Below are positions 1-36,732 of a DNA stretch of 36,732 nucleotides, in pieces; positions within the stretch are counted from its first letter, which is position 1, and every line of letters begins with the position of its first letter. This stretch comes from Promethearchaeota archaeon (GTDB taxonomy: Archaea; Asgardarchaeota; Lokiarchaeia; Sigyniarchaeales; SOKP01). Under the pieces are notes generated by a model. The model was not told where the DNA came from. It saw only the letters and a list, made by a program, of their open reading frames with translations, and did not search any database. Both the position numbers and the translations under genes were made by a program. The DNA lies in NCBI GenBank assembly GCA_004524535.1, contig SDNY01000028.1, forward strand, positions 1 through 36,732. Direction: 5' to 3'.

Positions 1-269
1 ATTATGATAGTGTCCTCCAAAATCAATAATTAAAATAATATCTATGGTTAAATAATTAAGTTAATTTTTAATCAAACAAATTAGGATCTATAATTACCTT
101 TAACTTAATAATCGCAAGTTTAAAATTTATACAAACTTTTAAGATTTTAAAGGAGCTTTAAATTGATTTTCAAATTGAAACCGAAAATTGTTTATTGGGG
201 TTTAACGAATATAATATTGATTCCAATTAAATTTGAGCGAATTCATAGAAATTTTATAGGTGATATGAT

Positions 270-1154
270 CTGCCATATAAGATATTAAAAAAAATTGAAT
301 TAGTAAAGGACCTGCTTTATGAAATGGATTTGGAAACCCCTCAAATAGCAAAGAAAGCCCATGCAGGTAATTTCATCATAATTCGAATTAATGAGACAGG
401 AGAGAGAATTCCTCTTACAATAGCTGATTATGATAGGATACTAGGTACGATTACAATCGTTTTTCAAGTTGTTGGAAAAACAACTACATTATTATCTTAT
501 CTTAATGAAGGAGACGATATTTTAGACGTGGCTGGCCCTTTAGGAAATGCAATTCATATTAAAAAATATGAGAATCCTGTTGTAGTCATCGGAGGAGGTG
601 TTGGTATTGCTCCAGCTTATCCACAAGCCAAAGAATTGAAAGACGCCGGGAACAAAATACTTACAATCATCGGAGCTAGAACAAAGAATTTACTTTTTTG
701 GAAAGACAAAATGGCTTCTGTAAGCGATGAATTAATTATTTGTACTGACGATGGCTCAGAAGGAATTAAAGGAGTTGTAACAGAACCTTTAAAAAAAATA
801 ATAACAGAGAAAAAAGTAAGTTTAGTTATTGCGATTGGCCCATTAATTATGATGAAATATGTGGTCTTGACTACAAATGGAAGCTCAGGACTTCCAAAAA
901 TCGATACTATGGTGTCATTAAATCCTATTATGGTTGATGGTACTGGAATGTGTGGTGGATGTAGATACTTGACAAATACCGGTGAAGTTTATTTTGCATG
1001 TGTAGACGGTCCAGATGTGGATGGGCATACAGTAGATTTTGATAATCTCATTAAACGTTCAATGAGGTATAAAGAACAAGAAATGAAATCGATTGAACAT
1101 TATGATCATGAATGTAAGGCAATAAAAAAATTAAATAAAGATAAGAATGAGTAG
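270..1154 (+). CDS. nfnA: NADH-dependent reduced ferredoxin:NADP+ oxidoreductase small subunit (NfnA / SudB family)
   Basis: Motifs ERIPLTIAD, GPLG, GGGVGIAP and the [2Fe-2S] motif DGTGMCGGCR...CVDGP. The ORF track starts at ATG 324, but the frame is open back to CTG at 270, giving (M)PYKILKKIELV as expected for the family N-terminus, with GGTGA at 259-263. Confidence 0.9.
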   Translation: MPYKILKKIELVKDLLYEMDLETPQIAKKAHAGNFIIIRINETGERIPLTIADYDRILGTITIVFQVVGKTTTLLSYLNEGDDILDVAGPLGNAIHIKKYENPVVVIGGGVGIAPAYPQAKELKDAGNKILTIIGARTKNLLFWKDKMASVSDELIICTDDGSEGIKGVVTEPLKKIITEKKVSLVIAIGPLIMMKYVVLTTNGSSGLPKIDTMVSLNPIMVDGTGMCGGCRYLTNTGEVYFACVDGPDVDGHTVDFDNLIKRSMRYKEQEMKSIEHYDHECKAIKKLNKDKNE

Positions 1155-1169
1155 AGATATTTTTATTCG

Positions 1170-2567
1170 ATGAGTAATAATAAAAGAATTTCTCGGCAAA
1201 AAATGGAGGAACAAAAGCCTAATGATAGGATTCATAATTTTAAGGAAGTACCTCTCGGTTTTACAGAAGAAAAAGCAATTATAGAAGCGAATAGATGTTT
1301 ACAGTGTGCGAAACCTTTATGTGTTGAAGGTTGTCCTGTTAACATAAATATCCCTGAATTTATTAAGCATATTAAAGAAAAAAATTTTAGAGAGGCAATC
1401 GAGTCTATAAAAAACTTCAATATTTTACCCGCAATTTGTGGAAGAGTTTGTCCTCAGGAAGTTCAATGTGAAGAAAAGTGTGTATTGGGGAAAAGATGGG
1501 AACCCGTTGCAATTGGCGCTTTAGAACGATTTGTGGCAGATTGGGAGAGAAATAATATGTTGAAATCCTGCCCCGAATGTATGCCTCCCAATGGTATTAA
1601 AGTCGCAATTATTGGATGTGGGCCAGCAAGCATAACCTGTGCGGCAGATCTTGCGAAATATGGATACGATGTGACTATTTTTGAAGCGTTTCATACAGGA
1701 GGAGGTGTATTAGTCTATGGTATCCCGGAATTTCGTTTACCCAAAGCCATCGTAGCAGATGAGATTGATACACTTACGGAAATGGGAGTTAAAATTTATT
1801 ATAATGCAATCATAGGAAAACTTTATTCTATTCAAGATCTAAGAGAGATGGGATTTAAAGCTTTTTTCATTGGTGTGGGGGCAGGACTTCCGATGATGTT
1901 AAGGATCCCCGGATTAAAGCTGATTGGTGTTCTCACTGCAAATGAATTTCTTACACGAGCTAATTTAATGAAAGCATATTCATTTCCAGATTATGATACA
2001 CCGATCAACATTGGTAAAGTTGTAATTGTAATTGGTGGAGGTAATGTTGCATTGGATTCTGCCAGAACAGCGTTAAGGTTAGGTGCTGAAAAAGTTATCA
2101 TCGTTTATAGAAGATCTGAACAAGAAATGCCAGCAAGGAGAGAAGAATATCATCACGCTAAAGAAGAAGGCATTGAATTCCAATTTTTAACGAATCCAAT
2201 TCGATTTATTGGAGATGAAAATGATAATGTATTTCAAATGGAATGTATCCGAATGAAACTCGGTGAACCAGATGAATCTGGAAGGCGTCGACCAATTCCC
2301 ATCGAAAATTCTGAATTTATAATAGATACAAATACAATAATCGTAGCAGTAGGAACGAATGCAAATCCTGTTCTCACTAAATCCACACCCGAACTTAAAT
2401 TAAATAAATGGGGCTACATAGAAACAGACGAAGATGGCAGGACTAATATTGAAGATATTTTTGCTGGAGGAGATATTGTTACTGGTTCTGCGACCGTTAT
2501 ATCTGCAATGGGAGCGGGAAGAAAAGCCGCTATTACGATAAATAAGTATCTATTAAAGAATAAATAA
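1170..2567 (+). CDS. nfnB: NfnB / SudA family large subunit (often annotated homotetrameric glutamate synthase GltA/GltD-like)
   Basis: EANRCLQC...CVEGCP and CGRVCPQE.QCE Fe-S motifs, GCGPA, YGIPEFRLP, GGGNVALD, FAGGDIVTG; lies 15 nt after nfnA. Confidence 0.9.
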   Translation: MSNNKRISRQKMEEQKPNDRIHNFKEVPLGFTEEKAIIEANRCLQCAKPLCVEGCPVNINIPEFIKHIKEKNFREAIESIKNFNILPAICGRVCPQEVQCEEKCVLGKRWEPVAIGALERFVADWERNNMLKSCPECMPPNGIKVAIIGCGPASITCAADLAKYGYDVTIFEAFHTGGGVLVYGIPEFRLPKAIVADEIDTLTEMGVKIYYNAIIGKLYSIQDLREMGFKAFFIGVGAGLPMMLRIPGLKLIGVLTANEFLTRANLMKAYSFPDYDTPINIGKVVIVIGGGNVALDSARTALRLGAEKVIIVYRRSEQEMPARREEYHHAKEEGIEFQFLTNPIRFIGDENDNVFQMECIRMKLGEPDESGRRRPIPIENSEFIIDTNTIIVAVGTNANPVLTKSTPELKLNKWGYIETDEDGRTNIEDIFAGGDIVTGSATVISAMGAGRKAAITINKYLLKNK

Positions 2568-2777
2568 ACATCCATCTAAATTCTCATATTCTATTTTCTA
2601 AAAATTATTTGATTGTTTAAATAAAACAAGAAATTTTGAAAGACGTTCATATTTCCTCTAATTATATATGAGTTATATCAGATATATCTGTTTAATATGA
2701 ACAAATATATATTAATTATACAAATTAAAATATATAATAATCTCAATAAAGAATTACAACAAAGACAAAATGTGAAA

Positions 2778-4118
2778 ATGTCAGAATATGTAAGAAGAGT
2801 CTATGAAAATATAGTTGATAAAAATCCCTGTCAAGCGGAATTTCATCAAGCAGTAAAAGAAGTTCTTGAATCTTTAACGCCTGCTCTTGAGGCACATCCA
2901 ATATTTGAAAAAAACAAAGTTTTAGAAAGACTTGTTGAGCCCGAACGTCAAATTATTTTTCGAGTACCTTGGGTTAATGACAATAACGAGATTCAAATTA
3001 ATAGAGGTTTTCGAGTTCAATTCAATTCAGCAATAGGTCCTTATAAAGGTGGACTAAGATTTCATCCCTCAGTTTATTTAGGGATCATTAAATTTCTGGG
3101 ATTTGAACAGATTTTTAAAAATTCCCTTACAGGATTGCCAATGGGAGGCGGTAAAGGGGGTTCAGATTTCGATCCTAAGGGTAAATCTGATATGGAAGTT
3201 ATGAAATTTTGTCAATCTTTTATGACAGAGCTTTTTAGACATGTCGGACCAGATAGCGATGTTCCAGCGGGAGATATAGGTGTAGGTGCAAGAGAAATCG
3301 GATATTTATATGGTCAATATAAAAAAATTGTCAATGTCTCTGATGGGGTTCTTACAGGTAAAGGTTTAGAATATGGAGGATCTCTTATAAGACCAGAAGC
3401 AACTGGGTACGGTGCGGTCTATTTTGCTCAAGAAATGCTAAAAGTTAGAAGAGAGGAAATAAAAGGAAAAATATGTACAATTTCTGGTTCTGGAAATGTA
3501 GCACAGTATACATTAGAGAAATTAAATCAACTGGGCGCAAAAGTAATTTCGTTATCTGATTCCAATGGTTCAATTTATGATCCAGATGGTATTGGTAATA
3601 GTAAATTTGATTATGTCTTGCAGCTGAAGAATATAAGAAGGGGAAGAATTAAGGAGTATGCGGAAGAATTTAATGTCGAATATCGTCCAGATAAAACACC
3701 TTGGGATATAGAATGTGATCTTGCATTTCCAAGCGCTACACAGAATGAAATTGAGAAAAATGATGCGCAAAATTTAGTAGATAATGATGTAATTGCGGTT
3801 ACTGAAGGTGCTAATATGCCCACGACAATCGAAGCAACAGAAATATTTTTGGATTCTGGAGTTGCTTTTGGTCCAGGTAAAGCTGCTAATGCTGGAGGAG
3901 TAGCTACTTCGGGATTGGAAATGTCGCAAAATGCACTTAAATTATCATGGTCTCGTGAAGAAGTAGATCAGAGATTGCATGATATCATGATTAATATTCA
4001 TAATGCTGCCTATCAAGCGTCAAAGAAATATGCTAATGCTGGAAACTATGTTGTTGGAGCAAACATAGCAGGATTTATGAAAGTTGCGAATGCGATGATT
4101 GCTTTAGGTCATTGGTAA
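2778..4118 (+). CDS. gdhA: NADP-specific glutamate dehydrogenase (E. coli GdhA-like family)
   Basis: EFHQAV, GPYKGGLRFHP, GGGKGGSDFDPK, DVPAGDIGVG, RPEATGYG, GSGNVA, KAANAGGVA. The real start is probably ATG 2778 (MSEYV), not 2697. Confidence 0.93.
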   Translation: MSEYVRRVYENIVDKNPCQAEFHQAVKEVLESLTPALEAHPIFEKNKVLERLVEPERQIIFRVPWVNDNNEIQINRGFRVQFNSAIGPYKGGLRFHPSVYLGIIKFLGFEQIFKNSLTGLPMGGGKGGSDFDPKGKSDMEVMKFCQSFMTELFRHVGPDSDVPAGDIGVGAREIGYLYGQYKKIVNVSDGVLTGKGLEYGGSLIRPEATGYGAVYFAQEMLKVRREEIKGKICTISGSGNVAQYTLEKLNQLGAKVISLSDSNGSIYDPDGIGNSKFDYVLQLKNIRRGRIKEYAEEFNVEYRPDKTPWDIECDLAFPSATQNEIEKNDAQNLVDNDVIAVTEGANMPTTIEATEIFLDSGVAFGPGKAANAGGVATSGLEMSQNALKLSWSREEVDQRLHDIMINIHNAAYQASKKYANAGNYVVGANIAGFMKVANAMIALGHW

Positions 4119-4247
4119 ATAATCTTTAAGAATAGCCTATTTATTTTTTTATTTCTTTTATTAATCTACTCTTTTTTTAACTAACTTTAATTTATTCTAT
4201 TATACTAAACAAATATTTTTAAAAATTTTCGATTTTGGTAACTAATT

Positions 4248-5507
4248 ATGGAAATAAATCCTTATGAAATAGCGAAGAAACAACTTGATATTGTTGCAAA
4301 AGAAATTCACTTGGAGCCCAATATCCATGAAAGATTAAAATATTGTCAGCGAATTCTAACAGTTTCGATTCCAATTATAATGGATGATGGTTCACTTAGG
4401 ATTTTTGAGGGCCATCGAGTCCATCACTCAACTATTAGAGGTCCAGGGAAGGGAGGTTTAAGATATAGTCCTGATGTTAACATTAATGAGATTAAAGCTT
4501 TAGCTATGTGGATGACATGGAAGACGAGTTTATTAAAGTTACCTTTAGGGGGAGCAAAAGGTGGTATAAAAGTTGAGACTAAAAACCTATCGAGAGGAGA
4601 ACTTGAAAGACTTACAAGGAGATTTACCGTTGAGATTTTAAATTTTATAGGGCCTGATAGAGATGTTCCTGCTCCAGATATGAATACAGATTCTCAGACT
4701 ATGGCGTGGATTATGGATGTATATTCCATGCATAGAGGGGTAACCACACCAGGAGTAGTAACTGGGAAGCCTGTAGAAATTGGAGGCTCACTTGGAAGAA
4801 CAAGAGCTACTGGGACGGGTTTGTTTTATATTGCAGAAGCAATTTGTAAGAAATCTAACATAAATCTATCTGATTTGACAATAGTTATTCAAGGTTTTGG
4901 AAAAGTAGGTAGTGTTATAGCTGAGGAATTATATAATATTGGCTGTAAAATCATTGCTATTGCTGATACCTCAATTTGTATACATTCTACTAATGGAATA
5001 AATGTTAAAGAATTAATAGAATGGAAAAATGAAACAAATGATTATAGAGAATTAAAAAAATATCAAAAAGATAATCTTGAGAAAATACCAAATACTGAAA
5101 TTTTCAAAATAAAATGTGATATTTTGATTCCCGCTGCAACAGAAAATCAAATCACTAAAGAAAATGCGGATAATATTAATTGTAAAATTATATTAGAAGG
5201 AGCAAATGGTCCAACGACTCCTGATGCAGATGAGATCTTAAATAAAAAAGGAATTATAGTCGTTCCTGACATACTCGCCAATAGTGGTGGTGTTTTAGTC
5301 TCATATTTTGAATATATTCAAGATATTAACGCCTATTTTTGGGATTTAGAGAGGATTAACAAAGAACTTAAAGGAGTTCTATTAAAGACATTTGAGGAAG
5401 TATATAACCTCTCTCAAGAAAGAAAGGTCACACTAAGAATGGCGGCTTACATTCTTGCAGTTTCAGGCGTTGCTGAAGCAATAAAATTAAGAGGTCATTA
5501 TCCGTAA
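4248..5507 (+). CDS. Glu/Leu/Phe/Val dehydrogenase, glutamate dehydrogenase of the Thermococcus/Bacillus type
   Basis: GPGKGGLRY, GGAKGG, DVPAPDMNT, VTGKP, GFGKVG, EGANGP, PDILANSGGV. Confidence 0.9.
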   Translation: MEINPYEIAKKQLDIVAKEIHLEPNIHERLKYCQRILTVSIPIIMDDGSLRIFEGHRVHHSTIRGPGKGGLRYSPDVNINEIKALAMWMTWKTSLLKLPLGGAKGGIKVETKNLSRGELERLTRRFTVEILNFIGPDRDVPAPDMNTDSQTMAWIMDVYSMHRGVTTPGVVTGKPVEIGGSLGRTRATGTGLFYIAEAICKKSNINLSDLTIVIQGFGKVGSVIAEELYNIGCKIIAIADTSICIHSTNGINVKELIEWKNETNDYRELKKYQKDNLEKIPNTEIFKIKCDILIPAATENQITKENADNINCKIILEGANGPTTPDADEILNKKGIIVVPDILANSGGVLVSYFEYIQDINAYFWDLERINKELKGVLLKTFEEVYNLSQERKVTLRMAAYILAVSGVAEAIKLRGHYP

Positions 5508-5530
5508 AAAAGAATTATTAATTAAAATTA

Positions 5531-6886
5531 CTATAAATTTACTCGTCCCATAGCTCTGAAATTCAAAGCTTTATTAAATTCATCATAGTCATAAATTCTT
5601 CTGCCATCAATTAAATTAGGAGTCTTCATATGCTTTTTAAAAATATCTGGTGTCAAGCCCTTAAATTCATCCCAATCAGTTATCAAAAGTGCGCATTCCG
5701 AATCTTTCAATGCTTCTTCAATTGACTCAGCATATTTAATTTTATCTCCAATGGCTTCTTTTGCAGATTTTTTAGATTTAGGATCATATCCCACTATATC
5801 AGTGACATTTCTTCTTAATAATTCATCTATTACCCTTATGCTCGGAGCTTCCCTCATATCGTCAGTACCCGGTTTAAAGGAAAGACCAAGTAAAGTGATT
5901 TTTTTACCTTCTAATTTACCGATTAACCCTTCTGCAATATCTAAAATACGGATAGCTCTGAGATCATTTATTTCTAAAACTGCTTCTAATAATTTGGAAA
6001 CATAACCTTTCGATCTCGACCACTTCGTAATGGCATTAACATCTTTGTGGAAACAAGCCCCTCCAAAACCTACTCCCGCACCTAAGAATCTATGATTAAG
6101 TCTATAATCTAAACCCACACCTTCCATTACCTGAACAACATCAACATTTGGAACAAGTTCAGCCAAGTTAGCAAATTCATTAGCATATGATATTTTTGTG
6201 GATAACAAGCAATTATTTCCATATTTTACTAGTTCGGCACTTTCTAAATTCATTCTCTTGATTGGGCAATTTTTGAGATGATCTCCATAGAAGTATTCAT
6301 AAAATTCTTGAAGCATCGCTCCACTTTTCTCATCTATTGAACCAATAATTATACGGTCAGGTCTAAGAGTATCTTCAATGGATCGTCCCTCTGCTAAGAA
6401 CTCAGGTTGCATACATAGCCCAAAATCTTTTCCTGGTTCTTTTCCTGAAACTTCTGTTATAGTTTTACCTACTAGATTCCTAGTTGTTCCCGGTACTACA
6501 GTCGATCTCACAACAATTAAACGGTATTTATCACTTTTTTTCAAAGCTTCACCAATCTCTTTAGCAGTACTTTCGATAAAACCTAAATTGATCGATGTAT
6601 CCGGTCGCATCGGTGTTCCCTGTGTAATCATCATTATGTCTGTGTCTAAAACAGCTTGGACAGGATCAGTCAAACATTTAAGAAGTTCTGGTTTTTGTTC
6701 CTTTACTTCAGACAGCATTTCAGCTAAACCTTCTTCATAAAAAGGAGATCTATAATCGTTTATTATAGCAGCTTTCTTTTCATTATGAGTAGAAGCTATA
6801 ACTTTAATATCTTTTAGGGCAAAACATGCTGCGGAACATAGCCCAATAAAACCAGTTCCTAAAATTGAAACGCTATATTTATACAT
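5531..6886 (-). CDS. ugd: UDP-glucose/GDP-mannose 6-dehydrogenase
   Basis: Rossmann GTGFIG, STVVPGT, PEFLAEG, catalytic GFGGACFHKD, GLSFKPGTDDMRE, DGRR. Confidence 0.9.
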   Translation of the reverse strand: MYKYSVSILGTGFIGLCSAACFALKDIKVIASTHNEKKAAIINDYRSPFYEEGLAEMLSEVKEQKPELLKCLTDPVQAVLDTDIMMITQGTPMRPDTSINLGFIESTAKEIGEALKKSDKYRLIVVRSTVVPGTTRNLVGKTITEVSGKEPGKDFGLCMQPEFLAEGRSIEDTLRPDRIIIGSIDEKSGAMLQEFYEYFYGDHLKNCPIKRMNLESAELVKYGNNCLLSTKISYANEFANLAELVPNVDVVQVMEGVGLDYRLNHRFLGAGVGFGGACFHKDVNAITKWSRSKGYVSKLLEAVLEINDLRAIRILDIAEGLIGKLEGKKITLLGLSFKPGTDDMREAPSIRVIDELLRRNVTDIVGYDPKSKKSAKEAIGDKIKYAESIEEALKDSECALLITDWDEFKGLTPDIFKKHMKTPNLIDGRRIYDYDEFNKALNFRAMGRVNL

Positions 6887-7077
6887 ATATTATATCCAAT
6901 TTTTCTTTTTACATATTGAAATGATAAATTCTAATTAAAAATTTTTAAATGGATAATTTTTTATTTTTAACATGGTTTTCAATAAAGTATAATATTTATT
7001 TGACTCATTCTTAATAAAATTACACTTTAAAGAAATAATATTAAAAAGCTGTTTTTAAGAGATATAGTGATGAATGA

Positions 7078-7731
7078 ATGAAATTAAAAAAAAAAAAGGA
7101 AGATATTAGCCAAATTAATATAGAATTTCAAGAAGAAATACGAAAAGGCGCCGAAAAGCTATTCAATTACATGAGCGATTTTATCGAAAATAGGTTAGAT
7201 AAAGTAGATGAAAGATTTCAAGAAATAATAATATGCGAAAAGCGTTGCGATAGGATTAAAGAGAAATATATAGAAGTTTTATTTAAGGATAAAAGAGCGC
7301 TTCCTTTTTTGATTGAAGATAGATATAAAATAATAACTTCTTTAGATAATATTATGGATATGTCTGAGGTCATAGCCAGATATATACAAATTTTACCAGA
7401 TGACTTCGAGATTTATGAGGATATTAGAGATGAGATGAATCAATTAAACAAATTATATTTGGAGACTGTTAATCAACTTCTAAATTGCACATTACTTATG
7501 GAAACCAGTTTTAGCGGAGCTTATGAGATAACTTTTGAAGTTGAAAAATGGAAAAGACAGGCATTTGATTTGAAATTTAAAATTCTTGATATGGTTTTCC
7601 AGAAAAAGAAGGAACCCCTTAAAGTTAATCTTACATGGAAAATAGTTGCATTAGTTTTCGATGTAATCTCTTGGGCTGAAGAGATTTCAGATTTTTTAAG
7701 AGGACTAATAATTAAATATCCAGGTAAATAA
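7078..7731 (+). CDS. DUF47 family PiT-accessory (phosphate transport regulator) protein
   Basis: 217-aa helical protein with EKRCDRIK, LPFLIEDR and LDNIMD; directly upstream of a PiT gene. Confidence 0.8.
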   Translation: MKLKKKKEDISQINIEFQEEIRKGAEKLFNYMSDFIENRLDKVDERFQEIIICEKRCDRIKEKYIEVLFKDKRALPFLIEDRYKIITSLDNIMDMSEVIARYIQILPDDFEIYEDIRDEMNQLNKLYLETVNQLLNCTLLMETSFSGAYEITFEVEKWKRQAFDLKFKILDMVFQKKKEPLKVNLTWKIVALVFDVISWAEEISDFLRGLIIKYPGK

Positions 7732-7745
7732 TTCAGGTGAGTTAA

Positions 7746-8717
7746 TTGGAGTTTACAATCATTATCATCATCTTCCTCATCATATCAGTGATAATTGCTG
7801 TAGGAATTGGTGGGAATGATGAAACTTTTTCTGTGATATACGGTTCCAAGATTCTAACGATGAAACAAGTCCTTTTATTTGCCATAATACTTGCGTTTGC
7901 GGGGGCTTTATTATTAGGCGAAGGAGTTGCAAAAACGGTTGGGAATAGTATTCTTGGGAGTAACATTGAGGTTACTCAAGTAATTGTTATGACTGTCTTG
8001 ATTTCAACAGCCATCTGGTTGATTCTTGCATCTGCTTTTGGGCTTCCGATCTCAACAACTCATGCTACAATCGGAAGTATCATAGGAATTGGAATTTTTC
8101 TATGGGGAATTACCGGATTAAATTGGGGAATGATTCTCTACTTGGCAATGTGGTGGATTTTATCGCCTGTTGTTGGATTTTTCGGGACCTACATAACATA
8201 CAAGATTCTTTATAAATACAAACAAAAGCGCCTAAAAGGTTTTCAAGACTATGAAGGATATGAGAAAAAATTTGCTATCGTAATCTTAATTGCAATTTGT
8301 ATTACCGCTTTTTCAAGAGCGGGAAATGATTGTTCCAATGCGGTCGGAATCGTGGTGGGTGTAGGTGAAATTGATATTGGTTTTCTACTAATTATTACTG
8401 GTTTGAGTTTAGCCACAGGACTTGTTGTTTTAGGGAGGATCGTTATTAAGAATTTAGGAGAAATGACAGAACTTAGACCTTCCACAGCATTTGCGACACA
8501 GCTACCAACAGCAGCGATAATGCTAATTGGAACCATTCAAAAGATACCATTATCAGGATCTCACATGCTCGTAGCATCCTTGGTGGGATTAGCAAAAGCA
8601 AGCAGAACCCCAATGAAAAAAGGTTTATGGAAAATCATACTTGTCTGGTTTTTAACATTTCCCGTATCAGCAATTCTTTCAATTATTATTTATTTTCCCG
8701 TTAGGTCTTTTTTCTAA
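7746..8717 (+). CDS. pit: Inorganic phosphate transporter, PiT family
   Basis: Duplicated PiT signature (GIGGND, AGND), GLPISTTH, PLSGSH; TTG start preceded by AGGTGA. Confidence 0.9.
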   Translation: MEFTIIIIIFLIISVIIAVGIGGNDETFSVIYGSKILTMKQVLLFAIILAFAGALLLGEGVAKTVGNSILGSNIEVTQVIVMTVLISTAIWLILASAFGLPISTTHATIGSIIGIGIFLWGITGLNWGMILYLAMWWILSPVVGFFGTYITYKILYKYKQKRLKGFQDYEGYEKKFAIVILIAICITAFSRAGNDCSNAVGIVVGVGEIDIGFLLIITGLSLATGLVVLGRIVIKNLGEMTELRPSTAFATQLPTAAIMLIGTIQKIPLSGSHMLVASLVGLAKASRTPMKKGLWKIILVWFLTFPVSAILSIIIYFPVRSFF

Positions 8718-8828
8718 TTTTTTTTTCCAATTTAAGAAAAAATGTGATAAATAAATAATTGGAATTGATTAATTTATATTTCTAAATAAGAATACTGAAA
8801 TTCTGGATAATATTTTCATTGATATATT

Positions 8829-10694
8829 ATGGATAATAGTAAAAAAAACCCCCAGATATCAAAAAAAAACAGGACCTCTATTAACCAAACTGTTGAATTT
8901 TCTCCGGAAATAGATCGTTTTATAAAAGCTCGCCAGCAAGGCACTCGACAGTGGATTTTAGCACATTTATTTCATAAATCTAACAAGTATTTTATTTTTA
9001 TCGTTTTAATGACTACAATCCTTTCTGCAAATTTAAGTTCAGCTTCATTAGTTGTCTTAGGTATGACGATTTCTGAATTAATGGAGGGTAATGATTCAAA
9101 TTTAATATTTTACGTTATTATAATTTTAATATTGGGTGTAAGTGCTCCTATTTTAAGACTGTTTAATTTTCTGGTAAGAGAGACTTTGGCTCAAAGATTA
9201 GAAAGAGATGTTCGTAAGGAATTTTTTACCAATCTTCTAGGAAAAAGCCAATCTTTTCACGATAAGCAAAAAATTGGAGAAGTGATGGCACGTGCTACAG
9301 ATGATGTCCGCATGCTTAATTTCATGGTAAGTCCGGCATTATCGCTCATAATAGAATCTTTTACTTCATTAATTATTCCTTTAATATACATCGCATTGTT
9401 TTTCCCACCCCAATTGCTTTTAGCTCCTTTGATTTTTATAATACTCTTCTTATTTGCGTTAAGATCTTATATTCGTAAAATAACACCAGTAACTGGGATA
9501 TTGCGCTTTTCATTTGGACGAATGAATGCAACTCTAACTGAAACTCTAAATGGGATAGAAGTTGTGAAAAGTAGCACTCAAGAACTTGCTGAGATGAAAA
9601 AATATGTTGATAAAGCAATGAATTATAGGAATGCTTATATTAAGCAAGGTCATATTCAAGCAAAATACCTACCACTCTTATTTTTTGCATTATCTGTTAC
9701 TTTGGGTTTGACTCATGCAATCTATTTATATTATCAAGGTGTTTTAAATATAGGACAAATCATCGCATACGTAGGATTAGTATCCTTATTACGTTTTCCC
9801 ACATTTATTTCTATATTTGTATTTGCTATTATTCGATTGGCAGTTACAGGGGCTCAAAGATTGCTAGATTTTATGAATCAAGAAACTGAAATTGACGAAA
9901 ATCTAGAAGGTATTGAAAAGATAATTGAGGGTAATATCAAATTTGAAAATGTTTCTTTTTCTTACTCAAAACGATCTAAACCAATTTTAAAAAATTTATC
10001 TTTTGAAGTGAAAGCTGGACAGACAATTGCAATTGTAGGCACAACTGGGTCAGGGAAAACCACTTTAACTAAATTAATTTCCCGCTTATATGATGTAGAT
10101 GAGGGTAAAATTCTTGTAGATAATTTAGACATACGCAACTATGCGTTAGAATCTCTAAGAAGCCAAATCTCATATATTGAACAGGATGTATTTTTATTTT
10201 CTACAAGTGTTTTCGAAAATATTACATTTGGAAGAACGAGTTCAATGGATGATGTTGAAATGGTTGCTAAGGAAGCTCAGGCACATGGATTTATCTCTAA
10301 ATTACCAAATGGATATTATTCAGAAGTTGGAGAACGAGGTGTTCAGCTTAGTGGTGGTGAAAGACAGAGAATTGCGATAGCCCGTGCATTTCTTAGTGAT
10401 CCTCGAATTCTAATATTGGATGATTCCACATCTGCAATTGATTCAGCAACAGAGGATAAAATTCAAAAAGCTATTCGAAACATACTAAAAAATAGAACAA
10501 CTATATTAATTACTCACCGTTTAAGTCAAATTAGATGGGCTGATTTAATTATAGTATTAAAACGAGGAGAAATAGTTGCTAAAGGTACTCACGAAGAATT
10601 GCTTAAAACATCAGAAGAATATAGGAAAATTTTCGTTAAAAAATTCGATGTGGATTTAGATTATTTATTAAAAAAATGTGAGGAGGAACTATAA
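8829..10694 (+). CDS. ABC exporter half-transporter (TMD+NBD), degenerate Walker B
   Basis: Multi-TM N-terminus, GTTGSGKT, LSGGERQR, LILDDSTSAID. Confidence 0.9.
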   Translation: MDNSKKNPQISKKNRTSINQTVEFSPEIDRFIKARQQGTRQWILAHLFHKSNKYFIFIVLMTTILSANLSSASLVVLGMTISELMEGNDSNLIFYVIIILILGVSAPILRLFNFLVRETLAQRLERDVRKEFFTNLLGKSQSFHDKQKIGEVMARATDDVRMLNFMVSPALSLIIESFTSLIIPLIYIALFFPPQLLLAPLIFIILFLFALRSYIRKITPVTGILRFSFGRMNATLTETLNGIEVVKSSTQELAEMKKYVDKAMNYRNAYIKQGHIQAKYLPLLFFALSVTLGLTHAIYLYYQGVLNIGQIIAYVGLVSLLRFPTFISIFVFAIIRLAVTGAQRLLDFMNQETEIDENLEGIEKIIEGNIKFENVSFSYSKRSKPILKNLSFEVKAGQTIAIVGTTGSGKTTLTKLISRLYDVDEGKILVDNLDIRNYALESLRSQISYIEQDVFLFSTSVFENITFGRTSSMDDVEMVAKEAQAHGFISKLPNGYYSEVGERGVQLSGGERQRIAIARAFLSDPRILILDDSTSAIDSATEDKIQKAIRNILKNRTTILITHRLSQIRWADLIIVLKRGEIVAKGTHEELLKTSEEYRKIFVKKFDVDLDYLLKKCEEEL

Positions 10695-12502
10695 TGTGGG
10701 CAGGTCTTGAAGCAGAAGAATATGACCGAAAGTATAAAGATAAATACTTGGTAAATCGGATAGTTTCATATTTTCGTCCATATAGACGAGAAATGAGCAT
10801 AGTCATATTCTTTTTGACGTTGAGCGCATTTACCTATGCTGCCATTCCAATTATAATTTCAATTGCGGTTACTAATTTAGCAATTAATAGAGAGCCTATA
10901 TTTTTAGTATTAATAATAATTTCAATTTTTTCTTTAAATTTTTTAGCTTGGATTTTCAATTATTTTCGGCAGAGGTTTACTGCTATGGTTGTGGGGGACA
11001 TCGTCCTGGATCTGCGGCGGGACGCAAATAAGGCGGTCTTAAATCACGATCTATCGTTTTTCGATAGGAATCCAATTGGAAAAATTGTCAGCCGAATGAA
11101 CACAGACAGTCGAGATTTTGGTCAAACTGTTGATCTAACTATGCAGGTTATCTCATCTTTCTTCATTATGGCAATATTGTTAATAGTTATGTGCTTTATT
11201 AATTTGTTTTTAGCTATGATTTTTATGATCTCAATTCCACTGTTTTTCATCGTAGCATTATTATTTAGGAAGATAGCCAGACATAAGACTCTTTTAGGGC
11301 AAAGAGCATTAGCATCTGTTAATGCTTATGTCAAAGAAAGTTTTAGCGGGATTCAAATAGCAAAAACTTTTCGACAGGAAAGTAAACTTTATGAAAAGTT
11401 TAACGAGGTCAATAATCAATCTTACAATGTTAACTTAAGGAAAGGATATGTTTTATTTACAATTTTTCCTGTCCTTAGTGTTATAATGGGAGTTCTTTTA
11501 ACTTTAATCGTTTATTTTGGCGGGATTTATGTAAGTGGAGGGCAAATAAGTGTGGGAGAGCTATACCTCTTTCTACAAAGTCTTCAGATGTTATTCTTTC
11601 CTCTTTTGGTGATTGCCGCATTTTGGCCCCAACTTCAAGCAGGTTTAGCAGCTTCAGAAAGAATTTTTGCTTTAATTGATACTCCTCCTGCGGTTATTCA
11701 AAATAATGATATAAAACCAGAAAAATTCAAAGGTAAAATTGAGTTTAGGAATTTAACATTTCAATACGAAGATCAAAAAGGCGTTTTCGATAATTTTTCT
11801 CTAACTATACAACCAGGTGAATCTCTGGCTATTGTTGGTCACACAGGGGCAGGTAAATCTTCTTTAGCTAAATTATTGGCTCGTTTTTATGAATTTCAAG
11901 GTGGCGACATCTTAATTGATGGAAAATCCATTAGAGATTTTGATCTTAGCGAATACCGAAAACAAATAGGAATTATACCTCAAATACCATTTTTATGGTC
12001 TGGTACGATTAAAAGTAATATTAGTTATGGTTTTAATAACGCAACAAGAGATGATATTAATGAGGCATTGAATCAAACAGGTGGTTATGGTTGGGTTGAG
12101 GAGTTATCAAAGGGATTAATTACGAAGGTGGGTGAAAGAGGTAATCTACTTTCAATGGGACAACGCCAATTAGTCGTTTTTGCCCGAACTTTACTCGAAA
12201 ATCCTTCAATCCTCATTTTAGACGAAGCTACGGCTAGTGTAGATCCTTTTACTGAGACGCGAATACAAGACGCCCTTGAAAAGACAATTAAGGGGCGAAC
12301 ATCTATTATTATTGCACATCGTCTTTGGACTGTTCGCCACGTTGATAGAATTATTGTTTTAGATCATGGAAAAATTGTTGAACAAGGAAATCATGATGAG
12401 CTTATGGCAAAAGGCGGAAAATATGCTGAACTTTATAATACCTACTTTAGACACCAATCTTTAGAATATATAGAAAAAATGAAGGAAAAAAAGCTTGCCT
12501 GA
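10694..12502 (+). CDS. ABC exporter half-transporter (TMD+NBD), heterodimer partner
   Basis: GHTGAGKS, LSMGQRQ, LILDEATASVD, IAHRL; TAATG overlap with the upstream gene. Confidence 0.9.
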   Translation: MWAGLEAEEYDRKYKDKYLVNRIVSYFRPYRREMSIVIFFLTLSAFTYAAIPIIISIAVTNLAINREPIFLVLIIISIFSLNFLAWIFNYFRQRFTAMVVGDIVLDLRRDANKAVLNHDLSFFDRNPIGKIVSRMNTDSRDFGQTVDLTMQVISSFFIMAILLIVMCFINLFLAMIFMISIPLFFIVALLFRKIARHKTLLGQRALASVNAYVKESFSGIQIAKTFRQESKLYEKFNEVNNQSYNVNLRKGYVLFTIFPVLSVIMGVLLTLIVYFGGIYVSGGQISVGELYLFLQSLQMLFFPLLVIAAFWPQLQAGLAASERIFALIDTPPAVIQNNDIKPEKFKGKIEFRNLTFQYEDQKGVFDNFSLTIQPGESLAIVGHTGAGKSSLAKLLARFYEFQGGDILIDGKSIRDFDLSEYRKQIGIIPQIPFLWSGTIKSNISYGFNNATRDDINEALNQTGGYGWVEELSKGLITKVGERGNLLSMGQRQLVVFARTLLENPSILILDEATASVDPFTETRIQDALEKTIKGRTSIIIAHRLWTVRHVDRIIVLDHGKIVEQGNHDELMAKGGKYAELYNTYFRHQSLEYIEKMKEKKLA

Positions 12503-12944
12503 TGAAGAAGAAATTCAGGATATTATTATAGACCCAGATATAACTGTCGAATATATCTTTATTGAGAAAGCAGAAGAACAAATTAAACCTATTAATGACG
12601 AGCAAGGATATCAAATGGGTTTTTTTAATCTATTTGTATCAGGATCATTCAAAAATGATAATCTTACTGAATTTAAGCAACTTGTCTTATTTGAATTAGA
12701 TTTTAGTGTGAAGGAGTATGATCATTTCAAATCTGAGAAATTAGATCTAAATGACTACAAATTTGCTCTTGTTGATAATGATAAACACATAACTGAGTTT
12801 CATATAATGGATGAAGCTTTTTTTACTTCTCTATTAGCTTCCCTTAGAAATTTAATGATTGTAGGGAAAAATTTCGATATTGAAAAGTTCAAACGGCATG
12901 AAATATTCAATGAATGGTTTGATAAATATACCAACAGAGTATAA
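12495..12944 (+). CDS. Hypothetical acidic protein
   Basis: 149-aa ORF with TTG start overlapping the ABC gene stop; no recognised motif. Confidence 0.65.
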   Translation: MPDEEEIQDIIIDPDITVEYIFIEKAEEQIKPINDEQGYQMGFFNLFVSGSFKNDNLTEFKQLVLFELDFSVKEYDHFKSEKLDLNDYKFALVDNDKHITEFHIMDEAFFTSLLASLRNLMIVGKNFDIEKFKRHEIFNEWFDKYTNRV

Positions 12945-13157
12945 TTCCAAACTAATTATGTTTTCAATATGATTGTTCCCATATTAATGGGAAGATTTGC
13001 CCAGTTCTTCCAAATCATTTATATATGATATTTTTATTCTTTAATATAACAAAATCGGTTTTTTTCTCACCGATTATCATGAAAGAAGCGAATTTAAAAA
13101 AAAGAAAAATAAATGGAGATCAAGAAATTTCAATAAAAAAATATATAAGACTGATGA

Positions 13158-13568
13158 TTAAGCTAAATTTGTTGTGATTAGCCCTTTAAAATGTTTATCA
13201 AAGGTTGCTAAAAACTGGCAATTTAATCGCTCACATTGAACTAAAATGCTACAATCTGTAAAGGATAATCTTTTTTCTATATTTTTTTGAAAAAGAACCC
13301 AGGTACTATTAAAATCTTCGTTAGTAAATCCTATAATATTAATTCTTGGACTTTTTAAAACATAATTTCCAATATTTATTGCAAAATCAGGTCGTTTTAT
13401 TCTGACTAATGCAACAGTTACAAGCTCATCAAAAACAAATGAGGAAGTATAAATCTGTCCAAATTCATTTTTCAAAAATCTCTTCATCCAAGATTGTGCC
13501 ATTGCAAAATTTTTATCATCTTTATTTTTCAATGCTAATATAAAGCCAGTATCTAGGAAAACAGCCAT
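13158..13568 (-). CDS. vapC: VapC/PIN-domain toxin
   Basis: VFLDTGF, VFDELVT, LSFTDC, ATFDKHF. The start is probably ATG at 13568 (MAVFLD), 1 nt after the antitoxin stop. Confidence 0.88.
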   Translation of the reverse strand: MAVFLDTGFILALKNKDDKNFAMAQSWMKRFLKNEFGQIYTSSFVFDELVTVALVRIKRPDFAINIGNYVLKSPRINIIGFTNEDFNSTWVLFQKNIEKRLSFTDCSILVQCERLNCQFLATFDKHFKGLITTNLA

Positions 13569-13569
13569 A

Positions 13570-13845
13570 CTATTCTTCTCCATATAATAAGTCATCAACT
13601 TTTTCTGATAAATCAGAAATACCTAATTTAAAGACATCTTTTAATCCTGTCCACGCAAGATCATTTTCTAATGAATTTAACTCGTTAGAATTTTTGAGTC
13701 CTTCAGCTATAAGTGCTTCGTTAATTAATTTTTCAATTAATTCTTTCTTAGTGATTTTTTTTCCTCGCAATATTAAGTGAGAGATTAATTCATCTAAATA
13801 TTTAACATTCTCTTTATCTATTCGAATAGTACTAATAATAAACAC
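13570..13845 (-). CDS. Putative VapB antitoxin (ribbon-helix-helix-like)
   Basis: STIRID beta-strand followed by helices, and a C-terminal DLSEKVDDLLYG typical of VapB; directly upstream of vapC. Confidence 0.75.
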   Translation of the reverse strand: MFIISTIRIDKENVKYLDELISHLILRGKKITKKELIEKLINEALIAEGLKNSNELNSLENDLAWTGLKDVFKLGISDLSEKVDDLLYGEE

Positions 13846-13853
13846 CTTTTATA

Positions 13854-13871
13854 TTGTATATATGTATACAA
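13854..13871. promoter_or_regulatory. Palindromic operator upstream of vapBC
   Basis: TTGTATA-TATG-TATACAA inverted repeat about 10-25 nt upstream of the antitoxin start; TA operons are usually autoregulated through such sites. Confidence 0.5.
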
Positions 13872-14199
13872 GTATAAAAATATATTATTTTAATATATTC
13901 AATTTAAAAAAAAAGAAAAATTTTTACTTCACTATAAAGTGCCATAATTAATTAATACATACTCATATAAGCAATTTCATCCATATCTTCTTCTAAAAAT
14001 CCGCAACTAGGACAAGCCTTTTGTCGAGGTTTTTGTGAACCGAGAAAATTCACATTTATTAATCTTCGCAACCTTTAAAAATAAAAAGGTACTTCCCACA
14101 AAAATGGGATTGTGATAAGGACAAACAGCCATTTAATTTAAAATGTTATAAAAGAAGGGGCAAATTTAGCTGAATCAATGAAAAATGATAGTATTAAAT

Positions 14200-15000
14200 C
14201 TAAATACCTGAATTAATTGTGAATCCCCCATCAACAACGACTTTTGCGCCTGAAATATAACTACTTGCCTCTGATGCTAGAAAAACAATCGTTCCTTTAA
14301 TATCATCTCCTTTCCCAAATCTTCGTATTGGGGTTAAATCTAGAAAAGGAACTCCAACCGTTTTATACATTGAACTATCTTTATCTTGAAGGAACTCCAT
14401 CATACCTTCTTCCATGTTACCTGGGAGGATGGCATTAACTCTAATGTTATATTTACCCCATTCAACTGCTAATGATCTCGTTAGACCAACAATACCTATT
14501 TTGGTTGTAGCATAGGCAGTCATACCAATTGAAAATCCCACTTGTCCATTTTCACTAGAAAAGTTGATAATATTTCCGTTTTTTTGCCTTATCATCATTT
14601 TTCCTATCTCTCGACAACATAAGAAGGTCCCTGTTATATTAGTATTAATCATTTTGTTCCAACGGTTTAAACTATAATTTTTAGAGGGTGCTATTTCGCC
14701 AAGTCCGGCATTATTTACGAGAATGTCGCATTTACCATAGTAATCTTTCATTTTTTTTGCCATCTGCTTTACTTCATCCTCTTTTGTTATATCACACTTA
14801 ATTGATATGCAATCACGTCCAGTTTTTTTTAATTTTCCAACAGCATTATCCAACTTCCCGTGGATATCTCTGCCACAAATAGCCACATCCGCCCCTGCTT
14901 CGGCCATTCCTTCAGCGGAAAAATATCCCAATCCTTTCCCGCCACCAGTAACAAGGGCAACTTTTCCATCTAATTTAAATAACTCTGATACATGAGTCAT
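14200..15000 (-). CDS. Classical short-chain dehydrogenase/reductase (gluconate 5-dehydrogenase/FabG-like)
   Basis: TGGGKGLG, ILVNNAG, YATTK, IRVNAILPG, VVDGG; AGGTGA SD. Confidence 0.9.
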   Translation of the reverse strand: MTHVSELFKLDGKVALVTGGGKGLGYFSAEGMAEAGADVAICGRDIHGKLDNAVGKLKKTGRDCISIKCDITKEDEVKQMAKKMKDYYGKCDILVNNAGLGEIAPSKNYSLNRWNKMINTNITGTFLCCREIGKMMIRQKNGNIINFSSENGQVGFSIGMTAYATTKIGIVGLTRSLAVEWGKYNIRVNAILPGNMEEGMMEFLQDKDSSMYKTVGVPFLDLTPIRRFGKGDDIKGTIVFLASEASSYISGAKVVVDGGFTINSGI

Positions 15001-15227
15001 ATAATCACCTTGAGTAAAAATTTAATTATTATATTTCAATAAAATTTTGAAAAAAAAAGAAATTTCTTATTTTTATAAAATTAATAGAATACAACAAAAA
15101 TTGAATATTCAAAAAAACTTACTTTTTTTTTATTGTTAAACCAAATTTGGGAAAATATTTATATAATTACCAATCAAATGTTTAATAGAAATCTATTTTT
15201 TATAATCAAATTACAAATGATGGAAAA

Positions 15228-15557
15228 ATGGAAACTCAGGAAAAAATAAATTTATTATCGGTAATTTTGTTATTATTAACTGGGATTTTACATTTAATTG
15301 CGCCATTAATTTATGGAATGACTTTTGAAGGTATGGGGATGCTCGTTTTCGGCATTATTTATACATGCTTAGGGATTTTAGTTCAATTGAAAAGTGAGAT
15401 TAAAATTATTGGAATTTTAAGTATCATATTTCCCCTTATCGGAGCGATTATAGGTACTATTTTGCTAATACTTAGCTTTAATGCGTTTTTGTTATTTTTA
15501 CTTATATTGGATCCAATTATCATTTTATTGCGGATCTACATTTGTAAACAAGAATAA
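15228..15557 (+). CDS. Small 4-TM membrane protein
   Basis: 109 aa with four hydrophobic segments. Confidence 0.7.
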   Translation: METQEKINLLSVILLLLTGILHLIAPLIYGMTFEGMGMLVFGIIYTCLGILVQLKSEIKIIGILSIIFPLIGAIIGTILLILSFNAFLLFLLILDPIIILLRIYICKQE

Positions 15558-15616
15558 CTGTGAAAAATGAGAATATTAAAATTTTAAAAATTTTTTTTTT
15601 TTAATCCTTCCATTCT

Positions 15617-16912
15617 TTATCCAAATATAAGAACGAGGATAAATAAATATAAAATTGCGACCGCAAGATGTATGAATGCGAAGGTGCCTCCTGTTTTTAG
15701 CAAGCGTTTAAAGCTAAAGTTCTCTACGCCTGAATCTTGGGCGATTTTTAGAGTCATCATGTCGCACGCTGCTCCTTGAGGCAGGAAATTGCCTCCAAGG
15801 TTTACTCCGATTATTAGAGCGAATAAAAGTGGTATGGGTGGAAAACCTAATAAGATTAATGTATCTACAATTGGAATAAAGACTAATACTGTTGGGGTGT
15901 TTGCAACTACTCCAGACAATGCACTAACCGCTATAAGGATGAGCAAACAAAGTAAAAAGACATCAAACTTTTTAAATGGAAACATCATTATCAAATCTCT
16001 AAAACCCGCTTCAATTAAACATCCAATAACTATATAAAGAGAAATGAAAAAGAAAATAATTTCCCATTCAAGATCTTTAAGCATATCCGCCATTTTCGTT
16101 TTAGTGAATTTTTTATTAATAAGAACAAGTATTAAAGCAGAAATAGCTGCGGTTAAATATAGTAAAGGCAACACAGCAAATAATACAATAGTAATTATTA
16201 TTGCTATTGAATTAATGTAAAACATTCTCTTATTTTTAATCATAACATCTGTATTAATTAATTCAAGCACAAATTTTTTTTGCATGGCTTCAATTTTTGG
16301 TTCCTTACTTAAGATAAGTCTATCCATGAGAAAGATTGTTAGAAATAATAAACCAAAAGAAAAAATCCAATAATACTGTATAAAATAAAGTGTATTTAAC
16401 CCAAAAGCTGTAGAAATAATAATATTTTCTCCGGATGAGAAAGGTGTAATTATCGAGCCAATATTTATACATATCGTCATACCCATTAAATAAGTCCCTG
16501 CTCTTATTTTCAAGAATCTACATAGTCGAATTACTATCGGAGCTAAAATTAGAACAACAACAACATCGCTAATGATAGCCGCCAGAAGGGTTGTAATGAT
16601 ACATAGAAGCCAAAAAAAAGTCCTTTGATTACCTTTCGAAATTTTGAAGAGTTTAACAGCAACATACTCTAAAATGTTAGAGTCTTGCGCGATTTTAGTT
16701 ATTATACTCATGCTTAATATGATAATTATTGCCTCCCATTCAACAAACATAATAAAGCCTTCTATTCCAATACCTCTTATAATTCCTGTAACAGCCGCGC
16801 AGAGAAACATAAGAAATAATGAAATCGCAACAAAATCAAGATCTTTTAAGGAATAGCTAATAATCATTAAAATAAAAATTATGAATACGAATAATAGAAG
16901 AGAAGGGTTCAT
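15617..16912 (-). CDS. ArsB/NhaD/P-protein (SLC13/CitMHS-like) ion transporter
   Basis: About 11-12 TM segments, NIGSIITPFSSGEN, LSGVVANTP, NLGGNFLPQGA. Confidence 0.8.
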   Translation of the reverse strand: MNPSLLLFVFIIFILMIISYSLKDLDFVAISLFLMFLCAAVTGIIRGIGIEGFIMFVEWEAIIIILSMSIITKIAQDSNILEYVAVKLFKISKGNQRTFFWLLCIITTLLAAIISDVVVVLILAPIVIRLCRFLKIRAGTYLMGMTICINIGSIITPFSSGENIIISTAFGLNTLYFIQYYWIFSFGLLFLTIFLMDRLILSKEPKIEAMQKKFVLELINTDVMIKNKRMFYINSIAIIITIVLFAVLPLLYLTAAISALILVLINKKFTKTKMADMLKDLEWEIIFFFISLYIVIGCLIEAGFRDLIMMFPFKKFDVFLLCLLILIAVSALSGVVANTPTVLVFIPIVDTLILLGFPPIPLLFALIIGVNLGGNFLPQGAACDMMTLKIAQDSGVENFSFKRLLKTGGTFAFIHLAVAILYLFILVLIFG

Positions 16913-16918
16913 TTTTAA

Positions 16919-17764
16919 TTACTCTTGCAGAAACAGTTTTAATAAGAATGTGTCTAAATTAAGCTGATTTAATAGGGATATGTTATTTAAAATATAATCA
17001 AACAGGCCTTCTTGGACAAAATAATTTAGACTTTCTTGAAAACCTACCTCTTCTCTAATTGTTTTTACAATTCTTCTCATTAAATTTATAATCTGTTTTT
17101 CTAAAACAAGCATATCACAGTTATTGGGATTAATAGTAATAATATTAATCCCTGCTTCTCTGGAAAAAGAAATTTTGCTTAATTCAGGATTATTTTTTAC
17201 ATACTCATTAGCAACATAATTTTCGAACATGAGTTCAATTTTTGCTAAAATATTTTCTCGTGAAAGTTCATTTATTTGATTTTGCACTATTGCTAAGAGA
17301 TCAAAAAGTAATTGCTGAAAAATTCCTAAAATATCGTAAAATTCTGCAATTGTCGTAACGCTTTCAGCTGCAAGCCAGTTTTGATAATATTCGTCAATTA
17401 TATCTTTAAACGGTTTAAACATAGTAATATTTCCAGTCCAAATTTTCTCCCAATGATCTTTATCTTTTACATATTCTTGAATAAAAGCTTGTCTTATAAT
17501 GTTCAATCGAGCTCTAAGCATTTCCGCTTTTTCATTTTTATTTGCCGCAGCAATAAATAGTAAATCAACTTCTCTATCTTCAACATAAACCCAAATATAT
17601 CCTGACATAAGGATTGCTTCGATACCTTGCTTGAACTCAAATGCTGCTAGAGAATTCAAAGCGGTTAATAATCCAGCAACAAGATCTTCATCAATATGCA
17701 AATTAATAAAAGCTTTATAAAGAAGAGTTGTTCCACTTGAAGCTGCAATTATCCAGACATTCAT
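16919..17764 (-). CDS. Longin-like domain protein (Asgard-type) with C-terminal helical extension
   Basis: The N-terminus VWIIAASSGTTLL...IDEDLVAGLLTALNSLA...IEAILMSG...LLFIAAA matches the bb-a-bbb-aa longin pattern. Confidence 0.6.
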   Translation of the reverse strand: MNVWIIAASSGTTLLYKAFINLHIDEDLVAGLLTALNSLAAFEFKQGIEAILMSGYIWVYVEDREVDLLFIAAANKNEKAEMLRARLNIIRQAFIQEYVKDKDHWEKIWTGNITMFKPFKDIIDEYYQNWLAAESVTTIAEFYDILGIFQQLLFDLLAIVQNQINELSRENILAKIELMFENYVANEYVKNNPELSKISFSREAGINIITINPNNCDMLVLEKQIINLMRRIVKTIREEVGFQESLNYFVQEGLFDYILNNISLLNQLNLDTFLLKLFLQE

Positions 17765-17884
17765 TAATTATATTAAGACATTTTAATAATATTAATTTTT
17801 TTAAACCCTTTAGGTCCAATATAGGTCTTGGAAATTCAACCGTTGATTTCCAAACAACTATCTTGAAATCCTTTTGGATAATCT

Positions 17885-18373
17885 TTACAAAAAATTTTTC
17901 AAATCTTTTGTTTTACAATATTTTTCAATATTCCTTAAAATACCAGTTATCTTGGTTCTTAAAATTAATTCAGTAGCGCTCCCGAAAAGACTAAGAAAAT
18001 TACTACTTAATTTAAAATCATGTATGAAAACGCCTATTTTACTACTACTAGGTGAAAGTGCCTTAACCCTTATATTACCCTCTAAATCCGTTACATCTTT
18101 GTTGTTTCGAACATTAAATTCGATTAATTGTCCTTTTCCTTCTTCTTCTCCCTTATCGACTAAGACTAATTCTCCTTCCATTTCTATGGCAATATTAACA
18201 ACTTTTATCATATCCACAATGGAAGTATGCAAAACATTTGGAGAAGTGAAGCTTGCTTCAATCTTATCAACGGGGCTAATTTCTTCCCAAAACTTTGGAT
18301 TATAAATAGCCTTTAAAACAATATCTTTATTACAATTCTCTATTTCTAAAACTTTTGAAATGACTTTAGTCAA
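17885..18373 (-). CDS. SRPBCC/START (CoxG-like) family protein
   Basis: 162 aa; VLKAIYNPKFWEEISP followed by a beta meander and a long C-terminal helix; TTG start. Confidence 0.55.
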   Translation of the reverse strand: MTKVISKVLEIENCNKDIVLKAIYNPKFWEEISPVDKIEASFTSPNVLHTSIVDMIKVVNIAIEMEGELVLVDKGEEEGKGQLIEFNVRNNKDVTDLEGNIRVKALSPSSSKIGVFIHDFKLSSNFLSLFGSATELILRTKITGILRNIEKYCKTKDLKNFL

Positions 18374-18546
18374 AATTAATACTTGAACTTGTTTTCAGAT
18401 TGAATTATATAATTTAATTGAATATAAAAAAATTTACTTCACAGAAGATATTCAAATAGCCAAAAATGTCGAAATTGTTTATATATCTTTGTATATAAAT
18501 ATTATTTACTTATTCAATTCGAATAAAATTTTATCTGTGAAAAAAA

Positions 18547-20169
<1,623 letters not shown>

Positions 20170-20265
20170 TAAAAATTTCTCAAATCCAATTTTTTTTTTT
20201 TTAATAATTAATTATAGAATATTTTTCTGCTCATCAGCTTAGGATTTTAAAATTACAACCAATAG

Positions 20266-21804
20266 TTATTTCTTTTTAACTTTCGGTTTCTTATTCTCAA
20301 TTCCTTCTTTTATATCTTTACTAATTTTAATTTCTTCTTGTTCTGGTTCTTCTTTTTTTACTGGTTTAGATTGATCTAGTGGTGATTCACATACCCAACA
20401 TAAATTTTCCAAATCACTTAATGCTCTTGCACATTTATCGCAATATATAGAGTCACATTCGGGGCAAATAAAAACGTTAAATCCAGATGGTTCTCCCTTA
20501 CACACCAAACATACCTTTTTATCTCGAAAAACAGAAACGTCTTCTTCAAGGGCATCGATAAATTCACCTACTTTTTCTTCATTTACTATTAACATATCCG
20601 CATCAATCCTAAAATCAAATTTATCGGCCCATTCGAAGATTTTCTCGCTAAATACTTCTTTGTCCATTTTTAACGCCGTTCTCATCATGTCAAGATTAAT
20701 CCGGTCAGATACTTTAACCATTCGCTTTACTTTTTCAATTGACCCTTCATCAAATGAGTCCCGTTCTTTCACGGGGTAATCTGGAAAATCCTTAATAATT
20801 CTCTCTTCAATTAAATACTGCCCTAATTTTATTGCTTTTTCATAATTTAAATTGAAAGATATTATTAAATCGTATAATGTTGGTGAAGGAAATTGTTTTA
20901 TAACTTGCTCTGCGTATTTTTCTAATTCTTCTATTTCTTCCTTCTTATAACTTATACGTTGATCAATGATTTTAAAATAATTCCTGATTTCGTCGATTTT
21001 AAAATCTAATTCATGGAGCATGTCAACCTTATTAGCTTTCCTCTGATTATCATATTCAAATTTTAATACTCTTTTAACTAACTTGCAATCTTCATAATCA
21101 TCTTTAATAGGAAAATTTGGAAAATCATTAATCCAGCCTTCTTTTATTAAATAGTTCCCAAGTTTTACGGCCTTTTCAAAATTTAAATTTAAAGATATTA
21201 TGAAGTCATATAAGGATGGCGTAGAAAATAATTTAATAACTTGATCTACAGAATTTTTTAAGTCTAATTCATCTCCCTTATTGTAACTTATATTTTGATT
21301 AATTATTCTAACGTATGTTGCTATTTCAGATATGGAGAAGTGTAATTCATCTGCCATCTCAGCTTTTGTAATTGGTCTCTGATTAGCAAATTCAAACTTT
21401 AAAACTTTTCTTACTAACTCATAATCTTCCTTGGTTATTACCTTATCTTGATTTATATAACAATATTCTACAAGAAGTTGAGCATTATTTCTATATTTTT
21501 TCCCAAATTTATTTACAACCCAATCGAAAACTGGATTCTCAGAGAGATAAATATTTTTAAGGTTTATTAAGTTCTCTAAACCCTGAATTTCTTTTATATT
21601 ATTATTTTGTAATGATAAAGTCTCTAAATTCTTCAAATTATCGAGTCCGGTAATTTCATTGATTAAATTACCATCAAGATATAATTTTTTCAATGAAGAT
21701 AATTCATCTAATCCCTTTATTTCCTTAATACTTTTAATTTCTAGGAATTCTAATTTTAATGATTCTTTAGCTACGTAGTTTTTTCCGTTATACTTTACCG
21801 ACAT
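20266..21804 (-). CDS. Leucine-rich repeat protein with a tandem 108-aa duplicated domain, a winged-helix-like domain and a C4C4 zinc finger
   Basis: SDS22-like LRRs (LKKLYLDGNLINEITGL...), internal duplication, CLVC-x11-CPEC-x4-CDKC-x10-CWVC. Confidence 0.85.
   Translation of the reverse strand: MSVKYNGKNYVAKESLKLEFLEIKSIKEIKGLDELSSLKKLYLDGNLINEITGLDNLKNLETLSLQNNNIKEIQGLENLINLKNIYLSENPVFDWVVNKFGKKYRNNAQLLVEYCYINQDKVITKEDYELVRKVLKFEFANQRPITKAEMADELHFSISEIATYVRIINQNISYNKGDELDLKNSVDQVIKLFSTPSLYDFIISLNLNFEKAVKLGNYLIKEGWINDFPNFPIKDDYEDCKLVKRVLKFEYDNQRKANKVDMLHELDFKIDEIRNYFKIIDQRISYKKEEIEELEKYAEQVIKQFPSPTLYDLIISFNLNYEKAIKLGQYLIEERIIKDFPDYPVKERDSFDEGSIEKVKRMVKVSDRINLDMMRTALKMDKEVFSEKIFEWADKFDFRIDADMLIVNEEKVGEFIDALEEDVSVFRDKKVCLVCKGEPSGFNVFICPECDSIYCDKCARALSDLENLCWVCESPLDQSKPVKKEEPEQEEIKISKDIKEGIENKKPKVKKK
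20767..21426 (-). repeat. Intragenic tandem duplication of a 108-aa domain
   Basis: DYELVRKVLKFE...FPIK (21426-21103) and DCKLVKRVLKFE...YPVK (21090-20767) are each 324 nt and align without gaps by eye. Confidence 0.85.
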
Positions 21805-22067
21805 AGAATTTAACTTATTTAAGATTTTTTGGTTTTTGTGTGTATATTATGTTATAGTTTCTATAATATTAATTTTTATCATTGCAAGATGATAATGATG
21901 ATGTTGAATTAAATGAAATTTTTAATAATGAGGTTAAATCAATTGTAAACGCTGGCGTTAATTTGCCTCAGTCTTCCTCTGATTTTCTCATAATGAAATC
22001 ATAATTTTTTTTTCTTCTTTGGCAAATATATTTTTTACTAGTATAAGATAAAAGGAATATAAAATAA

Positions 22068-22277
22068 TTATGTTGTTCTGAATAACATACTTTTTTCTAC
22101 ATCATTTTCTGTATTGCATTTTGGACAAATCCAGAAATTTTCGCTCTTCTTGACTGAATTTATACATTTACTACATATGGCAATATCGCATATGCAATAA
22201 TGTAATTCATTAAGAGTTGCTTCAAAATTCTCATTACAGACGTAACAATTTGGGGGTAATGAATCTTCTTTTGACAT
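22068..22277 (-). CDS. Small standalone C4C4 RING-type zinc finger protein
   Basis: C-x2-C-x13-C-x-C-x4-C-x2-C-x12-C-x2-C in 69 aa. Confidence 0.8.
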   Translation of the reverse strand: MSKEDSLPPNCYVCNENFEATLNELHYCICDIAICSKCINSVKKSENFWICPKCNTENDVEKSMLFRTT

Positions 22278-22558
22278 CTTCTCAATTTAATATTATTGTT
22301 TAATGTTTTTATATACTTTTCATTTTAAATAATATATTATAATAATTTAAAAAAAAACTTCAGAATTTTCTATAAAAATCCTTTTTTTGAATAAAAAAAG
22401 AGTGATAGAATTTACAATTAATATTTGATAATTCTTATCCCCTAAGCTCTTTTAATTTATAATATTGCTATAAGACAGTTAATAATTTATAATCCAAAAA
22501 TTAATAGTTAATAATATTTGTATTATTATCAAGAAAATATTTCATAAATTTGTTAATA

Positions 22559-22702
22559 ATGACGTTAGTAAAAGTTAAAAGCCATTCTCATAGAGATGAC
22601 CTTTATGGTGATGAAATAGTCGCATCTCAAGATGAAATCGAAGAAAGCGATAAAGTAATGGTTAATAGCGTTCTTTTAATAGAAGTTGCTTTAAATGCTT
22701 AG
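22559..22702 (+). CDS. Possible 47-aa acidic small protein (below the ORF-track cutoff)
   Basis: ATG..TAG ORF MTLVKVKSHSHRDDLYGDEIV...; its composition is more coding-like than the flanking AT tracts. Confidence 0.35.
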   Translation: MTLVKVKSHSHRDDLYGDEIVASQDEIEESDKVMVNSVLLIEVALNA

Positions 22703-22810
22703 TTATTATTATCCTCTCTAATTTAGTTTTAAATATTTCTTAACGAAAATAATTTAAAAAAGCTTACTTTATACCTTTCGTACTGTTTAAAAAAAAATTC
22801 TTTGAATACT

Positions 22811-23005
22811 ATGGATAAATTAACCCAAAGAATGCAATTATTGTGGCTCTTAAGTATATATTTTATATATAGAATTATTAGAGCTTTTATAGAAAGTAAA
22901 AGCGATGAAATGATTTTATGGACATTATTTCTAATGATATATGTCATTTCACTCATAGTTATGCTAATTGTGGTTAATAATTGGAAAAAAAGAGAAGAGT
23001 TTTAA
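22811..23005 (+). CDS. Small 2-TM membrane protein
   Basis: Two hydrophobic helices; ATG at 22811 (the track used TTG 22802); ends 19 nt before argF. Confidence 0.55.
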   Translation: MDKLTQRMQLLWLLSIYFIYRIIRAFIESKSDEMILWTLFLMIYVISLIVMLIVVNNWKKREEF

Positions 23006-23024
23006 TAAAAATTTCACCAATTCT

Positions 23025-23933
23025 ATGATCGACTTATTAACAATTAAAGACTTAACCGATGAAGAGATATTAGATTTACTAGATTTAGCTGATGATGTGA
23101 AAAAAAGTCCAAATAAATATTGTTCCAAGCTAAATGGAAAAAGCATAGCTTTATTATTCCAGAAGACATCAACACGAACAAGAATCTCGTTTGAGAGTGG
23201 CATGTATCAACTGGGAGGAAACGCTCTTTATATAGACTGGCGAACAACAAATCTCCATTTAGGGTCATTAAAAGATGAGATAAAAAGTATTAGTTGCTAT
23301 GTAGATTTAATTATGGCTCGGGTTAACGAACATAAAACCCTTGAAGTTATGAGAGATGCTTCAAATGTTCCAGTCGTGAATGGTTTATCTGATATGTGCC
23401 ATCCCTGTCAAATTTTATCAGATTTGATGACAATTCGTGAAAAATTTGGCAGTTTTGAGAATATTAAAGTATCATGGGTGGGGGATGGAAACAACGTGTG
23501 CAGCTCCTTAATCATCGGATGTGTAAAGTTAAATATCCCTATTTTAGTCGCAACTCCGGAAAAATATAGACCTCATCAAGAGCTGATTGATTGGGTTGAA
23601 AAAGAAAAAAAATCTAAATTGGTCCATATTTATAACGATCCAAAAGAAGCTATAAAGGAAGCTAACGTTGTATATACTGATACGTTCGTATCTATGGGCC
23701 AAGAAGAAGAGACTGAGAAAAGATTAAAAATTTTTTTACCAAAATTCCAAATAAATAAAGAATTACTAAACTATGCTATTAAAAACCCATTAATAATGCA
23801 TTGTTTACCTGCTCATAGAGGAATTGAGATCACGGATGATGTGTTAGATTCAAATAATTCAATCGTATTTCAACAAGCAGAAAATAGAATTCATTTACAA
23901 AAAGCGTTATTGCTTAAATTGTTAAAAAAATAA
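23025..23933 (+). CDS. argF: Ornithine carbamoyltransferase
   Basis: STRTRISFE, HPCQ, GDGNNV, DTFVSMG, HCLPAHRG, QAENR; the likely start is ATG 23025 (MIDLLTI). Confidence 0.95.
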   Translation: MIDLLTIKDLTDEEILDLLDLADDVKKSPNKYCSKLNGKSIALLFQKTSTRTRISFESGMYQLGGNALYIDWRTTNLHLGSLKDEIKSISCYVDLIMARVNEHKTLEVMRDASNVPVVNGLSDMCHPCQILSDLMTIREKFGSFENIKVSWVGDGNNVCSSLIIGCVKLNIPILVATPEKYRPHQELIDWVEKEKKSKLVHIYNDPKEAIKEANVVYTDTFVSMGQEEETEKRLKIFLPKFQINKELLNYAIKNPLIMHCLPAHRGIEITDDVLDSNNSIVFQQAENRIHLQKALLLKLLKK

Positions 23934-23972
23934 AAATAATAGATTGAAAATTAATTAAGTCTTATTAATGAT

Positions 23973-26768
23973 TCAAATTGATTTTAAGTCGAATTTTATT
24001 TTGATTGTAGCAATCACATGCGGTTTTAAGCTTAGTTCTATGTTATTTTCATCGAGTAAATCTAAGTTTGCCTTAATTTCATTAATAGGCTTTTCTTCTA
24101 ACAAATTTACGAGTGTTGCGCTTTTAATCATGAGTCCTTGATAAAACTTTAGAGTAGTTTTCTCAGCACTAGACGATAAATTATAACATCTAATAATTAA
24201 TGAATTACCTACTTCTGATTTTTTCAGAGCGCTCAGCTGGATATTTTTATTATCAATTTCAAGAAAGCTTAATTCAGGGGGTAAATAAGATTCTACTTTT
24301 TTAACATATGGTTGTTGGAAATATGTTAAGAGTCCATTATTTAAAATATGAATGTCAGAGAATCGAAGTGGTGTTTGTTTTATAAGCGAAAGGAATATCG
24401 GCTGTAATGGATTATTGAATTCTTTTCCTTTGACATGGATCTCTGAATTTAAAAAGCTTAAACCTTTTTCTTTAATGATAAGGGAAAATTCAAATTCATG
24501 TTTTCCAAGGCATTGGGCATCAGGCGTCTTTATATCTGGTCCCGCAATAGTCTTTCTCGTGGCAAATCTCACTCGCGAGAGCCATTCCACGCAGCGTAAT
24601 AAGGTTATTGCGAGAGTTATAGTTCCGTCATTTTCTCTAATTGCTTCATATTCTGGTAAACCCTTATTAAGTACCGCAAAGCAAGTTTTTTCATCACATA
24701 CACTCACAAAATCTTTCTGATGATTTGTAGGTAAAGCTTTTTGGACCCATCCCTCACTATTAGGTAATTCCACATTTCGAGGAACGATATAGAATTGTCC
24801 ATCAGCATAGACTTTAGTTGATTTAATATTTGAAGGGAATAGCACCCGAATACGATGATCTTTACTATTATTTTCTAATTCTATCTTGAAATCAATGCGA
24901 TCAATTCCCTTATATAACGATATATAAATTACGATATTGTTATCAACTTGAACCTCCTCTCTTTTATCTTTATTTCTTGATAAAGAGACAGGTAATTTTA
25001 AGTTCATGTTAATTTTAATTGTTTTATGTGTCGGACCGTTTAAAAAATGAGAAATTTCAGTAATGTTAGCATCTTTAGTTGTAAATTTTGAATCAATTTG
25101 AGTTTCTTCTGGTCCTGAATAGTCATATTCGTCTCCCCAATCTCCTACATCCTCAATTTGACAGATATTCTCGTAATTAAATCCATTTAATTTATTATAT
25201 ACGTCAATTTTACCTTTTTTATTGATTGTAATCTTGTAAAATTCATTTTCTATAGAATTATCGCCTAATTTAAAGTTCTCTGAATCTGCATTATATATTT
25301 TTTCATCTTCTTGAGGAATTACATAATAAACCTTGTACCCACAAGCCGGGACTTTAGCTAAAAAGCTTAAACGATATCTAGTATCATGTTTACGATTAAA
25401 TCTTGGTCGCTCTTCTAAAGGGTAATATTGAAATTCAATTTCTTTCCCGTCATTATCTAATATCTTTAAATTAAATGAGGTAATTTGGGTTCTTGATGTT
25501 CCTAAGCCAACAATGTCAAATTTTACAATATCTTCGCGTTGCCACGGAAGAGGGTTGTAGATAAATAACTCGTTTTGATCTTTATGTTCTACTTTAAATT
25601 TAATTAAATCATTTAAAAAGATGAAAGAGTTCTTAAATACTTCATTTCCTATTTGCTCTGCCCAATCAAATCTCGTTTTCATCTCATTATGAACCTGATC
25701 AATGCTACACCCACATATAGAGTCATGCGGATGGTTTTTAATCAACCATTTTAAACCAGTAAGGATATATGTTTTCGGATACTCGAATTTTTTAGATCTG
25801 TCAAGAGCCCAAGTAATAGAAGATAATGGTTCAGTATATTTTTCGTATAAGTTTTCAATCGCAGTGTTTCTTTGTTTAATCCAAATCCGAGTCGAGAGAA
25901 CTCCTGAAAGTAAAGGACTATATTTACCTCCCCTAAGTTCTCCTTGAAACGAGTTGAATTCTTGTTTTGACTCCAAGACCTTATTAATATAATATTCAAA
26001 ATCGTTTTGCTCCATGAATTTATCAGATTGTTCATTCCATTGCTTTATAATGTTAGGAAGGTCCGGAATTGCATCGTGATGGTCAGATCCGTTATTTAAC
26101 AGCACATATGGAGTTCCTGTGTACTGTTCCAGCTTCGAAACAACTCTATTGATCTTTTTAAGAGCCATTTTATATTGCCCTTCTCTTCTTTTCAAATTTA
26201 ATTCTGCCACGGATCCATAGGATGCAATTAAATGAATACCTAAAATTGATGCTGCATTTCCAGGAGCATTCCAAATAAATTCCATATTTAGATTATTCTC
26301 TTTAAATTCGTTTCCAAAACCTCTCATAAAAAGACATGAAGGTATTTCGAATCCACTTAAGACTTGGGGTAATTGAGCGATATGCCCAAAAGGATCTGGA
26401 ATGTATCCCGCCTTCATAACAGAGCCATATTTCCTTGCGATCTGATGCCCAATCATTAAATTTCTTATCAATGATTCACCACTAATTAGAAACTCGTCCG
26501 GTAATACATACATCGGGCCTATTGAAAGTCGCTTTTCCTTTATATATTTCTCAATTTCTCCTTCCTTTTCTGGCTTTACCTCCAAATAATCTTCTAATGG
26601 AATTACTTGACCGTCCAAAGTGAAGTTTTTATAATTAGGGTCCGTTTTCAGAATATTTAATAATTTATCCATCATAAGAACGAGTCGAGCTCTAAATTCT
26701 TGAAAAGTTAGATACCATTCGCGATCCCAATGAGTTTCTGGGACAATTATTATGTTATTCGCTTTCAT
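23973..26768 (-). CDS. Alpha-mannosidase, glycoside hydrolase family 38
   Basis: THWDREWY, LDGQ, PDEFLISGES, PDPFGH, GSDH, HDSICGCSID; GAGG SD. Confidence 0.92.
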   Translation of the reverse strand: MKANNIIIVPETHWDREWYLTFQEFRARLVLMMDKLLNILKTDPNYKNFTLDGQVIPLEDYLEVKPEKEGEIEKYIKEKRLSIGPMYVLPDEFLISGESLIRNLMIGHQIARKYGSVMKAGYIPDPFGHIAQLPQVLSGFEIPSCLFMRGFGNEFKENNLNMEFIWNAPGNAASILGIHLIASYGSVAELNLKRREGQYKMALKKINRVVSKLEQYTGTPYVLLNNGSDHHDAIPDLPNIIKQWNEQSDKFMEQNDFEYYINKVLESKQEFNSFQGELRGGKYSPLLSGVLSTRIWIKQRNTAIENLYEKYTEPLSSITWALDRSKKFEYPKTYILTGLKWLIKNHPHDSICGCSIDQVHNEMKTRFDWAEQIGNEVFKNSFIFLNDLIKFKVEHKDQNELFIYNPLPWQREDIVKFDIVGLGTSRTQITSFNLKILDNDGKEIEFQYYPLEERPRFNRKHDTRYRLSFLAKVPACGYKVYYVIPQEDEKIYNADSENFKLGDNSIENEFYKITINKKGKIDVYNKLNGFNYENICQIEDVGDWGDEYDYSGPEETQIDSKFTTKDANITEISHFLNGPTHKTIKINMNLKLPVSLSRNKDKREEVQVDNNIVIYISLYKGIDRIDFKIELENNSKDHRIRVLFPSNIKSTKVYADGQFYIVPRNVELPNSEGWVQKALPTNHQKDFVSVCDEKTCFAVLNKGLPEYEAIRENDGTITLAITLLRCVEWLSRVRFATRKTIAGPDIKTPDAQCLGKHEFEFSLIIKEKGLSFLNSEIHVKGKEFNNPLQPIFLSLIKQTPLRFSDIHILNNGLLTYFQQPYVKKVESYLPPELSFLEIDNKNIQLSALKKSEVGNSLIIRCYNLSSSAEKTTLKFYQGLMIKSATLVNLLEEKPINEIKANLDLLDENNIELSLKPHVIATIKIKFDLKSI

Positions 26769-26817
26769 TTTAATAACCTCATATTTATTTCCTAAAAAAT
26801 TAACAGTATATTTAAAT

Positions 26818-27450
26818 TTAAAGATCTATTTGTATTTCATATTTTTTTAACTCATTTATTAAATGATCAGTATAAAAATAGATAATTGAATTAAGTCCGA
26901 CTGACTGTCCGTATATTACACTCTTTCTTTCGTCGTCAATAAGGATTGCTTCTGATGGGTCGCAGTCAATGTGATTTAAGAGTTCTCTATAGAATTCTAT
27001 ATCATTTTTGTTTTTTTGATAATCGAAACTGTAAACAAAGTCATCAAATTTTTCTGTGAAATTATATCTCTTCTCAAGAAATTCGATTCTTTCTCTAATA
27101 TTGCCACTAAATACAACTAATCTATATTTTTTACCTAATTCATTAATAAGCGCTTCCATTTTATAATTTGGGATATATGAACCAAACCATAAATTACGTA
27201 TATGATTACCATCTGCTATATTAAATTTTGAAATAAGTTTTTCTTCGAACTCATCCATTGTAATTAATCCCAACCTTACTAGATTTCCTTCATTTTTATC
27301 CCCGTCTCGGAAAAATGTTCTTAATAAATGACGGTTTTTATTTTTAATCTCGTACATATCTATTATCTTCTCAATAGCTAGAATGGTTCCTTTAGTGAAG
27401 TAAACTCCACCCAAATCAAAAACTAGAGTTTTAATATTGTATTTTTTCAT
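26818..27450 (-). CDS. HAD-superfamily hydrolase (YihX-like)
   Basis: FDLGGV motif I, FSGN, K, LIDD. Confidence 0.85.
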   Translation of the reverse strand: MKKYNIKTLVFDLGGVYFTKGTILAIEKIIDMYEIKNKNRHLLRTFFRDGDKNEGNLVRLGLITMDEFEEKLISKFNIADGNHIRNLWFGSYIPNYKMEALINELGKKYRLVVFSGNIRERIEFLEKRYNFTEKFDDFVYSFDYQKNKNDIEFYRELLNHIDCDPSEAILIDDERKSVIYGQSVGLNSIIYFYTDHLINELKKYEIQIDL

Positions 27451-27797
27451 GTAAATAAGAAGTAGTTCTTATTATTTATAATAATCATTTTTATATTATC
27501 TTGTCCTATTAATATAATAAATTAGCCATAAACTGATTTAAGATGTCAGAGTGGAAAAATAGTTTAGATTCAGATAAGGTAGAAGAAAAGGATTACTGTA
27601 CTGGTTGAGGAATAATTGATGGAATAATCCATTGCGCTCGGAGTATAAAAAAATACTTTCACAATCGAAAAATATCGAAAAATAATAAATATATTCTCAA
27701 AGATTAAATCGGAAAATGTTGGGATTTAATTTTAAGGTTCCGCAAGAACCCGAGATTACCATTGTTAATTTTTAAATATAATTAATATAGATTTAGA

Positions 27798-29200
27798 TTA
27801 TCTAAAATTTTTTGGACCTTCTCCAAGCTTCCTGTAGATAAACCCCCGATCTTCGACAGATTTTTTATTAAATATATTACGACCATCAATTATGATTGGT
27901 TTTTCTTTTTTTACTTTATTTCTTATATCGTCCAAATCGAGATTATAATACTGTTTATGATTGGTCGCAAAGATTAAAACATCTGCATTTGAAACCGCTT
28001 CGTTAAGATCCCTTGTCAAATCGGTCTCTTTATAATCTCGTTCTTTGACATATGGATCGTGCGCAATATATTGAATATTATGAGAATGATAACGATTCTT
28101 TAAAGTCCATACTATTCTTTCAGTAGGTGTGTTTCTCGTATCATCTGTGTCAGCTTTATAGGCAACCCCCATAAGAGCAATTTTAAAATTATCATGTTTA
28201 TTTGCTTCCTTTAGAGCATCTTCCATTAACTCTATCATATGATCTGGCATGAAATCGTTTAATTCTCTTGCTTTTAATAGAATATCTGAATTATGCATAT
28301 GTTTAGTATAGTTTCGATGTCCATACACCAATAAATGAGGATCTTTAGTTAAGCAATGACCCCCTACTCCTGAACCAGGATAATGCATCATTCTATCATG
28401 CCTATGGTTAATTAATTCTATAATTTCAAAGATATTTCGATTGAAATCTTCAGCAACTAAGGCCATCTCGTTAGAAAACGCAATATTCACATCTCTATAG
28501 GTGTTTTCAATGCATTTTGTCAATTCTGCGGTAAGCGTGTCAGTAACTTGTAGCTCCTTTTTAACAACTTTCCCATATAAAAATTTTCCTTTCTCGTTTG
28601 CCTCTGGACATCCCCCTCCAATAACTCTGGGAAAATCTGTAATATATTCTATCAATTTTCCAGGCATAACACGTTCAAAAGAAAAAACTAAATAGAAATC
28701 TTCTCCTCTCTTCATTCCACTTCCCTTCTCTAAAATAGGTTGAACTATATTGTTAGTGGTTCCAGGAGCGACTGTTGATTCGATAATTACAGTAGCACCC
28801 TTTTTTAAACGAGGAGCAACTAATTTTGAAACATCCTTTAAAGAATCATAACGTGGAATTCTTAAATCATCAACTGGGGTCTGTACATCAATCAAAATAA
28901 AGTCAGCGCTATTAACGTCGTCGTATTTATCTGTAACCTTAAATTTTCCATTTTTTACAACTCGTTCAATTAACTCATCTAATCCTGGTTCCTCTCCTTC
29001 AAAAGGATTTTTTCCAGCATTAAGCCAGTCGATCTTCCAGCCAGATCTTTTTGATCTTCTTTGAATTCCAGTGACATAAAAGTTTGGTACATCTGCTAAT
29101 AAGGCAGCCATAGGGATTCCGATTAGTAGTTTGAAAGAAATTTTCTAGACTCATACCCCATCCCAATGACAACAATATTGGTTCTTTCTTGCGATATCAT
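27798..29200 (-). CDS. wecC: Nucleotide-sugar dehydrogenase (UDP-ManNAc/GlcNAc 6-dehydrogenase type), 457 aa after removal of a 29-nt intervening sequence; exon 1 29200-29152, exon 2 29122-27798
   Basis: Exon 1 gives MISQERTNIVVIGMGY. Exon 2 gives (V)GIPMAALLAD, ESTVAPGTT, ERVMPG, ENTYRDVNIA, catalytic GVGGHCLTKD and AYKADTDDTRN. The 437-aa track ORF lacks the GxGxxG motif. Confidence 0.85.
29123..29151 (-). other. Candidate archaeal BHB-type intron in an mRNA (29 nt)
   Basis: RNA AGUCUAGAAAAUUUCUUUCAAACUACUAA. Central 4-bp helix GGUA/UACU with 3-nt bulges UG^A and AA^U, flanked by exon and intron helices. Excision restores GMGYVG. Confidence 0.75.
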
Positions 29201-29343
29201 AATCTTTTACTCTTTAATCTAATTGATCTATTAAATTAAATTTGGTTTATCTATTTTGCTTTTTTTCTCAATGCTAAATAAATATAAATAATATAACTAG
29301 TACTTAGTTATTTAATTATTAAATAATAAAAGTGAATTAAATC

Positions 29344-29733
29344 TTGTCATCTTATAAACGATCAAAAATTTGGATATCAATCACAATTCCATTATTAATA
29401 GTCTCAATATTGCTTACCGCGATTTTTAGAGGCGCCCGATGGAACTCTATTCCATTATTCGCTTCACTTATTATGTTAATATTATTCTTCCCCATACTTA
29501 TCATTGATATAAAAAAGGCTTCAGGGGATAAGAAAGTTAAAAAAGATGAAGCTAAAAAAATGGAGCTTAAACGTGCTGAGATAGAAATGGAGAAGGAAAG
29601 GTTAGAAGTGGAAAAATTGAAATTACAGCAAGGTATTCGAGATGAAGCTAGTAATACTTGCAGATTTTGTGGTGAAGCCATTGTGGGATCTCCTAAAATA
29701 TGCCCCAACTGTGGAACTTCTTTAGAAGAATAA
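29344..29733 (+). CDS. 2-TM membrane protein with coiled coil and C-terminal zinc ribbon
   Basis: Two TM helices, an E/K-rich helix, CRFCG...CPNCG; TTG start. Confidence 0.75.
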   Translation: MSSYKRSKIWISITIPLLIVSILLTAIFRGARWNSIPLFASLIMLILFFPILIIDIKKASGDKKVKKDEAKKMELKRAEIEMEKERLEVEKLKLQQGIRDEASNTCRFCGEAIVGSPKICPNCGTSLEE

Positions 29734-29766
29734 AAAGATAAAAAAAAATTTAATTTAAAACAAACA

Positions 29767-30402
29767 TCAATCTCGTTTTACAATCTTAAATATACCAGCG
29801 CATATAAATCCAACAATCATTCCTCCTACGTGGGCAAAGTGTGCTGTTCCTGTAAGAATTAACATGGAGGTTAATCCATAAATTAGCTCTGTGGCGAATG
29901 TGATGAGTATAAACATTCTTGCACTGATAGTAGTCCCAACAGCTCCTAAATATTTGAGCTTATTCTTTGGAAAAAGAGTGCCATAGACCGCTATAATCCC
30001 CATTATTGCTCCAGATGCTCCTAATGAGGGAATATCTCCCCAACCCACAAATATAGCAAAAAGACCATGTAAGAGAGAACCAACCAAGCCTGATAAAAGG
30101 TACGTAATAAGAAAGAAAATATGACCCATCTCTTTCTCACAGTTATCTGCAACCACAATAAAAAAGAGTAGATTCATTGAAATATGAAACCAATCAGCAT
30201 GCATGAATGTTGATGTAAAGATCGTCCACATTCTCTCGCCTGCAAAGAATTCTGATGGATAAAATGCCCCCGCAGGAATTAACATGTTTCCTGTCGGATC
30301 TAATACCTGAACGATAAATACTATTATATTTATTATTATTATTAAAACCGAGATATATTGTGTGTAAAGCGGAACTTTATCATCCTCTGCTTCAACAACC
30401 AA
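29767..30402 (-). CDS. Rhomboid family intramembrane serine protease
   Basis: FMHADWFHISMN, GASG, AHFAHVGG. Confidence 0.9.
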   Translation of the reverse strand: MVVEAEDDKVPLYTQYISVLIIIINIIVFIVQVLDPTGNMLIPAGAFYPSEFFAGERMWTIFTSTFMHADWFHISMNLLFFIVVADNCEKEMGHIFFLITYLLSGLVGSLLHGLFAIFVGWGDIPSLGASGAIMGIIAVYGTLFPKNKLKYLGAVGTTISARMFILITFATELIYGLTSMLILTGTAHFAHVGGMIVGFICAGIFKIVKRD

Positions 30403-30478
30403 TTTTTATACACCATTTAATTTTTAAATTTAGATTAATGAATAATAATTTCATTTTATTCTATTAAAAGGTTTAAGT

Positions 30479-31162
30479 TTAAAAATTATAATATTTTCCA
30501 ATATCCGAAAAACTGTATTTGCCAAAAAATTCGGCAGGTTTTTTCTTTATGGTGTTATAGAAAGCGCGCACAAGTGATATAACTAATTGTGATTTATATT
30601 TTGATAAAGCCTCAAAAATTTTGTCCCTATATTCTCTGATATTTATTTTTACTAGTTTTTCTTTTGGGACCTTTTGAGCAACATATATACAATATCCATA
30701 GAATTCTGTATTTTTTAAATCCAGCTCTTTTGCTGCTCCTACTGCTATATCATATGTGGCTTGATGATCTACATGAGGATTATTATTACTTGGTAAGACT
30801 ATTCTATCCGCATCTTTAATAATAGGCTTACTTAATTCAATTCCTTTTTTAATGTGATTTTTAGCTTCTTGGTCTGGAATTTTAAATTTATAAATATTTT
30901 CCTTAGGGATTCCTAAAAACTCTGTTACTTCGTCAATTTCTTTCATCCTAATTTCTGCTAATTCCTCATCGGTTATGTTTATATTCCCTTTGGATTCATC
31001 CAATCTACCTCTCGCTCTCTCATAACTATAGGCGGCACGTCCATCAGTAATATAAATAATATGAACATCATGTCCTTCATCTTTCCACTTAAGTATACTC
31101 CCGGCGCCAATCAATTCATCATCTGGATGGGGCGCAAACACAACAATTCTTAATCTCCTCAA
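30479..31162 (-). CDS. PIG-L/LmbE family deacetylase
   Basis: APHPDDE, ITDG, RMKE, HVDH, YKSQ. Confidence 0.9.
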   Translation of the reverse strand: MRRLRIVVFAPHPDDELIGAGSILKWKDEGHDVHIIYITDGRAAYSYERARGRLDESKGNINITDEELAEIRMKEIDEVTEFLGIPKENIYKFKIPDQEAKNHIKKGIELSKPIIKDADRIVLPSNNNPHVDHQATYDIAVGAAKELDLKNTEFYGYCIYVAQKVPKEKLVKINIREYRDKIFEALSKYKSQLVISLVRAFYNTIKKKPAEFFGKYSFSDIGKYYNF

Positions 31163-31504
31163 TAATATAACCTATTAGGAAGGTCTAAATCTTTTTTAAA
31201 TAAGCAATTAAATTAATGTAAAATTTAAATTCATTTTAGATTATTTCTAATCTATTAAATTCTTTATCTTCAAAAGAAAAATGTTATTTTTAATGTCGGA
31301 TTTATAGCGTTTCATTTCTATGTTTTTTGAATTAGAGTTGAATGAACTTGGTCAAATTACACAGAACGCAGTTGGCTACTGCTTTGCTAAAACCTTTTCG
31401 AAATCTCAGATATATAACTTAATTATATTGATAGTAATTTATTTATCAAATTTTTTTTAATATACTCGAAAATCTTTTATATTTCGAATGATTCATTTTT
31501 TATA

Positions 31505-31753
31505 ATGTCAACTCATATTGATAAAATGATTTTGAAAATTGGATCTAAAGGAGAAATTTTTCCACCTAAGGAAATTCGTGAGAGACTTGGTCTTGAACCT
31601 AATCAACCCATTTTATTATTTATACATCAAGACCAATTGATTGTTAGAAAAATACATTCTATAGAAGAAATATTAAAATCCCCACCAAAAATTAAAATTA
31701 GTTATCATGCATGGAAACAGTTTAAAGATCAATTATCAGAGGAATATGAGTAA
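31505..31753 (+). CDS. AbrB/MazE/SpoVT family antitoxin
   Basis: KIGSKGEIFPPKEIRERLGL; TAATG overlap with the PIN gene. Confidence 0.85.
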   Translation: MSTHIDKMILKIGSKGEIFPPKEIRERLGLEPNQPILLFIHQDQLIVRKIHSIEEILKSPPKIKISYHAWKQFKDQLSEEYE

Positions 31754-32274
31754 TGAAAATTTTAATTGATACTTCCTATTTTTTACCGCTTATTAAAATA
31801 GGTATCGAAAATATTCCCCAAACTTTATTAGCTAATCTATTATCTAAAAACACTCACCAATATTTTTATTCGAATCTCACACTTTTTGAACTTACAGCGA
31901 AGGGATTAAAAATTTCAAGCAAAAAAAAAAAAAAAATAACGCCACAGGACATAAGAATTGGAATTGATGCAATTCAAAATGATCCACGCCTCAGATTGAT
32001 AAATTTTACTGATAATCCAATAATTATCGAATTAGCATCCCAATTAAGGGGTTTTCATAACGACGCAATTGATTGTTTGATTTTTGCAACTGCTATTTGT
32101 ATATGTGATTGTATCATTACGATGGATGTTTCATTTTACGAACAAATCAATAATAATCCCCCTTTAATTAAAGAGTTCCTAAAAATCAATGAAGGTTTTC
32201 AATTTTGGTTTAACGATCTCTCAGGAGATTTGAAATCATTAAAATCTGTAGATCGTATAAATAAAACCGCTTAG
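31753..32274 (+). CDS. vapC: VapC/PIN-domain toxin
   Basis: ILIDTSY, LFEL, HNDAIDCLIFATA, ITMD. Confidence 0.8.
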   Translation: MKILIDTSYFLPLIKIGIENIPQTLLANLLSKNTHQYFYSNLTLFELTAKGLKISSKKKKKITPQDIRIGIDAIQNDPRLRLINFTDNPIIIELASQLRGFHNDAIDCLIFATAICICDCIITMDVSFYEQINNNPPLIKEFLKINEGFQFWFNDLSGDLKSLKSVDRINKTA

Positions 32275-32528
32275 AAATCTCGATCCTCAAGATTGGATAA
32301 AAATATATATGTATAATAATTTAGAAAGAAAAAGTTTTGTTTCTGTAAGCGATATAATAGAACAATTGAAAATCGATGTTAAAATTATAATAAAGGGTTA
32401 GCAAAGTCTAAATATTATCTTAATTTTATAATGTTTCTTTTTTTTCCATGATAATCTTATACTAATTCTACTAGACTTATAATAATTTTAACTGAATTCT
32501 TTAATAGTTTAATGATGTAATTATAATT

Positions 32529-33734
32529 ATGAAATTAGGAAAATCGAGTTTGAATGACATTGCTAAAATTAGACCAGATTCCGTAAAAAGAAAAAGATTT
32601 TCAAGCCACGACAAGGAAGGGGGCAATAAAGATTGGATTATAATTAAATCGGGTGAAAATGCTGTATTAGGAAAAATAGAGGGAGCTGGCTGTATAAAAC
32701 ATATTTGGTGCACATATGCTTGTTTATCAAGGCATTCTCTACGTAATGCGATTCTAAGAATATATTGGGATGGAGAATCTGAAGGGAACCCAAGCGTAGA
32801 AGTTCCAATTGGTGACTTTTTTGGTTTGGGGCACGCAAAACATAAAAATTTTGTTTCATTGCCACTTCAAATGAGCCCAAATAGAGGGAAAAGCTTTAAT
32901 TGTTGGTGGCCAATGCCGTTTTCATCAGGATTCAAAATCACCCTTGAAAATGATAATCCTATAAAGTTTAAGCTTTATTACTACATTGATTACGATTTAT
33001 ACGAAAATGGTTTTGAAAATGAAAAAGATTATGGCAGATTTCACGCACAGTGGCGTCGAGAAAATCCACCCCGAGTTAAAAAGCGAGATAGTGAGACAGG
33101 GAAAAGATTTACTACTTTAAGACCAATTAAATTTATGGCTTCTGGAAAGAATACAGAACCATTGAAGTACAACTATAAAATTCTCGAAGCAAAAGGCAAG
33201 GGACATTATGTGGGGTGCCATTTAGATATTGATAATAAAACCTTTATGCCATGGTTTGTAAACTGGCCAGGCGAGGGGGATGATATGATATTCATTGACG
33301 AAGATATTGACAAGGGAGTACCAACGCTTCATGGAACTGGGACGGAAGATTACGTCAATCAAGCATGGTCTCAGAAAAAGAGATATTCTGCCCCTTATCA
33401 TGGCACAATTAAACCCGGCGGGATCAATTGGTGGGGAAAAATATCTTATTATAGATACCATATTGAAGATCCAGTATATTTTAACAAGCAAATCATAGTA
33501 ACTATTGAACATGGGCATGATAATCATCGAAAAGATGATTGGTCATCAACAGCTTACTGGTACCAAAAAGAACCTCACGATCACGATCTATTTCCTAAAT
33601 TATTACCCCGAAAAGGGAGAAAACCTAAAACTTTTCACTTGGCACATATGATAAGAAAAACGCTGATTATATTGGTAATTGGATTTTTGATTTACTGGTA
33701 TCTCTTGAAAGATCTTTTTAGCCCTTTTTTTTAA
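32529..33734 (+). CDS. DUF2961 / glycoside hydrolase family 172 protein with C-terminal TM helix
   Basis: GAGCIKHIW, PSVEVPIGDFFG, FNCWWPMPF, GEGDD, GTGTEDY, YRYHIEDPV, SSTAYWYQ. Confidence 0.85.
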   Translation: MKLGKSSLNDIAKIRPDSVKRKRFSSHDKEGGNKDWIIIKSGENAVLGKIEGAGCIKHIWCTYACLSRHSLRNAILRIYWDGESEGNPSVEVPIGDFFGLGHAKHKNFVSLPLQMSPNRGKSFNCWWPMPFSSGFKITLENDNPIKFKLYYYIDYDLYENGFENEKDYGRFHAQWRRENPPRVKKRDSETGKRFTTLRPIKFMASGKNTEPLKYNYKILEAKGKGHYVGCHLDIDNKTFMPWFVNWPGEGDDMIFIDEDIDKGVPTLHGTGTEDYVNQAWSQKKRYSAPYHGTIKPGGINWWGKISYYRYHIEDPVYFNKQIIVTIEHGHDNHRKDDWSSTAYWYQKEPHDHDLFPKLLPRKGRKPKTFHLAHMIRKTLIILVIGFLIYWYLLKDLFSPFF

Positions 33735-33738
33735 AAAT

Positions 33739-34125
33739 TTACCTTGCCAATTTATCTTGTACATATTTTAGTAGTTCTTTTCCAGAAAAGGGTTTAGTTA
33801 AATAACCATCTGCTCCCAATTTTTTTCCTTTTTGAATATCTTCATTAAAGCTCTTAACGGTAAACAGTATAACTAAAATATGTTTATATTTCTCATTTTC
33901 CTTAATCTTCTGAAGGACAGAGTATCCTGAGGTCCCAGGCATCATTATGTCTAATAAAACCAGGGCAATTTCATTATGTTTTTCTTCAATTATTTCCAAA
34001 GCATCGCGTCCATTGGCACATGTAAGTGTTTCAAAATCCCCCAATTTAAGAAACTTTTCTGTTAAGTTTACAATGTCTGGCTCATCGTCTACGATCAAGA
34101 TTGAACGACGCTCTTTAGAGGACAT
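33739..34125 (-). CDS. Single-domain response regulator (receiver)
   Basis: ILIVDDE, LLDIMMP (phospho-Asp), FT, YLTKPF. Confidence 0.93.
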   Translation of the reverse strand: MSSKERRSILIVDDEPDIVNLTEKFLKLGDFETLTCANGRDALEIIEEKHNEIALVLLDIMMPGTSGYSVLQKIKENEKYKHILVILFTVKSFNEDIQKGKKLGADGYLTKPFSGKELLKYVQDKLAR

Positions 34126-34313
34126 ATTTATTTCTAGCTTAATACTTTTAATGATTTTGTAATTAATTTTTGTGTTATACTAAAATTTTTATCATTTTTA
34201 TAATAGTAAAACTTACTTTTAAATAGTGAGTTTTTCTATTTTAATAATTCTCTTGTTTATAAATGAGAGTGATCATATAACAAACTAAAATATTTCTACT
34301 CAATCTAATAGTC

Positions 34314-34952
34314 ATGAAAATTCCACAATTTCCATATGATTATATTGGTTCGAAAGCTGAAGAATATGATAATCAAAAATGGATGGAACGAAATCAAAAA
34401 AGGACCACATTGAAATGCATTCAATATCTTTTCGATAAGGAATTAGGAAAAGATAATAATAATATTCTTAAAAATTTTCCATATTTAATTTTAGACTTAG
34501 GGTGTGGAACCGGATTTTCATCGGAGATGATAATTTCAAGTGGTTTTAGAGTAGTAGGAGTGGATATATTGAGCGATATGCTTATGAAAGCAAATGTAAA
34601 GAGAAAGAACCTCAAGATTAATAATTTGGATTTAATTCTCGCAGATATTAATCATTTACCTATAAAATCCAATTCAATTGATCATATCCTTTCAATATCC
34701 TCTTATAACTTTATCACCTATGAGAAATATGGCAAGGAAAAAAAGAAAGATGTTAACAACACAGCAAAATATTTGAATAAAATTTTGAAAAAAAATGGCC
34801 GAGTAATAATAGAATTTTATCCTGAAAATGATGAAGAGTTGGAACTGTTCACTGATTCGTTTAAACATAACGGTTTTGATGGTTATATGACAAAAAATAA
34901 TCCCAAACAAAAATCAGGTCAAACTTATTTACTTCTAAAGAAAAAAATTTAA
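34314..34952 (+). CDS. Class I SAM-dependent methyltransferase, Bud23/WBSCR22-like
   Basis: ILDLGCGTG, VGVDI, ILSISS, FYPENDEEL, GFDG, YLLL. Confidence 0.8.
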   Translation: MKIPQFPYDYIGSKAEEYDNQKWMERNQKRTTLKCIQYLFDKELGKDNNNILKNFPYLILDLGCGTGFSSEMIISSGFRVVGVDILSDMLMKANVKRKNLKINNLDLILADINHLPIKSNSIDHILSISSYNFITYEKYGKEKKKDVNNTAKYLNKILKKNGRVIIEFYPENDEELELFTDSFKHNGFDGYMTKNNPKQKSGQTYLLLKKKI

Positions 34953-34994
34953 TAAAAATAGGAATTAGAAAAGGTTTTAAATGATACTAAAAAG

Positions 34995-35300
34995 TTAAAA
35001 TCTTAATTGTCGTCGAGAATGGAAGATTGTTAAGATTCGAATGATATGATCCTTTTCAAGTAATTCATAAATAATACGATAATTATTGTATATAAAATGG
35101 CGGATATTTGGATCTTCCAAATCAGGTAATTTAGCATACATTCTTGGAAAATCTTTTAAATCTTCTAAGATATCATAAAATCCTCTTAGAAAAGATTGTG
35201 CTTGTTGTCAAGAAATAGTTTGAGAAATATATAGTAGAATTTGATCAATGTTGTCTTCTGCTCTTTTTGACAATTCTAGAGTCCATTCTATTTTAACCAT
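34995..35300 (-). pseudogene. RelE/ParE family toxin with in-frame TGA at codon 31 (missed by the ORF track)
   Basis: MVKIEWTLELSKRAEDNIDQILLYISQTIS*QQAQSFL...LKDFPRM...NYRIIYE...IRILTIFHSRRQ; overlaps the antitoxin end by 13 nt. Confidence 0.8.
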
Positions 35301-35488
35301 TTTTCATCCATTTTCTTCTTGAAATCATCGAAGCTAATAATATTACCTTTTCTACTGTCTTCCAATCCTTTAAGTATTTCTTTTTTTGTGTAAAGACGAT
35401 ACATTACTTCTTCCATATCGTCTGCATTGGTAGTTTCGGGGAGTTTTTTTATCAGAGTTAATATTTTTTCGATCATAGCTCTACTCAT
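35288..35488 (-). CDS. Putative antitoxin of the RelE/ParE module
   Basis: IKKLPE...EEVMYRLY..KEILKGLEDSRKGNIISFDDFKK; GGTGA SD; upstream of the toxin. Confidence 0.75.
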   Translation of the reverse strand: MSRAMIEKILTLIKKLPETTNADDMEEVMYRLYTKKEILKGLEDSRKGNIISFDDFKKKMDEKWLK

Positions 35489-35650
35489 AATTCACCACTA
35501 TTATACTATTTATTACTAATAATATAAACTCTAATCATTCTCTTAAATTTTTTCATTGGTTCTCATTTTCATTCAAATATGAAATTAAAATTGTTTGTTC
35601 TGGCAAAATTCCTTTATTAAATTAATTATTCTATATTATTACGATAAGAA

Positions 35651-36732
35651 ATGGGAACATGCAAATTTTGTGGAAAGAAAAATAAACAAATATCTCAAGT
35701 GCTCCGAGTTTGTAGAGATTGTATTATTAATGGAGATTGGGATTTAATTAAACCTCACTTACACTCAGTTCATAGCGAAGTTCGAAAACTTGTGAATCTA
35801 CCGTCAGATCCTCCAAAAGCAGAAAGAAATGTCAAGCTAAAGTGTAACTTTTGTATTAATGAATGTCGTCTTTCTTCGGATGATGTAAGTTATTGTGGTC
35901 TTAGAAATATCCAAAAAAAACAGACAGGAGAATTACCTTACCCCTCTAAGTCAAAAGGCTATATTCACGGATATATAGATGCAAATCCAACAAACTGCTG
36001 TAATTCATGGTTTTGTCCTGCGGGGACTTCAAGCGTCTATCCTGAATATTCAAATTATAAAGATCCTGAATATGGAACATACAGCTATGCTGCTTTTTTG
36101 TACGGCTGCACTTTTGACTGTTTGTTCTGTCAAAACTCATCCCATAAAAATTTTACAAAAAAGCACTTATTTGAAGCCGAGTTTTTAGCAAATCAAATTA
36201 TAAAAAACGATAAAATTACTTGTTTATGCTATTTTGGTGGCACCCCCGAGTCGCAGTTGCCTTTTTCAATAAATTTAGCAGAATTAATACTAGAAAAAAT
36301 AGAAAAAGATAGAATTATGCGTATATGTTGGGAATGGAATGGAAGCGGAAGAAGGGATTTAATTAAGAAATGTATGGAAATTGCTATAAAAACTGGTGGA
36401 AACATCAAATTTGACTTAAAGAGTTTTAACGAAAAATTAAACCTAGCTTTATGCGGAGTGAGCAATAAAAGAACTTTAAATAATTTTAAGTATTTGGCAG
36501 AGAATTATTTTGGCACAAGAAAGGATGATATGCCGGAGATGAGCGGTTGTACTTTATTGGTACCAGGTTACACTAATCACGAAGAAGTAGAGCACATAGC
36601 AAAATTTATTAGTGAAATTAATCCTAAAATTCCCTACAGTCTATTGATATTTCATGGGGATTATCAAATGAGAGATTTACCGGTCACTCCAAGAAAACAA
36701 GCGATGAAATGTTTAGAGGTTGCTCAGAAATA
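35651..36732 (+). CDS. Radical SAM protein, PflA/AmmeMemoRadiSam-like, runs off the window end
   Basis: Open frame from ATG 35651 with CKFC..CRDC, CNFCINEC..YCG, the radical SAM motif CTFDCLFCQN (from 36107), FGGTPE, KFDLK and TLLVPGY. Absent from the track because there is no stop in the window. Confidence 0.88.
   Translation, partial: MGTCKFCGKKNKQISQVLRVCRDCIINGDWDLIKPHLHSVHSEVRKLVNLPSDPPKAERNVKLKCNFCINECRLSSDDVSYCGLRNIQKKQTGELPYPSKSKGYIHGYIDANPTNCCNSWFCPAGTSSVYPEYSNYKDPEYGTYSYAAFLYGCTFDCLFCQNSSHKNFTKKHLFEAEFLANQIIKNDKITCLCYFGGTPESQLPFSINLAELILEKIEKDRIMRICWEWNGSGRRDLIKKCMEIAIKTGGNIKFDLKSFNEKLNLALCGVSNKRTLNNFKYLAENYFGTRKDDMPEMSGCTLLVPGYTNHEEVEHIAKFISEINPKIPYSLLIFHGDYQMRDLPVTPRKQAMKCLEVAQK

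What the first reader, a model, noticed from the sequence alone, without database searches (positions are those of the whole stretch)
29107..29170. Candidate bulge-helix-bulge intron inside a protein-coding gene (nucleotide-sugar dehydrogenase)
Seen (minus strand): ...GUC AUU GGG AUG GGG UAU G^AGUCUAGAAAAUUUCUUUCAAACUACUAA^UC GGA AUC CCU AUG GC. Removing 29151-29123 (29 nt) turns two out-of-frame pieces into VVIGMGYVGIPMAALLAD, an intact NAD-binding GxGxxG motif. Independently, the junctions fold into hBHBh': central helix GGUA(29157-54)/UACU(29128-25), bulges UGA(29153-51) and AAU(29124-22), intron helix GUCU-A-GAAA/UUUC-AAAC (one C-A mismatch), a closing G29158-C29121 pair and an exon helix GUCAU-U-GGGAU/AUCCC-U-AUGGC. 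Known: archaeal splicing endonuclease EndA cuts after the second nucleotide of each 3-nt bulge and RtcB ligates. Applying that rule gives exactly the frame-restoring junction. The well-known archaeal mRNA case is crenarchaeal cbf5; I know of none in this gene family or in Asgard metabolic genes. Inference: endonuclease-type mRNA splicing in a likely Asgard archaeon, invisible to gene callers, which report an N-truncated protein.
Basis: partly seen in the sequence, partly recalled or inferred. Interest (0 to 1): 0.95.

Follow-up and report, generated by a model that had tools for sequence, protein, structure and literature searches.

The report
tRNA-type mini-intron in Asgard dehydrogenase gene
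A 29-base insert that breaks a sugar-dehydrogenase gene of an Asgard archaeon is most likely a small intron cut out of the messenger RNA by the tRNA-splicing enzymes, and the same genome carries similar inserts in at least eight other genes, including the essential translation factor EF-2.

Summary
Window 29151-29123 (minus strand) is a 29-nt insert in the NAD-binding motif of a UDP-glucose/GDP-mannose-dehydrogenase-family gene. Removing it gives one open 457-codon frame.

Alone, the fold is not better than chance (z -0.53), and the helices flanking the bulges are marginal. The support is comparative:
- Nine other Asgard alleles carry 30-31-nt inserts at the same codon, with strong compensatory covariation (96% of cells paired; 8 of 9 inner-stem pairs change on both sides).
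- The window's gene and its 16-codon exon 1 remain under purifying selection.
- A contig about 90% identical from another study keeps the insert.
- The genome has two EndA genes and RtcB.
- At least eight other genes, including single-copy EF-2, are split by similar inserts.

Against: the window's copy is the weakest of the class (11.6 bits with the family model; inner stem -0.5 kcal/mol), and no RNA data could be laid.

Verdict: probably (about 0.78) a functional, relaxed bulge-helix-bulge (BHB) mRNA intron, shifted one nucleotide relative to its relatives. The papers I searched report such coding-sequence introns only for crenarchaeal cbf5. Earlier notes of this scan saw the kind in other Asgard genes.

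The parts
27798..29200 (-). Whole interrupted gene (pre-mRNA coding region) of a UDP-glucose/GDP-mannose dehydrogenase family enzyme
   Evidence: Pfam PF03721, PF00984 and PF03720 on the long ORF. After excision there is one 457-codon frame. It is 98% aa identical to the intron-less L004.
29152..29200 (-). Exon 1: start codon plus 16 codons and the first base of the Val codon (49 nt)
   Evidence: There are 7 synonymous and 2 non-synonymous differences from L004.
29123..29151 (-). 29-nt intron. It begins with A and ends with AA, and both exon frames are closed by stops inside it.
   Evidence: It is absent from 76 of the 80 orthologous loci read. It is homologous to the 30-nt intron of L099.
27798..29122 (-). 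Exon 2, including the stop codon
   Evidence: pN/pS against L004 is 0.068, and the window's own branch has 15 synonymous and 2 non-synonymous changes.
29154..29157 (-). Central helix H, 5' strand (GGUA, exon 1)
   Evidence: Pairs 4 of 4 with 29128-29125.
29151..29153 (-). 5' bulge UGA. The predicted cut is after its second base, between 29152 and 29151.
   Evidence: The cut rule is established knowledge of EndA, also stated in the preprint passages read.
29129..29150 (-). Inner segment h' (imperfect hairpin): 2 pairs, a C.A mismatch, 1 pair, a bulged A, 4 pairs, and a 5-nt loop
   Evidence: -0.5 kcal/mol, z -0.1.
29125..29128 (-). Central helix H, 3' strand (UACU, intron)
   Evidence: A relative in run X3 has U to C at 29125, which turns a G.U pair into G-C.
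29122..29124 (-). 3' bulge AAU. The predicted cut is after its second base, between 29123 and 29122.
29107..29121 (-). 3' strands of the outer (exon) helices: C29121 closing pair, 29117-29113 and 29111-29107
   Evidence: The synonymous-site pair 29162-29115 is G-C here. This position is a standard pair in 10 of 10 intron-bearing alleles against 40 of 72 intron-less alleles.
29158..29170 (-). 5' strands of the outer (exon) helices: G29158, 29164-29160 and 29170-29166
29117..29220 (-). Tract of raised divergence from the sister allele L004: 20 nt of leader, exon 1, and the first 6 nt of exon 2, around the intron
   Evidence: 16 of 75 differences in the tract against 48 of 1311 in the rest of the gene, Fisher p = 7e-8. 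In this tract the window is no closer to L004 (36/45) than to L099 or L005 (37/45 each).

Best explanation
The 29 nt at 29151-29123 (minus strand) are a bulge-helix-bulge (BHB) mini-intron in the pre-mRNA of a UDP-sugar dehydrogenase gene.

Proposed mechanism:
1. The transcript folds so that the last exon-1 bases pair with the last intron bases (GGUA with UACU), forming the 4-bp central helix.
2. Exon codons on either side (Gly-Met and Gly-Ile-Pro) form the outer helix.
3. The heterotetrameric splicing endonuclease (two EndA-family genes) cuts after the second base of each 3-nt bulge.
4. RtcB joins the exons.
5. The result is a Val codon split 1/2 across the junction and an intact NAD-binding motif.

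Shown here: the insert, the frame restoration, the presence of the enzymes, the covarying intron family at this codon, selection on both exons, and similar inserts in essential genes of the same genome.

Inferred: that this particular, relaxed copy is cut and ligated in vivo.

The copy is a derivative of the 30-nt, phase-0 intron seen in other alleles, displaced by one nucleotide. It came in, or was lost from the sister lineage, together with a short recombination tract.
For: 1. Excision at the BHB-rule sites is the one junction that gives a Val codon and a single 457-codon frame.

2. Nine other alleles of the same gene carry 30-31-nt inserts at this codon: 4 of the 398 other Asgard genomes searched by pattern (6 further hits were unrelated genes; the reversed-pattern control gave 0), and 5 of 18 metagenome pattern hits (13 unrelated).
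- On their alignment, 96.3% of cells pair, against 21-47% when partners are slid.
- 8 of 9 inner-stem pairs change on both sides.
- 0 of 500 shuffles reach the observed values.
- All contain in-frame stops.

3. The window's intron is homologous to L099's but sits 1 nt further 3'. Two details fit a working shifted register. The base at 29152 is G, where all 9 relatives have A as the intron's first base. The 3' H strand pairs 4 of 4 with the shifted exon strand.

4. Selection:
- The window branch has 15 synonymous and 2 non-synonymous changes (P = 4.5e-9 under neutrality).
- pN/pS against L004 is 0.068.
- Exon 1 has 7 synonymous and 2 non-synonymous differences.
- There is no close paralogue in the 99%-complete genome.

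5. The exon-helix pair at synonymous third positions is a standard pair in 10 of 10 intron-bearing alleles (window G-C) against 40 of 72 intron-less alleles. The sister L004 has A.C there.

6. The insert is in an independent assembly of the probable source run. It is also in a contig about 90% identical from another study, where the one listed change in the insert turns a G.U pair of H into G-C.

7. There are two EndA genes plus RtcB. Passages of PMC5829648 say Asgard archaea have the broad-specificity (alpha-beta)2 enzyme with the L1 loop.

8. In the same genome, Pfam shows single domains split by inserts of about 30 nt in EF-2, two AMP-binding enzymes, Elp3, argininosuccinate synthase, RNase HII, a Ras-like GTPase and a DeoC-type aldolase.
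- EF-2, ArgG, RNase HII and Elp3 are single-copy.
- The EF-2 insert recurs in 16 of 134 family genomes, with a conserved H helix and a partly covarying stem that tolerates internal mismatches.

9. Forcing the BHB core costs 1.8 kcal/mol, inside the 0-4.9 range of the Pfam-supported introns.
Against: - No RNA evidence. The one RNA run listed (share 0.06) laid nothing.
- The fold is not better than shuffles (z -0.53).
- The copy is the weakest of its class. The inner stem is -0.5 kcal/mol (z -0.1), against -2.6 to -9.7 kcal/mol (z -3 to -8) for the 11 other G000 candidates.
- The constrained fold does not form the pairs next to the bulges.
- The covariance model built from the 9 other alleles gives it only 11.6 bits (E 0.9 in the window). 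The model aligns it in the ancestral register, which would remove 31 nt and break the frame.
- It fails the h' >= 7/8 filter of my own genome scan.
- It is 29 nt long where relatives are 30-31 nt.
- Purifying selection on the branch cannot exclude a very recent inactivation.
- The genome-wide excess of frame-restoring motifs is small: 100 loci at the predicted cut against 70-96 at displaced cuts. Two looser scans showed no excess over a mirror-geometry control.
Confidence: 0.78

Rival explanations
1. Decayed intron. The insert descends from a working 30-nt BHB intron, but indels and stem mismatches have made it unspliceable. The gene is then a very young pseudogene, or yields only an N-truncated product from Met21 that lacks half of the NAD-binding loop.
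For: - Inner stem of -0.5 kcal/mol, z -0.1.
- 11.6 bits with the family model, aligned in a frame-breaking register.
- Length of 29 nt rather than 30-31 nt.
- The flanking helix pairs are not formed in the constrained fold.
- The closest relative, L004, and all 8 other genomes of the genus lack the insert, so it could be recent.
Against: - There are 15 synonymous and 2 non-synonymous changes on the window's own branch, and 7 and 2 in exon 1.
- There is no other defect in 457 codons.
- The same 29-nt form persists in a relative about 90% identical, with a pair-strengthening change.
- The G at 29152 and the 4 of 4 H pairing are exactly what a shifted working register needs.
- The EF-2 introns of relatives tolerate internal stem mismatches.
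- There is no close paralogue to take over.
Confidence: 0.17
2. Translational recoding. Ribosomes bypass or frameshift across the 29 nt (as in phage T4 gene 60, recalled), without RNA splicing.
For: A hairpin and an in-frame stop follow the break, which is superficially like a bypass signal.
Against: - There are no matching take-off and landing codons in the window.
- In the 30-nt alleles, the only repeated in-frame codon (GGC) is followed directly by a stop.
- The covariation follows the BHB geometry, including pairs between exon and intron bases.
- The same architecture recurs in many unrelated genes with different flanking codons.
Confidence: 0.02
3. Assembly or sequencing artefact, or a chimeric contig.
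For: The sequence comes from a metagenome-assembled genome in 198 contigs.
Against: - An independent contig assembly of the probable source run carries the insert at depth 52 with 0 differences over 801 nt.
- A different study's contig also spans it.
- Homologous inserts occur in 9 other records.
Confidence: 0.01

Closest known systems
cbf5 pre-mRNA intron of Crenarchaeota (Desulfurococcales and Sulfolobales; Watanabe 2002; Yokobori 2009, PMC2738675: abstract and passages read)
   Same: Both are introns inside a protein-coding sequence, recognised through a BHB-like structure by the splicing endonuclease. Both occur in lineages with a hetero-oligomeric, broad-specificity EndA. Both show gain and loss among relatives, and both are missed by gene prediction.
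   Different: - The host gene is a sugar dehydrogenase, not cbf5.
- The phylum is Asgard.
- The distribution is patchy: 8 intron rows need 8 changes on the gene tree. The cbf5 abstract infers one ancestral gain and at least two losses.
- The same genome holds at least 8 further interrupted genes.
- cbf5 splicing was shown experimentally. Here it is inferred.
Archaeal tRNA introns, including the many non-canonical ones of Asgard archaea (bioRxiv 10.64898/2026.10.13.758758: abstract and passages read)
   Same: The motif, the predicted cut rule and the enzymes are the same, and the size is similar. The preprint reports repeated gains at sites where the exon can complete the motif. Here, the conserved Gly-Met ... 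Gly-Ile-Pro codons supply the outer helix. Aragorn calls an intron in 13 of the 22 tRNAs it finds in this genome.
   Different: The substrate is an mRNA, and the junction must keep a reading frame. The passages I read in the preprint do not deal with protein genes, and its supplements were not open to me.
BHB intron in the 5' UTR of Haloferax volcanii HVO_1309 (PMC7714728: passages read)
   Same: It is an mRNA processed by the tRNA splicing endonuclease, with a circular excised intron and in-vitro cleavage.
   Different: It is 46 nt long and lies in the untranslated leader, so no reading frame is at stake. It is in a euryarchaeon with a different EndA type.
IRE1-dependent HAC1/XBP1 mRNA splicing in eukaryotes (recalled; mentioned in PMC13149111, passages read)
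   Same: It works alike in outline: a protein endonuclease removes a very short intron from an mRNA, an RtcB-type ligase joins the exons (RtcB role recalled), and the reading frame changes.
   Different: The nuclease is different (IRE1, not EndA), and it recognises stem-loops rather than BHB. It is a regulated stress response. There is no homology of the introns.

Membership tests
Archaeal BHB (splicing-endonuclease) intron | [quoted passage not shown] | tested here: met
   GGUA/UACU pairs 4 of 4 (one G.U), with bulges UGA and AAU, in the canonical strand order.
Archaeal BHB (splicing-endonuclease) intron | Helices h and h' directly flanking the bulges (canonical hBHBh') | tested here: inconclusive
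   h is one G-C pair, then a 1x3 loop, then 5+5 bp of exon helix. h' is 2 bp, then a C.A mismatch and a bulged A. These pairs are not formed in the constrained fold. This counts as a relaxed motif. Broad-specificity (alpha-beta)2 EndA is reported to cut such motifs (PMC5829648 passages).
Archaeal BHB (splicing-endonuclease) intron | Cutting after the second base of each bulge and joining the ends gives a functional product | tested here: met
   In silico, this gives one 457-codon frame and restores the motif read in intron-less orthologues.
Archaeal BHB (splicing-endonuclease) intron | The host encodes EndA and an RtcB ligase | tested here: met
   PF01974 hits twice (107.9 and 70.7 bits) and PF01139 once (561 bits) in G000.
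Archaeal BHB (splicing-endonuclease) intron | The structure is kept by compensatory changes among homologous introns | tested here: met
   Across 9 alleles, 96.3% of cells pair, 8 of 9 h' pairs change on both sides, and 0 of 500 shuffles reach the observed values. The window's own copy was not in that alignment. For it there is only one G.U to G-C change, in the X3 contig.
Archaeal BHB (splicing-endonuclease) intron | Excision and exon ligation observed in RNA | not testable with these tools
   Only one RNA run was listed (share 0.06), and nothing from it was laid.
cbf5 pre-mRNA intron family | The host gene is cbf5 (pseudouridine synthase) of Desulfurococcales or Sulfolobales | tested here: not met
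   The host is a UDP-glucose/GDP-mannose dehydrogenase family gene. Relatives carry Promethearchaeota titles. It works like the cbf5 intron but is not a member.
UDP-glucose/GDP-mannose dehydrogenase family (host gene) | N-terminal NAD-binding, central and UDP-binding domains | tested here: met
   PF03721 (96 bits), PF00984 (79 bits) and PF03720 (83 bits). The NAD-binding match starts at profile position 35 unless exon 1 is joined on.
Pseudogene | Further disabling changes and relaxed selection | tested here: not met
   There is no other stop or frameshift. pN/pS is 0.068, and the window branch has 15 synonymous and 2 non-synonymous changes. Exon 1 has 7 and 2. A very recent inactivation is not excluded.
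Self-splicing intron, intein, or insertion element | A ribozyme core, a protein-splicing domain, or terminal repeats with a transposase | tested here: not met
   The insert is only 29 nt. There is no Rfam match in the window and no other copy in the genome.

The most novel reading that the evidence does not exclude
Asgard archaea of this family routinely splice messenger RNAs with the tRNA machinery. A population of roughly 30-nt BHB mini-introns sits inside the most conserved motifs of many protein genes, including essential single-copy EF-2. Each intron's 3' end is tailored to pair with its own exon. These introns come and go between near-identical alleles through short recombination tracts, and they can slide by one nucleotide while keeping the protein unchanged, as in this window. 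This would be a protein-dependent, spliceosome-free layer of interrupted protein genes in the closest prokaryotic relatives of eukaryotes.
Probability: 0.55. Interest if true: 0.92.

Novelty: new variant of a known kind. Interest (0 to 1): 0.82.

Why it matters
**What is in print.** In the papers I could search (passages read), the only archaeal intron inside a coding sequence is that of crenarchaeal cbf5. A 2020 paper says so explicitly (PMC7714728).

**What is new here.** The same mechanism appears in an Asgard archaeon: in a metabolic gene, as one of at least nine interrupted genes in one genome, and with population-level gain and loss.

**Practical consequences.**
- Gene callers truncate or split such genes. 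Here they would lose the NAD-binding loop.
- As a result, Asgard proteomes and metabolic reconstructions are systematically wrong at these loci.

**Conceptual consequences.**
- It gives a testable system for how short introns enter, persist in and move within protein genes without a spliceosome, in the lineage closest to eukaryotes.
- The window's copy adds a candidate case of one-nucleotide intron sliding.

**Relation to this scan.** Earlier notes of this scan reported the same kind of insert in iolM, cobO and a thiolase gene of other Asgard genomes. This finding therefore adds a new gene family and a genome-wide view, not a first sighting within the scan.

Tried and rejected
- **RNA evidence.** The single RNA run offered (X23, share 0.06) laid nothing on window 28600-29400. 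This says nothing either way.
- **Single-sequence folding and Rfam.** The fold has z -0.53. Rfam and tRNA scans of the window gave no matches.
- **First genome scan** (perfect 4-bp H, h' >= 3, h >= 2, inserts of 14-110 nt, both frames >= 40 codons). It gave 1220 hits against 1234 for a mirror-geometry control, with the same stem-length distributions. I first read this as 'no other split genes'. That was wrong: the background of adjacent genes hides about ten true cases, and the perfect-H rule excluded some.
- **Second scan** (24-40 nt, H >= 3/4, h' >= 7/8). It gave 2589 hits against 2669 for the mirror control, so it also did not discriminate.
- **Third scan.** This used displaced-cut controls and an 'A...AA' filter chosen after seeing the alleles. 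It gave 100 loci against 70-96. True cases had to be confirmed one at a time by Pfam.
- **Unresolved candidates.** C100 (prismane/CO-dehydrogenase family) and C165 were inconclusive by Pfam. C189 and C180 were not scanned. At C146, the downstream piece looked to me like the start of a separate gene (by eye).
- **Family covariance model.** It did not pick out the window's insert (11.6 bits). Its hits at C103 and C40 are open frames, not introns.
- **Other anomalies in orthologues.**
  - L039 is an assembly duplication.
  - L076 is a run of N.
  - L077 has a deletion.
  - None of these is an intron.
- **Donor of the recombination tract.** It was not found among 90 alleles, and gain against loss could not be polarised.
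- **Upstream indel.** A global alignment misplaced it. BLAST HSPs were used instead.
- **Gene tree.** The tree is the quick one, because the careful search did not finish. L096 (187 aa) was left out, and L085, L090 and L106 were omitted as duplicates or near-duplicates.
- **Translational bypass.** Rejected for lack of matching take-off and landing codons.
- **Not attempted.** No structure or complex prediction was attempted, as nothing hinged on one.
Full report
**1. The observation**

On the minus strand, an ATG at 29200 opens a short frame of 16 sense codons of the gene plus 9 from the insert. It ends at a TAA inside the insert. The long ORF that an ORF finder reports (27798-29111, 437 aa) lies in another frame. 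It belongs to the UDP-glucose/GDP-mannose dehydrogenase family. Its NAD-binding match begins only at profile position 35 of 187, so the first strand and glycine loop are missing.

Removing exactly 29151-29123 (29 nt) gives one frame of 457 codons. This restores the motif that intron-less orthologues read as IGMGYVGIP.

By itself the fold is not significant:
- MFE -16.5 kcal/mol, z -0.53.
- Loose BHB-like motifs are common in this AT-rich sequence, with 8 in 101 nt.

**2. The organism and the enzymes**

The window is contig C81 of a 3.66-Mb archaeal genome rated 99% complete. It has two EndA-family genes and one RtcB. Passages of PMC5829648 state that Asgard archaea have the (alpha-beta)2 endonuclease with the L1 loop, which is associated with broad substrate specificity. 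Nearly all of the 80 closest orthologous loci carry Promethearchaeota or other Asgard record titles. Aragorn finds only 22 tRNAs, 13 of them with a called intron. This fits the heavily interrupted tRNA genes described for some Asgard classes (preprint passages).

**3. Orthologues**

Of the 80 loci:
- 76 read straight through the motif. This includes L004, which is 98% identical in protein and 96.3% in DNA to the window.
- 2 could not be assessed.
- 2 (L028, L063) carry 30-nt inserts at the same codon.

An exon-anchored pattern found the insert in 5 of 399 Asgard genomes including G000. Six other hits were unrelated genes, and the reversed-pattern control gave 0. The same approach found 5 further metagenomic alleles among 18 hits; the other 13 were unrelated genes.

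The nine non-window alleles share one architecture:
- The exon bases GG[C/U/G]U pair with the last four intron bases before a 3' bulge AAG.
- The 5' bulge is A[U/C]A.
- The inner stem has 9-10 positions of unrelated sequence.
- Each has an in-frame stop.

On their alignment:
- 96.3% of cells form standard pairs, against 21-47% when partners are slid by 1-3 columns.
- 8 of 9 inner-stem pairs show changes on both sides.
- One pair between an exon synonymous site and an intron base covaries.
- 0 of 500 shuffles reach the observed values.

This is strong evidence that the RNA shape is under selection, which a dead insertion would not show.

**4. The window's own copy**

It is homologous to the 30-nt intron of L099, the closest intron-bearing allele (84.6% aa over the 289 residues its contig covers). 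But it is 29 nt long and sits one nucleotide further 3'.

For a working shifted register:
- In the shifted register, H pairs 4 of 4.
- The base at 29152 is G, and it becomes the first base of the Val codon. All nine relatives have A there as the first intron base.

Against it:
- The inner stem is poor: 2 pairs, a C.A mismatch, a pair, a bulged A, then 4 pairs. It folds at -0.5 kcal/mol with z -0.1.
- The constrained fold does not form the pairs adjacent to the bulges.
- A covariance model built from the nine other alleles scores it at only 11.6 bits. The model aligns it in the ancestral register, which would remove 31 nt and break the frame.

Softening the negatives:
- Forcing the BHB core costs 1.8 kcal/mol, within the 0-4.9 range of the Pfam-supported introns of the same genome.
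- The EF-2 introns of relatives tolerate one or two internal stem mismatches.

**5. Selection and history**

- Against L004, exon 2 has 38 synonymous and 10 non-synonymous differences (pN/pS 0.068).
- Polarised with L005 and L006, the window's own branch has 15 synonymous and 2 non-synonymous changes (P = 4.5e-9 if neutral).
- Exon 1 differs from L004 by 7 synonymous and 2 non-synonymous changes, so it still behaves as coding sequence.
- The only paralogue in the genome is 25% identical (window 5588-6874).
- The third-position pair of the exon helix (Gly GGN with Ile AUH) is a standard pair in 10 of 10 intron-bearing alleles, including the window (G-C). It is paired in 40 of 72 intron-less alleles, and the sister L004 has A.C (Fisher p = 0.005; the alleles are related, so this overstates).

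On a quick maximum-likelihood tree, the 8 intron-bearing rows need 8 changes and are no more clustered than shuffled labels. Several have nearly identical intron-less sisters.

Around the window's intron, a tract of about 75 nt (leader, exon 1, first 6 nt of exon 2) differs from L004 at 16 of 75 positions. The rest of the gene differs at 48 of 1311 (p = 7e-8). In this tract the window is no closer to L004 than to distant alleles. The intron was therefore gained, or lost in the sister, by recombination with an unsampled allele.

**6. DNA support**

An independent contig assembly of the probable source run carries the insert at depth 52 with no difference.

A second study (X3) holds two forms:
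- Intron-less relatives.
- A 235-nt contig with 22 differences that spans the insert without a deletion. The one listed change in the insert turns the G.U pair of H into G-C.

Many differences were not listed by the tool, so the full state of that copy is unknown.

**7. The same genome has more of them**

The family model's best hit in G000 is a 30-nt, stop-containing insert in an acetyl-CoA-synthetase-like gene. A scan tuned to this class gave 100 frame-restoring loci at the predicted cut, against 70-96 at displaced cuts. That is a small excess, so candidates were checked singly.

Pfam shows one domain split by the insert in these genes:
- EF-2: GTP_EFTU positions 2-35 | 49-187.
- Two AMP-binding enzymes: in C74 (L117) profile 6-193 | 223-377; in C52 (L119) 6-321 at the exon 1 end, with AMP-binding_C in exon 2.
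- Elp3.
- Argininosuccinate synthase: the profile starts at position 12.
- RNase HII: the profile starts at position 9.
- A Ras-like GTPase: the profile starts at position 4.
- A DeoC-type aldolase.

Two more candidates scanned by Pfam (C100, C165) are inconclusive, and two (C189, C180) were not scanned.

EF-2, ArgG, RNase HII and Elp3 have no second copy. The EF-2 insert is at the same codon in 16 of 134 genomes of the family (reversed-pattern control 0). It is always 30 nt with an in-frame stop, an invariant H helix and a partly covarying stem. An organism cannot do without EF-2, so mRNA splicing at such motifs must operate in this lineage. That raises the prior for the window's copy.

**8. 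Rivals**

- A decayed, unspliced intron remains possible (about 0.17), for the reasons given in section 4.
- Translational bypass lacks take-off and landing codons and does not explain exon-intron covariation (about 0.02).
- An artefact is excluded (about 0.01).

**9. Comparison with what is known**

Four full-text searches were run, and passages were read. Together they give cbf5 of Crenarchaeota as the only coding-sequence BHB intron in archaea, plus one 5'-UTR case in Haloferax. A 2020 paper says this explicitly.

The present element works like the cbf5 intron but is not a member of that family. It differs in host gene, phylum, patchy distribution, multiplicity per genome and the one-nucleotide shift.

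Earlier notes of this scan (unchecked AI notes) describe the same kind of insert in iolM, cobO and a thiolase gene of other Asgard genomes. One of them suggested arrival on a mobile cassette. Here I found a recombination tract but no nuclease gene next to it.

**10. Verdict**

Confidence is 0.78, interest 0.82, and novelty is a new variant of a known kind.

Noticed in passing
G000 contigs (last exon-1 base, strand): C129:9461(-), C8:15448(-), C98:21999(-), C98:11147(-), C52:18564(-), C74:9900(-), C161:11881(-), C16:3516(+); loci L117-L125: Eight other protein genes of the same genome are split by 30-32-nt BHB-like inserts inside a single Pfam domain: EF-2, argininosuccinate synthase, RNase HII, Elp3, two AMP-binding enzymes, a Ras-like GTPase and a DeoC-type aldolase. 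Each insert starts with A and ends with AA (that was a filter of the scan), and each has a central helix tailored to its own exon.
   Followed up: partly
L129-L144 (EF-2 loci of 16 genomes): The EF-2 insert is present at the same codon in 16 of 134 genomes of the family (3 of 13 genera). It is always 30 nt, with an in-frame stop and an invariant UCAG/CUGA helix. Some copies have one or two mismatches in the middle of the inner stem.
   Followed up: partly
G000 C100:12034(-), C165:60474(-), C189:15065(-), C180:283(-); loci L120, L126-L128: Four further frame-restoring candidates remain unresolved. Two were inconclusive by Pfam: a prismane/CO-dehydrogenase family gene (C100) and a gene with ChsH2-type OB-fold and zinc-ribbon domains (C165). 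Two (C189, C180) were not scanned.
   Followed up: partly
window 29292-29730: About 439 nt directly upstream of the gene are absent from the sister locus L004, and about 17 nt of L004 match both borders. The segment is essentially one small ORF (29344-29733, + strand, 129 aa). It has only sub-threshold Pfam hits: a double zinc ribbon at the C-terminus and membrane-like segments. It is separate from the divergent tract around the intron.
   Followed up: partly
window about 27468; L004 4645-6230: L004 holds about 1.6 kb just downstream of the dehydrogenase gene that the window lacks, so both flanks of this gene are variable between near-identical genomes.
   Followed up: no
window 5588-6874 (-): A second, uninterrupted member of the UDP-glucose/GDP-mannose dehydrogenase family lies in the same window. 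It has all three Pfam domains and is 25% identical to the interrupted gene.
   Followed up: partly
window 7729 (+) and 17910 (-): Two more motif hits of the tuned scan lie in this window, with inserts of 29 and 26 nt. They look like hairpins between neighbouring genes rather than introns, but they were not examined.
   Followed up: no
G000 whole genome: Aragorn finds only 22 tRNA genes in a 99%-complete genome, 13 of them with a called intron (two calls have implausibly long introns). Many tRNA genes are probably too interrupted to be recognised.
   Followed up: no
L039 2931-4743; L077 2769-3801; L076 about 3878-3887: Orthologous loci with anomalies that are not introns: a partial duplication of the gene start in L039, loss of residues 60-166 in L077, and a run of N in L076.
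   Followed up: partly
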